In this document: positions 1 through 61,188 of the stretch, piece after piece
Layout: each line of letters opens with the position of its first letter
Numbering within the stretch: the first letter of the stretch is position 1
Source: Parcubacteria group bacterium
GTDB taxonomy: Bacteria > Patescibacteriota > Minisyncoccia > Portnoybacterales > UBA2143
NCBI GenBank assembly: GCA_002685955.1
Contig: NYYU01000006.1
Location: 1-61,188, forward strand
Direction: 5' to 3'
DNA length: 61,188 bases
The notes under the pieces: model-generated
What the model was told of the DNA's origin: nothing
Databases searched by the model: none
Seen by the model: the letters and a program-made list of their open reading frames with translations, nothing else
Translations under genes and position numbers: made by a program

Positions 1-570
1 ATTAGCTGTTTGGTATAGAGATTCCTGAAAATCTACTGGAATTTGATTATTTAATAATTGAATTTCAGTCACGTTCATTACCGGCCGAACTAGAGCATTG
101 AATAAAGGACGAGGAACTTCAATTTGATCCTCTCCTCTAAGAGCTAAAGGAGAAAAAAAGTATGCGATAGCTACCATTAAAGATAAAGCGGTTAAAATAA
201 AAGGCAGGCCTCTGCGAAGAATTTTATCTACTTGGATTTTAATTCTAACTTGTTTTTCTTTTATTGCTCTAAAAGACCCCAGGACAAAAAATACGCCAGC
301 TATAAATAAGGTTGCCAAATATTCTAACTTAAAGCCAAAGACAAAAAAATAGCTGATAACAATAAAAACGAGCGTGATCATTAAAACCGCCCTTGATTTA
401 GTTAATAGCCAGTTTAAGCCTAAAAAGATCAACAAAATCAGAAAGCCAATACTGGGCAAAAGCCAGCCGCCATCTCCAAAAAGGACGCTTTTTGTTCCAG
501 CCCAGGTGCTAGCCGCTACTAAAGTAGCAATGCCAATAATGATTGATTGGGTAATACGGTTATTGTTCAT
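1..570 (-). CDS. Multi-pass membrane protein, hypothetical; C-terminus cut by window edge
   Basis: Own translation of the minus strand. ATG at 568-570 (MNNNRITQSIIIGIATLVAAS...) stays open to position 1 and shows several hydrophobic helices. It is absent from the ORF track because it has no stop inside the window. Confidence 0.45.
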   Translation of the reverse strand, partial: MNNNRITQSIIIGIATLVAASTWAGTKSVLFGDGGWLLPSIGFLILLIFLGLNWLLTKSRAVLMITLVFIVISYFFVFGFKLEYLATLFIAGVFFVLGSFRAIKEKQVRIKIQVDKILRRGLPFILTALSLMVAIAYFFSPLALRGEDQIEVPRPLFNALVRPVMNVTEIQLLNNQIPVDFQESLYQTAN

Positions 571-600
571 TCGTTTAACTTCTCCCTATTATACAACAAA

Positions 601-1701
601 TTAAATATATCTCAAAGCTATTTTCTCCACAACCTTATCCCAATTATATGTTTTCCGGCTATAATCCTTAATCTCTTTGGCCCGTTCTTTGGCAATTTTA
701 GGATTTTTTAGAATAAATTCCAACTTTTGTTTTAAGTCCTTAATACTCTTATTTTTAAAAAGAAAAGGTGAACTTTTAAACATTTGTTTATGGATTCCAA
801 TGTTAGAAAGCAACAAAGGCCGGCCAAAGCTGCCCGCTTCTAAAACCGCTAAGGGCAGACCCTCTTGCTCTGAAGGATTAACGAATAAGCAGGCATTGCT
901 GTAAAGTTCTTTTAATATTTTTCCTTGTTGAGCGCCTAAAAACATAATTTGATTATCACCGCCGGCCATTTTCTCAAGTTTAGCTTTATAGTCCTGGGTA
1001 TAAAAACCAGGACCGATAATAACCAATTTTTTGTCTGTTTTAACCTGTTGAAATGCTTTGATTAAATAGTGAATACCTTTATGGGCAATTAAACGGCTGA
1101 CTGCTAGGATATAGTTATTCTCTTTTAAGCCCCACTGCTTAATTAATTGAGCTGGAACATGATTAACCGGATTAACTCCGTGGGGAATAAAATCAGTTTT
1201 ACGGTTGTACTGACTCTCAGTATATTTTTGTATTTCTAAAGAAACCGGGATAATTTCATCAGCTAAATAACAGCCCATCATTTCGCCTATGCTCAATGCA
1301 AACTGGGCAAAAGCGCCCCATTTCTCATGAAAATAGTCCCGGCAATGAAAAGTAAAGACGATTTTAGTTCTAGGTCTAAAAATCTTAGGTATCCAGATAT
1401 TGAAAGCCGGCCCAATACCATGATAATGAATCACCTCGGCCCTAAGCTTAAAAAGAGCGTGAAGCGTAGCTAAAAAAGTATGGCTAATCGCATCTAAATG
1501 CTTAGTTTTTAAGCTGGGCAAAGAAATAAGATTCACTTGCCTGTATCTGTCTAGTTTTTTAGAAGTGTAATATTTTCTAGTATAGACAAAAACTTGGTAA
1601 TTTTTCTTTTGAGCCAAACGCAAACTGACCTCTTCCACATGACGCTCAATTCCTCCGAAAAGCGTTGGTATGCCTTTTTGGCCAATCATAGCGATTTTCA
1701 T
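601..1701 (-). CDS. Glycosyltransferase, GT4/GT1-type
   Basis: N-terminal MKIAMIGQKGIP..GGIERHVEE and C-terminal EQEGLPLAVLEAGSFGRP (E-x7-E-like GT4 signature). Confidence 0.85.
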   Translation of the reverse strand: MKIAMIGQKGIPTLFGGIERHVEEVSLRLAQKKNYQVFVYTRKYYTSKKLDRYRQVNLISLPSLKTKHLDAISHTFLATLHALFKLRAEVIHYHGIGPAFNIWIPKIFRPRTKIVFTFHCRDYFHEKWGAFAQFALSIGEMMGCYLADEIIPVSLEIQKYTESQYNRKTDFIPHGVNPVNHVPAQLIKQWGLKENNYILAVSRLIAHKGIHYLIKAFQQVKTDKKLVIIGPGFYTQDYKAKLEKMAGGDNQIMFLGAQQGKILKELYSNACLFVNPSEQEGLPLAVLEAGSFGRPLLLSNIGIHKQMFKSSPFLFKNKSIKDLKQKLEFILKNPKIAKERAKEIKDYSRKTYNWDKVVEKIALRYI

Positions 1702-1702
1702 A

Positions 1703-3031
1703 TTATTCTAAAATATCTATTACCTCCCAATCCCGCTCAATAATCTTTTCTTTAATATATTCCTTTTGATTGTTTTTAGTAACAAATCTAAAAGACAAGC
1801 TGTCTACGCCTATTTGCTTCTGAACTAAAAGCTTGTAAGTGCCATTCTGTTTAACCTTTTCAGATATTTCAGGTAAAAGATATTTAAATTCAATTACCTT
1901 TTGCTGACCAGTCGGTATTTTAATCCAATTGCCAAAAACTGTTTTTCCTAATTCATCAATAAACGCTGTCATGTCTTCAAGACCGTTTGCTTGTAAAAGC
2001 CAGCTTCCCTGAGGCGCATAAATTCTTAAATATGCTCGGTAATCATCATTAAACCAATCCTTAGCTCCCCCAGTATGCGTATAAATAATCCTTAAGGTCG
2101 CTTCTGGTCTTTCCTTGTCTAAATCAAGCTCGTACTCTACTTGTCGGGTGATAAAAAAGTTGCTTTTGCGAGCGGCTAAGTTAGCTTCAACAATCATTAA
2201 ATAATCAGCTTGATAGGTTTGGTTAACTTGGCCGGCCCAGCCTTGAGCTGAAATTATTCTCTGAACTTCTTCATCTTGAAAATACAAAAGGATATTTTTT
2301 CTGTTTAATTCCTTTAAGGCCAAATCTTTAATTTTCCGCTGTTCCCAGAAACTATCTTTGGCTAAGCGAGTTAAAATTTCTTGACCTAGGGCTTTAAGAA
2401 TTGTTTTTCTTTCTCCCCTAACAAGGCCTCGTTCTAGATATCCTTGCTCTACTTCATATTCTAATTGATAAAGCGCGTCTTCAGCTTGAAACTCTTTATC
2501 AAATTCAGTTAGATAAATCGGACCGGTTAATTTTAATAATTCAGGCAGAATTGAGGCATTAATTCCGATAATGCCGTCAAATTCTTCCAGACCGCCTTGA
2601 AGATGATAAAAATATTCAACTTGCTGAGCTGAAATAATAAAATCGGGCGACCAGTTACCATCTCTCATTTGCCAGTTATTTACTTTTAAATGATCTTTAA
2701 TTGGTTGGGGCGGATCGGTTTGGACACTGCCAAAACCATCAAAAATATTAGTATCGTGTATTTGAAAGAAAGTTACTTGACCATTTTTAACTTTAATAAT
2801 GGCAAAGCTGCCCAAATAACCGCCGCTTGGTCTTAATTCTAAATTATTCTGTAAAAGCAAAAGATAAGTTTTTTCTTGGCCCAAACCAGTCAATTTAGGA
2901 ATTAATTTCCAATAAGAAATTTCTTGGGTTTGGTTCAAGATCCAGCCTTTTTGCCATATTAAAAAACCGCCGATTAGGACTAAAATGATTGAAAAACTAA
3001 TTAAGATTTTAATGGTGTTTGACTCTTTCAT
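1703..3031 (-). CDS. DUF4012 domain protein with N-terminal TM anchor
   Basis: LRPSGGYLGSFAIIKVKNGQV motif typical of DUF4012. Sits in glycan-cluster context. Confidence 0.7.
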   Translation of the reverse strand: MKESNTIKILISFSIILVLIGGFLIWQKGWILNQTQEISYWKLIPKLTGLGQEKTYLLLLQNNLELRPSGGYLGSFAIIKVKNGQVTFFQIHDTNIFDGFGSVQTDPPQPIKDHLKVNNWQMRDGNWSPDFIISAQQVEYFYHLQGGLEEFDGIIGINASILPELLKLTGPIYLTEFDKEFQAEDALYQLEYEVEQGYLERGLVRGERKTILKALGQEILTRLAKDSFWEQRKIKDLALKELNRKNILLYFQDEEVQRIISAQGWAGQVNQTYQADYLMIVEANLAARKSNFFITRQVEYELDLDKERPEATLRIIYTHTGGAKDWFNDDYRAYLRIYAPQGSWLLQANGLEDMTAFIDELGKTVFGNWIKIPTGQQKVIEFKYLLPEISEKVKQNGTYKLLVQKQIGVDSLSFRFVTKNNQKEYIKEKIIERDWEVIDILE

Positions 3032-4244
3032 AGATTTTAATTATCTTCTTATAATGATTCTCCGGGTTATACTTGCTTAAAACCTGTGCTTGGCCCTGCC
3101 GGCCCATTTGATTAATTAATTTTAAATGTTTCAAGGCCCAAGCCATCTTGGCTGACAAATCATTTTGATTATTGGGCTTAAATAGCAAGCCAGTTTTCAT
3201 ATTTTTAATCATTTCGGACAAACCGCCAATTTTAGCGGCCATGACCGGCTTGGCCAAAGCTAAGCTTTCTAAAACAGCATAAGGAAAATTCTCTGGCCAG
3301 AGCGAAGGTACAATTATTGAACAAGCATTAGCAATGGTTTTTTGCAGCAATTTACCTTTTTTTATGCCCAAAAATTCTATTTGTTGATGATAGCCAGCTA
3401 ATTTTTCTAAATTCTCTTTTTCTGGACCATCCCCAGCTATCTTCAACTTTACTTGCGGAAATTGATCTGAAATTTCTAAAAAGGATCTGATTAATAAATC
3501 AACTCCCTTTTCCCGGCTCAAACGACCAAAATATAGTAAATACGAATCTTTATTTGACGGAGTTAAGCTTAAAGATGATTTATTAACAAAATATGGAAGA
3601 TAAACTATCTTTTCTTTAGGAATCCCCCAAGCTAAAGCTTTTCTTTTAAGGAATAAACTAGGCGCTAAAAAAACATCTATCTGCTCAGCTACTTTTAAAA
3701 AATCTCTTTGCCAGATGCCCTCTAAATAACCGCCCAAGCTTTCAATATATGAATCTTTAATACATTTTTTAGTTAAACAAAAACGATAATCTTTTTCTTT
3801 TAAACAGTCAAAACAAGCTTGTTTCTGGGAAAAGAACTTATAATTCGGGCAAAAAAGCTTGTAATCATGCAAAGTCATTGCGATGGGGATATTGTATTTT
3901 TTTAAAGCAAAAATAATTGATGGTGAAAAATGACTGAAAATGTTGTGAAGATGCGCTATATCTGGCTTTTTATATTTAACAATTTTCTCTAGTTTCTTTT
4001 TTGCCTCCTTGTTCCAAAAAATTCGTCTGGCTTTTTTAAAAACCTTACTGAATCCTGGTTGATCAGAAAAATCAATAAGCTTGGCAAAATCCTTTTCTTC
4101 AGGCAAATGGAAGTTTTGAGGATGTTGAGCGCTCCAAACTGAAACCTGATGAGCTTTTTTAGTCAAAAGCTCCGCTAAGTCAAAAAAATATCGCTCTGCT
4201 CCCCCCTTAATGAAGAAAAACTTATTTATCTGTAATACTTTCAT
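3009..4244 (-). CDS. Glycosyltransferase, GT4-type
   Basis: MKVLQINKFFFIKGGAERYF N-terminus; C-terminal EN..FPYAVLESLALAKPV GT4 motif. Confidence 0.85.
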   Translation of the reverse strand: MKVLQINKFFFIKGGAERYFFDLAELLTKKAHQVSVWSAQHPQNFHLPEEKDFAKLIDFSDQPGFSKVFKKARRIFWNKEAKKKLEKIVKYKKPDIAHLHNIFSHFSPSIIFALKKYNIPIAMTLHDYKLFCPNYKFFSQKQACFDCLKEKDYRFCLTKKCIKDSYIESLGGYLEGIWQRDFLKVAEQIDVFLAPSLFLKRKALAWGIPKEKIVYLPYFVNKSSLSLTPSNKDSYLLYFGRLSREKGVDLLIRSFLEISDQFPQVKLKIAGDGPEKENLEKLAGYHQQIEFLGIKKGKLLQKTIANACSIIVPSLWPENFPYAVLESLALAKPVMAAKIGGLSEMIKNMKTGLLFKPNNQNDLSAKMAWALKHLKLINQMGRQGQAQVLSKYNPENHYKKIIKIYERVKHH

Positions 4245-5341
4245 TAATTTGTCGAGACCACAACCTTTGATCTATTTGACTGACAGTCTATTCTCTGCGC
4301 CGGAAATAAAAGTTTGATTTTTGCTTTTATAATCCAAAAACCTACTCTTAACCAATGTTTTCTGATGGCTTGTCGAGTAGTACAAATCATCCAATTGATT
4401 GGACTTTTCTGGGGCAAAAGCATTTCTCTGGTTCTTAAGCCAAAATCAGACCAATTTCTAACTCTTCGTAATCTGCCTATTCTTAATCCCCAAACATCTG
4501 AAGGATAAATATTGCCAATCGGGTCAATGAATAAAGAAGTTAATCCGGAATAATCTGGCAGAATTCTTTTTTGCTCTTCTAAAAATCTCAATAAGCCCCA
4601 GGCAAAGTATGCCCTTAACCATTTTTTAGGCGAAAAGCTTTTAATTTCCTGGTCAATCAGCCAATTAAGTTCTCGGTTTATCTTCTTCAAATTATTTATC
4701 TGGTTATCGTTTTTATCAAAATAGTGATTGGAGTTATGATAAGCGGCTAAACTGAATTCTACTTCTAGTTCTCTGCTTAACCGATAAATTCTTTTTAATT
4801 GATTAATATTTTGATCACCTAAAGTAAAAGCAATCTTAATATCTCTTAAGCCTAATTCCTTTAAAAGTCGAATTGTTTCTAAAACTAAACTATAGCCGCC
4901 GGGAAAGCCCCTTAATTCCTCATGGACTCTGCCAAAACCATCTAAAGAAACAGCAATACCAATGTCTCTTTTAAATCTAATGATTTTCTGCATTTGTTTT
5001 TTAATTAAACTAGGAGAAAAACCATTAGTGGAAATAACGATTTTGGCTTTAGGACACTGACGGCTGATAATTCTAATAATTTCTGGCAATTCTTTTTTTA
5101 AAAAAGGCTCTCCCCCGCTTAGATTGATATTTTGAGCGTTTCGTGGTAAATTAGTATAATCAATCGGCTGACAAGAGGCAGTTCCTTTTTTCTGCCAAAT
5201 ATTACAAAACTGGCAACGGCTGTTGCATTGATAAGTTATGGCCAAAACAAAATCTTTAGGCGCAAAATTATTTGATTGACTGGTTGATTTACTCATCATT
5301 AATATTATTACTTTACCAAAGGTTATGGAAAATGTCAACAC
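4244..5341 (-). CDS. Radical SAM protein (true start probably the internal MMSKS, near 5296-5299)
   Basis: CNSRCQFCNIW CxxxCxxC cluster motif followed by the GGEPFL SAM-binding motif. The first 15 aa overlap the divergent gene at 5325. Confidence 0.8.
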   Translation of the reverse strand: MLTFSITFGKVIILMMSKSTSQSNNFAPKDFVLAITYQCNSRCQFCNIWQKKGTASCQPIDYTNLPRNAQNINLSGGEPFLKKELPEIIRIISRQCPKAKIVISTNGFSPSLIKKQMQKIIRFKRDIGIAVSLDGFGRVHEELRGFPGGYSLVLETIRLLKELGLRDIKIAFTLGDQNINQLKRIYRLSRELEVEFSLAAYHNSNHYFDKNDNQINNLKKINRELNWLIDQEIKSFSPKKWLRAYFAWGLLRFLEEQKRILPDYSGLTSLFIDPIGNIYPSDVWGLRIGRLRRVRNWSDFGLRTREMLLPQKSPINWMICTTRQAIRKHWLRVGFWIIKAKIKLLFPAQRIDCQSNRSKVVVSTN

Positions 5342-6551
5342 AAAACAATCAAGAAAACTATTCTATTTTTTATTAAGCTTAGTCCTTTTAAGGCCTAGTT
5401 TAGACATTACCAGTCAAATAGAATTCCAAATTCATCCAAGTCTGCCCCTAATGAATCCTAATATTATTATCGGCGGATTGGTTTTTTTAATTAGTCTGCT
5501 CTTTTATTTTAAAAACCTGAAAAATATTCATGCGATTCCCCTTTTCTATCCTATTTTTCTGACGATCGGCCTGTTTCTGATAAGTATTTTCTATTCGGTT
5601 AACGCCTTTGCCAGTATTAGAGAATTTATTCGTTTTAGCGCTATTTTCCTTTTGTATTTCTTAGCTTATTGGCTAATTGAAAACAGAAAAGATTTCTATT
5701 TATTGCTCAAAGCCATCATCATCAGCTATTTTCTGCCTAGCTTGGTTGCTTTGGTCCAATTAGTTTTTGGTTTAGGCCTACCTGATGATTTTGGCGGTTT
5801 TAAAAGAATTTATGGCACTTTTGCTCATCCTAATCCTTTTGCCTTTTATACCTTTTTCATTGTCGGATTAACTCTCTGTTTATTATTATCCCTCCAACAA
5901 AGTAAAAAGGATGATCAAATTAAAAAATATTTCCCATATTTTTGGCTCTTTGCCGGCTTAGCGATTTTCCTTCTTTTTGCCACTTATACTCGCAGCGCCA
6001 TCGCCTGCCTTTTTATCTTTATGGCTATTTTTGGTATTTTCAAATACCGCAAAATTCTTTTAATGGGCGTTTTACTTTTCTTTTTTGCTTATTTTTTCTC
6101 TGATGTTTTTCAAGAGCGTCTTTGGGAAATGATTACTTTAGATCCCTATGGTTCAATTATTTGGCGCTTCCGTCTTTGGCGGGATATTATTCCTATATCG
6201 CTCTGGCAGCCTTGGTTTGGCTATGGAGCAGGAACCTTTACAAAAATAGTTGAATTTTACCGAGGGTTTAGATGGGGCAGCTTAGACGCTCATAATGATT
6301 ATTTAAAAATCTTTATGGAAAATGGCTTAGCCGGCCTGGTCGCCTATGGCTGGCTGATACTTGGTCTTTTTTCTTATCTTTTCAAAATATTCAAAAAATC
6401 CATTGACCAAGATAAAGTTTTAACTTTAGGCATCCTGGCAATTAGTTTAAGTTTATTTATGATTGCTTCAGTTGATAATGTTCTGCGCGGCACTGCTTTA
6501 CAATGGAATTTCTGGATTTTGATTGCCGGTTGGTTTAAATTAAAAGCTTGA
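5325..6551 (+). CDS. O-antigen ligase/polymerase-like (Wzy_C family) membrane protein
   Basis: About 10 TM helices; the loop TRSAIACLF...GAGTF...AHNDYLKIFMENG resembles the O-antigen ligase family. Confidence 0.7.
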   Translation: MENVNTKQSRKLFYFLLSLVLLRPSLDITSQIEFQIHPSLPLMNPNIIIGGLVFLISLLFYFKNLKNIHAIPLFYPIFLTIGLFLISIFYSVNAFASIREFIRFSAIFLLYFLAYWLIENRKDFYLLLKAIIISYFLPSLVALVQLVFGLGLPDDFGGFKRIYGTFAHPNPFAFYTFFIVGLTLCLLLSLQQSKKDDQIKKYFPYFWLFAGLAIFLLFATYTRSAIACLFIFMAIFGIFKYRKILLMGVLLFFFAYFFSDVFQERLWEMITLDPYGSIIWRFRLWRDIIPISLWQPWFGYGAGTFTKIVEFYRGFRWGSLDAHNDYLKIFMENGLAGLVAYGWLILGLFSYLFKIFKKSIDQDKVLTLGILAISLSLFMIASVDNVLRGTALQWNFWILIAGWFKLKA

Positions 6552-6606
6552 CAAAATATGTAAAATTTATTAACGTTATAATTGCCTGAGATAGAGGCAT
6601 TTTTTT

Positions 6607-7245
6607 ATGAATACAAACATAAATCAAACAATTAAAATACTTTATCAAAAGAAATGGTTAATTTTTTGGTTGACTGTTTTAGGCGCAGTCCTGTTTTTTG
6701 ATTTAATAGTTATCCAGCCAGCTCAATACAAAGCTAACTTTAAAATATTGGTTATTCAAAAACAGCTGGCTGGCCAGGATATCTATAGCATTTCTAAATC
6801 AAGCCAGTATCTCTCTCAGATTCTAAAAGAAGCAATTTATTCTGATAGTTTTTTTGACGCAGTTATTCAAGCGCCTTATCAAATAGAAACAACTGACTTC
6901 CCTATCACATCCAAACAAAGACAAAAACAATGGAAAAGGACTGTTAAAGTTAAAATTGCCCGTGATTTGGGAATCATGGAAATAGATGTGTTTTATCCTG
7001 ATAAACAAAAGGCCAAACAAATTAGCCAAGCAGTAGTTAATATCTTAACTAAAGATCATCGGCTTTATCATGGGGGCGGTCAAAACGTGGAATTAAAACT
7101 CTTGGATTATCCTTTGGTCAATCAAAAACCAGTCATGATTCATATCTGGCTGGGAACAATCTTAGGCGCTTTAACTGGATTGTTAATCGGTTTGCTTTGG
7201 GCTTTAAAAAAAGACAAAGCAAAAGAAGATCTTCCGATTATATAG
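6607..7245 (+). CDS. Wzz-like chain-length determinant protein (short)
   Basis: N- and C-terminal TM helices bracket a soluble domain. N-terminus resembles the Wzz domain. Glycan-cluster context. Confidence 0.5.
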   Translation: MNTNINQTIKILYQKKWLIFWLTVLGAVLFFDLIVIQPAQYKANFKILVIQKQLAGQDIYSISKSSQYLSQILKEAIYSDSFFDAVIQAPYQIETTDFPITSKQRQKQWKRTVKVKIARDLGIMEIDVFYPDKQKAKQISQAVVNILTKDHRLYHGGGQNVELKLLDYPLVNQKPVMIHIWLGTILGALTGLLIGLLWALKKDKAKEDLPII

Positions 7246-7262
7246 GAAGAAGCTTCCTTTTT
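7244..7262 (+). terminator. Small hairpin plus T-run after the Wzz-like gene
   Basis: GGAAG-AAG-CTTCC followed by TTTTT. Confidence 0.45.
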
Positions 7263-7368
7263 GAACAAAATTGTGATATTTTGTCTAAAAAGGAGGTTTT
7301 AGGGAATCGCTTTTTAACAAAAACAAAATTCAAATAATCTAGAAACTCAAGAGAAAGGAGATAAAACC

Positions 7369-7941
7369 ATGAAATTAACAAAACGTGAGTTTTTATTCGC
7401 GATAGGCGCCGGAGCTGCTGCTGCGTGTAGCCCGTCAGGCGCTGGCAACGATGACGAATGCGAGTTTAACTACGATTACTATGATGTAGTCCCCCGGGCC
7501 AGCGACGACGGTATTATAACTCTGAAAATAAAAGTTTGGTGCTTAAGCCATACTAATGGTGGAACCATACCCCCTGAAGAAGGAACGATTATCTACCTTC
7601 ATTCAATGACCTTGAATCACGCTGATCCATGCAATGATGTGATTGCATGGGCTCCAATTAGAAATGGCTGGTTAACGTTTAACTTTCTGAATCCAGCCGA
7701 TAGTCCGGCTAACGATGGATTCCGGGACAGATTCTGGGGTAGCGTTTTAAGAGAATGTGACTTCAATACCCCAACCTGGTGGCTCTGCATTCCGAAAGAA
7801 AGAAACCCTTACTACAGGGAGGAATGTCCTCCTAGCCGCAACCCAGCCATCGAAATGGTTTTCTGGCGGCTAAATCAAAAAATCACGGTTGTTCCATCCT
7901 GGGAACCCTGTGATCAAGTCGGACCGGGATGTCAACCATAA
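7369..7941 (+). CDS. Cys-rich secreted lipoprotein candidate with Tat-like signal, hypothetical
   Basis: MKLTKREFLFAIGAGAAAAC: KR-x-FL Tat-like n-region plus an AAAC lipobox. 10 Cys. Strong GGAG RBS. Clearly more GC-rich than its neighbours. Confidence 0.6.
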   Translation: MKLTKREFLFAIGAGAAAACSPSGAGNDDECEFNYDYYDVVPRASDDGIITLKIKVWCLSHTNGGTIPPEEGTIIYLHSMTLNHADPCNDVIAWAPIRNGWLTFNFLNPADSPANDGFRDRFWGSVLRECDFNTPTWWLCIPKERNPYYREECPPSRNPAIEMVFWRLNQKITVVPSWEPCDQVGPGCQP

Positions 7942-7960
7942 CCCCTAACCTCCACAATGC

Positions 7961-7993
7961 AAAAAGGGACGCTCTTAATGAACGCCCCTTTTT
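7961..7993. terminator. Bidirectional terminator between convergent genes
   Basis: AAAAA-GGGACG...CGCCCC-TTTTT hairpin lies between the 7941 stop and the dnaK stop. Confidence 0.5.
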
Positions 7994-8011
7994 AAATTGC
8001 TATTTTCTATT

Positions 8012-9868
8012 TTATTTCTTTTCAGGTTCAGCTTTCTCTTCCTCTTTAACATCTTCAAACTCTCCTTCAACACTCTTTCCTTTTATCTCTGGCTCGCTCT
8101 GTTCAGCTTTTTCTTCCTGAACTTTTTGATACAATTGAGCGCCGATTTTCTGAATAGCTTGTGATAATTCATCAATCGCTTTTTTAAGTTCATCTATCTC
8201 ACTACTGTCTTTTAATTTTTTAAGATTGGCCAGTTTTTCGTCAACTTCCTTCCTATCTTCTGGTTTAACTTTATCGCCCGCGTCTTTTAACGCTTTTTCG
8301 GTTGAAAAAATTAAAGTATCAGCTTGGTTGCGAACTTCAATTAATTCTTTTTTCTTACGATCTTCAACCGCATGCTTTTCTGCTTCTTGTTTCATTTTTT
8401 TAATATTTTCTTTAGATAAAGCTGAAGAATCAGTAATAGTAATATGCTGTTCTTTGTCAGTCCCTTTATCTTTGGCCTTAACATTTAAAATGCCGTTGAC
8501 ATCAATATCAAAAGTAACTTCAATTTGGGGCACGCCTCGAGGCGCCGGCGGGATGCCGTCTAAAATAAATCGCCCCAAAGTTCGGTTATCTGTTGACATT
8601 GGCCTTTCGCCTTGTAAAACATGGATGTCAACCGCTGGCTGATTATCAGCCGCCGTAGAAAAAATCTGAGTCTTAGAAGCAGGAATAGTTGTATTGCGTT
8701 CAATTAACGGAGTCATTACGGCGCCTAAGGTCTCTATGCCCAAAGTTAAAGGAGTTACATCTAACAAGAGAACTTCTTTGGTTTCGCCTGTTAAGACCCC
8801 TCCCTGAATAGCCGCTCCCATAGCAACCGATTCCATGGGGTCAACCCCCCGTTCAATTTTTTTGCCGGCATAATCTTCAACAAAGCTTTGGACAATTGGC
8901 ATGCGGGTTGGCCCGCCAACTAAAATAATTTTAGTAATATCATTAGGAGTTAATTTAGCATCCTTAATTGCTTGTTCCATGGGCTGATGGCATTTTTCAA
9001 CAATTGGCTTAACCAGTTCTTCTAATTTAGCCCGAGTAATTTTCATGGTTAAATGCTTGGGATTATTCTCATCAGCGCTGATAAAAGGCAAATTAATGTC
9101 TGTTTCTAAAGTGGAAGAAAGTTCAATTTTAGCTTTTTCGGCCGCTTCTTTGAGTCGCTGCAGAGCGGTCTTATCTTGCTTTAAATCAATGCTATTTTCT
9201 TTTTTAAATTCATCAGCAATATATTCGGTTAAAACTTCATCCATATCGGTCCCACCCAACTGGGTATCACCTGAAGTTGATTTAACCTCAAAAACACCCT
9301 CGCCGAAATCCATCATAGTCACATCAAGCGTGCCGCCGCCAAAGTCAAAAACCAGAATTTTTTCTTCTTGACCGACTTTATCAATCCCATAAGCCAAAGA
9401 AGCGGCCGTCGGCTCATTAATAATCCTAACCACTTCTAAACCGGCAATCGCTCCGGCATCTTTGGTAGCTTGCCTTTGGGCATCATTAAAATAGGCCGGA
9501 ACAGTAATGACCGCTTTTTCAATCTTTTCTCCTAAAAAAGCTTCGGCGTCTTTTTTGACTTTCTGAAGAATGAAAGCGGAAAGCTGCTGAGGCGTATATT
9601 CTTTACCCCTCAAGCTAATTTTCTCCTTAGTGCCCATTTTCCGCTTAAAAGCAGTAATGGTATTCTCCGGATTAGCTATTGCTTGTCGACGGGCTGGTTC
9701 GCCCACCAAAAGATTGCCATCTTTGTCAAAAGCAACATAAGAAGGAAAAGCTTTGCCGCCGCCCACCACGGTTCCTTCAGCTGAAGGAATAATAGTTGGT
9801 TTGCCTGCTTCAAATACTGAAGCAGCTGAATTAGAAGTGCCTAAATCAATACCTATTATTTTTGTCAT
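8012..9868 (-). CDS. dnaK: Molecular chaperone DnaK (Hsp70)
   Basis: [27 protein letters not shown] motifs over the full length. Confidence 0.97.
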
Positions 9869-9887
9869 ATGTTAATTTTGTCTTAAT

Positions 9888-10325
9888 TTATTTAATTTTT
9901 ATCGGGACTTTCTTAGTTTGTCTATTTGCTTTAGTCAGCTTAGGAACGGTGATCTTAAGTACTCCTCCAAAACTTTCAGCTTTTGCTTGACCTCCTTTAA
10001 CCTCTACTGGCAATTTAACTATTCTGCGGAAAGATCCCTTTTTTATTTCTTTTCTTAAATAATCTTTTTCTTTAATTTGTTTTCCCTCTTCAACCTTTCC
10101 CTGAATAATCAACATATTATCTTCAATAGAAACTTCCATATTCTCTGGCTTGATTACTCCCAAAGATACTTCAATATATAAATTGGTCTTATCTTGATAA
10201 ATATCTATAGCTGGTTCTTCGGTTCCAGCTCCTGGCATAAAAGGCATCCACTCATCTTGCCCAAATACATCAGGCATATGATCAGGCCTTTCTAATTCTT
10301 TAAATGGTCGCCAATTGATAGGCAT
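9888..10325 (-). CDS. Hsp20/alpha-crystallin small heat-shock protein
   Basis: Alpha-crystallin core PAIDIYQDK..LYIEV...FRRIVKLP...GVLKITVPK. Confidence 0.9.
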   Translation of the reverse strand: MPINWRPFKELERPDHMPDVFGQDEWMPFMPGAGTEEPAIDIYQDKTNLYIEVSLGVIKPENMEVSIEDNMLIIQGKVEEGKQIKEKDYLRKEIKKGSFRRIVKLPVEVKGGQAKAESFGGVLKITVPKLTKANRQTKKVPIKIK

Positions 10326-10406
10326 AAATTTAATTTTTAATTTTTAATTTTTAATTTTTAAACATTAAGATATTAAAAACTATTTAAAAATTATAAAATT
10401 ATAAAA

Positions 10407-10874
10407 TTATTTAGCTAATTTAACTTTACTTGTTCTTAAAACCTTATTATTTAAAGTATATCCTTTTTGTATTTCTTTAATAATCATTTCTCCTTTTCCT
10501 TCAATTGCTTCATGAAGCTCTGGATTAAATTTCTGACCCACTGCCTTTATTTCTTTGACATCATACTTCTGTAAAATACTATCCATTTGTTCCTTGATTC
10601 GCTTAATTCCTTTACTATCCTTTGAACCTATTTCTAAACTATCCAGAACTGGCAATAACTGCTCAATCAAACTTGCTTGGCCATAATTTCTTAATTGTTC
10701 CACAATTTGTTCCTGGCGTCGGCGATAGTTAATTAAATCAGCCCGAGCTCTTTGGGTTTGGGATAAATATTCCTCCTTTTCTTTTTGGCATTGCTTAATC
10801 CTCTGTTTAAGCTTTTTTGATTTATGACCAGTTGTTTCAGAATCTTCAGAAATATATGTAATCTTTTTTTTCAT
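10407..10874 (-). CDS. grpE: Nucleotide exchange factor GrpE
   Basis: ADLINYRRR and LLPVLDSLE motifs; adjacent to hsp20 and dnaK. Confidence 0.85.
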   Translation of the reverse strand: MKKKITYISEDSETTGHKSKKLKQRIKQCQKEKEEYLSQTQRARADLINYRRRQEQIVEQLRNYGQASLIEQLLPVLDSLEIGSKDSKGIKRIKEQMDSILQKYDVKEIKAVGQKFNPELHEAIEGKGEMIIKEIQKGYTLNNKVLRTSKVKLAK

Positions 10875-10952
10875 AACCTTGTTATCAGTCTATCATCTTT
10901 CCAAAAAAATGTCAAAATGGTAGAATAGAAGAAAACAACTTAGGAGGATTTT

Positions 10953-11867
10953 ATGAAAAAAATTACAGCTCATAGTATAACTTGGATTGATGTCCAAAAA
11001 CCTAAACAAAAAGATCTTGACGAACTTAAGGAAAGATTCAATTTTCATCCTTTTATTGTCCAACAATTCCTCCCGCCCATTCATCGTCCTAAAGTAGAAG
11101 AATACCCTAATCAGCTTTTTATTGTTCTCCACTTCCCTATTATCAATCAAAGGCAAGGACGGACAAAATTAGTTGAATTAGACCTCATTATCACACCCAC
11201 TACTTTAATTACTAGCCACGCTAATAAAATTCCTGATTTAGAAACATTTTTTAATGATTGCCAATTTCAAGAACACCATCAAAACCAATACTTTAAAAGC
11301 AGTGGACATTTACTCTTTAATTTGCTTGATTGGTTAATTGATTCTCGATTACCTATTCTTGATGAAATTGGTGAAAAGATTGAAAGGATTGAGAATAAGG
11401 TTTTCCAAGGCAAAGAAAAAGAAATGCTGACAAAAATTGCCATGGTTAAAAAAAGTCTAATTGACTTCCATCGAGCCATCAAACCACAGCTCTCTATTTT
11501 AAAGATTCTAGACAAAAAATCAACTAGGCTCTTTAGTCTAGAAACCAAACCTTTATCTCAAGAAGTGCTTGGCTCAATTATTCGAGTTTGGAATCTTTTA
11601 GAAAATCACCGAGAATTAATTAATTCTATTGAACAAACCAATAATTCCTTGCTTTCCTATAAATTAAACGATATTATGAAATTCTTAACGGTTGTTTCCT
11701 TTATTACCCTTCCTTTAAACATTATTGTTGGCTTCTTTGGTATGAATGTATTCAGTAATACGCCACTTGTTCGAGAAAGTCCCTATGCCTGGGCAAGCAT
11801 TCTTGTTTTTATGTTCATGGCTACAATTATCATGATTATCTATTTTAAAAAGAAAAAGTGGCTTTAA
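10953..11867 (+). CDS. corA: CorA-family Mg2+/Co2+ transporter
   Basis: GFFGMNV (GMN motif) before the two C-terminal TM helices. Confidence 0.9.
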   Translation: MKKITAHSITWIDVQKPKQKDLDELKERFNFHPFIVQQFLPPIHRPKVEEYPNQLFIVLHFPIINQRQGRTKLVELDLIITPTTLITSHANKIPDLETFFNDCQFQEHHQNQYFKSSGHLLFNLLDWLIDSRLPILDEIGEKIERIENKVFQGKEKEMLTKIAMVKKSLIDFHRAIKPQLSILKILDKKSTRLFSLETKPLSQEVLGSIIRVWNLLENHRELINSIEQTNNSLLSYKLNDIMKFLTVVSFITLPLNIIVGFFGMNVFSNTPLVRESPYAWASILVFMFMATIIMIIYFKKKKWL

Positions 11868-11870
11868 ATC

Positions 11871-13250
11871 ATGTTTTTGTATAATACCCTTAGTCATAAA
11901 AAAGAAACCTTTAAACCGATTAAAAAGAATCAGGTTTCTTTTTACCATTGCGGACCGACTGTTTACTGGACTCAGCATCTGGGCAATCTTCGAGCCACGC
12001 TTTGGGCTGATCTGGTAGTTAGGATTTTTAAGTATTTAGGCTACCAAGTAACTCACGTTCGTAATTATACCGATGTTGGACATTTAACCAGTGATCAGGA
12101 TGAAGGTCAAGATAAAATAGAGCAAAGCGCTCAACAAGAAAAAATAACCCCTGAACAGATTGCTGAAAAGTATGTTAAAATCTTTGAACAAGATACTAAA
12201 GAATTAAATATTTTAGAACCAACTCATAAGCCTAGGGCGACCCAATACATTCAAGAAATACAAGAAATGACCCAAATCCTTTTAGATAAGAGCTATGCTT
12301 ATAGCACTGACCTGGCCGTCTATTTTAATACCTCTAAAGCTAAAAACTACACTCAATTATCTGGTCAAAAGATTGAAGATAAGCTTAAGGGCGCCGGCAA
12401 AGCAGAAGTATCTGATCCTAATAAAAAGCATCCAGCTGACTTTGCTTTATGGTTTTTTAAGGCAGGCAGGCATAAAAATGCTTTGCAAACCTGGGCCTCG
12501 CCTTGGGGGCAAGGCTTTCCCGGCTGGCATATTGAATGCTCGGTCATGAGCAAAAAATATTTAGGCGCAACGATTGATATCCATATGGGCGGCATTGAGC
12601 ATATCCCGGTTCATCACACTAATGAAATCGCCCAGAGCGAATCCGCTAATGGCGTCAAGTTTGTTAATTACTGGCTCCATAACGAACACTTGCTGGTGGA
12701 TAATAAGAAGATGTCTAAATCAGCTGGTACTGGTTACAGCTTGGCTCAAGTCAAACAAAAAGGATTTAATCCTTTAGCCCTAAGATATTTATTTTTACAA
12801 GCTCATTATCGCTCTAAACAGAATTTTACCTGGCCATCAATGGAAGCGGCTCAAAAAGGTTTAAATAACTTACTTAGTCAAATTAAAGAATTAGGTGATC
12901 AGGCGGGCAAAGTTAATCAAGTATTCCAAGATAAATTTATTGAAAAAATATCAGATGATTTTAATCTCCCTCAAGCTTTAGTGATTGCCCAAGAAGTATT
13001 AAAATCAGATTTAACTAATCAAGCTAAACTAGCTACTCTTTTAGATTTTGACCAAGTTCTAGGCTTGAATTTAAATAAAAAACAAGAGATTAAAATTCCT
13101 CAAGAAATTACCAAACTTGTTCAAGAACGCGAACAAGCTAGAAAAAATGAAGAATTTAAAAAAGCTGATGAAATTAGGGATAAAATAGAAAAAAAGAATT
13201 ATCAAGTAGAAGATACTGCCCAAGGACCAAAAATATCCCCAAAATACTAA
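11871..13250 (+). CDS. cysS: Cysteine--tRNA ligase
   Basis: HLGN (HIGH-type), KMSKS, and GWHIEC zinc-site motifs. Confidence 0.95.
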   Translation: MFLYNTLSHKKETFKPIKKNQVSFYHCGPTVYWTQHLGNLRATLWADLVVRIFKYLGYQVTHVRNYTDVGHLTSDQDEGQDKIEQSAQQEKITPEQIAEKYVKIFEQDTKELNILEPTHKPRATQYIQEIQEMTQILLDKSYAYSTDLAVYFNTSKAKNYTQLSGQKIEDKLKGAGKAEVSDPNKKHPADFALWFFKAGRHKNALQTWASPWGQGFPGWHIECSVMSKKYLGATIDIHMGGIEHIPVHHTNEIAQSESANGVKFVNYWLHNEHLLVDNKKMSKSAGTGYSLAQVKQKGFNPLALRYLFLQAHYRSKQNFTWPSMEAAQKGLNNLLSQIKELGDQAGKVNQVFQDKFIEKISDDFNLPQALVIAQEVLKSDLTNQAKLATLLDFDQVLGLNLNKKQEIKIPQEITKLVQEREQARKNEEFKKADEIRDKIEKKNYQVEDTAQGPKISPKY

Positions 13251-13262
13251 CCAATTCTACAC

Positions 13263-13291
13263 TTGTCATAAATAAGTTGAAGCTTTAGAAT
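13263..13291 (+). promoter_or_regulatory. Sigma70-like promoter upstream of dnaB
   Basis: TTGTCA, 17 nt spacer, TAGAAT. Confidence 0.4.
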
Positions 13292-13324
13292 ATAGGAGGA
13301 TCTCTCCTATAATTTTAATTAAAA

Positions 13325-14677
13325 ATGGCTAAAGAAAAAATAGACAAACTACCACCTCAAAACATTGAAGCCGAACAATCAGTGCTCGGCTCTTTAATGC
13401 TGGATAAAGAAGCAATCAGCCGAGTGGCTGATATTCTTAAACCAGACGACTTTTACCGCAACACTCACGCTAATATTTATCAGATTATGCTGGAACTTTT
13501 TGAAAAAAATGAACCGATTGATTTATTAAGTTTAACTAACCGCTTAAAGGAAAAAAAGCAAATGGAAGAGATTGGCGGAACCAGCTATTTAACCAGCTTA
13601 GTTAATTCTGTACCAACGGCCGCTCATATCACTCATTATACTAAGATTGTTAAAAGTAAAAAAGTACTGCGTGATCTTATTGACACTTCCCATCAAATTA
13701 CCCAATTAAGCTATCAAGAACCAGAAGATATTGAAAATCTAGTTGATACGGCCGAACAAAAAATCTTTAGTATTTCTCAGAAATCAGTTAGCCAGAGATT
13801 TACCATAGTTAAAGACAGTTTAGAAGAAGCTTTTGAACGAATTGATAAATTACATCGAGGAGATGAAGTTACCAGAGGTATTCCTACTGGATTTATTGAT
13901 TTAGATAATCATTTGTCTGGTTTCCAAAAATCAGATATGGTTATCTTAGGAGCCAGACCATCGCTTGGAAAAACTAGTTTAGCCCTAGATATCGCTCGTC
14001 ATATCGCCACCAAGGAAAAAACACCTGTTGCCTTTTTTAGTATTGAAATGTCTAAAGAACAAATGGTTGACCGTCTTATCTCCGCTCAAGCTCAAGTTGA
14101 TTCTTGGCGCATGCGCACCGGTCGTTTATCAGGCGAAGGTCCTGATAATGACTTTGAGCGGATTCAACGAGCCATGGATGAATTATCAGCTGCGCCTATT
14201 TTCATTGATGACACTCCTTCACCAACCGTAATGCAAATGAGGGCAATGGCTCGCCGCCTTCAGGCCGAACATAATATCGGACTGATTATTGTTGATTATC
14301 TTCAAATGATTCAACCTCATGGTTATAATGATTCGCCTGTTCAACAAATGACCGAAATATCTCGTGGCTTAAAAACCTTGGCTCGTGAACTTGAATTACC
14401 TGTTTTAGCTCTTTCCCAGCTTAACCGATCGGTAGAAAGCCGTTCTCCAGCTATCCCTCGTCTTTCTGATCTCCGTGAAAGCGGAAGCCTGGAACAAGAT
14501 GCCGATGTAGTTCTTTTAATCTATCGCGAAGATAAAGACCGAACTGGTAGTGAACGGAAAAATATTGCTGAAATTCATATTGCCAAACATCGTAATGGAC
14601 CAACTGGTAAAATAGAATTGTTTTTTAATGAAAGCCAGGCTAGTTTTAAAGACCTGGAAAGGCATTTAGGCGAATAA
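13325..14677 (+). CDS. dnaB: Replicative DNA helicase DnaB
   Basis: PPQNIEAEQSVLGS N-terminus, Walker A GARPSLGKTS, IVDYLQ motif. Confidence 0.95.
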   Translation: MAKEKIDKLPPQNIEAEQSVLGSLMLDKEAISRVADILKPDDFYRNTHANIYQIMLELFEKNEPIDLLSLTNRLKEKKQMEEIGGTSYLTSLVNSVPTAAHITHYTKIVKSKKVLRDLIDTSHQITQLSYQEPEDIENLVDTAEQKIFSISQKSVSQRFTIVKDSLEEAFERIDKLHRGDEVTRGIPTGFIDLDNHLSGFQKSDMVILGARPSLGKTSLALDIARHIATKEKTPVAFFSIEMSKEQMVDRLISAQAQVDSWRMRTGRLSGEGPDNDFERIQRAMDELSAAPIFIDDTPSPTVMQMRAMARRLQAEHNIGLIIVDYLQMIQPHGYNDSPVQQMTEISRGLKTLARELELPVLALSQLNRSVESRSPAIPRLSDLRESGSLEQDADVVLLIYREDKDRTGSERKNIAEIHIAKHRNGPTGKIELFFNESQASFKDLERHLGE

Positions 14678-14680
14678 TAT

Positions 14681-15277
14681 ATGTTTCCAGATTCAATTCA
14701 AAATTTAATTAATAATTTAAGTAAATTACCTGATATTGGCCCTCGAGCGGCTACCCGGTTAGTTTTTCATTTACTTAACCAAAAGCAAAAAGAATTAACC
14801 GAGCTTTCATCGTTAATAAAAAGCTTGAAATCCGAAATTGAATTATGTGGGCAATGCTTTAATTTAACCTCTAAGGATCAACTCTGTTCTGTTTGTCAAG
14901 ATAAAAAAAGAGATCCTAGTAAGATTTGTATAGTAGAAACTCCTTTGAATATATTGCCAATTGAAAAAACCAAACAATTTAATGGACTTTATCATGTTTT
15001 AGGCGGATTAATATTTCCCAGTAATGGAATTGGTCCGGAAAAACTGAAAATTAACCAACTAATAACCAGATGTAAGAATAATCAGTCAAAAATCACCGAG
15101 CTTATTTTCGCCTTAAGTCCCAGCACCGAAGGAGACACCACTACCTTATATATTGAACGTTTGCTAAAACCTTTGAAAATAAAAACAAGCCGTTTGGCGC
15201 GCGGCTTGTCTATGGGCAGTGATTTAGAATATATTGACGAACACACTTTATCTAGCGCTTTGCGTGAAAGAAAGTAA
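14681..15277 (+). CDS. recR: Recombination protein RecR
   Basis: LPDIGPRAATRL helix-hairpin-helix, C4 zinc finger CGQC..CSVC, and a Toprim domain. Confidence 0.93.
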   Translation: MFPDSIQNLINNLSKLPDIGPRAATRLVFHLLNQKQKELTELSSLIKSLKSEIELCGQCFNLTSKDQLCSVCQDKKRDPSKICIVETPLNILPIEKTKQFNGLYHVLGGLIFPSNGIGPEKLKINQLITRCKNNQSKITELIFALSPSTEGDTTTLYIERLLKPLKIKTSRLARGLSMGSDLEYIDEHTLSSALRERK

Positions 15278-15280
15278 TTT

Positions 15281-15586
15281 TTAAAACTTTAAGATTTCTA
15301 CTTCGGTATAGGGCTGGCGATGCCCTATTTTTTTCTGGTAACGTTTCTTGGGCTTGTACTTAAAAATAGTTATTTTCTTAGCTTTATCCTGTTTAAGAAC
15401 TTTTGCCTTAATTTTAAGACCCTTAATAAAAGGCGCGCCTATTTCTGTTTTTTTACTTTTAATCAACAACAAAACCTGATCAAAGGTAATTTCTTTGCCC
15501 GGTTCTACCTCGAACTTTTCTATTTTAATTTTATCACCAGGCGAAACAAGATATTGTTTTCCCCCAGTTTTAATTACAGCAAACAT
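15281..15586 (-). CDS. rplU: 50S ribosomal protein L21
   Basis: MFAVIKTGGKQY..V..GD signature. Confidence 0.93.
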   Translation of the reverse strand: MFAVIKTGGKQYLVSPGDKIKIEKFEVEPGKEITFDQVLLLIKSKKTEIGAPFIKGLKIKAKVLKQDKAKKITIFKYKPKKRYQKKIGHRQPYTEVEILKF

Positions 15587-15604
15587 AAATTTAATCTTAA
15601 ATTA

Positions 15605-16651
15605 TTATTCATCATCAAGCTCCAATAAAGGGTTAGCGACATCTTCTGTTTCTATTTGCGGCTTACCGCTGGCAATCTTAGATACATCTTTATCTATCTT
15701 TTGAAGTTCCTTATTACTCCGGTTATAGGTATTAACTGAAGCATTAATGCTATTGCCTAGCTTTTTATGATGGAAACTATAGCTTTTAACATGCCGGTCT
15801 AGCTTGCCTACTAACTTAATAATCTCTTTGGTTGATTCTTCAATCTGCATGCCCCGAAGACCTTCTAGAATTGTTTGTAAATAAGCAAAAAAGGAAGTGG
15901 GCGAAACTATATGAATATGTTTTTCTCTTACGGCGTAATCTAACAGGCTCCTGGTATTAACTTTAATCGCCCCGATCTTATTAACCAACAAATCATAATA
16001 AATTGCTTCGGCCGGAATAAACATAAAAGCAAATTCGTAAGTTTTTTCCTTGGGCCTAATATATTTAGCCGTTTCATCAATTCTGGCTTTTAAATCATTT
16101 TTAAATGCTTTTTCCAATTGTTCTCTTCGCTGTGGATTATTCTCTTCTATAATCCTATTATAATTCTCTAAAGAAAATTTAGAATCAATCGGTATTATTT
16201 TATCCTTAAGAAAGATAACTGCATCAACTATCTGACCATTCTTAAACTGATACTGCATTTGATACTGTTCCGGACTAAAAATATTCTTTAATAATTCTTC
16301 TAAATAATATTCTCCTAGAATTCCTCTTTGTTTAGGATTATTTAGAACATTTTCTAATGATTGAAGGTTTTCTGCAAAACCAACTACTTGTTTGTTGGTA
16401 TTTTTTAATTCAGTTAATCCTTCTGTAACGCTTTTGATAATCTTAGCGCTTTCGCTGAATTGTGACTGAACCGCTTTAGCTGACTGAGATAATTTACTAT
16501 CAACTGTCTGGTCTAATTGGTTTAGTTGTTGTTGAAGCATTAATAATGATTCGCTGTCTTGTTTGTCTGGTTTTTTTCTGGATAATAAAAAAAAGTTCAG
16601 GCCCAAACCTATAATTACAAAAACCAAGAGCAAAACAATTAAATACTCCAT
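15605..16651 (-). CDS. rmuC: DNA recombination protein RmuC
   Basis: N-terminal TM helix, coiled coil, and a VDAVIFL..IPIDSKFSLENY nuclease-like core. Confidence 0.85.
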   Translation of the reverse strand: MEYLIVLLLVFVIIGLGLNFFLLSRKKPDKQDSESLLMLQQQLNQLDQTVDSKLSQSAKAVQSQFSESAKIIKSVTEGLTELKNTNKQVVGFAENLQSLENVLNNPKQRGILGEYYLEELLKNIFSPEQYQMQYQFKNGQIVDAVIFLKDKIIPIDSKFSLENYNRIIEENNPQRREQLEKAFKNDLKARIDETAKYIRPKEKTYEFAFMFIPAEAIYYDLLVNKIGAIKVNTRSLLDYAVREKHIHIVSPTSFFAYLQTILEGLRGMQIEESTKEIIKLVGKLDRHVKSYSFHHKKLGNSINASVNTYNRSNKELQKIDKDVSKIASGKPQIETEDVANPLLELDDE

Positions 16652-16698
16652 TAAAACTACTCTAGCATAACTAAATCAAAAAGACAAATTAAACCCTT

Positions 16699-17652
16699 TT
16701 AATTAAATAAAATTTCGGCTAAGACAAATGTTAAATAAATAGCTAATAGGAAAATTCCTTCTCGTCTGGTAATTTTTTTATCAGTGCGTAAAAAGATTAA
16801 AAAGAAAATAGCCGCTATGACCAGAAAAAACCGGCCAATCACAAAAGGTGAAAAATCAACAATTATAATCGGATGAATTAAAGAGACTATTCCTAAAACC
16901 AAGCTGGCCGGAATAATTACTGAACCCATCAGATCACCAATGATCATCCAGCCCTCACCCCTCCGAGCGGCCTGAATACTAAAAAAGATTTCTGGCAAAG
17001 CATTGCCCAAGCTAACAACCAAGATACCAATTAAAGCCAAAGAAAGATTAAAGCTGGTTGAAAAAAAAGTGGCTGATCTAACAATTCCCTCAGCCGCTAA
17101 AAGGAGTAGAAAAACTGACCCGGATAAAACAGCTAACTTCTTAAAAAACTTCTTAAATCCTATTGTTTTTGAAACATAGTTATAACGCTTGCTAAATCTC
17201 TCCTTTTTGGCAAAAAGCCAAGCAGCATAAATAATAAAACCCATGATTAAAACCACCCCGTCTATTCTAGAAATCGTTCCATCAAGAACCAAAAGCAAAG
17301 GTAAGATAGCAATTAATAAAGTAAAAATAGCGCTTCCTTGAACAGTTCGGCTTGATAGCTTTAATCCCCCTTTTGAAATTAAAACAGCCAAAGCAACCGC
17401 CACGGTTAAATCAATAATATTACCTCCGACGATATCGCCAAATGATAATTCTGGAATTCTGTGCAAAGCAGAGCTGATACCCACAGAAAGATTAGGGATG
17501 GCCCCAGCTAGAGCCATAGTAAAAAAAGCAACGACAAATTCTTTCCAACCCAAAAACTTAGCAATATCAGTTAAAGAACTAATCAAGCGACTGCTAGCAT
17601 AAGCTAAAATAAAAAAAGATGTGATAAAAATACCAAAGTAAACAAAAGTCAT
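16699..17652 (-). CDS. CaCA-family sodium/calcium exchanger membrane protein
   Basis: Two alpha-repeat motifs, GDIVGGNIIDLT and GDLMGSVIIPAS; about 10 TM helices. Confidence 0.75.
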   Translation of the reverse strand: MTFVYFGIFITSFFILAYASSRLISSLTDIAKFLGWKEFVVAFFTMALAGAIPNLSVGISSALHRIPELSFGDIVGGNIIDLTVAVALAVLISKGGLKLSSRTVQGSAIFTLLIAILPLLLVLDGTISRIDGVVLIMGFIIYAAWLFAKKERFSKRYNYVSKTIGFKKFFKKLAVLSGSVFLLLLAAEGIVRSATFFSTSFNLSLALIGILVVSLGNALPEIFFSIQAARRGEGWMIIGDLMGSVIIPASLVLGIVSLIHPIIIVDFSPFVIGRFFLVIAAIFFLIFLRTDKKITRREGIFLLAIYLTFVLAEILFN

Positions 17653-17654
17653 AC

Positions 17655-20297
17655 TTATCTAAAGACCTTTCTAGTAATAAAATAATATTTAGTTACTTCA
17701 ATTAAAGCTATATTAAAGACTCCTAAGCCTAAAACTAAAATCCAGTCAAATGAATTCAAGGGAACAGTTTTAAGCAAGGTCTGTAAAAAAGGCAGATAAA
17801 GAGCGCCTAAAAGCATAATCACGCCAAAAAACCAGGCGTAAATTAAAAACTTGTTAGAAAAAAGGTTAATCTGCCAAATATTTCTTCTTAAGCTCTTACA
17901 AGAAAAAATATAAAAGAGCGAGTCTATGGTTAAAGCGGTAAAAATAACAGAACGGATATGAACTATTTGATACCCAGAAAATTTCAAGAGCCAAAAGAAA
18001 AGGCCTAATAAAAGAATATCAGTAAATAAGCCGATAATAAAGATTAGGGTTTTCATTTCTTTATTTAAAAGGGAAAAGGCGTAATCTCTCGGCTTGCGCT
18101 TCATAATATCGTCTTCTTTTTTCTCAAAAGCTAAAGTAATCCCGATCGGTCCATCCTCAATCAAATTAACCCATAAGATCTGGCCGGCTAAAACTGGCAA
18201 AGGCCAGCCAAAAAGCAAACTAACTCCAATTAAAATAACTTCGGTAAAGCTATCTGAAAGCAAATAAGTAACTACTTTTCTAACATTATCAATAATCGCT
18301 CGGCCTTCTTCAATGGCTGCTTCAATCACGCTAAAATTATCGGTCAGCAAAACTAGATCAGCTACTTCTTTAGCAACATCGGTGCCCGAACCCAAGGCCA
18401 CGCCAATATCAGCTTGTTTCAAGGCAGGCGCGTCATTAATCCCATCTCCAGTCATAGCTACTACTTCCCCGTTTTTTTGCCAAGCTTGAACAATTCTTAA
18501 TTTTTGAGCTGGCTCTACCCGAGCATAAATCTGAATTTGTTTAAACCTTTGTTCAAACTCTTGATCAGATAATTTAGCTAAATCTTTGCCTTCTAAAATA
18601 TTGGCTGGCTTAATTTTAAAACCAAGCTTTTCAGCTACCTTTCGGGCAGTTAATTTATGGTCACCGGTAGCAATAATCGGCTTCAGACCAGCTTGGCGGC
18701 AGAGTTGCATTACTTTTTTAGTTCCCTTCCTAATTGGATCGTGTAGGGAAAAAAGTCCGACAAAAACCATCTCCCTTGAAGCTTCTTCTTTTTTTGCGTC
18801 TATTTTTTCGTCTTTAGTTTTTTTATAAGCCACGGCTACTACTCTTAACCCCTCCCGGGTTAATCCATCAATCCTGTTCTTTATTTTTTTAAAATCAGCT
18901 AAAAGTAATTTCTTATCTTTATTCTTAATACTTAGATAAGAAGAAATGTTTAAAATCTTTTCCGGTGAACCAACTAAATAAAGAATATTATCCCTTGCAT
19001 TAAATTTATGTAAACTAGCCCCATACTTATAAACCGGATCAAAAAATAATCGGTCAAGAACCGGTTGTTCGGCCTCAAGTTTTTTCCTGGAAAAACCGGC
19101 TCGAATCCCAGCTAAAAAAAGAGGTTTTTCGGTTGGTCTTCCTCTGACTTTCCATTTTTTTATCGGATCATCTAAATTTTCAATAAATGACTCGTTACAA
19201 AGCAGGCCAATCTTTAAGGCAAAAAGGTCAGACTCTCTAGGTTGATCATTTTGTAGAAGAGATTCACCAGTAAGAACACTGGCTACTTCCATTTTAGCTT
19301 CAGTTAAAGTTCCAGTTTTATCTGTTAAGATTATTGAAGTGCTGCCTAAAGTTTCAGCTGATGCCAACCTACGAACCAGTCCTTTTCTTTTTAAAATCCT
19401 TTGCATGCCTAGGGCTAAAATAACGGTCATGGCCACTGGCAATCCTTCTGGGATAGCTGCTACGGCCACCGCAATAGAAGTAGTGAACATTTCAACAAAT
19501 CTTCCTCCCACCAGCATTCCCTCAACAAAAATACCTAGAGAAATAACAGTGATGACCAAACCAATAATTTTACTAAAATGACTTAACTTTCTTTGATAGG
19601 GTGTTTTCTTTTCTTTGGTTGCTTTAATCATTCCGGCTATGCGACCGAGTTCTGTTTTTAAACCGGTCCCAACCACCACTGCCCTGCCCCAGCCGCTTTC
19701 AATTATGGTCCCCATATAAACCATATTGTCCCTATCAGCCAAAGATATTTTTTCAGATAAAACAGCTGTTTTTTTATCAGCCGCCAGCCATTCCCCCGTT
19801 AGGGCAGATTCATTAATTTTTAAGTCATGGCTTTCAACAATTCGAGCATCGGCTGGCGCTTTATTCCCGGTTCTTAATAGGACAATATCGCCGGGAACAA
19901 TGCTTTTTTGAAAAACTTCCTTTTCCTGACCATCTCGAAAAACAACTGCTTTAAAATGAAGGGCTTTCTTTAGTTTGCCAAGCGCTTGGCTCGCTTTATT
20001 TTCTTGGAAATAACCAACAATGGTATTTAAAAGGACTGCTCCAAAAATCACTGCGCTATCAGTATATTCATCTAAAACAAAAGCAATAATCCCGGCAATT
20101 AAAAGGATATAAACTAAAGGGCTTTTAAACTGCTCAAAAAATGTCTTTATTTTAGAAAACTGTTCTTCTTGAGGAAGTCTATTAAATCCGACTTTTTCAA
20201 GCCGTTGTTCAGCTTTTTGCTGAGTTAATCCTTGAGGACTTGATTTTAACTCTTGAAAAGTTTTCTTAATTGAAAAACTATGCCATTTTTTCGCCAT
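17655..20297 (-). CDS. Cation (Ca2+-type) P-type ATPase; start taken at MAKKWHSF
   Basis: DKTGTLT phosphorylation site, TGDGINDAPAL, PEGLP. Confidence 0.9.
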   Translation of the reverse strand: MAKKWHSFSIKKTFQELKSSPQGLTQQKAEQRLEKVGFNRLPQEEQFSKIKTFFEQFKSPLVYILLIAGIIAFVLDEYTDSAVIFGAVLLNTIVGYFQENKASQALGKLKKALHFKAVVFRDGQEKEVFQKSIVPGDIVLLRTGNKAPADARIVESHDLKINESALTGEWLAADKKTAVLSEKISLADRDNMVYMGTIIESGWGRAVVVGTGLKTELGRIAGMIKATKEKKTPYQRKLSHFSKIIGLVITVISLGIFVEGMLVGGRFVEMFTTSIAVAVAAIPEGLPVAMTVILALGMQRILKRKGLVRRLASAETLGSTSIILTDKTGTLTEAKMEVASVLTGESLLQNDQPRESDLFALKIGLLCNESFIENLDDPIKKWKVRGRPTEKPLFLAGIRAGFSRKKLEAEQPVLDRLFFDPVYKYGASLHKFNARDNILYLVGSPEKILNISSYLSIKNKDKKLLLADFKKIKNRIDGLTREGLRVVAVAYKKTKDEKIDAKKEEASREMVFVGLFSLHDPIRKGTKKVMQLCRQAGLKPIIATGDHKLTARKVAEKLGFKIKPANILEGKDLAKLSDQEFEQRFKQIQIYARVEPAQKLRIVQAWQKNGEVVAMTGDGINDAPALKQADIGVALGSGTDVAKEVADLVLLTDNFSVIEAAIEEGRAIIDNVRKVVTYLLSDSFTEVILIGVSLLFGWPLPVLAGQILWVNLIEDGPIGITLAFEKKEDDIMKRKPRDYAFSLLNKEMKTLIFIIGLFTDILLLGLFFWLLKFSGYQIVHIRSVIFTALTIDSLFYIFSCKSLRRNIWQINLFSNKFLIYAWFFGVIMLLGALYLPFLQTLLKTVPLNSFDWILVLGLGVFNIALIEVTKYYFITRKVFR

Positions 20298-20998
20298 ATT
20301 AATATTATAACACATATCAAAATAAATAAGCTAATCCATTGGCTTGCGGTTAATCCCCAATAAGCAGGGTCGTTAACTCGGATAAAATCTAAGAAAAAAC
20401 GGGCCAAGCTATACCAGATTAGAAACACAATAAAGAGCTGACCTATCCTCTTTAATCGTTTTTGCAAAAAGTATAAAACAAAAAACATAATTAAACCATT
20501 GAGGGCTAAATATTCAGCCACGGGATGACGGAGAGTCCCGTCAGGCCACTTAATCGCCCAAGGCAAATCAGCTATTGTTCCCTGATGGTCATTAATTAAA
20601 GAACAGCCAATCCGACCAAGAAAAATTCCTAAAGCAACAACCGGAACTAAAATATCAGCTATTTGCCAAAAGTTTAATTTAGTTTTTTTAATATAAACCC
20701 ATCCGACAATTAAAGCGCCTAAAAAACCTCCATAAAATGTTAAGCCGCCTTCCCAAATATAAAAAATTTTTGATAAATCTATATTATATTGCAAGACATA
20801 AGCTAAGCGAGCGCCTAGAATACTCGCTAAAAAAAGAAAAAAGACTAACCAAATAATCTTCTTTTGTTCAATATTATGTTTTTGAGCTTGTCTTAAAACA
20901 ATCAAATAACCAACTAAAAAACCTAATCCTAAAAACAGACCCCAAATTTGAAGAATAATCGGACCAAGTTGAATTTGAGTGTAAGAAAAATACGGCAT
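20246..20998 (-). CDS. lgt: Prolipoprotein diacylglyceryl transferase
   Basis: GGLTFYGGFLGA and GRIGCSLINDHQG motifs. The 3' end overlaps the ATPase start. Confidence 0.85.
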   Translation of the reverse strand: MPYFSYTQIQLGPIILQIWGLFLGLGFLVGYLIVLRQAQKHNIEQKKIIWLVFFLFLASILGARLAYVLQYNIDLSKIFYIWEGGLTFYGGFLGALIVGWVYIKKTKLNFWQIADILVPVVALGIFLGRIGCSLINDHQGTIADLPWAIKWPDGTLRHPVAEYLALNGLIMFFVLYFLQKRLKRIGQLFIVFLIWYSLARFFLDFIRVNDPAYWGLTASQWISLFILICVIILIWRKNGIVFQLRKLFKS

Positions 20999-21036
20999 TA
21001 AGTATTTTACCTTTTTTGTTTTCGTTTTCTCTCCAA

Positions 21037-21300
21037 TTATTCTACTTTATAAACCTCGTCGCCCTCACGAGTCTGTTGATCAACCTTTAATCCCACTGCA
21101 TCACCTTTTTTAGCCTTGGCTACACTTTCATGTTCTATTTGCATGGAATCAATCACTTGCTCAAAATCACTAGTCGCTCCTTTAATGTGGATTTTATCGC
21201 CCACCTTTAATCCACCCTTAGTAATTTCTACTACAGCTACGCCAATATTAGTAAAATAATGGGTGACTTTACCAACTAATTTTTCTTCCACTTTTCTCAC
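21037..21300 (-). CDS. Small EF-Tu-domain-2-like beta-barrel protein (translation elongation factor-like)
   Basis: GKVTHYF..IGVAVVE...VGD.I.I.G pattern. Confidence 0.45.
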   Translation of the reverse strand: MRKVEEKLVGKVTHYFTNIGVAVVEITKGGLKVGDKIHIKGATSDFEQVIDSMQIEHESVAKAKKGDAVGLKVDQQTREGDEVYKVE

Positions 21301-21311
21301 CTCCTTTCCGG

Positions 21312-21383
21312 CAGCCCTACGGGGAATTGAACCCCGGTTTTATGCTTGAGAAGCACACGTCCTAACCACTAGACGATAGGGCC
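21312..21383 (-). tRNA. tRNA-Glu(CUC)
   Basis: Hand-folded cloverleaf: acceptor GGCCCTA/TAGGGCT, anticodon arm TGTGC-TTCTCAA-GCATA, T-arm CGGGG-TTCAATT-CCCCG. Confidence 0.85.
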
Positions 21384-21424
21384 TCATGATTAAATTATAC
21401 TAGGAAACTAAAAAATGTCAAAGT

Positions 21425-22726
21425 TTACTTGCCTAACCAACTATCTGTTTGTCTTACCAACAGCTCATTTGCTTTTTCTGGTTGAGCCATAATTTCCTTA
21501 ACGATTTTCTCGGTCCTGATTGATTGTGACCCCTTAACCAGAATAATATCGCCTTTTTCAACTTCTTGTTGGACAGGCAAAGCCGCATCCTCGGCTCTAG
21601 GAAAATCAAAAACCTTTTCTTGGGCCAATCCATACTTAAGAGCTTCTTCAGCAATAAAACGAGCGCGATCACCTACGGTAAAAAGCAAATCAACTACTTC
21701 GACCACTTTTTGACCAATCGTTCGATGAGCCGCTTCAGTTTCTTCGCCTAATTCTAACATATCGCCCAAGACGGCTATTCTTCTTCCGCTAGAATGTGAA
21801 CCCAACTCTTTTAAAATATCCAAAGCAGCTGAAACAGCCGTGGGCGAAGCATTATAGCTATCATCAATAATCCAAGTTTGCTTAATCCCTTTTAATAAAT
21901 TAACCCGACCGGGCAAAGAACGATATTTTTTTAAAGCTGTAGATATTTCAACCAGATTAAGTCCAAAGTATGAACCAACCGCCGCGGCTGCGGCCGCGGC
22001 AAAAGCTTGCTGTTTGCCCAAGACCCCTACTAATCTTATCGGGACAATGCTTCCCTGATACTCTAATTTAAAACTAATTCCTAAATCTTGCTTTTTAAGC
22101 TCTTGAGAAGTTAAAGAAAATTGGAAATTGGAAATTTTAAAATCAGCTCCCTGGCCAAATCCATATTTAACTGTCTTCGTTGCTTCGGCCAAGTCAGCGC
22201 CAATCATACGAACAGTTAAATCATCATAATTCAAAACAGCTAGGCCGCCCTTAGTTAATGATTTTACTAATAAGGATTTTTCTTCAACTAATCTTCCTTT
22301 TTCCGGAAAAAATTCTAGATGAACTGGAAATTGGCCAATAGCCGTAATCACCCCTATCTTAACCGGAATAAAACTAGTTAAATATTCCATATCGCCCGGC
22401 TTATCAACGCCCATTTCTAAAATTAAAATCTCTGGATAATCTTTTTGCCAAAAAACTATAGTGATTGCTCTTAAAAAAATCTTTAACCAGGAGAATAAGG
22501 AATGCCCGCCTGTTTCAAATCCTAAAATAGTTAAAGGCGTCCCTATCTCATTATTATAACTCCCTATATTCTGCCGTACCCGAAATTGTCCTTTAAGAAC
22601 ACGGTAAATTGCTTCTTTGGTGCTTGTTTTGCCAACGCTCCCAGTGACCGCAACAATTTCTGGCCCATACCGCCAGATAATCATTTTAGCTAAAATCTTA
22701 AGAATGTATTGAAGAATACTATACAT
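21425..22726 (-). CDS. murF: UDP-N-acetylmuramoyl-tripeptide--D-alanyl-D-alanine ligase
   Basis: VTGSVGKTSTKE P-loop; Mur ligase middle and C-terminal domains; dcw context. Confidence 0.9.
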   Translation of the reverse strand: MYSILQYILKILAKMIIWRYGPEIVAVTGSVGKTSTKEAIYRVLKGQFRVRQNIGSYNNEIGTPLTILGFETGGHSLFSWLKIFLRAITIVFWQKDYPEILILEMGVDKPGDMEYLTSFIPVKIGVITAIGQFPVHLEFFPEKGRLVEEKSLLVKSLTKGGLAVLNYDDLTVRMIGADLAEATKTVKYGFGQGADFKISNFQFSLTSQELKKQDLGISFKLEYQGSIVPIRLVGVLGKQQAFAAAAAAAVGSYFGLNLVEISTALKKYRSLPGRVNLLKGIKQTWIIDDSYNASPTAVSAALDILKELGSHSSGRRIAVLGDMLELGEETEAAHRTIGQKVVEVVDLLFTVGDRARFIAEEALKYGLAQEKVFDFPRAEDAALPVQQEVEKGDIILVKGSQSIRTEKIVKEIMAQPEKANELLVRQTDSWLGK

Positions 22727-22727
22727 A

Positions 22728-24458
22728 TTACTCCGGAGCTATTTCTAAATAATTTAATAAATACTCGGTTAATCTCCTAAAAACTGGGCTGACTGAATCA
22801 GCTGCAAAACGAATACCTTGGGGTTGATCTAGTTTGATTAAAATAACAAATCTAGGATTAAAGGCTGGAGCAAAGCCAACAAAGCTATGAATTGTTTCTT
22901 CGGAATAACCTCCTTTTTCAAAATCAGGCACTTGGGCTGTCCCCGTCTTGCCGGCCACATTATAGTTAGCGACTTGGGCTGGTCGACCATAACCATTTTC
23001 TACAACACTAACCAACATTCTAGTTAATTGCTCAGCCGTTTCTGGAGAAATTACCTGTTCAATTACTTGAGACTCAATGATTGATTCAACTCCATCTGAG
23101 TCAATTATTTTTTTAACCACAAACGGCCTCATTAATTTCCCCTTATTAGCGATAGCGCCAATAGCAGCGGTTAATCCTAAAGGAGTAACTGTAATCCCCT
23201 GGCCAAAAGAAATATTAGCTAGGTTAATCTCCCGTCCGCTAAACATGTTAGAAATATCCCCGCCAACTTCACCTATTAAATCAATTCTGCTCGGCTGGCT
23301 AAGATTAAATCTTTGAACATAATCCTGAAAAATGGTTTCCCCAATTTGCCGTTGAACAAAAACAGCTCCGGTGTTAATTGATTTTTCTAAAACCTGAGTC
23401 ATGGTCTGATGCCCATAAGCCTTATGATCAACATTGTTAATGGTACTGCCTTTAATCCTGATTTGGCCCTTATCTTCATAAACTGTCCAAGGAGTAATCT
23501 TGTCGCTGTCTAAACCAGCCGCCATAGTAATCGGCTTAAAAACCGAACCTGGTTCGTAAACTTTCTGGATTGATGGATTTAAGAAAATATCAATATTCTC
23601 TACTTGGCTATACTCATTGGGATCAAAGCAAGGTAAATTAGTCATAGCCCAGATAGCGCCGCTGGTTGCTTCCATAACAATAATTGTCCCGCTTCGGGCT
23701 TGCCACTTTTCAATCGCCTGACTTAATTCTTTTTCCGCTCTAAATTGAATGTTCTGATCAATTGTTAAAATAAGATCTGAGCCATCACGGGCTGGTTCTA
23801 GCTTGCGACTAAGCGAGGGAATCCAATAACCAGCTATATCTTTCTCTCCGGTTAAGAAACCAACTTGACCTTTTAATTGTTCCTGATAATATCCCTCTAT
23901 GCCATACTGACCAATCTTTCCCTCTCCGTCTACGCCAACAAATCCTACTAAATGACCAGCTAATGATTGATAAGGATAATAGCGCCAAGTTTCTGGAGCT
24001 AATTTTAAACCATTAATATTTAAATCTTTGATTTGTTGAGCTGTTTGTTGGTCAATCTTATGTTTTAATGGTTCATAAGGATCATCTGATTTATTTATTC
24101 TCTGTAAAATAACATCCTGAGGCAAATCAAGGATTTCTGATAACTGAAGAGTTAAACTTTCTTTATCTTCAACTTTAATATCTTTAGGCACAAGATAGAC
24201 CTGCTGGAATTCCTTGTTAATTGCTAAGGGGGAATAAGGTTGTTGTTCTCCTCGTTGACTGGCTGATAAGTCTTGCAAGAAAATCTCTCCTCGGCGGGGG
24301 AAAAGCGTTTGATAGAGCTGATGCTGGTTTTGAGCTAAATTGCTATAATATTTATACTCCAGAATTTGGAGAGAAAACAAGCGGGTCAAAATCCCGCTAC
24401 CTAAGATAAAAACAACAATTACTAACAAATAGATACGCCAATGCTCTAAACGCCTCAT
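22728..24458 (-). CDS. ftsI: Penicillin-binding protein 2 / FtsI-type transpeptidase
   Basis: SVFK (SxxK), SIN (SxN) and KTGTA (KTG) motifs; N-terminal TM helix. Confidence 0.9.
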   Translation of the reverse strand: MRRLEHWRIYLLVIVVFILGSGILTRLFSLQILEYKYYSNLAQNQHQLYQTLFPRRGEIFLQDLSASQRGEQQPYSPLAINKEFQQVYLVPKDIKVEDKESLTLQLSEILDLPQDVILQRINKSDDPYEPLKHKIDQQTAQQIKDLNINGLKLAPETWRYYPYQSLAGHLVGFVGVDGEGKIGQYGIEGYYQEQLKGQVGFLTGEKDIAGYWIPSLSRKLEPARDGSDLILTIDQNIQFRAEKELSQAIEKWQARSGTIIVMEATSGAIWAMTNLPCFDPNEYSQVENIDIFLNPSIQKVYEPGSVFKPITMAAGLDSDKITPWTVYEDKGQIRIKGSTINNVDHKAYGHQTMTQVLEKSINTGAVFVQRQIGETIFQDYVQRFNLSQPSRIDLIGEVGGDISNMFSGREINLANISFGQGITVTPLGLTAAIGAIANKGKLMRPFVVKKIIDSDGVESIIESQVIEQVISPETAEQLTRMLVSVVENGYGRPAQVANYNVAGKTGTAQVPDFEKGGYSEETIHSFVGFAPAFNPRFVILIKLDQPQGIRFAADSVSPVFRRLTEYLLNYLEIAPE

Positions 24459-24476
24459 TAAATTATATATTAAAAT

Positions 24477-24806
24477 CTATTCTTTTGCTGCGAGAACTTT
24501 TTCTTTTCCTAAATAGCGTACTTGGTCTAATTCAACCATACCTAATGATTCAATCGCCTCTCCTAAATTAATTGGTGATTTGCTTTGAGCTATTTCCATT
24601 TCTAAATTCTTATTAGCTGATTCCAGGCTATCAAACCTCTGTTTTTGTTCCCTAATTTGATAACTGGTGCCAACTAAACTATTAGTCTGAATGATGTATA
24701 AAAAAGTTGAACATATGATCAAAAAAACAATCAAAATACTTAAGGTTCTTAAACCATGACAATACTTATTTTTACAAAACTTTTTAGATTTAATATATCT
24801 AGTCAT
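24477..24806 (-). CDS. FtsL-like cell division protein
   Basis: Single TM helix plus coiled coil, positioned between rsmH and ftsI. Confidence 0.5.
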   Translation of the reverse strand: MTRYIKSKKFCKNKYCHGLRTLSILIVFLIICSTFLYIIQTNSLVGTSYQIREQKQRFDSLESANKNLEMEIAQSKSPINLGEAIESLGMVELDQVRYLGKEKVLAAKE

Positions 24807-24811
24807 TTTTT

Positions 24812-25675
24812 TTAAATTATGGATACAGCTCGAAGTTTGGCGCTGCGGCTTCTTGGATTTATTTCCACTTCTTCTTGAGTGGGCCTAATTGGTTTTTTAG
24901 TTAAAATTTTTAAAAATTCTTGTTGGGCCGCTTGACGGAAATAATGCTTAACTATTCTGTCTTCTAATGAATGAAAAGAGATAACTGCTAATCGCCCATT
25001 TTTTGTTAAAATCTTTACGGCCTCAGGTAGAACTTTTTCTAAATTGGCTAATTCGTTATTAACTGCGATGCGCAAGGCTTGAAAAACACGAGTGGCCCAA
25101 TGAATTCTTGCTCGCCGATACTTGCCCGGCACCGACCGAGCAATAATCTCAACTAACTGACTGGTTGTTTTAATAGGCTCAATTTTTCTTTTTTGACAAA
25201 TTGCTCCAGCGATTGACCGACTGTATCTTTCTTCTCCGTAGTCTTGAAAGATCTTTATCAAATCTTCCTCTGACCATTGATTAATAATTTCTTTAGCAGC
25301 CAGCTCTCCCTGTCCGGTTCGCATATCCAAAGGTTCATCTTTTTGAAAAGAAAACCCTCGCCCACTTTCTTGTATTTGCCAAGATGATATGCCTAGATCA
25401 AATAAAATTCCCTTCACTGGCCCGAATTTTTCTTTTTCAACTATTGTCTTTAAATCAGCGAAACTTCCTTGAGTTAGAGTAATTCCTGGTTGAGGCTTAA
25501 AATGTTCTAAAGTTTTTTTATTTAATTCAATTCCTAGAATTTTCCCTTGAGGACTAATTCTTTTTAAGATTGCCTGACTATGTCCGCCAAAACCGAAAGT
25601 ACAATCAATAAAGTTTTCCCCTGGTTGAGGATTAAGATACTCCAAAACTTCTTTAATAAGAACTGGCTGATGCAT
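24812..25675 (-). CDS. rsmH: 16S rRNA (cytosine1402-N4)-methyltransferase
   Basis: HQPVL..E, DCTFGFGGHS, DLGISS and SFHSLEDR motifs. Confidence 0.95.
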   Translation of the reverse strand: MHQPVLIKEVLEYLNPQPGENFIDCTFGFGGHSQAILKRISPQGKILGIELNKKTLEHFKPQPGITLTQGSFADLKTIVEKEKFGPVKGILFDLGISSWQIQESGRGFSFQKDEPLDMRTGQGELAAKEIINQWSEEDLIKIFQDYGEERYSRSIAGAICQKRKIEPIKTTSQLVEIIARSVPGKYRRARIHWATRVFQALRIAVNNELANLEKVLPEAVKILTKNGRLAVISFHSLEDRIVKHYFRQAAQQEFLKILTKKPIRPTQEEVEINPRSRSAKLRAVSII

Positions 25676-25676
25676 A

Positions 25677-26108
25677 TTACAATCCTAACTCTCCCAATTT
25701 ACCAGCTAAATCACCAACTTGTTTTTCAGCCTGTTTTCTGTAAATTTTCCACTTTTCTTCAGACCAAATTTCTAAACGATTATATAGACCAATAATTACC
25801 GCTTTCTTTTTTAGGAGAGCATATTCTTTTAAATAATCCGGAACAAGGATTCGGCCTAATCTATCAAATTTTACGGCCATAGCTCCGGCCAACATTACCC
25901 TAGCAAAGCTTCGCGCTTCAGTTTGGCTGGCCGGTAGCTTGCCTAACTTATTAGCCATATTTTCCCATTCTTTTAATGAATAAAGGACTAAACAATTATC
26001 AATTCCCCGGGTAATAACAGCTCCTTGCTTAAAAAAGCGCCTGAATTTAGCCGGAACAGCTAATCGCTTTTTTGTATCAAGTATATGCTTGTATTCTCCA
26101 ATAAGCAT
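25677..26108 (-). CDS. mraZ: Transcriptional regulator MraZ
   Basis: Duplicated DxxxR-type SpoVT/AbrB motifs (LDTKKRLAVP, FDRLGRILVP). Confidence 0.93.
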   Translation of the reverse strand: MLIGEYKHILDTKKRLAVPAKFRRFFKQGAVITRGIDNCLVLYSLKEWENMANKLGKLPASQTEARSFARVMLAGAMAVKFDRLGRILVPDYLKEYALLKKKAVIIGLYNRLEIWSEEKWKIYRKQAEKQVGDLAGKLGELGL

Positions 26109-26244
26109 GTCAATTTTATCAAAATTTTCAAATCTTTAAGATCATCTTTAAGATGAAGAAAATTTTGTGATTAAATTGAACAGTCGCCTCAGGCGACTAA
26201 AGGTTTTCTTACAAAATTTCTAAAAGAAATTTTGAGAAAGCCCT

Positions 26245-26285
26245 TTATCCACAGTTTTATCTATTTATCCCCACTTTTATCCACA
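26245..26285. promoter_or_regulatory. Three direct TTATCC(A/C)CA 9-mers (DnaA-box consensus / MraZ-operator-like GTGGRGATAAA repeats) in the mraZ leader
   Basis: TTATCCACA at 26245-26253, TTATCCCCA at 26265-26273, TTATCCACA at 26277-26285, all in one orientation. Confidence 0.5.
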
Positions 26286-26303
26286 GTTGATTACTACATC
26301 CCC

Positions 26304-26332
26304 ATTGTATGTCACTTTATGCTCTCTGTCAA
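26304..26332 (-). promoter_or_regulatory. Consensus sigma70 promoter of the mraZ/dcw operon
   Basis: Minus strand reads TTGACA, 17 nt spacer, TACAAT. Confidence 0.55.
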
Positions 26333-26425
26333 ACACTTTAAAATTAAGGGTTTTTAAAACAAGATAAATAAAAAAGGGCTTATTCTAGCCATTTTTTATC
26401 TGATGATTTAAATTTTGTCCACAAA

Positions 26426-26869
26426 TTATCCCCAAACTCGTAAAAGAAACGTTATTGCTGCTAACATAACTAATAAAGTAACTGGCAAGCCCTGCCAAAA
26501 AGAAAGCCCCTTGAAAAAATGAACTTTATGATGAAACAAACAAAAAGAACGCAAATACTTATTTTTAACCAATGAACTTAACGTTACTAAAAAATCTGGC
26601 AAAAGAGCTCCCAAAATCGCGGCCATCATTATTACTATCATTTGATTATAAGACCAAGCGAAAATTAAAATCAGACCGCTTCCTAGAATAAAATCTAAAG
26701 CAATTTTCTTTAAGGATGATCCTTCAAAATTAATATCATCTAGATAATCCCAATGAGGCAAAATATCAATCAAAAAATGACTAACTACCCCTAAACAAAA
26801 AGCAATCCAAAGATTAGGACTTTGGCTGCCGATTGCCGCCCCAACTAACATATGAGGAGTAATAATCAT
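26426..26869 (-). CDS. Hypothetical integral membrane protein
   Basis: Four to five TM helices with His-rich motifs (HFLIDILPHWDY, FHHKVH). Confidence 0.4.
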   Translation of the reverse strand: MIITPHMLVGAAIGSQSPNLWIAFCLGVVSHFLIDILPHWDYLDDINFEGSSLKKIALDFILGSGLILIFAWSYNQMIVIMMAAILGALLPDFLVTLSSLVKNKYLRSFCLFHHKVHFFKGLSFWQGLPVTLLVMLAAITFLLRVWG

Positions 26870-26885
26870 GAGAACTATGCGCTCA

Positions 26886-27461
26886 TCACACTTTCAACTT
26901 ATTAATTAATTTTTCATGAGGTTTCTCTAAGATATCGCGAAGAAACCTATCAAACATATCATGACGATATCTAAATTCTTTTAAAGATAAAACAACGTAA
27001 TCTATTTCCTTGCCTACTTCTGCTTCTAGGTCCCTTAAAAAAGCGCCCATCTTCTTATTATCAATATTGTCCCCTACCACTAAAAGATCAACCCGGGCAT
27101 TATCAAGATTAACAAAAACACCTGAAAGGAGAACTAACTTAATCGCTCCTATTACTTTTAGCCTTTTTAATATTTTATCTTTTGAAGCAGGACTAGACTT
27201 TAGAACCAAAGTTCTCAATTCAGTATAAAAGCCAAAATCAGAATTGACCGAGTAAACCTTTTTATTACTCTTAAGCTTGCTTGTAATGAGGTTGATACTT
27301 TCCAGTTTACTTACCTGTCGACGACAAACAGAAGAATCGCTTTTAATCCGTCTGGCTATTTCTCCTATTTCAAAAAAATAATCAGGATTCCTTAAGAATA
27401 ACTTAAGCAATTTAACTTTAACCGGTGAATCAAAAAGTTGTTCTAAAACTTCCTTAACCAT
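26886..27461 (-). CDS. Winged-helix transcriptional regulator-like protein
   Basis: N-terminal wHTH-like segment (FEIGEIARRIKSDSSVCRRQVSKLESINLI). Confidence 0.45.
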   Translation of the reverse strand: MVKEVLEQLFDSPVKVKLLKLFLRNPDYFFEIGEIARRIKSDSSVCRRQVSKLESINLITSKLKSNKKVYSVNSDFGFYTELRTLVLKSSPASKDKILKRLKVIGAIKLVLLSGVFVNLDNARVDLLVVGDNIDNKKMGAFLRDLEAEVGKEIDYVVLSLKEFRYRHDMFDRFLRDILEKPHEKLINKLKV

Positions 27462-27478
27462 AAGATTATCTTCCTCCT

Positions 27479-27898
27479 TTATTTGAGTTCAACCGTTGCT
27501 CCCGCCTGTTCTAACTTTTTCTTAAGCTCTTCAGCTTCTTCTTTTTTAACACCTTCTTTAATCACCTTAGGCGCTCCATCAACTAAATCCTTAGCGTCTT
27601 TAAGGCCTTGGCCAGTAATATCTTTAACTGCTTTAATTACGGAGATTTTCTGGTCGCCAGCGCTTTTAAGCTCTATATCAAAAATACTTTTCTCTTCAGC
27701 TGCTTCGCCTCCAGCTGGAACTGCTCCAGCCGCTGGGGCGGCCGATGCGACCGGCATACCGCTAACTCCGAATTTACCCTCCAGAACCTTAACTAACTCA
27801 GCCAATTCTAAAACACTTAGTTCTTCAATTTGCTTAACTAAGTCTTTAAATTTAGCAGGAACTTTTTTTTCTTTATCTTGTTTTTTTTCTTCAGTCAT
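27479..27898 (-). CDS. rplL: 50S ribosomal protein L7/L12
   Basis: Ala/Gly hinge and C-terminal KIxVIKxVxxxTGLGLKEAKDLV-type motif. Confidence 0.95.
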
Positions 27899-27966
27899 AA
27901 TGTTTTAAAACACAGAATTTAAAGTCTTATTCTAATTGTATAGATTTTAGAATAAAACTTCAAGTC

Positions 27967-28485
27967 CTATGTCTCTAATTTCAAACCCTTTAAAATAAAT
28001 ACTAATTTTCTTAAATTTCCTTGAAGAGCATTATTCAAGCCATAAATTGGCGCGGCGATGCTATTAACTAACCTGGCTAATAATTCCTGTTTTGAAGGCA
28101 GTTTAGCTAATTCAATAATTGCTTCGTTTTCCAAATATTCTCCGTCAACTAAACCAGTCAAAACTTTCAAAGCCTCATTGTTTCTTGAAAAATCGTATAA
28201 AATTTTAGCTGGTAAAACTTCGTCTTGATAACCAAAAACTAAAGCAATCTGGCCGGGTAATTGTCTGGCCTTAATATCTTTAAATCCAGCCTTGGCTAAA
28301 GCTAAACTAATCAAAGTTTTTTTGACTGCTTGGCAATCTAAACCTTGTTCTCTTAGTTGTTCGCGCAATTCATGAAATTGGCTAACGGTTAATCCGGTAT
28401 AGTCAAAAAAAACAGCTGTTTTTTGACGAGAAAGCTTATCAACCAAATCTTTAACTATTTCCTTTTTTTGCTCCTTAGTAATCAT
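27967..28485 (-). CDS. rplJ: 50S ribosomal protein L10
   Basis: Typical L10 N-terminus (K..IV..L...L......V..DY.GL); lies upstream of rplL. Confidence 0.93.
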   Translation of the reverse strand: MITKEQKKEIVKDLVDKLSRQKTAVFFDYTGLTVSQFHELREQLREQGLDCQAVKKTLISLALAKAGFKDIKARQLPGQIALVFGYQDEVLPAKILYDFSRNNEALKVLTGLVDGEYLENEAIIELAKLPSKQELLARLVNSIAAPIYGLNNALQGNLRKLVFILKGLKLET

Positions 28486-28489
28486 AAAA

Positions 28490-28565
28490 AAAATCTATGA
28501 AACCATAGACTAAAACACGCTTTGCCTCAATAGGTCTTATGCTTACGCGCCTATGGTCTATGGCT
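28490..28565 (-). promoter_or_regulatory. Structured leader upstream of rplJ (candidate L10 leader)
   Basis: Nested stems CCATAGAC/GTCTATGG (28502-28509 with 28555-28562) and ATAGG/CCTAT, directly 5' of the rplJ start. Confidence 0.4.
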
Positions 28566-28723
28566 TAACTTTATTAAGATACTACTCTACTCTTCACACC
28601 CTGTCAATACCCTCAAATAACGACATCAGATGACATTATTTTATTTCTCCAACCCCCTCCAAATCTTTGTTTATTCTTTTCTCCCTAAACTTATGTTGTC
28701 GGCTATCGCATAACCAACATTAA

Positions 28724-29041
28724 TCACAAATCTAATTTATCAAAAACGCTTACGTCACCTTTCTTATATTTGCCCATCTCAATCCCGTCAAAATAAAAGG
28801 CATCTTTGTTCTGATAGAAAAATAAAGACAATTTGCTATCTATAGTAATAATAAAACCACGACCGCTTCGACTGGGCAATGGCTGAATATCTATTCGCTT
28901 TGCGTCTTTAAAAAGATTCATCGCGGAATCCACTTTTTTAGAATCTAATCCCTCTTTCCTCGCCGCCTGCCGCAAAAATTCCTTCGGCGCAAACTTCATT
29001 AAAAACCTCTGAAACAAACTTATCTTAATTCTCTTCTTCAT
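28724..29041 (-). CDS. Hypothetical protein
   Basis: ORF only. Confidence 0.35.
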   Translation of the reverse strand: MKKRIKISLFQRFLMKFAPKEFLRQAARKEGLDSKKVDSAMNLFKDAKRIDIQPLPSRSGRGFIITIDSKLSLFFYQNKDAFYFDGIEMGKYKKGDVSVFDKLDL

Positions 29042-29065
29042 AAAATTAAAGATTTTATCTTAATA

Positions 29066-29368
29066 TTATCCCCAGAAACAACAATAAACATCTTTGTCTA
29101 TCGCCCTTAAAGCGCCATCTATGCTTTTATACTCGCTGTAAAATCCCCATCTACCCGAAGCGCGCTTCCAATAAACTTTCCATTTACCGCTTGGACGATG
29201 GAGAATAATCTTTGCAACTGGCAACTTTATCCGAGGACTAGCAGCACTATCCCATTTTGGCCTTGTCTCTATGATTACATATCCACCCCTGACTTCTACT
29301 TTAATCCAAATATTTAGCCCTATTCTCAAGATGTTCTTCAAAAGTTCGGCTGAAAACCGTTTCTCCAT
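29066..29368 (-). CDS. Hypothetical protein (DUF3024-like by recall); start uncertain, overlaps the mltG 3' end
   Basis: ORF ending ...DVYCCFWG. Family assignment rests on weak recall only. Confidence 0.35.
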   Translation of the reverse strand: MEKRFSAELLKNILRIGLNIWIKVEVRGGYVIIETRPKWDSAASPRIKLPVAKIILHRPSGKWKVYWKRASGRWGFYSEYKSIDGALRAIDKDVYCCFWG

Positions 29369-30290
29369 CCGGCTTTGATAAAAAGAATTTATAATCTGTC
29401 TCTATAGGATAGATAGCCGCTTTAATTGCTAAAAGGCCTGGGTTAGAAATCGGCCCAGGCGGCAATCCTTTATTTTGATAAGTGTTATAGGGTGAATCAA
29501 CTTTGGTATCTACAATTGAATAACGCCATTTATCTATACCTAAAATATATGCAATGGTAGCGCAAGATTCCAATGGATAATTAATATCCAATCTTCCCCA
29601 GAAAACTCCTGAAACCATCCGCAGGTCTTGGTAAGCGGCCACTTCTTTTTCTATGATGCTAGCCATGATAATGATTTGTGCAATAGTCTTATCTTGCCTC
29701 TCTATTTCAGCCCTTAATTCTTCACTCAATTTATTATCAAAATTATCCAGCATCTTATTAGTAATATCCTCTAAACTCATGTCTTTGTTAAAAATATAAG
29801 TATCAGGGAATAAATAACCTTCCAGATTAGAACTTGAGTTAAATTTAATTAATTCTCCCTGTTTAATTAATCCGGCCTGGAACAAGCGCTCATCAATCCG
29901 CTTTAAAGCAAAACCCTCTGGAATGGTTACTTTTATTCCCCGAGGCATTATTTCTCCTTTAACTATTTTCTGAGCTATCTGGGCAACACTTGATGAAGGA
30001 CTTAAATAATATTCGCCGGCCTGTAAGCGAGCCGTCCATCTTTTATACCAAACATAATATTCAAAAACAGTACTACTTCTAATTAATTCCGCTTCTTCTA
30101 AATCAGCTGCAATCTCTTTAACCCCCCGCCCTTTTTCTATTACAAAGATTTGTTCAGCCGCTTGAGTTTTTAAAGGAATAGTAAATTGATATCTAATGAA
30201 AAAATATCCAGCGACAGAACAAAGAATTAAAAAAACTAGAATAACAGATAATACAAAGTAAACGAATTTTTTCTTATTATTTATCTTCAT
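29301..30290 (-). CDS. mltG: Endolytic murein transglycosylase MltG (YceG-like)
   Basis: N-terminal TM helix; ASIIEKE and GLPPGPISNPG motifs. Confidence 0.9.
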   Translation of the reverse strand: MKINNKKKFVYFVLSVILVFLILCSVAGYFFIRYQFTIPLKTQAAEQIFVIEKGRGVKEIAADLEEAELIRSSTVFEYYVWYKRWTARLQAGEYYLSPSSSVAQIAQKIVKGEIMPRGIKVTIPEGFALKRIDERLFQAGLIKQGELIKFNSSSNLEGYLFPDTYIFNKDMSLEDITNKMLDNFDNKLSEELRAEIERQDKTIAQIIIMASIIEKEVAAYQDLRMVSGVFWGRLDINYPLESCATIAYILGIDKWRYSIVDTKVDSPYNTYQNKGLPPGPISNPGLLAIKAAIYPIETDYKFFLSKPDGETVFSRTFEEHLENRAKYLD

Positions 30291-30918
30291 GATTTTCTCT
30301 AATTAATGGCACAAAGACGAAGCCGGGATATTCTTTTTGTTCAAAAGACGTCGGGACTTTTTTCTTTAAGAGCCAAATGCTACTTTTAACTGGAACCACT
30401 AAACGTCCATTAATTTTTAATTGTTCTTTCCAAGCTAGAGGAATCTCCTGAGCGGAAGCGGCCACAATAATTTTATCAAAAGGCGCTTGAGCAGACAGCC
30501 CCTTGGAGCCATCGCCGTAAATAAATTCTACATTATTAAAACCGTATTTTTTAACATTGGCCTGACCAAAACTTTTTAACTCCGGAATTCGTTCAATCGC
30601 CCAGACAAAACCATCTGGACCAACCAATTGACAAAGCAAAGCGGTTTGCCAACCCGTGCCCGAACCAATGTCCAGAATCTTATCGCCTGATTCTGGTTGA
30701 AGTAATTCCAGCATAAAAGCAACTGTTAAAGGCTGGGAAATAGTTTGGCCATAGCCAATTGATAAAGGCGCGTTATATTGATTAACAAAATCCTCACCCT
30801 GGGCTCTAATTATTTTTTGAGGAACAAAACCAGCCCGTTTAATTTTCCTGAAAGCATCAATGATGCGCGGGCTTTTTAGATATTTCTCCTTAATTAGATG
30901 ATTGGTTAATTCGCTCAC
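30277..30918 (-). CDS. pcm: Protein-L-isoaspartate O-methyltransferase
   Basis: GYGQTISQP and VLDIGSGTGW motifs. Confidence 0.9.
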   Translation of the reverse strand: MSELTNHLIKEKYLKSPRIIDAFRKIKRAGFVPQKIIRAQGEDFVNQYNAPLSIGYGQTISQPLTVAFMLELLQPESGDKILDIGSGTGWQTALLCQLVGPDGFVWAIERIPELKSFGQANVKKYGFNNVEFIYGDGSKGLSAQAPFDKIIVAASAQEIPLAWKEQLKINGRLVVPVKSSIWLLKKKVPTSFEQKEYPGFVFVPLIRENHEDK

Positions 30919-31992
30919 TTAAAATACCCTTTCTATCATATAATCGGCTAAGGACAAAAGAAAATCTTTTTCTTTTTGAGGCGCCTGTATTTTCCTTATT
31001 GACAATTTGGCTTCGTTGACTAGATTTTCGGCCTTGTTCTGACAATATTCAAGCGAACCGCTTTGTCTAACTATTTTCCTGACTCGCTGGATCTCTTCCC
31101 GACTTAAATTTTTCTTGCCTAAATATTTTTTGAATTCTTGCCTGGCTTTTAAATTAGCTAAAGCTAAGGTTTTAAAAATTAAAAGATTGGGCTGATTTTC
31201 TTCTATGTCCGAAACAATCGGTTTGCCCAATTTCTTTTGAGAGGCAAATAAACCTAAGATATCATCCCGAATTTGGAAAGCGCTTCCAATGGGTAAGGCA
31301 AATCTCTCTATTTGTTTTAAAAATCTATCATCTGCTCCAGCCAGAGCTGCGCCAATTTTTAAAGGATTGGCAAAAGTGTAATAAGCTGTTTTATACTCAC
31401 AGACATTAAGAATATCTTTTTCCTTAAGCTTGTCTTTGTCATCTTTGATAAATACTTCCAGCATTTCTCCATGGCAGGTATCAACCACGGTTTGATAAAA
31501 AATATTTAAAGCTTTTGTCCTAAATTTTTCTTGGAACTTACTATTAACTAACAGCCAATAGCCTAAAGCAGCGCCGATATCCCCGGCGATAATCGCCAAA
31601 GAAATCCCCGCATGGTTATCTTTCATCTTTTTCTGATAAAATTTATAAAGCGAGGGCCGACCTCGCCTCAATTCATCCCGATCTATAATATCATCATGGA
31701 TTAAAAACCAATTATGGATTAACTCTATACATGGACAAGTCTCTAAAATCGCTTTTTTGTCTTTACCCCCGGCTAAAGCATATCCAATATTAATTAAAAT
31801 GGGCCTGATTCTTTTACCGCCACCCACATTAATATCTCTTAATATTTTTATCGTTTCTACTGCTTGAGGGAATAATCTAGAACTTTCTTTTATTTTCTTA
31901 TTAAAAAACTTTTCCAGTTCAAGACCTATCCTGATTTGATATTGGTTAAGAACCCTCTGGAAGAATTCAAATTTAAGTTGAGCTTTATTCAT
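30919..31992 (-). CDS. Polyprenyl diphosphate synthase (trans-IPPS)
   Basis: LIHDDIIDRDELRRG (first DDxxD motif) and FQIRDDILG (second). Confidence 0.88.
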   Translation of the reverse strand: MNKAQLKFEFFQRVLNQYQIRIGLELEKFFNKKIKESSRLFPQAVETIKILRDINVGGGKRIRPILINIGYALAGGKDKKAILETCPCIELIHNWFLIHDDIIDRDELRRGRPSLYKFYQKKMKDNHAGISLAIIAGDIGAALGYWLLVNSKFQEKFRTKALNIFYQTVVDTCHGEMLEVFIKDDKDKLKEKDILNVCEYKTAYYTFANPLKIGAALAGADDRFLKQIERFALPIGSAFQIRDDILGLFASQKKLGKPIVSDIEENQPNLLIFKTLALANLKARQEFKKYLGKKNLSREEIQRVRKIVRQSGSLEYCQNKAENLVNEAKLSIRKIQAPQKEKDFLLSLADYMIERVF

Positions 31993-31997
31993 CTTCT

Positions 31998-32717
31998 TTA
32001 TTCGCCAAAACGTCTTTGTCGTTTAATAAAATCTTCAACTGCCTTCATAAGCTCTTTCTGTTTAAAATCAGGGTACATCGTTTTAGTAAAATACAATTGG
32101 CTGTTAGCTGTCTGCCACATCATAAAACCAACGCTATTATGGGGATCGCCTTGGCTGCCTGTTCTAATAACTAAATCAACTGGCGGCAAATCATAAGACC
32201 AAAGATGACTTTCTAATAATCTAGGTATTATTTTCAAACCCTTGTTCTGGCGCGCTTCTTGAACAATGCTTTTTATCGCAGCCATCATTTCATCAGTTCC
32301 ATTATAGGCAATCAGAAAATTAAGTTGGCGCTGATTATGAATTTTAGTCTTATCAATTAATTCTTCTATTACTTTAATTGTCTTTTTGGATAAAACTTCT
32401 TTCCAGCGACCGATTACATTTACTTTAACTTGATTTTGATAGATTTCTTTACTTTTAGTCAATTTTCGGAAATAACGTTCGTAAATCTTAAAAAGACCAT
32501 TAATTTCTCCTTGAGAACGTTTAGTCAAATTATTCCAAGAACCGCCCCATAAAGAAAGACAGTTAATGCCTAAATCAAAAGCTTGTTTGACTATCTCTTC
32601 GGTGATTTTAGCGCCAGCCAAATGACCTTGCCAAGAATTCAATCCTCTTTTTTTGGCCCAACGACGATTGCCGTCAGGCACAATAGCTACATGCTTTGGT
32701 AAATTTTCTTTATTCAT
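31998..32717 (-). CDS. uppS: Undecaprenyl diphosphate synthase (cis-IPPS)
   Basis: HVAIVPDGNRRWAK motif and DLVIRTG. Confidence 0.93.
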   Translation of the reverse strand: MNKENLPKHVAIVPDGNRRWAKKRGLNSWQGHLAGAKITEEIVKQAFDLGINCLSLWGGSWNNLTKRSQGEINGLFKIYERYFRKLTKSKEIYQNQVKVNVIGRWKEVLSKKTIKVIEELIDKTKIHNQRQLNFLIAYNGTDEMMAAIKSIVQEARQNKGLKIIPRLLESHLWSYDLPPVDLVIRTGSQGDPHNSVGFMMWQTANSQLYFTKTMYPDFKQKELMKAVEDFIKRQRRFGE

Positions 32718-32823
32718 TTTTTTGTAGTAAAATTAAAACCGCTTTTTAACGGCTCGGTTAACTCTTTTATTATATAATATTATCATATAAAAAACAAAAG
32801 TGACAAGGGATAACTCAAATTAC

Positions 32824-32852
32824 TTGACTTTTAAATCATATTAACTTACAAT
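32824..32852 (+). promoter_or_regulatory. Sigma70-like promoter of the RRM-protein gene
   Basis: TTGACT, 17 nt spacer, TACAAT. Confidence 0.5.
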
Positions 32853-32953
32853 TTAAGTAACGTAAGTAGTTTCTCTTTCCTTATGCGATTAGCGTAAGTC
32901 AAGCAGAAGTTTAAAAAAGTCGACTTACGGTTAAAAACCATATAAGGAAACAC

Positions 32954-33247
32954 ATGAATAAAAAATTATATGTTGGTGGTCTATCTTATGATACCACCGA
33001 AGATTCCTTAAAAGACGCTTTTTCTAAAGCGGGCGCAGTTGATTCAGCAACGATTATTATTGATCGAATGTCTGGTCGTTCCAAAGGATTTGGTTTTGTT
33101 GAGATGGCTTCTGAAGAAGACGCTCAAAAAGCCATTGATATGTGGGATGGCAAAGAATTCGAAGGTCGTAATCTTACTGTTAACGAAGCTCGTCCAATGA
33201 AAGAGCGTCCTCAAAGAGGATTCAATGATGGTGGCCGAGACAGATAA
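32954..33247 (+). CDS. RRM-type RNA-binding protein
   Basis: RNP2 KLYVGGL and RNP1 KGFGFVEM motifs. Confidence 0.9.
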   Translation: MNKKLYVGGLSYDTTEDSLKDAFSKAGAVDSATIIIDRMSGRSKGFGFVEMASEEDAQKAIDMWDGKEFEGRNLTVNEARPMKERPQRGFNDGGRDR

Positions 33248-33263
33248 CCACCCGTTGTAAATC

Positions 33264-33291
33264 AAAAACAGCCGCTTAAGCGGCTGTTTTT
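33264..33291. terminator. Bidirectional rho-independent terminator
   Basis: AAAAA-CAGCCGC-TTAA-GCGGCTG-TTTTT. Confidence 0.75.
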
Positions 33292-33604
33292 AGTTGTTTG
33301 GAATTGAGATAACAAACCATAATCCTAAGATAATTAAAAGAGCAGAGATAAGACATACAAATATTATACCTTTAAGCCTATTTCCTCCCGGCTCTACTTT
33401 AATAAGATTTAGGCCTAAAACCAGAGACGCGATCAGTAATATCAGCAATAATAGAGCCAAGGAAATAATAAGAGCTCCTAAACCAACCGCGCTTCCTGCA
33501 ATGATAAATACGATAATACAAAAGCAAAAAGAAAAAATAATTAAAATTAAAAATTTCCTTTCTAGCTTCCCTTCTTGCTCATTCTCACCTAGTAACCGCA
33601 TCAT
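33290..33604 (-). CDS. Small hypothetical membrane protein
   Basis: Three hydrophobic helices. Confidence 0.4.
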   Translation of the reverse strand: MMRLLGENEQEGKLERKFLILIIFSFCFCIIVFIIAGSAVGLGALIISLALLLLILLIASLVLGLNLIKVEPGGNRLKGIIFVCLISALLIILGLWFVISIPNN

Positions 33605-33666
33605 TTTGTCCTCCTTATATTTTTAAAGAACGAAAAATAGCAAATTGTTTTTCTACAACCCTTATA

Positions 33667-34533
33667 TTATATCTTTTTAGCGCAATTTAATAAATAATTA
33701 GCTATATCTTTAGAAATACTATATTTACTTACCTTTTCGTTAATGACTAAATTACAAGCAGTATTTATTTCATTTAAAACATATCCTTTGGCTGTTGTAA
33801 AAATATCAATAAAAGAAATTTCAGCCTTAAATTTATCGGCAATTGTTTCAGCCAGTTCTAAGAGTTGTTTAGGCGGATTTTGATAAACTTTTACCTTAGG
33901 ATTCAAACAAACACTGCACTTCCAACTATCTTTAGGCTCATCCCAAAAAACAGCCCCTTCTAAGGCCCGGCCATTTATGACAATGACTCTATTTAATCTT
34001 TGATAGTTTATAAATTCCTGGACAATCAATTGACTATCTTTAATCGCTTTAATTTGATTAATCTGATCAATATTATTTTGATCAAACTTAAAAGCAAATT
34101 CTCCTTGCCCCTGACTAGTAATTGGCTTAACAATAACTTCATTCCAATCTTTAATTTTTTCTTTAATAAAAGACTTAGCCTCTTGTTTAGAAATTTTTAC
34201 TGTTTGAGCGCAAGGAAGATTTTGTTGCTTGGCAAAAATACACGAGTTGTATTTATCGCTGGTTAGTTTTATTGATTCGGCTGAATTAATTACCTTATAT
34301 CCCTCATCTTCAAGGCCTTTTAAGACTTTGTAGGTATAATCAGGATGAGCAGTCCGGGAATGAATAATCGTTTTTGATGGCGAACAGTTATTCTTATTTA
34401 AATAAGTTTTTAGATTTTTAATATTTGTTGTCACAGCATTCCCCCCTTGAAGACTAATTTCTTTAATAATAAAATCAGCGTATTCATCTTCTTCAATTGT
34501 TTTAACAATAACTATTTTTGGTATAGTTTTCAT
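33667..34533 (-). CDS. ATP-grasp (RimK-like) ligase; start set at MKTIPK to avoid overlap
   Basis: VIVKPITSQGQGEF, LIVQEFINY and LNEINT motifs of the ATP-grasp fold. Confidence 0.7.
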   Translation of the reverse strand: MKTIPKIVIVKTIEEDEYADFIIKEISLQGGNAVTTNIKNLKTYLNKNNCSPSKTIIHSRTAHPDYTYKVLKGLEDEGYKVINSAESIKLTSDKYNSCIFAKQQNLPCAQTVKISKQEAKSFIKEKIKDWNEVIVKPITSQGQGEFAFKFDQNNIDQINQIKAIKDSQLIVQEFINYQRLNRVIVINGRALEGAVFWDEPKDSWKCSVCLNPKVKVYQNPPKQLLELAETIADKFKAEISFIDIFTTAKGYVLNEINTACNLVINEKVSKYSISKDIANYLLNCAKKI

Positions 34534-34537
34534 ATGA

Positions 34538-34831
34538 TCAAATAAGTTTAATAATTTCATCAAAATTGTCATCCGGAGCGGATTTAACTCGGTGCTTAAA
34601 ACCACATTTAACGCAGCGATAATAAATAATGTACTTGTTACTTTTTGCCTCAGCGCCAATCGGCTCCATTAAACCGCCACATTCAGATTTTCTATCACCC
34701 GGATTAACATCAACATGCTTAGGCCATAAACATTCCGGACAATGATCCGTATAACCCTTGCCCTTCACTTCCTTACCGCATTTTTCACAAACAAAATTTT
34801 CGATTCGTCTTTGAAATTTCTTTTCCTGCAT
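34538..34831 (-). CDS. Zinc-ribbon protein (RNHCP-domain-like)
   Basis: CEKC..HCPEC..C..CVKC cysteine pairs; stop lies 4 nt from the ATP-grasp start. Confidence 0.6.
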   Translation of the reverse strand: MQEKKFQRRIENFVCEKCGKEVKGKGYTDHCPECLWPKHVDVNPGDRKSECGGLMEPIGAEAKSNKYIIYYRCVKCGFKHRVKSAPDDNFDEIIKLI

Positions 34832-34956
34832 AAATTATCATCTCCTTATTATTCCAACCTCTCTGCTAATATATTGCTATAAATATATAATTCTGTCAAA
34901 TCATCTTATCTTAAGTCCCCAAATAAAATAACCGCGGTAAGACGGCTATTTTATTA

Positions 34957-35030
34957 TGGCAGGCCCGGAGGGAATTGAACCCCCGATTGAGCTTTTGGAG
35001 AGCTCTGTTATACCACTTAACTACGGGCCC
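34957..35030 (-). tRNA. tRNA-Trp(CCA), CCA end encoded
   Basis: Acceptor GGGCCCG/CGGGCCT, anticodon arm GAGCT-CTCCAAA-AGCTC, T-arm GGGGG-TTCAATT-CCCTC. Confidence 0.9.
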
Positions 35031-35032
35031 TT

Positions 35033-35203
35033 TTATTTTTTCCCTGTAAGCTTGGTTTCTTTGTGTAATGTATGTTTTTTGCACCACTTACAAAATTTTT
35101 TCAATTCCAGCTTCTTCTGAATTGTTTTTTTATTTTTATGGGAATAATAATTTCCTCTATTGCATTTATTACATTGTAATTTTATCAAATTATCTTGTGA
35201 CAT
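35033..35203 (-). CDS. rpmG: 50S ribosomal protein L33
   Basis: MSQDNLIKLQCNKC...CKWCKKHTLHKETK zinc-ribbon L33 pattern. The upstream part of the track ORF is spacer. Confidence 0.9.
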   Translation of the reverse strand: MSQDNLIKLQCNKCNRGNYYSHKNKKTIQKKLELKKFCKWCKKHTLHKETKLTGKK

Positions 35204-35220
35204 ATTTTTATTTCTTGAGC

Positions 35221-35257
35221 CCCGATGCAAGATCGGGACTCCGACTTTACGTCGGAG
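35221..35257. repeat. GC-rich tandem double hairpin between tRNA-Thr and rpmG
   Basis: CCCGAT-GCAAG-ATCGGG (35221-35237) and CTCCGAC-TTTAC-GTCGGAG (35239-35257). Confidence 0.5.
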
Positions 35258-35327
35258 CCGACGCTCGGATTCGAACCGAGGACCTACTCCTTACCATGGA
35301 GGCGCTCTACCACTGAGCTACGTCGGC
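35256..35327 (-). tRNA. tRNA-Thr(GGU)
   Basis: GCCGACG-TA-GCTC-AGTGGTA-GAGC, anticodon loop ATGGTAA, T-arm CTCGG-TTCGAAT-CCGAG. Confidence 0.88.
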
Positions 35328-35334
35328 AATTTTA

Positions 35335-35682
35335 CTATTTTTGACTATTTATTAATCCTAATAACATTTTAGATAATGTTTCAAATTTTTGGTAAAAATC
35401 GTTAAACTTTTCTTTATGAATCTGATTTTCATCAAATATTAATTCAAATAACGATACACATTCATATACTGAACCTCTTGAAATTATATAAAAATTCCTT
35501 TTATCTGGTTTTGAAAATTTTCCACTTCCTTCAGCAATGTTTATCACAATACTTATTGATGCTCGTTTAAGTTGATTACGAATATAAGAATCTATTTGTT
35601 TATTTTATCTCAAAAAACTTAAAACCTTTCTATTTAACTCTTTAGCTTTCTTATAAACATCTAAATTTTCAAAATCAAACAT
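35335..35682 (-). pseudogene. Four-helix-bundle protein (23S rRNA intervening-sequence protein family) with an in-frame TAA
   Basis: ATG at 35680-35682 gives MFDFENLDVYKKAKELNRKVLSFLR, then TAA at 35605-35607, then the same frame continues NKQIDSYIRNQLKRASISIVINIAEGSGKF... Confidence 0.75.
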
Positions 35683-35819
35683 AAATCCTGTAATTCGTGT
35701 GAGTAATTTGTAATTAGGGATAAATTTTTCGCTAAAATCTTTATAAAATAATTCATTGCGCCAATTACAAAATACAAATTACTAATTACTCAAATTTTGA
35801 GTGAAGCGAAAAATTTATG

Positions 35820-35901
35820 TGGGCGGTGAGGGACTCGAACCCCCGTAGTCCGAAGACGTCAGATTTACAGTCTGATGCAATTGCCGCTATGCGAACCGCC
35901 C
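35820..35901 (-). tRNA. tRNA-Tyr(GUA), long variable arm
   Basis: Acceptor GGGCGGT/ACCGCCC, anticodon arm CAGA-CTGTAAA-TCTG, variable arm, T-arm GGGGG-TTCGAGT-CCCTC. Confidence 0.88.
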
Positions 35902-35902
35902 C

Positions 35903-35984
35903 TGGAGCCAGTGAGGGGAATCGCCCGGGTATACACCCGGGCGGCAGGGTGTATACCCTGCCGAACCCCCTCTCTCTAACTCAG
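35903..35984 (-). other. 3' half of a split tRNA-like gene (T-arm with 40-nt double-hairpin insert, acceptor 3' strand, CCA)
   Basis: GGGGG-TTCG[GGCAGGGTATACACCCTGCC GCCCGGGTGTATACCCGGGC]ATT-CCCCT-CACTGGC-T-CCA. Confidence 0.45.
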
Positions 35985-36056
35985 AGCCCACGGACGGATT
36001 TGAACCGCCGACCAACTGTTTACAAAACAGTTGCTCTACCACTGAGCTACGTGGGC
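35985..36056 (-). tRNA. tRNA-Thr(UGU)
   Basis: GCCCACG-TA-GCTC-AGTGGTA-GAGC-A-ACTGT-TTTGTAA-ACAGT-TGGTC-GGCGG-TTCAAAT-CCGTC-CGTGGGC-T. Confidence 0.9.
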
Positions 36057-36150
36057 ATAAACTAAACAATGCTCCCCGCCAAAAGCTACGCAATTTGGCG
36101 GGCCCGCCTGCATGCAAGGCTTGCGACGGGTACCATTGAGCTACACTGGC
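36057..36150 (-). other. 5' half of the split tRNA-like gene (acceptor 5' strand, D-arm with 56-nt double-hairpin insert)
   Basis: GCCAGTG-TA-GCTC-AATGGTA[two GC-rich hairpins at 36130-36103 and 36102-36075]GAGC-A... Confidence 0.45.
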
Positions 36151-36152
36151 AA

Positions 36153-36848
36153 TTACTTTATCTTCATATTTTTGATTTCTTCCAAAACCTTTTTCACTTT
36201 ATTATCTTTTGAACCAAGCTTAACAGCCATTTCTAATGAAGATTTAGCATCAACATAATTATGCTGTTTCCAGTAGAGAAAACCTAAGAATTTGTAAGCA
36301 GTGATGTTTTTAGGATTCTCAATAATCAAGTTAATCCACTTTTGCTCTTCTTTAATTGGCTTTTTTAAATCATCAAGTGAAAGCTGATCTTCATCTTCTT
36401 CTGATTCAAACTCTGGTTCTGGAATAATTTCTTTTTCTCCCTCTATCTTATCTATTTTAATGGAAATTTCACTTTCTGGCTTAGGAGTTAATTCATTTTT
36501 AGGAATACGCCGCTTCATTTCTTTCTGCTTAATCCATTCCTTTGATTTCTGAGTCATTATTTGCGATTGATTGCTCAATCCTCTAATCCACTTACTCAAT
36601 AAATTCTCTATTTTTAAAAAGATAATCTTTAATCTACGCAAGAGTTTTTCTAAAAATATCATGAAATTAAGCCAATGCTGCTTGTAATCAACTTCTTGAA
36701 TTCTTTGAACTACTCCTTTTTTTCTGCTCAAAATAGTTAATTCTTCTTCTGATAGACCAGCCAAAACAGAAACTTTCCGATAAACAATAATTCCTAAACC
36801 AATTAGGCTCAAACCAATAGCTATATAAAGAATTATGACTATAGACAT
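36153..36848 (-). CDS. Hypothetical membrane-anchored protein with acidic linker and C-terminal TPR-like repeat
   Basis: N-terminal TM helix; the C-terminus AYKFLGFLYWKQHNYVDAKSSLEMAVKL is TPR-like. Confidence 0.4.
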   Translation of the reverse strand: MSIVIILYIAIGLSLIGLGIIVYRKVSVLAGLSEEELTILSRKKGVVQRIQEVDYKQHWLNFMIFLEKLLRRLKIIFLKIENLLSKWIRGLSNQSQIMTQKSKEWIKQKEMKRRIPKNELTPKPESEISIKIDKIEGEKEIIPEPEFESEEDEDQLSLDDLKKPIKEEQKWINLIIENPKNITAYKFLGFLYWKQHNYVDAKSSLEMAVKLGSKDNKVKKVLEEIKNMKIK

Positions 36849-36859
36849 AAATTTTAAAC

Positions 36860-37309
36860 CTATATCTCTAATCGAACAAATTTCCCTACTTTAATATTTT
36901 CCCCCAACTTAGCAACATTCTCAGTAATTAATGTTTGAATCGTCTTGCTTTCATCCTTAATAAAAGGCTGGCTTAAAAGCTCTTCCACATCCTGAGTGTT
37001 TAAGGCGGCAATATGCATAGCCAAATCATGAGCCAATTCTTTAAATTGGTCGTTCTTGGCTACAAAATCGGTTTCGCAATTTAATTCTACAATAACTCCG
37101 ATTTTCCCATTATTATGAAGATAAGCTTCAATTAGTCCTTGTTTTGTTTCTCGAGCCAATTTTTTAATAGCTTTTTCAGCTCCTTTTTTGCTTAGAATTT
37201 CTAAAGCTTTTGCCTCATCTCCTTTAACTTGTTCTAATGCTTTTTTGCACTCTATTACTGACAAGCCGGTTTTTTGGCGAAGCTCTTTAATTTGTTCAAC
37301 TGATATCAT
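36860..37309 (-). CDS. tsf: Elongation factor Ts (short form)
   Basis: IKELRQKTGLSVIECKKALE UBA-like N-terminus; lies downstream of rpsB. Confidence 0.88.
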   Translation of the reverse strand: MISVEQIKELRQKTGLSVIECKKALEQVKGDEAKALEILSKKGAEKAIKKLARETKQGLIEAYLHNNGKIGVIVELNCETDFVAKNDQFKELAHDLAMHIAALNTQDVEELLSQPFIKDESKTIQTLITENVAKLGENIKVGKFVRLEI

Positions 37310-37328
37310 ATTTTATATATCATTAAAG

Positions 37329-38066
37329 CTATTTTAACGCTTTAACAATTGCTCCTAAGATTAACTTTAAAGAGGAAATAGCATCATCATTAGTTGGAAT
37401 CGGATAATCAATAATTGTTGGGTCAGCATTGGTGTCGCACAAGCCAACTATGGGGACGCCTTTCATTCTAGCCTCTTTAACAGCCAACTTCTCCTTATGA
37501 GTATCTACTACTAAGAGCACATCGGGTAATTTAACAATATTCTTAATTCCACCGAATTGCTGATTCAACTTTTGCAATTTAATACCAAATTCATGCTGTT
37601 CTTTTTTGGTATACTTTTTTAGTTCGCCGCTTTCCTTTTTTCCCTCTAAATCCCGGAAATGCTCTAGTCGCTTGGAAATTACTTTAAAATTAGTTAAAGT
37701 TCCGCCAATCCATCTTTCCGTTATGTAGGGAATTTTTGACTTTTTAGCTGATTCTTCAGTAATCTCTTTAGCGGCTACCTTAGTTCCAACAAAAATAATA
37801 GTTCCCTTTTTTTGTTTGATTTCCTGAAGAAATTTTAAAGCCTTTTCCAGTTTTTCTTGAGTCTGCTCCAAATCAATCACATGGACATTATTACGAACCG
37901 TAAAAATATATGGCTCCATATTAGAATTCCATCTAGATGTTCGATGTCCAAAATGCGCTCCTGCTTTTAACATCTCTTCCAAGCTAGGCAGCATCTTTTT
38001 TACATCGCGACCAATCTTTTTTTTAGTCGTTTTAATTGTTTTAGCAGATTTTTCTTTTTTATTCAT
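37329..38066 (-). CDS. rpsB: 30S ribosomal protein S2 (Lys-rich N-terminal extension)
   Basis: LLKAGAHFGHRTSRWN and ERWIGGTLTN motifs. Confidence 0.93.
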   Translation of the reverse strand: MNKKEKSAKTIKTTKKKIGRDVKKMLPSLEEMLKAGAHFGHRTSRWNSNMEPYIFTVRNNVHVIDLEQTQEKLEKALKFLQEIKQKKGTIIFVGTKVAAKEITEESAKKSKIPYITERWIGGTLTNFKVISKRLEHFRDLEGKKESGELKKYTKKEQHEFGIKLQKLNQQFGGIKNIVKLPDVLLVVDTHKEKLAVKEARMKGVPIVGLCDTNADPTIIDYPIPTNDDAISSLKLILGAIVKALK

Positions 38067-38171
38067 AAAAAAATGGATAATAAAATAACCCTCATGATTT
38101 ACTGTTCATGACCTCTGATTCCAAGATTCAGTATAGCATACTTTAGAATTAAAGCAATATTTTGTTAACTC

Positions 38172-38200
38172 TTGCCTATATCTCTTTATTTTGTTATGAT
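38172..38200 (+). promoter_or_regulatory. Sigma70-like promoter of rpmE
   Basis: TTGCCT, 17 nt spacer, TATGAT. Confidence 0.45.
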
Positions 38201-38211
38201 AAGCCAATATG

Positions 38212-38277
38212 CCCCGTTAGAAATCTGTGTATATGATTATACGGGGTATACTAATAATTCAAGAATTTCTAACGGGG
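38212..38277 (+). promoter_or_regulatory. rpmE leader hairpin ending 1 nt before the start codon
   Basis: CCCCGTTAGAAAT (38212-38224) is perfectly complementary to ATTTCTAACGGGG (38265-38277). A competing ACGGGG lies at 38240-38245. Confidence 0.45.
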
Positions 38278-38278
38278 T

Positions 38279-38605
38279 ATGAAAAAGAAAATCCATCCTA
38301 CTTATTATCCTAAAGCTAAAGTTAAATGCGCCTGCGGCGCTACTTTTGAAGTTGGTTCAACTAAAAAAGAAATTGAAACAGAAATTTGTTCTCAATGCCA
38401 CCCGTTTTATACAGGCAAAGAAAGAATTATTGAAACGGGCCAAGTAGAAAAATTCAGAGAACGGATGGCTAAAAAACAAGTTACTAAGTCTAAAAAAGCC
38501 AGGGTTAAAAAGCCCCGACCTGACCTAAAGTCGGGATCCCGACCGCAAAGCGCGTCGGGAAAGACCAGAGTTAAAAAAAAGAAAAAAGAAAAAAAGAATG
38601 ATTAA
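38279..38605 (+). CDS. rpmE: 50S ribosomal protein L31 (Cys-type) with basic C-terminal extension
   Basis: [14 protein letters not shown]...[10 protein letters not shown] motif; about 40 extra basic residues follow. Confidence 0.88.
38513..38560. repeat. GC-rich tandem double hairpin inside the rpmE 3' extension
   Basis: CCCGAC-N10-GTCGGG (38513-38535) and TCCCGAC-N10-GTCGGGA (38537-38560). Confidence 0.5.
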
Positions 38606-39341
38606 AGATATTATTGTGGAAATCAGATCTGGCGCGGGCGGAGAAGAAGCAGCCCTTTTCGCGGCTGATCTCTTCCGGATGTATTCCCGCTTTGCTGAAA
38701 AACAGGGTTGGTCAACTAATCTAATTTCCAGCAGCCAAACTGGCCTAGGCGGCTACAAGGAAATTATTCTTGAAATAAAAGGAGAGGATGTCTTTAAAAA
38801 ACTAGAATATGAAGGCGGGGTTCATCGAGTCCAGCGCATCCCCAGCACTGAAAAATCAGGCCGAGTTCATACCTCAACTGTTTCAGTCGCCGTTATGCCC
38901 ATGGCTAACGAAACAGAAATTAAGATTAATCCTCGGGATTTAAGAATTGATGTTTTACGAGCTTCCGGACCAGGCGGACAGTATGTTAATAAGCGCGAAT
39001 CAGCTGTTCGGATTATTCATACGCCCACCGGCTTAATGGTCACTTGTCAAGAAGAAAGAACCCAGCAGCAGAATAAAGAGAGAGCCATGAAGGTATTGCG
39101 GACTCGTCTTTTGGATAAAAAAAGACAGGAAGAAATGTCTTTAAGAGGAGATACGCGACGAGAACAGATTGGCCATGCAGACCGTTCTGAAAAAATCCGC
39201 ACCTATAACTTCCCTCAAAACCGAATTACAGACCATCGTATTAATAAATCATGGCATCAATTAGATAAAATTATTGATGGAGGCTTAGAACCAATCATTA
39301 AAACTTTTAATAAAGTTAAACATGAAAAAAAGAATCTTTAG
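38598..39341 (+). CDS. prfA: Peptide chain release factor 1-like, lacking N-terminal domain 1
   Basis: PST (PxT-type) codon-recognition tripeptide, [13 protein letters not shown] motif. The frame is closed upstream by TAA at 38526-38528. Confidence 0.85.
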
Positions 39342-40305
39342 CGGCATTCGTCCAACTGGGCCTCTTCATATCGGCAATTATTTAGGCGCCATTAAAAATT
39401 GGCTGCAGCTCCAGAATGAATATGATTCTGTTTTTTGCATTGTTGATTTACATGCCCTAACTACGCCCAATGCCTCTAAAGGATTAAAGAAAAAAGTTTT
39501 CGATCTGGCCACTACTTATTTAGCCGCCGGACTTAATCCTAAAAAATGTATTCTTTTTGTCCAATCCCAAGTCCCAGAGCATACTGAATTAACCTGGCTT
39601 TTAAATACAGTTACGCCTATTGCTGAACTAGAAAGAATGACCCAATTTAAAGATAAAGCCAAAGAACATCGTTCTAATGTTAATATGGGTCTTTTTGACT
39701 ATCCAGTCTTAATGGCCGCCGATATTCTCATATATCAGACCGACCTTGTGCCGGTAGGCGAAGATCAAAGACAACATGTTGAAATGGCCAGAACAATCGC
39801 TCGTAAATTCAATCAAACCTATGGCGCAACCTTTAAAGTACCTGAAGTCTTAATAAGAGAACAAGGAGCTAAGATTTTAGCCCTTGATAACCCCTTGAAA
39901 AAGATGTCAAAAAGTTCCCCTAATTTATATAGTCGGATTAATTTAACCGATTCTCCAGATGAAATTCAAGAAAAGATTAAGAGAGCAATTACTGATTCAG
40001 GCAAAGAAATCACCTATAATCCCCAAAAACCAGCTTTAGCTAATTTAATTACTATTTATTCCGCTTTTTCCAAATTATCAGCTAGTCAAATTGAGAAAAA
40101 ATATCAGGGCAAAGGTTATGCCCAATTTAAAACAGATCTAGCTAATGTGATTATTAAAGCTTTAAAACCATTTCAAGCCAAGAAAAAAGCTCTGGAACAG
40201 GAACCAGAACAAGTTAAAAAAATCTTAGAACAAAGCGCCAAGCAGGCTCAAGCCATCGCTCGAAAAAATCTTAAGGAAGCTAAGCAGAAAATGGGCTTAA
40301 TCTAA
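39322..40305 (+). CDS. trpS: Tryptophan--tRNA ligase
   Basis: [14 protein letters not shown] (HIGH) and KMSKS motifs. Confidence 0.95.
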
Positions 40306-40331
40306 AAAACAAGAGAACAATCAGACGGAAT

Positions 40332-40448
40332 GCGAAGAAAACAAGTTTTTGGAATCGGGGGCGTGGACGCGCTGCTCGAGCCTGCCTGCCGGTAGGCAGG
40401 CGAAGCAAGAGGAGGGTTAAGCGATTTCAAAAATTTAGTTTTCGGAGC
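40332..40448 (+). repeat. Copy A of a ~100-nt palindromic repeat family (carries a nested 20-nt palindrome)
   Basis: GCGAAGAAAACAAGTTTTTGGAATC...GCGATTTCAAAAATTTAGTTTTCGGAGC. Confidence 0.7.
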
Positions 40449-40457
40449 ATATGCAGT

Positions 40458-41240
40458 TTATTTCTTGCTAAAATATTCAAGTAAAAACTCAACTAATAAT
40501 TCTCCGCCTAATTGATCCGGCTGATGCTTAATAAAGTATTCAGCTTTAATTCTTTCTGGCTCTACGGTTACTCCTTTGCCCAACTCAAGCATCTCCTGAT
40601 CATTATAATTATTACCCGTGGTCATAATTTGCTTAGGTTCTATTTTAAGCTCTTGGGCTAGGTTAACAATCGCTTTGCCCTTAGACATATCCTTGCTGCC
40701 AATATCATAACCTTCGTTAGTCCAAAGGCAGTACAGGTCATCACCAGATATTTGTTTAACTAAATTAGGAATTTTTTCCATTTGCTCGCAATGAACAGTT
40801 AAAATGAAAAACTTTGGCTCAAATCCCCTAATCCTCTGATCATTTTCTTTTATCTGTTTAATTTTTTCTTTTAAATCCCGCAACTGACTAAAATACTCAT
40901 CTGGATACACCGGATGGGTTATTTTATTGTCCAGCCAAGTAATATTCCCATTCTCTGCTTGTAAAATAGTTTGCTTATCAAAAATCTGATTAACTAAACT
41001 TTTTAAATAAAGGATATTGCGGCCAGAAGAAAAATTTAATCTAATGTGTTTTTCTAATGCTTTCAGATTTTCAATAAACTTATCCGAAAGCTTTTTAGAT
41101 TCCATATATAAATCAATACTATCTTCATCTATGGTTTCTCTTATCTTTGTCCCGACTGGAGTAATGACTCCATCAATATCAAAAGTAACCACTTTTAAAG
41201 CATCTAGTTCTTGTTTAGTAATTTTCTTAATATCCTTCAT
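40458..41240 (-). CDS. HAD-superfamily (IIB/Cof-like) phosphatase
   Basis: VVTFDIDGVITP (DxD motif) and GNNYNDQEM motifs. Confidence 0.7.
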   Translation of the reverse strand: MKDIKKITKQELDALKVVTFDIDGVITPVGTKIRETIDEDSIDLYMESKKLSDKFIENLKALEKHIRLNFSSGRNILYLKSLVNQIFDKQTILQAENGNITWLDNKITHPVYPDEYFSQLRDLKEKIKQIKENDQRIRGFEPKFFILTVHCEQMEKIPNLVKQISGDDLYCLWTNEGYDIGSKDMSKGKAIVNLAQELKIEPKQIMTTGNNYNDQEMLELGKGVTVEPERIKAEYFIKHQPDQLGGELLVEFLLEYFSKK

Positions 41241-41276
41241 AAATTTCTCTACGGGGCATACCTCTATTATACTACA

Positions 41277-42404
41277 TTATCCAAAAGCTAAAAAGTCCGG
41301 TTTGAAGATTAATAGTAAACCCAGGATAATTATTAACAAACCGCCTATTAACATACTCCATTTTGCATATCTATCAGTAAAGCCCACTCGGCTTAAAGTA
41401 ATCATGGCAATAGCAAAAACAATCATATCATCCAGCATAAAAATAATTGTATAAAGTAATAGATATAGATAGTAAGCTGAAGAACTAAGGTTGCTTAATG
41501 ATAAAACCCTGGTATAAATAGCCGGCAAGCCGGCTGAACAGAAAAATTCAATTAGATTAACCCCTAAAGCCAAAACAATTACGCCTAAAATGGAAAAGAT
41601 TAAAACCGGGTTATTAACAATTCTTTCCGTATGATCTTTTAATCTGGTTTTAATTATTGAACCATCCTTAGCTACCTCACAAACTCCGGGCTTAAAAGCA
41701 GTGAACCTTTTAATCTGCCAGATGCCAAAGAACAAAGCAGCCAGGCCAATAACGATTCTGGTAATAGTGACATAACTAATCGCTAAGAATAAATTAAGCC
41801 AGGCCGCTAAAAGTAGATAATAGACCAGGCCAGAAACAAGAATAAAGGTACCGGCAATTAACCAAATTCTTTTCCTGGATCTAAGATTAATTAAAAGCGC
41901 AATTAAGAATAACAGAATCCACATGGCGCAAGGATTAAATCCATCCAAAACAGCCAAAACTATTGTTAAAACAGGCAAAGATAATTTAGAAAGATTAATT
42001 TGTCCAATAATCGGATATTTAATAATTTGATCTTCTTGAATAGACAAATCTTTAACCGCTTGTTCAATTTTCTGACCGGTAGTTTGGTCATCAAGGTATC
42101 CAATAATTGTTTTGTCGCCGATAAAAATAGCCGGCACTCTAACTGTTTTCTCTTGACCACTAGCTTCTAGTAATTCTAAAAGTAATTTAGCATTCTGCCG
42201 GTTATTAAAAACCTCATAACGCTCAATGGTTAATTCCGGATATTTTTCTTCTAGTTTATCCAAAAATGCGCTTGCTTTTTTACAATGAGGACAAGCGCTT
42301 CCGTAAAAATATGTCAGTTCAACTGAACTATTATCAGCCCAAGCAAAATTAGCCAAACTTAGAAAAATAAATAATATTAAGATGATGCTGAATATTTTTT
42401 TCAT
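41277..42404 (-). CDS. Thioredoxin-fold (CPHC) domain fused to a multi-pass CcdA/DsbD-like membrane domain
   Basis: Signal peptide, GSACPHCKK, then about 6 TM helices with FNPCAMW. Confidence 0.6.
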   Translation of the reverse strand: MKKIFSIILILFIFLSLANFAWADNSSVELTYFYGSACPHCKKASAFLDKLEEKYPELTIERYEVFNNRQNAKLLLELLEASGQEKTVRVPAIFIGDKTIIGYLDDQTTGQKIEQAVKDLSIQEDQIIKYPIIGQINLSKLSLPVLTIVLAVLDGFNPCAMWILLFLIALLINLRSRKRIWLIAGTFILVSGLVYYLLLAAWLNLFLAISYVTITRIVIGLAALFFGIWQIKRFTAFKPGVCEVAKDGSIIKTRLKDHTERIVNNPVLIFSILGVIVLALGVNLIEFFCSAGLPAIYTRVLSLSNLSSSAYYLYLLLYTIIFMLDDMIVFAIAMITLSRVGFTDRYAKWSMLIGGLLIIILGLLLIFKPDFLAFG

Positions 42405-43474
42405 TTATCTATTACTCCTCCACCTAAACAAATATCCTTATCATAAAATACAGCCCATTGGCCCGGAGCAACCGCTTTTTGAGGCTTATCAAAAATTAAT
42501 TTGACCTGATCATTTTTTAATGGATAAAGATTAGCCGATGATAGTTCCTGATTAAATCTTGTCTTAGCTTTAACCTTAACCATTTTAACAGGAATTTTAT
42601 CAGAAATAAAATGAACTTCAGAAACAAAAACTGTTTGTTTAAAAAGATTCTTATCATCTTCCTTATTGGTTACTATGAGGTGATTTTTCTTTTTATCAAA
42701 TCCAATCACATACCAAGGGCCTTGAGGCAGGTTTAAGCCCTTACGCTGGCCAATCGTATAAAAATGTAGGCCTTGATGCTTGCCTAAAATTTTTCCCTTT
42801 TTATCAACAATCTGACCTGGCTCCAAGCCGATTTCTTTGGCTAAATAAGCCGGCATTGATTTTTGAGCGACAAAGCATAAATCCTGGCTTTGCTTGATTT
42901 TTTTGAAAAAATCAAAACCCTGCTTTTCAGCTATTTGATAAACTTGAGCTTTAGTATAATTACCTAAAGGGAAAATGATGTTTTTTAGTTGTTTTTTAGT
43001 CAAAAGAGCCAAAAAATAACTCTGGTCTTTTTCTTTATCTTTGGCTTTTAGTAATTGGCCGTTTTCTGTCCTGGCGTAATGGCCGGTGGCTACGTATTTA
43101 ATATTATGTTTTTTGGCAAAATCAAATAATTTATTAAACTTGACCGAATGATTGCAAATTAAGCAAGGATTGGGTGTTTTTTTATCTTTGAGTACAGAGA
43201 GAAAATAGCCCATGACTTTTTCCTTGAAATCAAGCTTTTGGTCTACAATATGATAAGGCGCCTTTAGTTTTTGACAAATCTTTTTAGCAATAGCAAATGA
43301 CTCCTGAGAACAGCAAATATTTTCCTTTAATAAATTGCGCTTATCTTGCCAGGAAGTATATTTTAAAGAAAGGCCAATTGGTTGATAGCCCTGCTTTTTT
43401 AACAACAACAAAGAAACCGACGAATCAACTCCGCCGGACAACCCCACCACAACTTTTTTATTGTCTTTTTCCAT
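42401..43474 (-). CDS. mnmA: tRNA 2-thiouridine(34) synthase
   Basis: VVVGLSGGVDSSVS PP-loop motif. Confidence 0.93.
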   Translation of the reverse strand: MEKDNKKVVVGLSGGVDSSVSLLLLKKQGYQPIGLSLKYTSWQDKRNLLKENICCSQESFAIAKKICQKLKAPYHIVDQKLDFKEKVMGYFLSVLKDKKTPNPCLICNHSVKFNKLFDFAKKHNIKYVATGHYARTENGQLLKAKDKEKDQSYFLALLTKKQLKNIIFPLGNYTKAQVYQIAEKQGFDFFKKIKQSQDLCFVAQKSMPAYLAKEIGLEPGQIVDKKGKILGKHQGLHFYTIGQRKGLNLPQGPWYVIGFDKKKNHLIVTNKEDDKNLFKQTVFVSEVHFISDKIPVKMVKVKAKTRFNQELSSANLYPLKNDQVKLIFDKPQKAVAPGQWAVFYDKDICLGGGVIDK

Positions 43475-43479
43475 TTAAA

Positions 43480-45221
43480 TTACATTAACAACCCTACAAT
43501 TAATAAAGCAACGATGTTTAATATTTTAATCATTGGATTAATGGCCGGACCGGCTGTATCCTTGTAAGGATCACCGACCGTATCGCCGGTTACAGCTGCT
43601 TTATGGGCAAAACTGCCCTTGCCGCCAAAATTACCATCCTCAATATATTTCTTAGCATTATCCCAAGCGCCCCCGCCTGAAGTCATAGAAATAGCTACAA
43701 ATATTCCGGTGATAATTGAACCGACTAATAAGCCGCCTAGGGCTTCATAGCCCAAGACAAAACCAACTAAAATCGGCGCTAAAACTGGGATTAAAGCCGG
43801 AACAATCATTTGACCAATGGCCACCTTAGTAACAATATCAACCGTTCGTTTGTAGTCTGGTTTTTCTTGACCTTGCATAATTCCAGGCTTTTCCTTGAAT
43901 TGTTGGCGAACATCTGCTACGACGAAACCGGCTGTTTTGCCGACTGCCTTCATGGCTAAAGCGCCAAAATAGTATGGCAGCAATCCGCCGATAAACAAGC
44001 CGGCTAAAACCTTAGGATTATTAATCATAAACTCTATTTCCCCAGGAATACTATGGGTAAAATCAGCGAATAAAACCAAAGCGACTAAGGCAGCCGAACC
44101 AATCGCATAGCCTTTAGTGACGGCTTTAGTTGTATTGCCGACCGCATCCAAAGGATCGGTAATATCACGAACATCTTTCCCTAATTCAGCCATTTCAGCA
44201 ATTCCGCCCGCGTTGTCTGTAATCGGACCATAAGAATCTATCACTACAATAATGCCAGCCATCGAGAGCATAGCCATGGCGGCGATAGCAATGCCATAAA
44301 GCCCAGCCAAATTATAGGCTGCTAAAATAGCCGCCACAATAACTAAAACCGGCCAAACGGTTGATTTCATTGAAACGGCCAAGCCCGTAATCACATTGGT
44401 GCCATGGCCATTTTCTGAAGCTTGAGCAATTTCTTTAACCGGATTGTATTTAGTTGAAGTCCAGTATTCAGTAATAACAATCAGAGCAACCGTAACCGCC
44501 AAACCAACCAAAGAAGCTAAATAAATATTTAAAAAATCAAACTTAGCTTGAAAAGACATTAACCATTTAGTCACTGGATAAAAAGCAATCGCTGATAAAA
44601 CTCCAGCTGTAATTAATCCTTTATAAAGAGCAGGCATAATATTTTTGCTTTTACCTAATTTAATAAAAAAGGTTCCAATAATGGAGGCGATAATTGAAAT
44701 GCCGCCCCCTAAACGGGCAAAAATAGAGATTAATGATCCGCCAAAGCCCAAACCAATCAAAGCATGAATATCCTTAGTGATAAAATAAAAGGCGGCTGTG
44801 CCAAGCAATGCTAAACCAACTACTAACAAACCAGTAACACTTCCGCCCTGCACAGCCACTTTCAAAGCAGAACCTAACCCTTTGCGAGCCGCTTCAGCTG
44901 TTCGGACATTGGCCCGAACTGAAACATTCATGCCAATATATCCAGTCAAACCTGATAAAAACGCGCCGATTAAAAAAGCGATGGGCACGGACCAGCCCAA
45001 CTTATTAATAAAGCCAAGAATTAAAAAAGGGCAACGGCCACTAAAGCAATCGTCCGATATTGCCGATTTAAATAGGCCTTAGCCCCTTCTTGAATAGCTC
45101 TAGCTATTTCCTGCATCTGCTTATTGCCGGCCGGCCAACGCAAAACCATTTTGATTAAAATAAGGCCGTAAATAATGGCTAGAACAGCGCTGCCTAGAAT
45201 AAAAAACATTGTTGTATCCAT
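43480..45221 (-). pseudogene. hppA: Membrane H+/Na+-pyrophosphatase, frameshifted and internally deleted
   Basis: N-terminal 66 aa (45021-45221) and the rest (43480-45000 plus upstream codons) join across a one-nt shift in the T6 run at 45023-45028. The GGG(I/V)YTKAAD...DNVGDNVGD block is missing between FARLGGG and ISIIASI. Confidence 0.75.
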
Positions 45222-45252
45222 ATATATATTTTACATAATTATCTCTATTTGT

Positions 45253-46512
45253 CTATTCTTTTCTCATTGCTTCAATCGGGCTAAGATTGGCCGCTTTGCG
45301 CGCCGGGTAAATACCAAAGATAATTCCAATAGTCATAGAAACAAGAAAAGCTACCACAATGGTCAGCCAAGAAATAGCTAAAGGCCAAGCTAAGCCCTGG
45401 GTCCTTACCCCTATTCCGATAAGCAAAGAAATAACTACGCCAAAAAAAGCGCCAATCAGCCCGCCTAAAACAGTGATAATTAAACCTTCAATTAAAAACT
45501 GCCAAAGAACTGCTTTTTTGGTTGCGCCCAATGATTTACGCAAGCCGATTTCCTTAGTCCGTTCACTAACTGAAACTAACATAATATTCATAATGCCAAT
45601 TCCACCGACTAATAAGGAAATAGCCGCTAAAAATCCTAAAAGTAGATTTAGAACAATACTAATCTGATTAACCTGATCTAAAATTTCTGTCATGTTAGTA
45701 ATTTGAAAATCGTCTTTAGCTGGGTCTTTAATATTGTGATTCCGTCGAAGCATTCGAGATATTTCCTCAGTGGCTTGAGTAAAATATTTAGAATCCTCAA
45801 CCGTTACAACTATTTCTGATAAATAATCAATCCCTAGAATTTCCTTTAAGGTAGTCTGTAATGGGATATAGAGAAAATCGTTAATGTCAATTCCGCCAAA
45901 AAGTACGCCGCCCTGGGGCTTAAACACACCGACCACCTTAAAATTCTGACCTTTAACTTTTACCTTTTTACCAATCGGGTCAACTCCTTTAAAAAATTCG
46001 TCAACCAAACCACTGCCTAAAACCACTACCTTAGCCAAGCTATCATCTTCTGTCTGAGTATAGAATCGCCCCCGGTCTATTTTAGCTATTTTCATTACTA
46101 AAGGGTAATCTGTGCTCGCTCCATAAATTAAAACCTGTTTCTCCTTATTCTGGTAAGTAGCCCATTCCTGAGCAATCGCCTGACCGCTGACTGCCTCAAT
46201 ATATGGAAAAATCTCCTTATCCTTCAACGCTTCCACATCTTTATGCTTTAAAGTAGTAATTTTAACTCCTTGAACCATAGATACAACACTACCAACTTGA
46301 TCTGCTCCCGGTATTTTAATAGCAATATCAAGTATGTTAGGGCCAAAAGCATCAATTTCACTAGTAATCAAACCTTTTAAACTTTGGCCCATTGATAAAA
46401 TTATTACCACTGCCCCCACGCCAATAACAATGCCCAGGATAGAAAAAGCGCTCCGTAGTTTATTCACGCTCAGAGCAATCACAGATTGTTGAACAACAGC
46501 TAAAAATTTCAT
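45253..46512 (-). CDS. MacB/FtsX-type ABC transporter permease
   Basis: N-terminal TM helix, large periplasmic domain, and a C-terminal FtsX 3-TM bundle (ERTKEIGLRKSLGA). Confidence 0.88.
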   Translation of the reverse strand: MKFLAVVQQSVIALSVNKLRSAFSILGIVIGVGAVVIILSMGQSLKGLITSEIDAFGPNILDIAIKIPGADQVGSVVSMVQGVKITTLKHKDVEALKDKEIFPYIEAVSGQAIAQEWATYQNKEKQVLIYGASTDYPLVMKIAKIDRGRFYTQTEDDSLAKVVVLGSGLVDEFFKGVDPIGKKVKVKGQNFKVVGVFKPQGGVLFGGIDINDFLYIPLQTTLKEILGIDYLSEIVVTVEDSKYFTQATEEISRMLRRNHNIKDPAKDDFQITNMTEILDQVNQISIVLNLLLGFLAAISLLVGGIGIMNIMLVSVSERTKEIGLRKSLGATKKAVLWQFLIEGLIITVLGGLIGAFFGVVISLLIGIGVRTQGLAWPLAISWLTIVVAFLVSMTIGIIFGIYPARKAANLSPIEAMRKE

Positions 46513-46513
46513 T

Positions 46514-47746
46514 TTATTCGTGTCTTAATGCCTCAATCGGCCTTAATTTAGAGGCTCGATTGGCGGGCCATAATCCAAAGATTAAACCAACGCTAATGGC
46601 CATTAAAGTTGAAACAATAATAGAGGTTGGGGTAATAATAAATTGCCAATCATAGCCAAAATAGTTAACTCCAATACTAATCGCTAAAGCGATTAAAATG
46701 CCCAAAATAATTCCAATTGCTCCGCCGATTAAAGTCATGATCGCGCTTTCAATCAAAAACTGAATCATAATACTCCGACGCTTAGCACCCAAAGCCTTGC
46801 GCAAACCTATCTCCCTAGTCCTTTCATTAACCACCACAAACATAATATTCATAATGCCAATTCCACCAACTAGTAAAGAGATAGCGGCCACCGCTACTAA
46901 AAAAGCGCCTAAAGCTTGAGTAATACTTCTCAAAATATCCAAGGCCTGAGCTGTATTCCTAACAGAAAAATCATCCTTGCTAGAATCTTTAATATGATGG
47001 CGAAAACGTAAAGTTTCTTTGACTCTATTCATTGCTGAATCAAGGTTGGCTGTTTGATCAACCTTAGCCCGAATAAAAGCCAAATGATCAATGCCTAAAA
47101 GCAATTTTTGGGCAGTTCTAACCGGAATAAAAACTAATTCATCTTGATTTTGAAAGGCGACCACTCCCCTTTGTTCCATAACTCCAATCACCTTAAATCC
47201 AATCTGATTGATTTTAATTCGCTTATCAATTGGATTATCCTCGCCAAAAAGCTCTTGCTTGACAGCTGAACCTAGAACAACCACCCGAGCCAAGCTATCA
47301 ATTTCATCTTGTTTAAAAAAACGGCCCGAATCAACCGCCGTATCTTCAACATCAATATATTGAGCTCCTACGCCCAAGTAATCAAAGTCATCTATTTTAT
47401 TAAAATAAGTCATGGTGCCTCGCCCGCTAATATATGGGGAAACAGCCGCCACATGAGGCAATTCTTCTAAAGCTAAAGCATCCTCGTATTTAAGGGTTGT
47501 TATTTCAATGCCAAATAAGGCGGCGGGCGGTCCCATATCATCGGCTGCCCCAGGCAAAATACCAATCAAGTTAGTTCCCATAGCGCTGACTTGAGCTAAA
47601 AGTAAATTTTGAGCGCTAGCCCCCACCGCCATAATTGAAATAACGGCCGCTACTCCGATAATAATGCCGAGCATAGTTAAAAAAGAACGGCTTTTCTGCA
47701 AAGCCAGACTTTGAAAAACATATTTGAATGTATTCAAGAAATACAT
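46514..47746 (-). CDS. MacB/FtsX-type ABC transporter permease
   Basis: Same architecture as 45253-46512 (ERTREIGLRKALGA). Confidence 0.88.
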   Translation of the reverse strand: MYFLNTFKYVFQSLALQKSRSFLTMLGIIIGVAAVISIMAVGASAQNLLLAQVSAMGTNLIGILPGAADDMGPPAALFGIEITTLKYEDALALEELPHVAAVSPYISGRGTMTYFNKIDDFDYLGVGAQYIDVEDTAVDSGRFFKQDEIDSLARVVVLGSAVKQELFGEDNPIDKRIKINQIGFKVIGVMEQRGVVAFQNQDELVFIPVRTAQKLLLGIDHLAFIRAKVDQTANLDSAMNRVKETLRFRHHIKDSSKDDFSVRNTAQALDILRSITQALGAFLVAVAAISLLVGGIGIMNIMFVVVNERTREIGLRKALGAKRRSIMIQFLIESAIMTLIGGAIGIILGILIALAISIGVNYFGYDWQFIITPTSIIVSTLMAISVGLIFGLWPANRASKLRPIEALRHE

Positions 47747-47778
47747 GAGTAAAATTTTTAATTTTTAATTTTTAAAGC

Positions 47779-47916
47779 GCGCAGAAAACAAGTTTTTTAA
47801 ATCATACCGCGCCCGCAACGCTTACGCGTAGCGTAGGCGGGCGGGGGTGTGGGCGCGTTTTACTCAAGCAAAGCAAGAGTAGGGATAAATGATTTAAAAA
47901 ACTTCGTTTTCGGAGT
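47779..47916 (+). repeat. Copy B of the ~100-nt palindromic repeat family (carries a nested GC-rich hairpin)
   Basis: GCGCAGAAAACAAGTTTTTTAAATC...ATGATTTAAAAAACTTCGTTTTCGGAGT, located between the ATPase and permease genes. Confidence 0.7.
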
Positions 47917-47933
47917 GCGAAAAGAATAGATTC

Positions 47934-48650
47934 CTACTTCTCCAAACCATCTTTGGCTAAATGACGAATTTCTACCCGCTGATCAGAAATAACTTGACCA
48001 TCTTTTAATTCTATAATGCGCCGAGCGCATTCAGCTACATATTTTTCATGAGTAACCATTAAAATAGTATGGTTTTCTTCATTCAAATCCTGTAAAACTT
48101 CCATTACTTCTTGGCCTGATTTACTATCTAAATTACCAGTTGGCTCATCAGCCAGAATAAGTCTTGGCTTATTAATCAAGGCTCGGGCAATCGCCACTCG
48201 CTGCTGTTCGCCGCCCGAAAGCTGATTAGGACGATGATTAATTCGATGGGATAAACCTACTTTGTCCAAAAGCTCTTGAGCCCGTTTTTCAACCTCTTTT
48301 TTATCTAGATGCGGCGTATAAATAGTTGGCAATAGAATGTTATCTAAAACAGAAGTCCGGGCTAAAAGATTATATGTTTGAAAAATAAAACCAACCTTTT
48401 GATTTCTAATGCCGGCTAGCTTCTCATCATCAAATTGACTAGTATCTTCTCCGTCAAAAAAATATTGCCCTTGAGTTGGTTTATCTAAAAAACCAATAAT
48501 ATGCATTAAAGTTGATTTGCCCGAGCCCGAAGAACCGATCACGGCCGCAAATTCTCCTTGTTTAATCTCAAAAGAAACCCCGCCTAAAGCCGGGGTAACT
48601 ACTTGTTCGTTAATATAATCTTTGGTAACCTTCTCTAGTTTAATAAGCAT
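47934..48650 (-). CDS. ABC transporter ATP-binding protein (MacB/LolD-like)
   Basis: GSSGSGKST Walker A, LSGGEQQR signature, [11 protein letters not shown] Walker B. Confidence 0.93.
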
Positions 48651-48653
48651 AAA

Positions 48654-50264
48654 TTAATCATCCAAAACTACAGCTTGTTCGCCTTCGCTTAATCCTTCAA
48701 TAATTTCTACGCTGGTCTCTCCTTCTAAGCCTGTTTTAATAATCTTTTCTTTGACTTGACCATTTTCCAAAACCTGGATATATTGATTTCCATTTTTCGC
48801 TTTAATTACATAATAAGGTAAATACAAAACATCTTGTTTTTTATCGGTTTCAATATCTAAATTAACTGTCATGCCTGACTTAATTCTTTCATCTTCCGCA
48901 TCAAATACTGAAGTAATTTGGTAATAGATTACTCCCGAAACAACTGTTTCAGCTGGATCAATTTTAATAATTTGACCAGTAAATTTTTCATCCGGCCCTA
49001 AAGCATCTAAGGTCATTTCCACTTTATCAGTTAAAGCAACTTTGGCGATTTCCGTTTCTGAAACATTAGCCTCAATCTGGAAACGACCAAGGCTAATCAT
49101 AGAAACTACCACCGAATTAGCTTGGGCTGTTTCGCCTACTTCTTTTTCAACCGCCGTAATAATTCCTGAGACAGGCGCTCTTAGAATTCCCTTGCTAATT
49201 TGCGCCTGAATTTGTAAAACTTTAGCTTGGGCCTGTTTTACTTCGGCTTGAGCTAAATCAATATCAGTTTGACGAGGTCCAGCCTGTTGAGAGATTAGTT
49301 CATCTTGAACTTTTTTTAAGTCCGCTCGAGCTGTTTCCAAGTTAGCTTGAGCTGTATTCAAATCAGTTTGATTAGTTATTTTAGTAGAATTAATACCTTG
49401 TTCCGCCGCGGTTAAATCTACCAACTCGCTATCAATATCGGCTCTGGCTGTATCAATACTAGTTTTATCGGCTGCCGCAACACCAGCTGAAACAGTTGAA
49501 TCATCAAGCGCAGAACGCAGATAAGCTAAAGAATCTCTAATACTGCTAATAGCTATCTCTATTTTATCTAAAGCAGATTCAATCTTATCATAATCAAAAC
49601 CAATTTCAGCCAAATCTAAATAATCTTGAGCTACAGATAGGTCTTTTTTGCCCACGTCTTCTTTTTCTTTAACCATAATAGCAATTTGACTGCCGCTGTT
49701 AAAATAGCTCTGCCTGACATTAACTGAGGTTATTAAAAGAGCTTGGTCGCCTGTGGTATAAGCTGTTTTGACTGTATCTAAGGCATCTTCGTAAGCTTCA
49801 TCTAAATCATTGGCTGCATCATCTTGAACATCTATCAAGGCCTGTTCTTTATTAGCCACAGCTACTTCGGCTTTGCTGACGGCTGCTTGATAAATCTGGA
49901 TGTCTTCGGGCCGAGTGCCAGCTAAAGTTTGGGCTAATTTAACTTGAGCTACTTCTAAAGCAGCCCGGTTGGCTTGAAGTTGAGCATTTAATTCGCCCGC
50001 ATTTAATCTAATTAAAGTTTGACCAGCTACTGCCTGATCGCCAACTGCTACCTCAATCGTTCTAATTCGCCCTGAGCTTTCAAATTCTAAATCTATCTGA
50101 TTGGCTGAGACAACCGTCCCGGTAACTGAAACATTCTGGACCACTTCACCCCGAGCCACAGCCACGACCGTATAAGAAGACTCTTTGTTTCTAACCGCTC
50201 GGACAATAAAGATGCCTCCGACGATAATAGCGATTAGGCTGGTAATCCAAATTATCTTTTTCAT
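48654..50264 (-). CDS. HlyD/MacA-type periplasmic adaptor (membrane fusion protein) with long coiled coil
   Basis: N-terminal TM helix, lipoyl-like and beta-barrel segments, extended Ala/Gln-rich coiled coil. Confidence 0.85.
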   Translation of the reverse strand: MKKIIWITSLIAIIVGGIFIVRAVRNKESSYTVVAVARGEVVQNVSVTGTVVSANQIDLEFESSGRIRTIEVAVGDQAVAGQTLIRLNAGELNAQLQANRAALEVAQVKLAQTLAGTRPEDIQIYQAAVSKAEVAVANKEQALIDVQDDAANDLDEAYEDALDTVKTAYTTGDQALLITSVNVRQSYFNSGSQIAIMVKEKEDVGKKDLSVAQDYLDLAEIGFDYDKIESALDKIEIAISSIRDSLAYLRSALDDSTVSAGVAAADKTSIDTARADIDSELVDLTAAEQGINSTKITNQTDLNTAQANLETARADLKKVQDELISQQAGPRQTDIDLAQAEVKQAQAKVLQIQAQISKGILRAPVSGIITAVEKEVGETAQANSVVVSMISLGRFQIEANVSETEIAKVALTDKVEMTLDALGPDEKFTGQIIKIDPAETVVSGVIYYQITSVFDAEDERIKSGMTVNLDIETDKKQDVLYLPYYVIKAKNGNQYIQVLENGQVKEKIIKTGLEGETSVEIIEGLSEGEQAVVLDD

Positions 50265-50289
50265 GTAAATTCAATATCTGAATAAAAAA

Positions 50290-50383
50290 GCGAAGAAAAC
50301 AGATTTTTAAATCGTAGGTGTGGGCGCGCGCCCGAGCGAAGCGAGGGTAGGGATAAGCGATTTAAAAATTTAGTTTTCGGAGC
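50290..50383 (+). repeat. Copy C (shortest, core form) of the ~100-nt palindromic repeat family
   Basis: GCGAAGAAAACAGATTTTTAAATCG...GGGCGCGCGCCC...CGATTTAAAAATTTAGTTTTCGGAGC, 25 nt upstream of the adaptor gene start. Confidence 0.7.
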
Positions 50384-50451
50384 TTATTAATAAACTTAAT
50401 TTATTTCGTAAGTAATGCTGACTGAAACCTCAACTTTGTTCTCACCGGTCT

Positions 50452-50712
50452 CTATTTCTGGAGCGATATCGCCGCATAAAACTGACTATCAGGACTCTGC
50501 TCCAGTAATAATAAAAGACCGGAGAATTTTACTGCTTCGGTCTTATCAATATTTTTTAATATCCCTTTCATTTGAGAAACCCAGCGAAACCATTCCGTCT
50601 TATCGCCTTTTAAAGAGACTAAAAGAACCTTTCTTTTATCTGAATCAAGAAACTTTTTAGAAAGCCCTTCTAATTCCTTAACTAATTTTCTCTTTAAAGG
50701 CATTATATCCAA
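50452..50712 (-). CDS. Hypothetical protein
   Basis: ORF only. Confidence 0.3.
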   Translation of the reverse strand: MDIMPLKRKLVKELEGLSKKFLDSDKRKVLLVSLKGDKTEWFRWVSQMKGILKNIDKTEAVKFSGLLLLLEQSPDSQFYAAISLQK

Positions 50713-50800
50713 TATAACATTAAATAAAAGCTAAAGCAATACTACGGATCCGAAATATTCAATACCCAATATCCATTCAATAATTAAAAATGTTTTAAAC

Positions 50801-51436
50801 ACAGACATATTGCACTCAAGATAACCCGAGAACTTGATTAGGAGTTTTACCATCCAAAGCGCAATGTTTTGTATTGTTGTAATACATATTCCATAATTTT
50901 AATTTGTATTGCAGCTCCTCAAATGATTTGAACCGCAATTGATCATAAAACTTCTCTTGATCTGTTCGATGACTTCTTTCGACCTTACCATTCTGAGCTG
51001 GTTTACCTGGGTCAATCAGATAATGGGTGACATTTAAATTGTTACACGAAACATCAAAGTCATGCAGTCGAACATTAAGAGGATCTTTTGACATTGCCTG
51101 CCCCAAATATCTATTAAATCCCAACTAATCTTTTTAGCGCATTGATTTTTATCCTTTCTTAATTCAACTATTCGTTCTTTGACACGTATGGGCGTTTCAT
51201 TTGGATTAGTCTTAGGCCTTCTTGATTTGTTTTCAAGACCATCAAAGCTAAACTTCCTGAAACTTGTAAGCCAGTATTTCAAAGAACGTTCAGAAAAAGG
51301 ACAGACCCTTGTCATTTGCTTGATAGATATTTCTTTATTAAGAATTGGCTTTATCCAACGATATTTTTCTTCTTTTGTTGATTTGGGCATTGTTTTCATA
51401 TGCCCTCAGATTAGCAGAAAAGTGCAATATGTCTGT
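50801..51436 (-). mobile_element. Internally deleted IS (rve-type transposase remnant) with perfect 16-bp terminal inverted repeats
   Basis: ACAGACATATTGCACT at 50801-50816 and its exact reverse complement at 51421-51436. Confidence 0.7.
50816..51399 (-). pseudogene. Transposase remnant: HTH N-terminus and C-terminal end of the DDE/rve domain in different frames, catalytic middle missing
   Basis: The 51034-51399 ORF (HTH-like) and the 50816-51124 ORF (GKPAQNGKVERSHRT) match the two ends of the intact transposase at 59671-60660. Confidence 0.7.
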
Positions 51437-51485
51437 ATGCATTACCTAAACATCCAATATTCAATTATTGATTATTAAATTATTG

Positions 51486-51505
51486 CCTGCCTACCGGTAG
51501 GCAGG
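51486..51505. repeat. Perfect 20-nt GC-rich palindrome CCTGCCTACCGGTAGGCAGG
   Basis: Read directly. Related copies lie at 40381-40400 and 55145-55160. Confidence 0.7.
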
Positions 51506-51585
51506 AGTGTTGAATGAATGTTGAATATTGAATATTAAACCCCTTTTAACTTATATAAACATTATAAAACCTTACTATTATTTGA

Positions 51586-52344
51586 TTAAAAAACAATTGA
51601 AATAATCATGACTACTCCGAAAATTAAGACAAACCAGCCAAAATTGACTTTTCTGGCTATTTTTAATAACAAACTAATAGTTAAAAGGCCGAAAATAAAA
51701 GAAAAGATAAGTCCTAAAAGCAATTCCGTAGAAAAAGTAAAATATTTAAAGTTTAAAACAATATTACCGCCCAAAACAACCGGCAAACTCATTAAAAAAC
51801 TCAACTTTAAAGCGCTGGCATTATCAAATTTTCTTAAAAGCAAGGCGGAGATAGTCAAACCAGAACGGGACAACCCAGGCAAAACTGCCAAGCCCTGTAC
51901 TACTCCTAATAAAACACTATCCCCCTTTGTTAAATCCATGACTTTCTTATCGCCTTTTTTATTAACTTTAATTTGTAAAATTGCTGTTATTAACAATAAT
52001 AAACCAATGGCCAAAGTAATAAGCTTGCCGCTAAATTCTACCTGTTCTCCTAAATTAATAAATAACCTCAACAAAGCATAGCCCAAAATCCCAGTAATAA
52101 TAGTAGTGATTAATAAAAAGTTAAATAATGCCTTGCGCTTAAAAACAGTAAAAACATCCTTCCGAAAATACAAAAAGGCAGCCAAAAAGGTGCCTAAATG
52201 CAAGAATAATGCCTGCCTAATTAACTGTTCTATGTCTTGTTTGCCAAAAAAACGCGTTTGAACCAAAACCAAAACTCCTTCCGAGCTAACCGGCAGCCAT
52301 TCAGTTACGCCTTGAATAATGCCTAAAACTATTGCCTCTAACAT
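51586..52344 (-). CDS. uppP: Undecaprenyl-diphosphatase
   Basis: WLPVSSEG and PGLSRSG motifs. Confidence 0.9.
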   Translation of the reverse strand: MLEAIVLGIIQGVTEWLPVSSEGVLVLVQTRFFGKQDIEQLIRQALFLHLGTFLAAFLYFRKDVFTVFKRKALFNFLLITTIITGILGYALLRLFINLGEQVEFSGKLITLAIGLLLLITAILQIKVNKKGDKKVMDLTKGDSVLLGVVQGLAVLPGLSRSGLTISALLLRKFDNASALKLSFLMSLPVVLGGNIVLNFKYFTFSTELLLGLIFSFIFGLLTISLLLKIARKVNFGWFVLIFGVVMIISIVF

Positions 52345-52353
52345 ATTATTATC

Positions 52354-53514
52354 TTAATTGCGAACCACTGCCTGATAAAACAATCGGACCAGAGCTCCTA
52401 AACTAATTAGGGCAAATACTAATCCAACCAGCCAGCCAACAAGTGGAATTAAAATAACCAGTTTAAGCGCAATAACGCCCAAAATTACTGTTTTCCAATC
52501 AACTGAATATTCAGATTTTTTGCCAAATACCTTTATTAACCAACTGCCAAAGGTAATACTAGCTAAAGTTACAGACAAAAGAATCAACAAACCATAAATT
52601 GCTATAGTCAGAGACGCTACGCCGATACCTACCACTGTGATCAAAAGGATAATAAAGGCAACTGGGGTTAAAATCAAAGCTGAAAAACCAGCTCCTAAAT
52701 TAGGCCAAAAACGAGTTAGCGCTTCTTTAACTGCTTTATCTGTAATATTTCTGAAAATATAGACCAGGACTAATCCAGTGGCAATGCCCATCAAGACCTT
52801 TAACAAAAAGGCTAAACTCAAAATACCAATTAAAGCTTTTGGTCTTTTAATCAGGTCTGTTTTGCCGAGCTCTGCCTTTTTAAAATTAATTTCTCCCAAA
52901 ACTTTAGCCTGGTCAGCAATAAGAGCTTCTTTAGAAGAAGAATATGTTAAATCCCCTACGATTTCGGCTTGACCATCTAATTTTAGCTCATCAACGTTTG
53001 CTTTTACGTTCCCGCCAATCTTACTGTTAATAATTACTTGGCCGCCGCCGATGTTAACATCCCCGACTACTGAGCCCTGAATATCTACTGTCCCGCCGCC
53101 CACAAATAAATCGCCGCCGATTGAAGCTGTTTTTGATATAACAATGTTGCCGCCGCCCAAGAAGACATCTTCTTGGATTTGGCTTTCAATGATTACCGTG
53201 CCTGCGCCCGCATGAACACTGTCGCCAACTGCGCCTCTGATAATAACCGTGCCGCCCGCCGCGCAAACGCTATTCTCCACATTGCCATTGACCGTAACCA
53301 TATTGCCAGCCGCGCGCAAACCTTTTTCAATATCACCATCAATTGAAATAACATTACCGGCCGTATAAAGATTTTTTACTTTTTCGTCTTTAGCTACGGT
53401 GATATTAGTTCCCTGTTTTTGAGCTACTCTAAATTCAGCTGCTAAAGCGCCAGAGATAACAAAAGACAACAACAACACCGTCACAATTAAATAAAGTATC
53501 TTTTGAAATTTCAT
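52354..53514 (-). CDS. Bactofilin-like repeat (polymer-forming) domain protein with C-terminal multi-TM domain
   Basis: Signal/TM helix, repetitive G-x-V-x-I-x-G beta-helix-like repeats, then about 4 TM helices. Confidence 0.55.
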   Translation of the reverse strand: MKFQKILYLIVTVLLLSFVISGALAAEFRVAQKQGTNITVAKDEKVKNLYTAGNVISIDGDIEKGLRAAGNMVTVNGNVENSVCAAGGTVIIRGAVGDSVHAGAGTVIIESQIQEDVFLGGGNIVISKTASIGGDLFVGGGTVDIQGSVVGDVNIGGGQVIINSKIGGNVKANVDELKLDGQAEIVGDLTYSSSKEALIADQAKVLGEINFKKAELGKTDLIKRPKALIGILSLAFLLKVLMGIATGLVLVYIFRNITDKAVKEALTRFWPNLGAGFSALILTPVAFIILLITVVGIGVASLTIAIYGLLILLSVTLASITFGSWLIKVFGKKSEYSVDWKTVILGVIALKLVILIPLVGWLVGLVFALISLGALVRLFYQAVVRN

Positions 53515-53552
53515 GTTTTCACCCCCTTCCCCTAAAATTATTTTACATGCGC

Positions 53553-53777
53553 TTACTCGCCAATTTTAACCGCAGTTCCGTACGCAGACATTTCAGAAGC
53601 TCCAGCCATGACCATTGAGGTTGTAAACCGAACGCCAATAATCGCGTCAGCTTTCATAATAAGCTTAGTATGTCTTAAATATGCCAAAAATTGGACCGCA
53701 ATGGGTTTTTTCAATAACGCCTTCCGCAGCGCGATCAGGCAGATAATAGGTATTACACCAAATAGGAAGAAAAGCAA
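53553..53777 (-). CDS. Possible remnant of a YbjQ/DUF74-family protein
   Basis: The C-terminus ADAIIGVRFTTSMVMAGASEMSAYGTAVKI resembles that family. The N-terminal half is absent or in another frame. Confidence 0.3.
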   Translation of the reverse strand: MLFFLFGVIPIICLIALRKALLKKPIAVQFLAYLRHTKLIMKADAIIGVRFTTSMVMAGASEMSAYGTAVKIGE

Positions 53778-53869
53778 GTATTAAGAGTACTGCTATGACA
53801 ATAATTATTATAATTGATAATTTTTTAGCGGTCATAATTGACTTTTTCCATTATACCACAACAAAGGAC

Positions 53870-55010
53870 TTAAGGGTTAGCTATAGTTACGAAAAACTCT
53901 TTTATTAAAGGCATGGCTGGCGTGTCATAGACCTTGCCTGACCCTAAAAGACTATGAATTGTAAATCCAACTGCATTCTGACCATAAATCTTAAAAGCAT
54001 CTAATCCTGCTTCATAGTAATCTTCTATAGGAAGTACTTTTGCGACTGTGTGATTTTCAATCGCGCTTTCTTCATTACTTACTACAAACTCTGCGTTAAT
54101 CCAGGGGATGCCATATTTCTGCGACAATTTATTAGCTTGAGCCGCAAATGTTTTTATATCATCTGCTACAAAACTAACTTCATCTCTATTACGGTTATAA
54201 CAACCGGTAAAGCCAAATATATCAGCGCCATTTAGTGAAATCTCATCATAATTACTCCAATCGCTGAATCCGCCCATCTTATACATTATCCTTCCTGAAT
54301 AAATCTGTCTAATCTTAGGAACTATGCTGGCGTAAAAAGCATTAGTCCGTCGCTGAGTTTCTTCTACGCTATAATCATTTGTATCAAGAATCATTTCTAT
54401 CTGATTGGACGGCACTAAATACTCAACATTGTACTCTTCTGCAATCTGAGCTAAATCAAGCGCAATAGTTTCAAGACGACCTTCAAGATCGTCTGAAATA
54501 TTAAGTTCTGTCATGCCTCCATCTTCTAATTGATAGTAATCAGGAAAAAGAATTACAGCCAAGCCCTTTTGTTTAGCCAATAAAATATTGTAGACCAAAG
54601 CTCTTTTGGATTCATCTTGGCTTAAATCCTTTGGTTTATCATAGTCCATATACCAAAGTTCAAAATCTCCCTTTTTAAACCAATAATTAGCATGGACAAA
54701 TTGAGTATTAATCCCCAAATCCTTAAGCGCGTCCCCAAAATACAGCACCTCAACCAGATTGGTCAATGTTCCGTAGGTTTGAACTGCCTTGATAAACTGC
54801 GGGTATGTTTTTTTTACCTAACAGCGATTGATTCATTTTATCCAATTCTTTCCAGGAAGGCAGCTCTTGATCAATAGCAATAAACTCCTTGCTCATATTA
54901 TCTAAATTCTCTGAAATCCATACCTTACGAGCTTCTGGATTTTCAGGCGGTTTTTCATAGGAAGGGCCGAAAGACTTAGGTCCGCCAAAGTACCAATCTC
55001 CCACCACCAA
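53870..55010 (-). pseudogene. Secreted/anchored hypothetical protein (possible glycosidase-like TIM barrel), split by a frameshift in an A8 run
   Basis: ORFs 54750-55010 and 53870-54766 join as ...LLGKK|TYPQFIKAVQTYGTLTNLVEVLYFG if one A is removed from the run at 54808-54815. The hydrophobic N-terminus has no canonical start codon. Confidence 0.5.
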
Positions 55011-55087
55011 AATTACAAGGATAACTAATATGATTGATAATATTACTTTGAGTTTTTTATTTATATTTCTATTCTACCACATAAAAC

Positions 55088-55115
55088 AAAAACCGCCTAG
55101 AAAAAAGCGGTTTTT
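55088..55115. terminator. Bidirectional hairpin terminator
   Basis: AAAAACCGC-N10-GCGGTTTTT. Confidence 0.55.
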
Positions 55116-55193
55116 ACAAACTCCCCATCGTGGACAACGTTACTTGCCTACCGGCAGGCAGGGAACTATTATCCAACAACAGAATAAATATAT

Positions 55194-55364
55194 TTATATT
55201 CCGGATATAATATTCATTAAATTTTTTTCGTACCAATCCTTATCTGATATTTCCTTCTCTTGGCGCTCAATCCATGGATTCCAATCAAATTCCTCGTTAG
55301 ATTTACCCTCTTTTTCCCGAGAAAGATATCCTATCTCCTCTTTTAATAAACCTTGCTGTTTCAT
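55194..55364 (-). CDS. Small hypothetical ORF (56 aa), below the track cutoff
   Basis: Own translation: MKQQGLLKEEIGYLSREKEGKSNEEFDWNPWIERQEKEISDKDWYEKNLMNIISGI. No clear RBS. Confidence 0.2.
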   Translation of the reverse strand: MKQQGLLKEEIGYLSREKEGKSNEEFDWNPWIERQEKEISDKDWYEKNLMNIISGI

Positions 55365-55541
55365 AAAAATAAAACCATTAAAAACTTCACCACATTGGCT
55401 CTTTGTTTAATAAACAATTGGATGATAAGCCAAATAAATAACATATAACCCCATACGGTGTCCCGCTGAAATAAGCAATAATAATATATTTTTTATATTA
55501 CCTTTGGCAGGACAACACTAAAACCTGTATTAGAAGTAAAC

Positions 55542-55832
55542 TTACTCTACTTTAAATTTATCTTTATAAATCTCTTCGAGTATTTCTATAGATGCTTGAA
55601 CTGATAGATTTTTAGTATTTTTTAATATCAACCTATGTTTATATTCTTTACGCAAAAAACCCAAAAATTCATCACCCCAAGATGGCGTAAATGTTATGAC
55701 GCCCTCAAAATCAACAACAACTTTTTCGCCTTTCTTGATTTCCTTTAAGGATGGCTTAAAAGCAGCAACTGCCTCTTTGCCAAACTGTCGACTGTTTAAA
55801 GTTGTGCCAAATTTTTTTAAGCATATAATCAT
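55542..55832 (-). CDS. STAS-like (DUF4325-type) small protein
   Basis: 96 aa. The pattern VVVDFEGVITFTPSWGDEFLG is typical of STAS-like DUF4325 (by recall). Lies 4 nt downstream of the GHKL gene. Confidence 0.55.
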   Translation of the reverse strand: MIICLKKFGTTLNSRQFGKEAVAAFKPSLKEIKKGEKVVVDFEGVITFTPSWGDEFLGFLRKEYKHRLILKNTKNLSVQASIEILEEIYKDKFKVE

Positions 55833-55836
55833 ATTA

Positions 55837-56589
55837 TTAGAATTTAATTAATGCCAAACATCCTTTTACATAAATGTTTGTTTTTTTTATATTTAAATTG
55901 ATTCTACTTTTATCAATTCTAAGCTTTGCATCGCCAGTATGAAAAATTAAACTGATTTTATTATCAGCAACAACATTTCTAACAAACTTTAATCCATTGC
56001 CGCGATATTCCGGAGCCCGTCCAGAAATCACTTCATTAAAACCAACATCTAATGCTTCTAGGTGAGTTGAAAGTTTTGGTTTTACTTTCTTTAAGGTTTT
56101 TAATATTCCCTGCCCTCTATCAGCTAAAGCAATTTTTTTTCTATTCAAATCATAAGCAAAAAATATACCCGGGATATCTGGCCATTTGCCCAAATTATGG
56201 TCAAAAGAGTTATTGCCAATTTCACCAACAATAGCTGAAATTAAAGGATACATCTTGCCCAATTCTCTCATTTCTCCCAATCCGCTTTCAAGTTTTGTTA
56301 ATCTCCCCTGAAATACTGAACTATCAAGACAATAAAAATCAGAATAAAACTCTGTTTTTAAATCATTTGTAATCCAGCTTTTTGCTAACTTGAAAATTAA
56401 TTTTCCTTTATTATTTTTTATATAATTATCAATATCATCTCTCGTATAATATCTGTTTCCAGTTACACTCTTACGAATTGGAGATAATTTATTAGCATCG
56501 TCCCACCTACGCAAAGTCTGAATAGAAACTCCAAGCATTTTAGCCGTTTGACTAATTGTTAACAATTTTGAACTCATAAATCTATACAT
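55837..56589 (-). CDS. MerR-type HTH fused to a GHKL (SpoIIAB/RsbW-like) ATPase/kinase domain
   Basis: LTISQTAKMLGVSIQTLRRWD...RYYT MerR HTH. N-box EIGNNSFDHN, G1 DRGQGI, G2 RGNGLKF. Confidence 0.6.
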   Translation of the reverse strand: MYRFMSSKLLTISQTAKMLGVSIQTLRRWDDANKLSPIRKSVTGNRYYTRDDIDNYIKNNKGKLIFKLAKSWITNDLKTEFYSDFYCLDSSVFQGRLTKLESGLGEMRELGKMYPLISAIVGEIGNNSFDHNLGKWPDIPGIFFAYDLNRKKIALADRGQGILKTLKKVKPKLSTHLEALDVGFNEVISGRAPEYRGNGLKFVRNVVADNKISLIFHTGDAKLRIDKSRINLNIKKTNIYVKGCLALIKF

Positions 56590-56763
56590 TATTATATATA
56601 TTTATATTATATTAAACAAAAACTCCTGTCAAATCTATACATATTAACTTATCCACAGTTTAAAAATAAAACCGCATAAATATGCGATTTGTAGCTCAGC
56701 TCCGTTGGCCGGACGCCTGTCCGCTTGCCCGCCCCTGGAGGACCTCTGGAGAAATATTAAAAC

Positions 56764-57045
56764 CTATTTTGTAAACTCAACTTTAAGATTCTTGCCCAAT
56801 ACAGAGGCGATTTTTTGAAGTATCTCAATTGTAAAGTTTTGCTGACCTGTTTCCATTCGGGCAATATTGCTCTGCTTTGTCCCAATTTTTTTAGCTAACT
56901 CCGCTTGGGTCATTTTTTTCTTTTTGCGCAATTGCAAAATCTGGTAAGCAATTTCTAGTTGCTTGCCATATTCATCATAGTATCTTTTGAATTCAGGATT
57001 TTTTAATTGCTCACTCTTTTGGAAAAAATCCGAACTTACTTTCAA
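56764..57045 (-). CDS. XRE-family HTH protein (HigA-like antitoxin architecture); TTG start proposed
   Basis: LTQAELAKKIGTKQSNIARMETG HTH motif. The upstream part of the track ORF runs through GC-rich hairpins. Confidence 0.7.
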   Translation of the reverse strand: MKVSSDFFQKSEQLKNPEFKRYYDEYGKQLEIAYQILQLRKKKKMTQAELAKKIGTKQSNIARMETGQQNFTIEILQKIASVLGKNLKVEFTK

Positions 57046-57054
57046 CAAAATCCG

Positions 57055-57370
57055 GATGAGGACATCTGACTCCGCCGTAGGCGGAGTCAGCCCACCCAAG
57101 CCGCCAACCGCCTGACGGCGGAAGCGAAACAGAAAACTTTTACTTTTAAGCCGGCGCCAATTTCTCTTTTCAATTAAAGGATTAAAATTTTTCTGTTTTG
57201 CCCTTTTGCTTTGCAAAATGGCGGTCCCACCCTAGGTCCGCCTGCGGCGGACTGGCAGACGGGCAAAAATTCCTTACCCCAGACCCCCTTCCTTTTTGCC
57301 CGTCTGCTTGGGGTTTATTCTGAAATTTTTTGGGGCGGGATTCCAAAAGCGGCGGGTGGGTGGGATTAGA
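57055..57370. repeat. GC-rich, hairpin-dense non-coding block (REP/BIME-like cluster or structured RNA)
   Basis: Hairpins at 57066-57090, 57108-57121, 57235-57252 and 57254-57308. Long-range complement between 57092-57106 and 57349-57364. Confidence 0.45.
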
Positions 57371-57394
57371 AAATTTATTAAACCTCATTTCTGT

Positions 57395-57994
57395 TCAGTT
57401 ATAAATCTTTTCGGAAATTTTATTATCATGCTCAGCCATGCTTTGTAGTTTATAGTCTGGAAACAAATCTTTCAAATCCGTTTCTTTGAAAAATGAATCA
57501 ACCACTCCTTCTGTTTGCTTGTAGTTTAAATTTAATTTTTCTGTCTTCCTTAAAACTATTAAGTGAATCAACTCATGAGCGATAGTCTCATTTGCCTGCT
57601 TAATATCTAATTCGTTACTTATCCTTAAATCAATAATATTAGGATATTTAAATTGTCCTTCTGGGCCATACAAAGAAACATAACAAAGGTATTTGTCCTT
57701 TATTTTCTGATTGTGTTTTTTTAGAATACTAAAAAACTTGTCCTCAATTTTTTCCCAATTACTCTTCGCTGTTTTAACTTTCTCCTTATAATCCTCTTCT
57801 TTATATATCTTATTAAATTCTTTTTCTAGCTCTGTTTTAAATTCATTTTTGTTCTTGCTTTCCTGATATAGCTTTTTATAAAACTTAGGCAAAACAATAG
57901 GAAAATCATTATCAAGAAACCACTGGTATTCGGAGTGGATATTCAATAATCTTTGTATTTCTCTTGTTTTTGATGATAAAAAAGATAACCTCAT
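57395..57994 (-). CDS. HExxH-motif protein (putative zinc metallopeptidase), otherwise hypothetical
   Basis: IAHELIHLIV motif; Lys/Glu-rich. Confidence 0.45.
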   Translation of the reverse strand: MRLSFLSSKTREIQRLLNIHSEYQWFLDNDFPIVLPKFYKKLYQESKNKNEFKTELEKEFNKIYKEEDYKEKVKTAKSNWEKIEDKFFSILKKHNQKIKDKYLCYVSLYGPEGQFKYPNIIDLRISNELDIKQANETIAHELIHLIVLRKTEKLNLNYKQTEGVVDSFFKETDLKDLFPDYKLQSMAEHDNKISEKIYN

Positions 57995-58021
57995 AATTTT
58001 ATTATAACCATAATCTTAATA

Positions 58022-58068
58022 AATAAAAAGTGGCCAAGGAGATGTGATCTTTATTTTCCCCTTGGCCA
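58022..58068 (-). terminator. Rho-independent terminator of the RiPP cassette
   Basis: Minus strand: TGGCCAAGGGGA...TCTCCTTGGCCA stem followed by TTTTTATTT. Confidence 0.7.
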
Positions 58069-58076
58069 GTTGATGT

Positions 58077-58337
58077 TTATTCAAAGAGACCGGCTTCTTT
58101 AAGTTGTTCTGCGATAGAGATAACTTCATTCATCGGATCCTCCATGTTTGGAAATCTGTCTTTTGCGGCTTCTCCGATTTGCCTTATAGTTTTACCTCCT
58201 TCCATTTGGCCGGCAATAAAAGCGCCCGCTTCGTTGAAAGTCAGAACTCCTCTTGTTTCAAAGAAACCAATCCAGCTTTCAATGTCCTGCCTGATTTTAA
58301 ATCGGCAGCTTATCCTGGGTTTAAAGGATTCTTCCAT
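58077..58337 (-). CDS. PqqD-family peptide chaperone (RRE-like); start at MEESFKPR
   Basis: AAGGAGG lies 5 nt before the ATG at 58335-58337. The LTFNEAGAFIAGQMEGGKTIRQIGEAA...IAEQLKEAGLF pattern is PqqD-like. Confidence 0.65.
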   Translation of the reverse strand: MEESFKPRISCRFKIRQDIESWIGFFETRGVLTFNEAGAFIAGQMEGGKTIRQIGEAAKDRFPNMEDPMNEVISIAEQLKEAGLFE

Positions 58338-59337
58338 TTTGACCTCCTTGCGCAATAAATTCGTCCGGCGCATACATCCCACCGCCATATTGAGAAGCGG
58401 AACATCCTCCGCCACAGAAGCTATCGCACTTGCGGCATTTCTCCGGCAACCATTTTAGCGAACGGAAATGGGCCAATTTTTTGGTCCATATTTCAGTGAG
58501 TGGTGTTTCAAGAATATTGCCGTAACTGCCTTTAGCAATGGAGCAAGACCGAACATTGCCCATATGGTCTATATGGCCGAATCCCGTCCCCTGCCAACAT
58601 CCAATAACAAAGCCGTGATATTTCTCGGGCAAGAGACACAAGGGAAAAGCATCGCCCAAATTGGCCAAAACACCCAACTCTTCTCTGATACGCTCCATTT
58701 GGGAAAAAGCACTCAAGTAATCATCAAATGAAAGTCTGTTCTTCTCCCAATCAGACTTCGCTTTTCCGTAAGGCGTTAATCGGCCGGCGTTTATCTCATC
58801 TATGCCTACCCCATTCTCCCTGAGCCATTTACAGGTTTTAAACAGAAAAGGAAGATTTTCTTTCGTGAGAGTATAGAGAATTGATATACTCAATCCCCCT
58901 TCAAGACAAGACCGCACACCGCTTATCGCCGCTTCGAAAGAGCCCGGAACTTGAGTAATATTCTCATAAATAGATTCTGGACCATGCAGTGAAATAGCTC
59001 CGGTTTTAATCCGATGTTCTCTCATTTTCCGGACAACCTCCCTGTTTATATGTGTTCCGTTAGAAACGAAAGACAGGAAAAAATCCATGGAATCGGCAAT
59101 TTCTATCACTCTTGCCCACTCCGGATAGGTAAAAAATTCTCCACCGAAGAGACGAACCTCAAATACTTCCGCTCTTTTGAGTTCTTTGAGAATAGCGACG
59201 ACTTGATCGAAAGACGGATGTTCTACGCTGCTGCATCCCATTTCAGCGTTGAAGCAGAACTTGCAACTTAAATCGCACACTGGCGTCACCTCAAAATTAA
59301 CCGAAAGAGGAGACTTAAGAGTTACCAATTCGTTCAT
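58321..59337 (-). CDS. Radical SAM / SPASM-domain peptide maturase
   Basis: CDLSCKFC cluster, GGEFF, and C-terminal auxiliary-cluster cysteines (GCWQG..., SCS..., CRKCDSFCGGGCSAS). Confidence 0.88.
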   Translation of the reverse strand: MNELVTLKSPLSVNFEVTPVCDLSCKFCFNAEMGCSSVEHPSFDQVVAILKELKRAEVFEVRLFGGEFFTYPEWARVIEIADSMDFFLSFVSNGTHINREVVRKMREHRIKTGAISLHGPESIYENITQVPGSFEAAISGVRSCLEGGLSISILYTLTKENLPFLFKTCKWLRENGVGIDEINAGRLTPYGKAKSDWEKNRLSFDDYLSAFSQMERIREELGVLANLGDAFPLCLLPEKYHGFVIGCWQGTGFGHIDHMGNVRSCSIAKGSYGNILETPLTEIWTKKLAHFRSLKWLPEKCRKCDSFCGGGCSASQYGGGMYAPDEFIAQGGQNGRIL

Positions 59338-59366
59338 TTTGTTCCTCCATAATCTTAAATTAACAA

Positions 59367-59391
59367 GGGCGAAGATGTGTCATCTCCGCCC
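59367..59391 (-). promoter_or_regulatory. Intercistronic hairpin (attenuator/terminator-like) between precursor and maturase
   Basis: Minus strand: GGGCGGAGATG-ACA-CATCTTCGCCC (11 bp) followed by TTGTTAATTT. Confidence 0.55.
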
Positions 59392-59412
59392 TGTCCGGTT
59401 GTAGGCTTGCGC

Positions 59413-59529
59413 CTATTTGCAGCATTTGCAGGTGCATTCGCCCCGGCATTTCATGTCGGCCAGCCGCATCTTTTTGATTTTGGGTTGGCGGCCTCTCAGA
59501 ACGCTAAACTTCGCCACGGAAGCTTTCAC
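59413..59529 (-). CDS. Candidate RiPP precursor peptide, 38 aa: (M)KASVAKFSVLRGRQPKIKKMRLADMKCRGECTCKCCK
   Basis: Own codon-by-codon translation. GTG start lies 9 nt after GGAGG. 5 Cys occur in the last 11 residues. TAG stop at 59413-59415. Sits directly upstream of the maturase. Confidence 0.6.
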   Translation of the reverse strand: MKASVAKFSVLRGRQPKIKKMRLADMKCRGECTCKCCK

Positions 59530-59589
59530 GGTCACCACCTCCTTTCTGTGTATTTTTTTATGAAAAAACTGTTATCCTCCTTTGATTAT

Positions 59590-59619
59590 ATATTAGCTAT
59601 GATTTACCAAGTTTGTCAA
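59590..59619 (-). promoter_or_regulatory. Sigma70-like promoter of the RiPP cassette
   Basis: Minus strand: TTGACA, 18 nt spacer, TAATAT. Confidence 0.45.
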
Positions 59620-59634
59620 GGTTTAGTGGTATTA

Positions 59635-60679
59635 TCCACGCACATATTCAGCATGATACAATGAGAGCATATGAACAAAAAAAAGATATGCCCTCATTGC
59701 CAAGCAAATATGCGCGAGCAATGGATAAAATTACATTTGGAAAAGAAGATACCTATAACCGAGATAGCTGAGTTGTCCGGCTATCATCAGGATACTCTGT
59801 ATATTTGGAAAGCTAAATATCTAAAACATGGCCGAGAAGGGTTAATTCCTCAATCTAGAGCGCCTCATAGTCATCCTAATGAGTATACAAATGGAGTTAA
59901 GTCAAAGATTAAGCTTTTAAGGAAGCAGGGTCGGGGCATATGTGCAGATATTATCAAAATCAGATTAAAGAAAAGATATGATGTTAAAGCATCCAGATCA
60001 GGCGTAGCCGGCTTTCTCAAGAAAGAGGGATTAGTTAATCCTAAATTAAGTAGAAGAATTAAAAACAAGAAGAAAAGGGTTAAAAAGTGTAAAATACACG
60101 AACCAGGTCAGTTAATTCAGTTTGATGTTAAATATGCCTTTAAATCGTTTGCTGATGCATGGTTTTATCAGTATTCAAGTATTGATTACTTGACCGGTAT
60201 TGCCTATGGAGCTATCTATGAGATACAATCTAATTTAGAAGGAATATTATTTACTAATTCATTATTGAATTTCTATCCTTTTGAGATTAAAGGAATTCAG
60301 ACAGATAATCATGCTACATTTACTAATAGGTATGTAGGATATCTTAAGAGCTCTAATCCATTAAATCCAAGATTGCATCCCTTTGATCTTAATTGCCAAA
60401 AACTAGGTATTGAACACTACTTGATTGACAAGGGCAAGCCGGCCCAGAATGGTAAAGTTGAGAGATTCCATCGCACTTGCGAACAAGATTTCTATCAAAG
60501 AGAGATATTTAAAGATCTTAATTCGGCCCGAAAGAAGTTTAGAGACTTTCTTTACTATTACAACAATAATCGAGAGCATTTGGGACTTGACGGCTTAACT
60601 CCTTTAGAGAAACTTAAAACAATTACTGGATTTGAAAAAGTTAAATCATTAAATCCTTAATGCTGAATATCATCGTGGA
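59635..60679 (+). mobile_element. Intact IS element (rve/DDE transposase, IS481-like architecture)
   Basis: Imperfect 19-bp TIRs: TCCACGCACATATTCAGCA (59635-59653) versus the reverse complement of TGCTGAATATCATCGTGGA (60661-60679). A single transposase ORF lies between them. Confidence 0.8.
59671..60660 (+). CDS. Transposase, HTH + rve (DDE) integrase core
   Basis: Catalytic-core blocks (FDVKY, QTDNH, GKPAQNGKVERFHRT). Confidence 0.88.
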   Translation: MNKKKICPHCQANMREQWIKLHLEKKIPITEIAELSGYHQDTLYIWKAKYLKHGREGLIPQSRAPHSHPNEYTNGVKSKIKLLRKQGRGICADIIKIRLKKRYDVKASRSGVAGFLKKEGLVNPKLSRRIKNKKKRVKKCKIHEPGQLIQFDVKYAFKSFADAWFYQYSSIDYLTGIAYGAIYEIQSNLEGILFTNSLLNFYPFEIKGIQTDNHATFTNRYVGYLKSSNPLNPRLHPFDLNCQKLGIEHYLIDKGKPAQNGKVERFHRTCEQDFYQREIFKDLNSARKKFRDFLYYYNNNREHLGLDGLTPLEKLKTITGFEKVKSLNP

Positions 60680-60856
60680 CTATTCATTGCTCGCTTGGCA
60701 GGACAGCTTTCGAACCTTTAATTGGAGCAAAGCCTTGCCTATTCCAGAATTGATTTTGGGCCAGGCTAGACAATTATTGGCTCTTATCTAATATTTACCC
60801 TACCCCTCAACTCACTATATATTCCTTGGCTGGATGACGTTAGAACCTGTTTTAGA

Positions 60857-60899
60857 CAAAAAAAGACCGGCTGGAATTTATTGCTCCAGCAACGGTCTT
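60857..60899 (-). terminator. Rho-independent terminator after the edge-truncated gene
   Basis: Minus strand: AAGACCG..GCTGGA...TCCAGC-CGGTCTT stem followed by TTTTTTT. Confidence 0.65.
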
Positions 60900-60928
60900 A
60901 ATTCTTAAATGGCCCGGGCACGAATTTT

Positions 60929-61188
60929 TTAAAACTTATTTATCGTACCATCAGGCAGATACCTTTTAAGCAAACCTGCTCTTTTCATTTTAGTGCGAAT
61001 TTCGGTTGTTAACGATTCTGTTGTCGCCTTCTTTGACAAAAAACCATAAAAGATAGCGTCTCGCAAGACGTACCTATTAATCATCTCTTGTCTTACAAGC
61101 ACTGTCAGATCGTCCACATCTGCATTCCCGCCTAAAACACCTGTCGAAATCGCCATTTTCAGATAGCGACCATTGATCTCTTTTGATG
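60929..61188 (-). CDS. C-terminal part of a hypothetical protein; the frame is open to the window edge
   Basis: The frame continues upstream of the track's Met (SKEINGRYLK-MAISTG...). Confidence 0.4.
   Translation of the reverse strand, partial: SKEINGRYLKMAISTGVLGGNADVDDLTVLVRQEMINRYVLRDAIFYGFLSKKATTESLTTEIRTKMKRAGLLKRYLPDGTINKF

Follow-up and report, generated by a model that had tools for sequence, protein, structure and literature searches.

Can a tRNA gene be split around a second, intact tRNA and still be a gene? This question is raised by a 248-nt locus (positions 36150 to 35903, minus strand) in the 61,188-nt stretch of DNA analyzed here, hereafter called the window and derived from a marine member of the Patescibacteria, where two halves of a tRNA-like gene flank a complete tRNA-Thr. 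A sequence-only reading of the locus had left three explanations standing, namely, a tRNA gene wrecked by three insertions, a composite precursor, and a tRNA with noncanonical intervening sequences. All sequence elements on which it drew were found base for base at their minus-strand coordinates, and the whole 248 nt indeed folds in the way it had described, with a z score of −7.5 against shuffled sequences.

The outer gene begins with the 5′ part GCCAGTG-TA-GCTC-AATGGTA (36150-36131), comprising the acceptor 5′ strand, TA, the 5′ strand of the D-stem, and the D-loop. At the 3′ end of this D-loop lies a 56-nt insertion (36130-36075) of two GC-rich hairpins (36130-36103 and 36102-36075; −13.9 and −15.4 kcal/mol), followed by the D-stem 3′ strand GAGC and an A at position 26 (36074-36070), a GAGCA that is kept in the related contig L226. 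Downstream of the inner tRNA, the T-stem 5′ strand GGGGG and the first four T-loop bases TTCG (35970-35962), matching relatives L009 and L230, are separated from the 3′ end by 40 nt inserted between tRNA positions 57 and 58 (35961-35922). This insertion forms two 8-bp GC hairpins (−14.4 and −15.9 kcal/mol), the second being an inverted copy of the first, such that double hairpins do occupy both loops, as had been proposed. The 3′ end itself, ATT-CCCCT-CACTGGC-T-CCA (35921-35903), supplies the remainder of the T-loop, the T-stem, the acceptor strand, a discriminator T, and an encoded CCA. With acceptor strands that are complementary at 7/7 positions (GCCAGTG/CACTGGC) and an intact D-stem, T-stem, and CCA, these remnants are unusually well preserved for neutral DNA.

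What the outer gene lacks is an anticodon arm, and taking the insertions out restores none. Its halves produced no match to the Rfam tRNA model (RF00005), either at the gathering score or at E ≤ 10, and ARAGORN run with intron options called the inner tRNA only, with no outer tRNA. Judged by covariance model, there is no complete cloverleaf with an anticodon stem-loop, as a functional tRNA would have.

The inner gene is a different matter. ARAGORN calls a complete tRNA-Thr(UGU) at 36056-35985 (minus strand), in agreement with the original description, and its Rfam score of 74.9 bits (RF00005) is the highest of any tRNA in the 61-kb window. Unlike the outer gene, it has no encoded CCA. It is also closer to the Thr(UGU) of distant Patescibacteria (87.7% identity to L061) than to those of its own clade (80 to 84%), a difference of a few percent in a 72-nt molecule that points to a probably foreign origin.

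Two 14-nt connectors join the inner tRNA to the outer halves. The 5′ connector, ATTGTTTAGTTTAT (36070-36057, minus strand), runs from GAGC to the inner tRNA; without position 26, it reads TTGTTTAGTTTAT (36069-36057) and stands in place of the anticodon arm of the outer gene. We read the latter as an A/U-rich leader that arrived with the inner tRNA: L226 has CTATCTAATTTAT at the same site, sharing only the TTTAT end, and leaders of the TTTAT type are frequent immediately 5′ of tRNAs in AT-rich arrays. The 3′ connector, CTGAGTTAGAGAGA (35984-35971, minus strand), is the trailer of the inner tRNA. The two had been proposed to pair at about 11 of 14 positions. While this count is correct, only 6 of the pairs are Watson-Crick, and shuffled sequences pair equally well (in fixed register, P is about 0.05; the duplex energy is −2.8 versus −2.3 ± 1.6 kcal/mol for shuffles). 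We therefore rejected the idea of a connector helix tipped by the Thr tRNA, which is at chance level in the window and is not conserved in L017, a relative with a comparable nest.

If the outer halves once were a tRNA gene, relatives might carry it uninterrupted. Such an ancestor was indeed found, and it proved decisive. Twenty of 21 GTDB species representatives have one uninterrupted Thr(UGU) gene directly after the same upstream gene, the exception being the nested L017, and in most of these representatives, tRNA-Tyr follows within 0 to 2 nt. At least three additional metagenome relatives show the uninterrupted gene as well (complete in L230 and L231), bringing the number to about 25 in all. 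The outer gene of the window occupies exactly this place: it starts 2 nt past the stop codon of the upstream gene, like the normal tRNA of the relatives, and its 3′ end is followed by 1 nt and then by tRNA-Tyr(GUA) (35901-35819, minus strand), the same junction as that of the uninterrupted gene.

The sequences agree with the position. The functional Thr(UGU) of L009 and L230 reads GCCAGTG...GGGGGTTCGATTCCCTTCACTGGCTCCA. Compared with L009, the outer 5′ part plus GAGCA is identical at 24/25 positions, and the outer 3′ part (35970-35962 plus 35921-35903) is identical at 27/28 positions to both L009 and L230, a match to a functional orthologous tRNA which argues that the outer halves are more than a chance resemblance. 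The corresponding values against the inner tRNA are 21/25 and 17/28 only. Going by position and sequence, we take the outer halves to be the ancestral tRNA-Thr(UGU) gene of this lineage.

That this gene has since been dying is suggested by its closest relatives, L226 and L227 (73 to 74% identity in the adjacent protein), whose contigs stop before the 3′ half, such that the comparison concerns the 5′ half; a contig anchored on RNHCP (P0241) begins slightly too far away to include the tRNA cluster. Both carry the same inner tRNA as the window. The outer 5′ half, in contrast, is not conserved: in L226 it is disrupted differently, by another D-loop insertion, and in L227 it is almost deleted, with only GCCAGTGTA left. 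In L017, a nonsister lineage which shares the acceptor sequence and the T-loop insertion site of the window, the outer tRNA has lost the 3′ strand of its D-stem and shows a T-stem mismatch. A single origin of the nests in L017 and the window was considered and rejected, as the tree places L017 with L015, which has no outer shell (93% identity in three proteins; grouped at 100% bootstrap), and the window elsewhere. Cotransfer of tRNA-Tyr with the shell was likewise ruled out by the mosaic distribution of tRNA types across the clade.

We consider it likely that the outer halves are a relic of the original tRNA-Thr(UGU) gene, the inner tRNA being the sole functional copy and the hairpins being dispersed insertions. 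Against this count the good preservation of the remnants in the window and the recurrence of their acceptor sequence and T-loop insertion site in L017. Of the three explanations proposed at the outset, this favors the gene wrecked by three insertions, in a more specific form: what was wrecked is the ancestral tRNA-Thr(UGU), and a complete replacement of the same specificity makes up the middle insertion. The anticodon arm and variable region of the relic would have been replaced by about 100 nt carrying a complete tRNA-Thr(UGU) of different, probably foreign, sequence together with a short leader and trailer. Because a single-copy essential tRNA disrupted without a working copy would be lost, a nest containing the replacement could be tolerated, the insert restoring the only Thr(UGU) gene. 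As for how the nest arose, one candidate is double-strand break repair templated by a foreign tRNA, homing-endonuclease genes being present at this locus in relatives; the other candidate is a miniature integrative element.

How would such a locus be expressed? The interval that separates the upstream gene from the inner tRNA has no promoter-like site, and so the outer halves must be cotranscribed with the inner tRNA, as its leader and spacer. The second of the initial explanations, a composite precursor, is true in this trivial sense and in no other. We envision that the cluster is transcribed from upstream, that RNase P generates the 5′ ends of both the inner Thr tRNA and the Tyr tRNA, and that the 3′ end of the inner tRNA is trimmed and supplied with CCA, whereas the pieces of the relic would be discarded. 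The organism was absent from the two metatranscriptome runs of a shared sample.

The surroundings of the nest suit a history of insertion. It opens a conserved Thr-Tyr-Thr-Trp cluster, in which a 23S_rRNA_IVP (four-helix-bundle) ORF (35682-35335, minus strand) lies between tRNA-Tyr and tRNA-Thr(GGU) (35327-35254, minus strand; called by ARAGORN and Rfam). The ORF has one in-frame TAA (35607-35605), and its Pfam match (PF05635, E = 5e-26) is full length and spans this stop. At the same site, several relatives have only about 2 to 25 nt, and others have insertions of up to roughly 490 nt. Bacterial 23S rRNA genes are known to host intervening sequences (IVS) and S23/IVP four-helix-bundle ORFs (Pfam PF05635), RNase III excising the IVS to leave a functional, fragmented rRNA. 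The nest resembles these in having additional stem-loops at helix tips or loops of a bacterial structured-RNA gene, with an IVP-family ORF as an insertion into the same tRNA cluster at a distance of 140 nt; it differs in that its host gene no longer functions and the IVP ORF was inserted separately. Other neighbors are rpsB, tsf, a TPR-like ORF, rpmG, an RNHCP gene, and a RimK-like gene. At the corresponding locus, L020 carries a LAGLIDADG ORF (PF14528, 8e-11), and related HTH ORFs adjoin Thr(UGU) in L014 and L015. The Thr(UGU) locus is a hot spot for insertions, which include LAGLIDADG, HTH, and broken IVP ORFs. The lack of a Gly tRNA in the cluster, once taken as a clue that the shell might stand in for it, is a property of the whole clade: no clade relative has Gly here, and the shell is of the Thr type.

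The hairpins in the two loops of the relic have counterparts elsewhere. A 52-nt copy of the T-loop pair, with 3 differences, occurs at a second locus found in the same samples at equal depth, where it is likewise flanked by GGGTTCG...ATTCC; the 61-kb window has no other copies of this pair. In L226, the D-loop insertion occupies the same site as in the window and differs in content, being made up of a single hairpin and a piece of the inner tRNA. A CCTGCC..GGCAGG hairpin is found in the relic D-loop of L226 and twice in the window (intergenic, at 40380 and 51486). L017, at the identical T-loop position, has a double hairpin of another sequence, which is 93% identical to hairpin pairs within tandem tRNA-Gly 3′ fragments of L047. 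The stems of these L017 and L047 hairpins differ by compensating changes; this could reflect selection on structure, yet template-switch correction within palindromes can produce the same pattern without selection. L036 and L030 also have tRNA-Tyr pseudocopies whose T-loop or anticodon loop harbors a double hairpin, and in L047, insertions are nested inside hairpin loops. Together, these cases show the hairpins to be small, dispersed palindromic insertions of several families, which pile up in the loops of dead Patescibacteria tRNA copies. Comparable elements may be REP/BIME/REPIN doublets in bacteria and GC clusters or double-hairpin elements in AT-rich mitochondrial genomes. Features that may be shared are short GC-rich inverted doublets in an AT-rich genome, copies at more than one locus, and, in L047, the nesting in hairpin loops. 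Unlike REP/REPIN sequences, the hairpins have a very low copy number in the 61-kb window and a strong association with tRNA loops.

A variant of the origin, in which the outer gene is still a relic, would make the nest a scar of one or more miniature integrative elements whose site-specific recombination takes place in the T-loop, D-loop, or anticodon loop of tRNAs. Such elements would mend their target with the tRNA segments, or the complete tRNA, that they bring along, as phage and island integrases do at tRNA genes; the double hairpins would then be recombination ends. Several loci are suggestive. In L047, a tRNA-Gly is followed by tandem units of spacer, partial T-arm, double hairpin, and the last 20 nt of the tRNA with CCA. 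In L036, a tRNA-Tyr copy is identical until the T-loop and then continues with a double hairpin, a spacer, and an intact tRNA, while L088 and L060 have the tRNA-Tyr 3′ end as direct repeats. The flanks of the second copy of the T-loop pair fit as well. Integrating mobile elements are well known to leave tRNA pseudogenes or displaced fragments, the anticodon loop or T-loop being where the att site is duplicated. The nest shares with such scars partial tRNA copies beside an intact functional one, breakpoints in loops, and a location in a hot spot of selfish DNA. Nevertheless, classical integration yields a tRNA accompanied by a piece displaced from that very tRNA and does not yield a nest enclosing another allele; here, the intact tRNA lies between fragments that belong to a different allele, and the direct repeat of a same-tRNA segment present in L047, L036, L088, and L060 is absent. 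Moreover, the insert is only about 100 nt, the units are merely 40 to 160 nt, no integrase or transposase is encoded within several kilobases of the nest in the window, no recombinase gene adjoins it, and a search of viral contigs with two hairpin pairs returned no match. We regard this origin as unlikely.

Nested tRNAs are not confined to Patescibacteria, in that phage tRNA arrays contain tRNA-in-tRNA nests, too. In the phage nests L116 and L120, exact deletion of the inner tRNA including its CCA restores a canonical tRNA-Lys(UUU) and tRNA-Asn(GUU), respectively, and L106, L107, and L108 retain one outer shell around inner tRNAs of differing anticodons; L151/L212 and L204 are further phage nests. 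A metagenome scan for T-loop insertions, in which 15/16 matches were false positives, added one useful case for another reason: L095, a clean nest despite a T-stem mismatch, has a perfect helix of 13 bp, the only true helix of this kind encountered. In relatives of L095, the corresponding place is either occupied by an ordinary Thr(CGU) or empty, with no nest. One might therefore ask whether nesting is a specific recurrent process that places a whole tRNA gene in the anticodon region of another, with both partners functional in phages and the nest in the window a decayed product; we assign this a low probability. In such a process, RNase P and 3′ processing would excise the inner tRNA of the phage nests, leaving the anticodon loop of the outer tRNA to be closed again by an RNA ligase. 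Our full-text literature search found no description of nested tRNA genes of this kind. If expressed and religated, the phage nests would represent a new route of tRNA maturation and a protein-enzyme-dependent tRNA intron in the bacterial world.

There is a slim chance that the outer shell is itself functional. It may be kept for expression of the inner tRNA, as a scaffold which recruits RNase P or protects the precursor, or its paired halves may form a stable tRNA-like RNA without anticodon that acts as a decoy or substrate mimic. Such a role would account for the perfect acceptor stem, D-stem, T-arm, and CCA and for the strong predicted fold, and it might draw further support from the same architecture in L017, the very clean nest of L095, and the nests in phage arrays. 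On the other hand, L226 and L227 keep the inner tRNA with a ruined outer 5′ half, the outer tRNA of L017 is without a D-stem 3′ strand, and the T-stem has mismatches in both L017 and L095. Neither L015, the sister of L017, nor the relatives of L095 have a shell, and about 25 relatives express the same tRNA shell-free. The chance-level pairing of the connectors points the same way.

The last of the initial explanations, that the outer gene encodes a genuine tRNA from which three intervening sequences (the D-loop hairpins, the inner tRNA plus connectors, and the T-loop hairpins) are removed, is highly improbable. When the outer sequence was spliced by hand, ARAGORN returned only a strained tRNA-Stop(tta) call with the inner tRNA at position 37/38, suggestive of a UAA suppressor with anticodon UUA, and the in-frame TAA of the neighboring IVP ORF could seem to provide its target; the Lys and Asn tRNAs restored from the two phage nests offer a parallel. 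Yet this structure has to accept three G-U pairs in a 5-bp stem, a gap of 3 nt from the D-stem to the anticodon stem, a variable region of 8 nt, and U37. Its TTA derives from the TTTAT leader motif common upstream of ordinary tRNAs, genes in the window (e.g., the upstream gene) end normally in TAA, and an RF1-type release factor is encoded. A suppressor tied to the TAA of the IVP ORF was rejected on these same grounds, from poor geometry to the presence of RF1. Group I introns do occur in the anticodon loops of bacterial tRNAs and are similar in placing foreign sequence in this region; here, in contrast, Rfam indicates no ribozyme, the insert is itself a tRNA, and its removal does not restore the loop. 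At E ≤ 10, Rfam found no intron family between 35300 and 36300, only tRNAs and noise, and the same was true of L047. Archaeal tRNA genes can be disrupted by noncanonical bulge-helix-bulge (BHB) introns in D- and T-loops or be split and tri-split (PMC4090602, PMC3978253). The nest is reminiscent of these, with insertions in the D-loop, anticodon region, and T-loop and with halves whose acceptor strands are complementary. It differs in being bacterial, in having no recoverable anticodon arm, in the decay of its halves in relatives, and in lacking a BHB: the hairpins directly adjoin the D-stem or are contained in the T-loop in both the minimum free energy and the centroid fold, and no 4-bp helix flanked by 3-nt bulges is formed there. 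With neither a restorable arm nor an Rfam intron or tRNA signal in the halves, and with a relic that is of the Thr type by orthology, the proposal of intervening sequences is not supported.

An assembly or binning artifact, in which two tRNA-Thr alleles of coexisting strains had been joined into a chimera, has a negligible probability. Although many short contigs of the population break within the GC hairpins, assemblies made independently by ENA/TARA, JGI, and Logan, with different projects and assemblers behind them, agree on the full-length sequence without exception. The whole region is also covered, with no differences, by Logan contigs of several runs, and the homologous architecture recurs in L226, L227, and L017.

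If, as we think likely, the outer gene is a relic around its replacement, the locus is mainly a caution: the cloverleaf halves would be the fossil of an ancestral gene whose Thr(UGU) function now resides in the nested copy, and the locus would be annotated as one tRNA and one pseudogene. It further suggests that an essential single-copy tRNA can survive disruption if the disrupting DNA supplies a replacement, a situation that recurs in several Patescibacteria lineages. More broadly, the tRNA clusters of Patescibacteria emerge as hot spots of selfish DNA, hosting homing-endonuclease ORFs, IVP ORFs, and GC-rich double-hairpin insertions, and the clear preference of the latter for tRNA loops may provide a tractable entry to an uncharacterized insertion mechanism.

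The source of the window is a marine patescibacterium (Parcubacteria/Portnoybacteria-like) whose ribosomal protein S2 shows 78% identity to that of the nearest GTDB species. Its gene order (rpsB, tsf, a 231-aa TPR-like ORF, Thr(UGU), Tyr(GUA), Thr(GGU), rpmG, Trp(CCA)) is conserved across further metagenome contigs and the representatives of the 21 closest GTDB species, the exceptions being single absent members, e.g., Thr(GGU) in L016. None of these relatives has a Gly tRNA in the cluster. Its absence is therefore a clade feature, and not the clue to the locus for which it had been taken in the sequence-only reading. Elsewhere in the window, an RF1-type release factor (38598-39341, plus strand) comprises only 247 aa, beginning at the domain-2 motif without the usual N-terminal domain, and has the same called length in identical public contigs. 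In the relative L237, an IS110-family transposase gene (836-1861, minus strand; DEDD_Tnp_IS110 and Transposase_20) lies just downstream of the gene for an RNHCP protein 87% identical to that of the window; L237 contigs stop 79 nt upstream of the RNHCP gene, which is the tRNA-cluster side in the window.

On the minus strand of this cluster, a complete tRNA-Thr(UGU) (36056-35985; ARAGORN, and Rfam at 74.9 bits, the top Rfam score in the window) sits between the halves of a second tRNA, here called the shell. As read from the sequence, the shell begins with GCCAGTG-TA-GCTC-AATGGTA (36150-36131), followed by a 56-nt insertion of two GC-rich hairpins (36130-36075), the relic GAGC-A (36074-36070) and TTGTTTAGTTTAT (36069-36057), which adjoins the inner tRNA. 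On its 3′ side come CTGAGTTAGAGAGA (35984-35971), GGGGG-TTCG (35970-35962), a 40-nt insertion consisting of a pair of 8-bp hairpins (35961-35922) and the 3′ end ATT-CCCCT-CACTGGC-T-CCA (35921-35903); tRNA-Tyr (35901-35819, minus strand; ARAGORN and Rfam) follows 1 base after this CCA. All of these elements agree base for base with those first picked out by eye. The outer acceptor strands are complementary at 7/7 positions, each of the four hairpins has an energy of -14 to -16 kcal/mol, and the 248 nt are predicted to fold into a cloverleaf shell enclosing a cloverleaf (z = -7.5). At this locus, ARAGORN and Rfam report the inner tRNA and Tyr alone, and no outer tRNA. Since independent TARA/ENA, JGI and Logan assemblies contain the same sequence with no differences, the nested sequence is real DNA; assemblies are fragmented here because many short contigs end within the hairpins.

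As to the identity of the outer halves, the uninterrupted ancestor suggested as a check was indeed found: relatives possess a single unbroken tRNA-Thr(UGU) at the same position, starting a few bases past the stop codon of the 231-aa ORF and mostly ending 0-2 bases short of Tyr. The halves are identical to the Thr(UGU) of L009 and L230 (GCCAGTGTAGCTCAA.GG.AGAGC...GGGGGTTCGATTCCCTTCACTGGCTCCA) at 24/25 and 27/28 positions, but to the enclosed tRNA at just 21/25 and 17/28. The shell and the clade's Thr(UGU) gene are thus orthologous, with position and junctions conserved, but positions 27-48 (anticodon arm plus variable region) are missing from the shell.

On five lines of evidence, the shell is no longer a gene. 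Removing the three insertions by hand recovered no anticodon arm, and Rfam at E <= 10 matched no family in the halves or hairpins. The two 14-nt connectors that join the shell to the inner tRNA do pair at 11/14 positions, as originally counted, but only 6 of these pairs are Watson-Crick and the duplex energy of -2.8 kcal/mol is close to that of shuffled sequence (-2.3 +/- 1.6), so the proposed pairing does not amount to a meaningful helix. From the hand-spliced shell, ARAGORN yields only a strained "tRNA-Stop(tta)" call. We rejected it: it requires a 5-bp stem of which three pairs are G-U, additional bases at the junctions and U37, and its anticodon falls in TTTAT, which many ordinary tRNAs have as a leader motif immediately before them; as for decoding of UAA, neighbouring genes use TAA as stop and an RF1-type factor is encoded.

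Comparison with relatives shows that the shell decays. The two closest relatives found, L226 and L227, were located via the adjacent protein (73-74% identity) and carry the same inner tRNA (GCCCACGTAGCTCAGGGGTAGAG...) in differing shells. The L226 shell starts with GCCAGCG-TA-GCTT-AATGG, then a 19-nt inner-tRNA fragment, one hairpin and GAGCA-CTATCTAATTTAT; in L227, only GCCAGTGTA is left ahead of the inner tRNA. A nest is also present in L017, where a double hairpin occupies the same position of the T-loop and the D region holds two AT-rich hairpins; its outer gene has lost the 3′ strand of the D-stem and has one T-stem mismatch. L015, the sister of L017 (93% protein identity, 100% bootstrap), has no shell, and the window is not sister to L017 in the tree; the distribution of the nest is sporadic. 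Of the three explanations initially offered, that of a tRNA gene wrecked by three insertions holds, the middle insertion being its functional replacement. The feature is a tRNA pseudogene, disrupted in a hot spot for mobile DNA.

The inner tRNA is canonical, its CCA not being encoded, unlike in the relic and most clade orthologues. It most resembles the Thr(UGU) from distant Patescibacteria (87.7% to L061, versus 80-84% to its own clade), which suggests, though for a 72-nt molecule does not prove, a foreign origin. As there is no promoter-like site between the upstream gene and the inner tRNA, transcription must take in the 5′ part of the relic as leader of the inner tRNA and its 3′ part as a spacer ahead of Tyr. 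By analogy with general bacterial tRNA biology, maturation would involve RNase P, 3′ trimming and CCA addition.

The hairpins are not private to the nested locus. A 52-nt copy of the T-loop pair, with 3 differences and the GGGTTCG...ATTCC flanks kept, lies on another contig, which occurs in the same samples with equal depth, and is followed by AT-rich sequence. The T-loop pair of L017 is 93% identical to pairs in L047 (1160-1560, minus strand), where two to three tandem units follow tRNA-Gly(CCC). Each unit joins a spacer and a partial T-arm to a double hairpin, after which the last 20 nt of that tRNA, CCA included, are repeated; a hairpin loop of the second unit houses further hairpins. The D-loop hairpin of L226 (CCTGCCTGCCGGTAGGCAGG) equals two intergenic hairpins of the window, at 40380-40401 and 51486-51505 (CCTGCCTNCCGGTAGGCAGG), neither with a T-run. 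The former belongs to a GC-rich region (40200-40400), located downstream of trpS, in which no Rfam family matched. Moreover, truncated pseudo-copies of tRNA-Tyr precede the intact gene by 120-160 nt and bear GC hairpins at loop positions, double in the T-loop of L036 (9117-9215) and in the anticodon loop of L030 (8183-8265), single in L038 (5096-5170) and L085 (8244-8312; all plus strand). In this phylum, GC-rich palindromes have therefore inserted into the loops of dead tRNA copies. Differences among hairpin copies are often compensated within one stem, which could reflect selection on structure or self-correction of palindromes.

For selfish DNA, the tRNA cluster itself is a hot spot. Between Thr and Tyr, L020 carries an ORF with a LAGLIDADG homing-endonuclease domain (5408-6214, plus strand; PF14528, 8e-11), and mutually related ORFs with an N-terminal HTH and an "LYWAEG" motif, without significant Pfam match, adjoin Thr(UGU) in L014 (7968-8612) and L015 (7833-8465; both plus strand), that of L015 extending into the tRNA 5′ end. 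In the window, an ORF for the four-helix-bundle 23S rRNA intervening sequence protein (35335-35682, minus strand; PF05635, full length, E = 5e-26), with a single in-frame TAA at 35607-35605, is inserted between tRNA-Tyr and tRNA-Thr(GGU), two genes that in several relatives are only some 2-25 nt apart; inverted repeats rich in AT (35700-35733 versus 35777-35818) are found just upstream of the ORF.

A plausible route to the nest would start with a break in the resident Thr(UGU) gene, repaired using a foreign tRNA-Thr template, whereupon selection would keep only products restoring the sole Thr(UGU) gene. Alternatively, a miniature integrative element recombining in tRNA loops could have made it; the L047 and L036 arrangements are consistent with such an element, but the nest in the window has neither an integrase within several kb nor the expected same-allele repeats. 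Direct repeats of the tRNA-Tyr 3′ end occur 26-170 nt downstream of the gene in L088 (8430-8635) and L060 (~3000-3060; both plus strand), the classical att-site scar pattern of integrating elements.

Nested tRNAs also occur elsewhere. A Nealsonbacteria-like metagenome contig has a very clean Thr(CGU)-in-Thr-like nest (L095:3540-3705, minus strand): the outer D- and T-arms are insertion-free, with one T-stem mismatch, and a perfect 13-bp helix (ACCCCGCCCTTTA/TAAAGGGCGGGGT) in place of the anticodon arm bears an intact tRNA-Thr(CGU). Its relatives have plain Thr(CGU) (e.g., L235) or nothing at the site. Scanning viral contigs for two closely spaced D-arms gave >100 candidates, mostly 5′ tRNA fragments followed by a tRNA, and several true nests in phage tRNA arrays. 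When the inner tRNA is taken out exactly, together with its CCA, L116 (6110-6262, plus strand; inner Asn(GUU)) is left with a canonical tRNA-Lys(UUU), and L120 (~630-910, minus strand; inner tRNA called Phe(AAA)) with a canonical tRNA-Asn(GUU). In both, the inner tRNA sits in the anticodon loop of the outer one and may act as an intron of a tRNA; in the window nest, by contrast, no anticodon loop is restored. Three phage nests (L106:1669-1820, L107:8097-8250 and L108:1283-1435, plus strand) share one shell (acceptor CTGGAAG, anticodon stem CGCGC/GCGCG) around inner tRNAs varying in anticodon (GTG versus GTT). Others enclose Ile(GAT) (L151:7335-7490 and L212:3970-4125, plus strand) or, adjacent to a tmRNA gene, Lys(CTT) (L204:~250-520, minus strand). 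A further phage array (L201:~214-270, plus strand) has a tRNA-like sequence without any anticodon arm, GGACTGG-TA-GCTC-AGGGGTA-GAGC-GTC-GGTGG-TTCAAAT-CCATC-TCAGTCC-A. A full-text literature search turned up no account of tRNA genes lying within other tRNA genes. Hypothetically, RNase P, 3′ processing and an RNA ligase could together splice the phage nests. The nest in the window is moderately interesting in its own right, and more so for what it points to, namely hairpin insertions that target loops in Patescibacteria, and phage tRNAs that are nested.

Follow-up and report, generated by a model that had tools for sequence, protein, structure and literature searches.

A likely four-gene RiPP module with a CxC-type precursor, a radical SAM/SPASM enzyme and a zincin-like protein in CPR/Patescibacteria

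We report a compact set of four genes, spanning ∼2.2 kb of a Parcubacteria contig, that is likely a RiPP biosynthetic module widespread in CPR/Patescibacteria; our best reading is a new RiPP family with members in ∼15 named candidate phyla. The analysis establishes which genes the module contains, how they are conserved, and what motifs and RNA structures they have. Coordinates (Table 1) refer to the window, by which we mean the whole 61,188-nt stretch of DNA analysed. A preliminary description of this DNA had recognized a promoter, a hidden Cys-rich precursor gene, a hairpin, a SPASM maturase gene, a stand-alone PqqD/RRE gene, and a terminator, all of which are present on the minus strand where it placed them, and had read them as a self-contained unit with the hallmarks of sactipeptide, ranthipeptide, and SCIFF-type pathways. 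The precursor, the SPASM maturase, and the PqqD/RRE of that RiPP reading stand, while membership of those families and the claim of self-containment are not supported: among the best 25 of 74 NCBIfam matches to the enzyme no curated model for those families reached its cut-off, and a conserved gene for an HExxH...E protein lies beyond the terminator in 64 of the 66 homologous loci with at least 1.3 kb of downstream DNA. The conserved unit extends past the PqqD terminator to position 57395, and DNA homology with the nearest loci covers exactly the four genes. The further statement that neither a protease nor an exporter lies in the unit survives for the exporter only, since the HExxH...E gene, which probably encodes a zinc protease, is part of the unit.

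Table 1. Features of the four-gene module, in window coordinates
Feature	Position	Strand	Description
Sigma-70-like promoter	59590..59619	-	TTGACA-18-TAATAT, 10/12, upstream of the precursor gene
Precursor gene	59413..59529	-	GTG start, 38 aa, (M)KASVAKFSVLRGRQPKIKKMRLADMKCRGECTCKCCK
Hairpin 1	59366..59392	-	12 bp, between the precursor stop and the enzyme ribosome-binding site
Radical SAM/SPASM peptide maturase (predicted)	58321..59337	-	338 aa, C21xxxC25xxC28
PqqD-like peptide-binding protein (RRE, predicted)	58077..58337	-	86 aa, 17-nt overlap with the enzyme gene
Intrinsic terminator (hairpin 2)	58019..58068	-	12-bp stem, 14-nt loop, T-run; ends the three-gene operon
-10 box TATAAT	58001..58006	-	6 nt ahead of the fourth-gene ATG, without Shine-Dalgarno
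Fourth conserved gene	57395..57994	-	199 aa, cytosolic HExxH...E zincin-like protein

The precursor peptide has the C-terminus MKCRGECTCKCCK, and its start codon lies 8 nt downstream of a GGAGG ribosome-binding site; at locus L001 an ATG stands in place of the GTG. Conservation of this small ORF was a point on which the preliminary description had staked its reading, and the ORF is found in 82 of the 83 homologous loci with upstream DNA, 39–107 nt ahead of the radical SAM gene. The leader has a conserved K-F-S-V-L-x-G motif and the core a G-x-C-x-C with additional Cys; F10, C34, and C36 do not vary across three aligned clades, where G32 reaches at least 90% conservation, and synonymous variation is seen at all of the conserved Cys, Gly, and Lys codons. 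These comparisons mark the small ORF as a genuine gene whose protein product is under purifying selection. Between the cysteines the residues are variable (T, K, R, or P), and those after CxC differ among loci in number and kind (CCK, CN, CL, CRH). The peptide from the window has no Tyr and ends in CCK. No cleavage site is conserved in the leaders of the three-clade alignment, and at E ≤ 1 the peptide had no match in NCBIfam or Pfam. Only 24 precursors have been called in 5.8 billion proteins; most precursor genes are absent from public annotation, so that the family is under-reported by automated mining.

The promoter would drive a three-gene operon with strong ribosome-binding sites, the first gene of which would yield the 38-aa precursor. 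The promoter sequence proposed earlier is present as described, but such sites are not above chance in the region (3 found versus 6.5 expected, with no enrichment), and the match alone is therefore weak evidence. The site is nevertheless well placed, and matches of at least 9/12 occur in 21 of 51 homologous loci, with the -10 element mostly ending 20–80 nt before the precursor start. The GGAGG-type ribosome-binding sites to which the preliminary description drew attention hold up: a 5-nt Shine-Dalgarno sequence precedes only 7 of the 60 ORFs in the window, and 3 of these 7 are the cassette genes. At the fourth gene, 40 of 57 loci have a TATAAT-like box no more than 20 nt from the start, whereas only 1 of 57 has an SD-like 4-mer. 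Given its own -10 box and the lack of a Shine-Dalgarno sequence, this gene appears to be separately promoted, and its mRNA is probably leaderless. Genes with strong Shine-Dalgarno sequences and a probably leaderless gene are thus combined in one unit, in a genome that rarely uses Shine-Dalgarno sequences.

In both hairpins the structure is conserved and the sequence is not. Hairpin 1 had been described as 11 bp at 59367–59391 and proves one base pair longer; the 75-nt spacer that contains it folds at -23.4 kcal/mol (z = -4.0), an energy that none of 200 shuffles matched. Of 59 distinct loci, 56 have a stem of 6 bp or more (median 13) at this position; the stem sequences are unrelated, and a strong T-run accompanies only 20% of these equivalents. 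Hairpin 1 probably acts as a leaky terminator, or else stabilizes the mRNA 3' end, and so sets a high precursor-to-enzyme ratio: by ending or stabilizing most transcripts after the precursor stop, it would leave precursor mRNA in excess of enzyme mRNA. The terminator reported earlier is likewise borne out. Its stem-loop (58068–58031), followed by the T-run, folds at -22.2 kcal/mol (z = -3.95), and a consensus scanner missed it solely because of the length of its loop. Terminator hairpins are comparable across loci, 67% having 6 or more T among the 9 nt past the stem.

A short ORF with clustered Cys codons, then a hairpin, then enzyme genes is a layout also shared by cysteine-sensing attenuation, in which the small ORF would be a regulatory leader peptide and ribosome stalling at its Cys codons would control the hairpin. 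We consider this highly improbable and rejected it because antiterminator pairing between the Cys-codon region and either hairpin arm was not found in 54 loci, where duplex energies of the coding tail with the hairpin arms are no different from those of shuffles (median z +0.4, only 2% below -2). The strong T-run is missing from most of the hairpins, conservation of the N-terminal F-S motif and the Gly is at the level of protein, which an attenuator would not require, and most loci have a PqqD peptide-binding partner beside the enzyme. At the related locus L108, moreover, the Cys peptide gene is placed after the enzyme gene.

The Radical_SAM, SPASM, and PqqD searches suggested in the preliminary description all passed their Pfam thresholds. 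The enzyme matches Radical_SAM (PF04055; E = 2e-19, 70.7 bits, gathering score 29.5) and SPASM (PF13186; E = 2e-7, 31.5 bits, gathering score 21.5), and the 86-aa protein matches PqqD (PF05402; 29.3 bits, gathering score 23.4). SPASM domains have about seven C-terminal cysteines that bind two auxiliary Fe-S clusters. In an alignment of 23 enzyme sequences, ten cysteines are conserved: the C21-x3-C25-x2-C28 motif of the radical SAM domain and seven auxiliary cysteines (C234, C247, C265, C301, C304, C308, and C312), all of them invariant, as is D325. The auxiliary set includes C247-x12-G-x4-C265, and the last block reads CX2CX3CX3C, as compared to the canonical CX2CX5CX3C. By these matches and motifs the enzyme belongs to the SPASM subgroup of the radical SAM superfamily. 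In the PDB, the best structural neighbours of its AF2 model (pLDDT 86.7) are peptide-modifying SPASM/Twitch enzymes, namely SkfB (6efn; E = 8e-18, TMq 0.69), which is also its top PDB sequence match, SuiB, and anSME; anSME (E = 3e-13) stands behind SkfB and SuiB, PqqE is also among the best neighbours, and the epimerase EpeE is a neighbour as well.

Among the best 25 of 74 NCBIfam matches to the enzyme, no curated family cut-off was reached, including those for PQQ, mycofactocin, and the sactipeptide and ranthipeptide maturases that had been suggested for comparison. The enzyme scored 99.7 bits with AhbD, 80.1 with MftC (cut-off 265), 55.8 with PqqE (cut-off 381), 47.5 with PapB (NF047865; cut-off 340), and 44.8 with SkfB (TIGR04403; cut-off 300). 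Scores for the thioether families (SkfB and PapB) are no better than those for the heme enzyme AhbD and for MftC, and SbtM and other non-thioether families are comparable. Neither the anaerobic sulfatase-maturing family nor a SCIFF maturase or precursor model, which had also been suggested in the maturase case, is among these 25 matches.

A PqqD homologue lies downstream of the enzyme gene in most loci, and in some clades the PqqD domain is fused to the enzyme C-terminus, in homologues of 456–481 aa; scores with the NCBIfam PqqD equivalogs stay below their cut-offs (17 bits versus 46 and 21.9 versus 101). With this domain beside or fused to the enzyme and with a conserved leader/core precursor, the cassette has the predicted make-up of an RRE/PqqD-guided system. 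From the function of RRE proteins, we infer that the PqqD-like protein would bind the leader through the conserved F-S motif and present the C-terminal core, ∼20–24 residues past that motif, to the enzyme, which would generate a 5'-deoxyadenosyl radical and then modify the G-x-C-x-C segment. Our guess at the likeliest outcome is a set of intramolecular thioether cross-links through the cysteine sulfurs, and thioethers from the CxC cysteines are accordingly our leading, if conjectural, candidate for the chemistry. The variation in the residues between the cysteines agrees better with attack on the backbone C-alpha (sactionine type) than with a link specific to a side chain. The module could reveal SPASM chemistry on a bare CxC motif.

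It is also conceivable, though somewhat unlikely, that a RiPP module of this make-up performs other chemistry on CxC, such as C-alpha epimerization, conversion of Cys to formylglycine as in anSME, formation of a thio-oxazole-type heterocycle, or a C-C or new sulfur cross-link. Such activities are consistent with the presence of anSME (Cys oxidation) and EpeE (epimerization) among the structural neighbours, with the comparable scores of SbtM and other non-thioether families, and with an invariant core of cysteines and one Gly only, in which there is no conserved acceptor side chain. Yet thioethers are the commonest outcome where Cys-rich cores meet SPASM enzymes in characterized RiPPs, the top structural match is the sactisynthase SkfB, and the anSME recognition motif, C/S-x-P/A-x-R, is absent.

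The fourth gene lies on the same strand in 82 loci. Among 63 distinct sequences of its product, G113, H140, E141, H144, and E162 are invariant and D166 is conserved at 98%. The AF2 model (pLDDT 93) places a three-strand sheet (strands within 102–124) before the HExxH helix (128–153) and the Glu helix (158–171), and so has the motif, HExxH with a downstream Glu as predicted third zinc ligand, and the predicted topology of a zincin/gluzincin. The protein has no Pfam or NCBIfam match above threshold (the best in Pfam being SprT-like, E = 0.06) and no PDB sequence match. A Foldseek search of the model against the PDB returned nothing significant, with the best hit, LTA4H/M1, at E = 0.96; likeness to M1/LTA4H catalytic domains is thus at chance level (E about 1), and we rejected a fold assignment despite the high pLDDT. 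The gene encodes a new zincin-like protein, resembling a zinc protease, that is probably the leader peptidase and would remove the leader. Leader-removing metallopeptidases of RiPP pathways are known from M1, M16, M61, M103 TldD/E, M50, and M79 (PMC10885120). The fourth protein shares with them the HExxH and a downstream Glu, as in gluzincins, and a gene placed beside the modifying enzymes; it differs as a stand-alone protein above no Pfam or NCBIfam peptidase threshold, from a gene with a promoter of its own and a probably leaderless mRNA. The module could give a function to this new family of small HExxH proteins, which comprises 496 clusters at 50% identity. Distant members have sub-threshold matches only, to SprT-like, DUF5700, Peptidase_MA_2, M78, and DUF2268, all of which are zinc-peptidase families. 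They often lie away from radical SAM genes, and with three in unrelated contexts we rejected a constant tie between the two. One distant member adjoins another sort of radical SAM gene, which is accompanied by a CxCxC peptide.

In the open-access full-text literature we found no published description of the cassette. It resembles sactipeptide pathways (SkfA/SkfB and subtilosin AlbA) in the predicted RRE/PqqD-guided action of an Fe-S-cluster radical SAM enzyme on a Cys peptide; the enzyme itself scores far below the SkfB cut-off, and its likeness to sactisynthases is structural only. The cassette RRE stands alone as a protein or is fused to the C-terminus of the enzyme, whereas that of sactipeptide enzymes is an N-terminal domain; the cassette core occupies ∼7–12 residues at the C-terminal end without a distinct acceptor region; no ABC transporter or C39 peptidase is present; and the hosts are CPR bacteria rather than Firmicutes. 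With ranthipeptide/SCIFF systems (CteB and Tte1186) and PapB, the cassette shares a short Cys-rich precursor, a SPASM maturase, and a minimal gene set, but it lacks a conserved acceptor (Asp, Glu, or Thr) placed a constant distance from Cys, adds a dedicated HExxH protein, and falls well short of the PapB cut-off.

The combination of a peptide, a PqqD-type chaperone, a SPASM enzyme, and a peptidase, with the target at the C-terminal end of the peptide, is also that of the early steps of PQQ (PqqA/D/E/F) and mycofactocin (MftA/B/C/E) biosynthesis. The same genes might make an intracellular peptide-derived cofactor or metal-binding small molecule, an alternative that we judge distinctly unlikely. 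In that case the radical SAM enzyme would change the Cys cluster at the C-terminus, and the HExxH peptidase would afterwards cut out a small piece retained in the cell. It would accord with the full-length, if weak, alignment to the MftC and PqqE models, with the dense thiol cluster of the core, which is of a metal-binding kind, and with the retention of the module in many reduced genomes, where its G+C tracks that of the host and points to long residence. It would also suit the neighbourhoods: clustering of ORFs within ∼4 kb at ∼100 loci revealed no conserved exporter, immunity gene, or further tailoring gene, and beyond the four cassette genes no cluster was common to more than 4 loci. Against it, the tailoring enzymes of the cofactor pathways (PqqB/C and MftD/F) are missing, the residues after CxC vary where the termini of PqqA and MftA are fixed, and the patchy occurrence in CPR, beside IS elements and with one duplicated locus, looks accessory rather than core. 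In comparison with the two pathways, the precursor has no Glu...Tyr target of the PQQ kind, its CCK end differs from the Val-Tyr of mycofactocin, and the peptidase candidate is unrelated to M16 or the creatininase-type MftE.

The proposed RiPP unit includes no exporter or immunity gene. It is unusual for a secreted peptide to have no exporter. More speculatively, and in our estimate unlikely, G-x-C-x-C would be converted to a product new to radical SAM peptide chemistry, for example minute sulfur-containing rings that join adjacent residues, or a thiol cage able to bind metals or clusters. The new small zincin would release this product, which would serve CPR cells internally, or act at the symbiont–host interface, in the role of cofactor or metallophore and not of secreted bacteriocin. 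If true, the module would supply a lineage-wide peptide-derived metabolite in bacteria thought to be nearly without secondary metabolism.

Nearly all named relatives are from Patescibacteria, which agrees with the CPR-type host that had been guessed from the DNA. In these ultra-small bacteria genomes are tiny and natural-product pathways, as far as known, are few, and still the module is retained along with the RNA structures that regulate it. Comprising three small proteins and a peptide of 38 aa, it makes a very small system for heterologous reconstitution. The unit adjoins IS elements, and its distribution among CPR genomes is patchy. A search of IMG/VR for phage-borne versions returned no true relatives, on which ground phage carriage was rejected. 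In 43 loci the operon is ∼5.7 points higher in G+C than its flanks and the HExxH gene ∼5.8 points lower; since the G+C of both tracks that of the host, the offset is intrinsic to the cassette genes in all hosts, and recent horizontal transfer as an explanation of the operon G+C was rejected. At one locus (L009) the entire unit is present as a tandem duplicate.

Four genes stay together under selection in many CPR (Patescibacteria) lineages; they encode a peptide, an RRE-type binder, a radical SAM enzyme with three clusters, and a zincin-like protein. Reading of the sequence places every element listed in the preliminary description on the minus strand at 57800-59900, but its picture of a self-contained unit without a dedicated protease overlooked a conserved fourth gene. 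We fetched 28 genome and 79 metagenome loci for comparison and clustered all ORFs around the enzyme at every locus, which yielded one additional conserved family: a ~200-aa protein with an HExxH motif, whose gene lies directly 3' of the PqqD-like gene, in the same orientation, in 82 loci. Of the 66 loci whose downstream DNA extends for 1.3 kb or more, 64 have it, and the two that lack it fall in the most distant clade. At the nucleotide level the window resembles its closest relatives from ~59600-59648 to ~57406-57425, which is exactly the four genes; the flanks are unrelated. One homologous locus, L009, carries two exact tandem copies of the four-gene unit (2410-7480, period 2536 bp) that may be a genuine duplication or an assembly artefact, and also a second, unrelated radical SAM/SPASM ORF (L009:80-1093).

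Features of the cassette and its surroundings
Feature	Coordinates	Strand	Description
IS transposase ORF	59671-60660	plus	HTH_28 + rve_3
Complete IS element	59635-60679		directly upstream of cassette; 20-nt inverted repeats 59635-59654, 60660-60679
Precursor ORF	59529 (GTG) to 59413 (stop)	minus	38 aa; C-terminal end MKCRGECTCKCCK
Radical SAM enzyme	59337-58321	minus	338 aa; Pfam Radical_SAM E = 2e-19, SPASM E = 2e-7
PqqD-like protein	58337-58077	minus	86 aa; Pfam PqqD 29.3 bits (gathering score 23.4)
Fourth-gene TATAAT-like box	58006-58001	minus	6 nt 5' of ATG
Fourth gene	57994-57395	minus	conserved HExxH family in ORF clustering
GC-rich (~47%) non-coding block	57060-57390		between HExxH gene and XRE-type HTH gene
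Degraded, frameshifted transposase gene	50828-51396		protein 31-52% identical to that of 59671-60660

The precursor start codon has a GGAGG 8 nt upstream, as read from the sequence, and is replaced by ATG in the close homologue L001; an alternative earlier GTG in the ORF list (59538) lies just 2 nt from the GGAGG. Conservation of the small Cys-rich ORF, on which the proposed RiPP assignment leaned, is borne out at 82 of the 83 loci that include the enzyme start and at least ~160 nt of upstream DNA; in these it ends 39-107 nt 5' of the enzyme with a Cys-rich C-terminus, and at the 83rd it is cut by the contig end, yet ...NTCRCCK is visible. Three precursor types occur among homologous loci: KC[ARQT]G[EQ]CTC[RK]CCK (the window's own), G-x-CKCKCKCN, and SQCAGMC[RK]C[LN]. 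When 24 diverse precursors are aligned, a single leader Phe and two Cys of the core prove invariant and one Gly is at least 90% conserved; the leader F-S motif lies ~20-24 residues from the core G-x-C-x-C. Among 30 distinct clade-A genes, synonymous changes (TGC/TGT, GGN, AAA/AAG) occur at each of the conserved Cys, Gly, and Lys codons without altering the residue. Together, the conservation, the invariant residues and the codon variation show that the precursor ORF is translated and kept by selection. A database of 5.8 billion proteins has only 24 such peptides annotated, none of them named. Precursors of the clade in which enzyme and PqqD are fused (L015-L020, L084-L090) have an extra 12-20 N-terminal residues, hydrophobic or amphipathic (e.g. 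MGRLFGVLALALSG...), which window-type precursors lack; this stretch could serve as a short signal-like segment or as an additional recognition helix.

The protein database contains 111 relatives of the enzyme, those with names being nearly all Patescibacteria. An alignment of 23 sequences shows the radical SAM CxxxCxxC and, beyond it, seven invariant Cys that make up a full SPASM set; Asp325 is invariant as well. In the family model scan it approaches no NCBIfam cut-off, scoring 99.7 bits against 500 for AhbD, 88 against 650 for WgkB, 80 against 265 for MftC, 56 against 381 for PqqE, 47.5 against 340 for PapB and 44.8 against 300 for SkfB. The structure nearest to its AlphaFold model (pLDDT 86.7) is the sactisynthase SkfB (E = 8e-18), followed by SuiB, anSME and PqqE, and a PDB sequence search likewise ranks SkfB closest. 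These nearest matches put the enzyme with the SPASM/Twitch enzymes that modify peptides, a placement from which the reaction cannot be read. A sub-clade of 456-481-aa proteins has the PqqD domain joined to the enzyme C-terminus, and this natural fusion ties the two proteins functionally.

The HExxH protein is invariant at H140-E141-x-x-H144, E162, and G113, with D166 98% conserved, and has no sequence match in Pfam, NCBIfam or the PDB. Its confidently predicted structure (pLDDT 93) has the layout of a zincin core, with a sheet of three strands, a long helix that carries HExxH and another helix that carries E162/D166; Foldseek gave chance-level matches only, the top ones to gluzincins (LTA4H/M1, E ~1). 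A profile search collected 496 clusters at E ≤ 1e-3, and the family is therefore wider than the cassette; its distant members have sub-threshold matches to zinc-peptidase families only and stand in varied contexts, three without any radical SAM gene nearby. In a sister system, L108 (400-2458), a distant homologue (P0263) and a 378-aa radical SAM/SPASM gene, whose product is only 23% identical to the window enzyme, are divergently oriented, and a 52-aa ORF ending ...ALFRSLRG...PLCQCKCRR lies directly 3' of the radical SAM gene; peptide type and zincin match those of the window, but gene order is different. The HExxH protein is probably the leader peptidase, representing a new small zincin family; none of the metalloproteases reviewed as RiPP leader peptidases (M1, M16, M61, M103, M50, M79; PMC10885120) is like it.

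We propose that PqqD would bind the leader F-S motif, the enzyme would modify the CxC core and the zincin would cut off the leader. Since the core invariants are only the Gly and the two Cys, with T, K, R or P between the cysteines, the best fit is a cysteine-centred reaction independent of any particular acceptor side chain. Sulfur-to-C-alpha thioethers are our leading, though tentative, guess, and the enteropeptins, which reportedly contain very small rings of this type, provide a lead. Alternatives are other radical chemistry on Cys, or a peptide-derived cofactor or metallophore retained in the cell; the latter would account for the lack of any conserved exporter in the clustering of ORFs around the enzyme at every locus. 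The cassette has the generic defining features of radical SAM/RRE RiPP pathways and resembles them in its working; every specific family model tested fails to recognize it. No published description was found in the full-text literature, subscription-only catalogues aside. In our assessment it is a new family of an already known kind of pathway. New radical SAM RiPP families turn up often, and a specialist would not be astonished by another; the CPR-wide spread, minimal core and new zincin nonetheless make this one a good experimental target. Graspetides, which a 2022 study described as the first RiPPs from CPR bacteria (PMC8939145), depend on ATP-grasp enzymes.

Both cassette hairpins fold far better than shuffled sequence (z ~ -4, 0/200 shuffles as good). 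Hairpin 1, in the precursor-enzyme spacer, recurs as a strong stem (median 13 bp, median z -4.2) of unrelated sequence in 56 of 59 distinct loci, with a strong T-run in only 20%, and looks like a leaky terminator or 3'-end stabiliser, a common route to precursor excess over enzyme. A cysteine-sensing attenuator combining the Cys-codon run with this hairpin was rejected, as in 54 loci the coding tail pairs with neither arm better than shuffles do. Hairpin 2, 3' of PqqD, is a canonical terminator, with at least six T within 9 nt after the stem in 67%. The promoter described 5' of the precursor matches consensus at 10 of 12 positions, but matches of this kind show no local enrichment, so we consider it only plausible. 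For the fourth gene, a TATAAT-like box within 20 nt of the start in 40 of 57 loci and a Shine-Dalgarno sequence in just one of the 57 imply that it has its own promoter and a leaderless mRNA. The GGAGG sites remarked on earlier are indeed exceptional: a 5-nt Shine-Dalgarno match precedes only 7 of 60 window ORFs, three of them the cassette operon genes, which stand out against a host that rarely uses such sites (any 4-nt match, 16/60). TATAAT-like boxes directly 5' of several start codons in the window suggest that leaderless translation is frequent in this host. Clade B (L013, L014, L022, L078, L082, L083) has a further, conserved-looking hairpin in the precursor 5' UTR, between promoter-like boxes and the ribosome-binding site.

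The three-gene operon is 45% G+C in a window of 36%, and the fourth gene only 28%. Recent transfer was rejected as the source of this contrast, which recurs in 43 loci (operon ~5.7 points above flanks, HExxH gene ~5.8 below, a gap of up to 25 points) and follows host G+C from 29% to 59%; it is thus a property of the genes. The complete IS element ends 16 nt from the cassette -35 box, and related rve-type transposase genes lie near the cassettes of L001 and L044. The degraded transposase gene, ~6 kb past the cassette's far end, is 89-92% identical in DNA to the sequence that directly precedes the cassettes of L001 and L061. Between the two IS copies lie ~8 kb that hold the cassette together with several genes for HTH regulators. 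In the viral contigs of IMG/VR, no true relatives were found. The GC-rich block matches no Rfam family and includes several perfect palindromes, 57255-57269 with 57293-57307 among them; a REP/MITE-like element and a structured RNA are both possible. In L003 and L018, similar GC-rich structured inserts (100-150 nt) separate the PqqD terminator from the HExxH gene.
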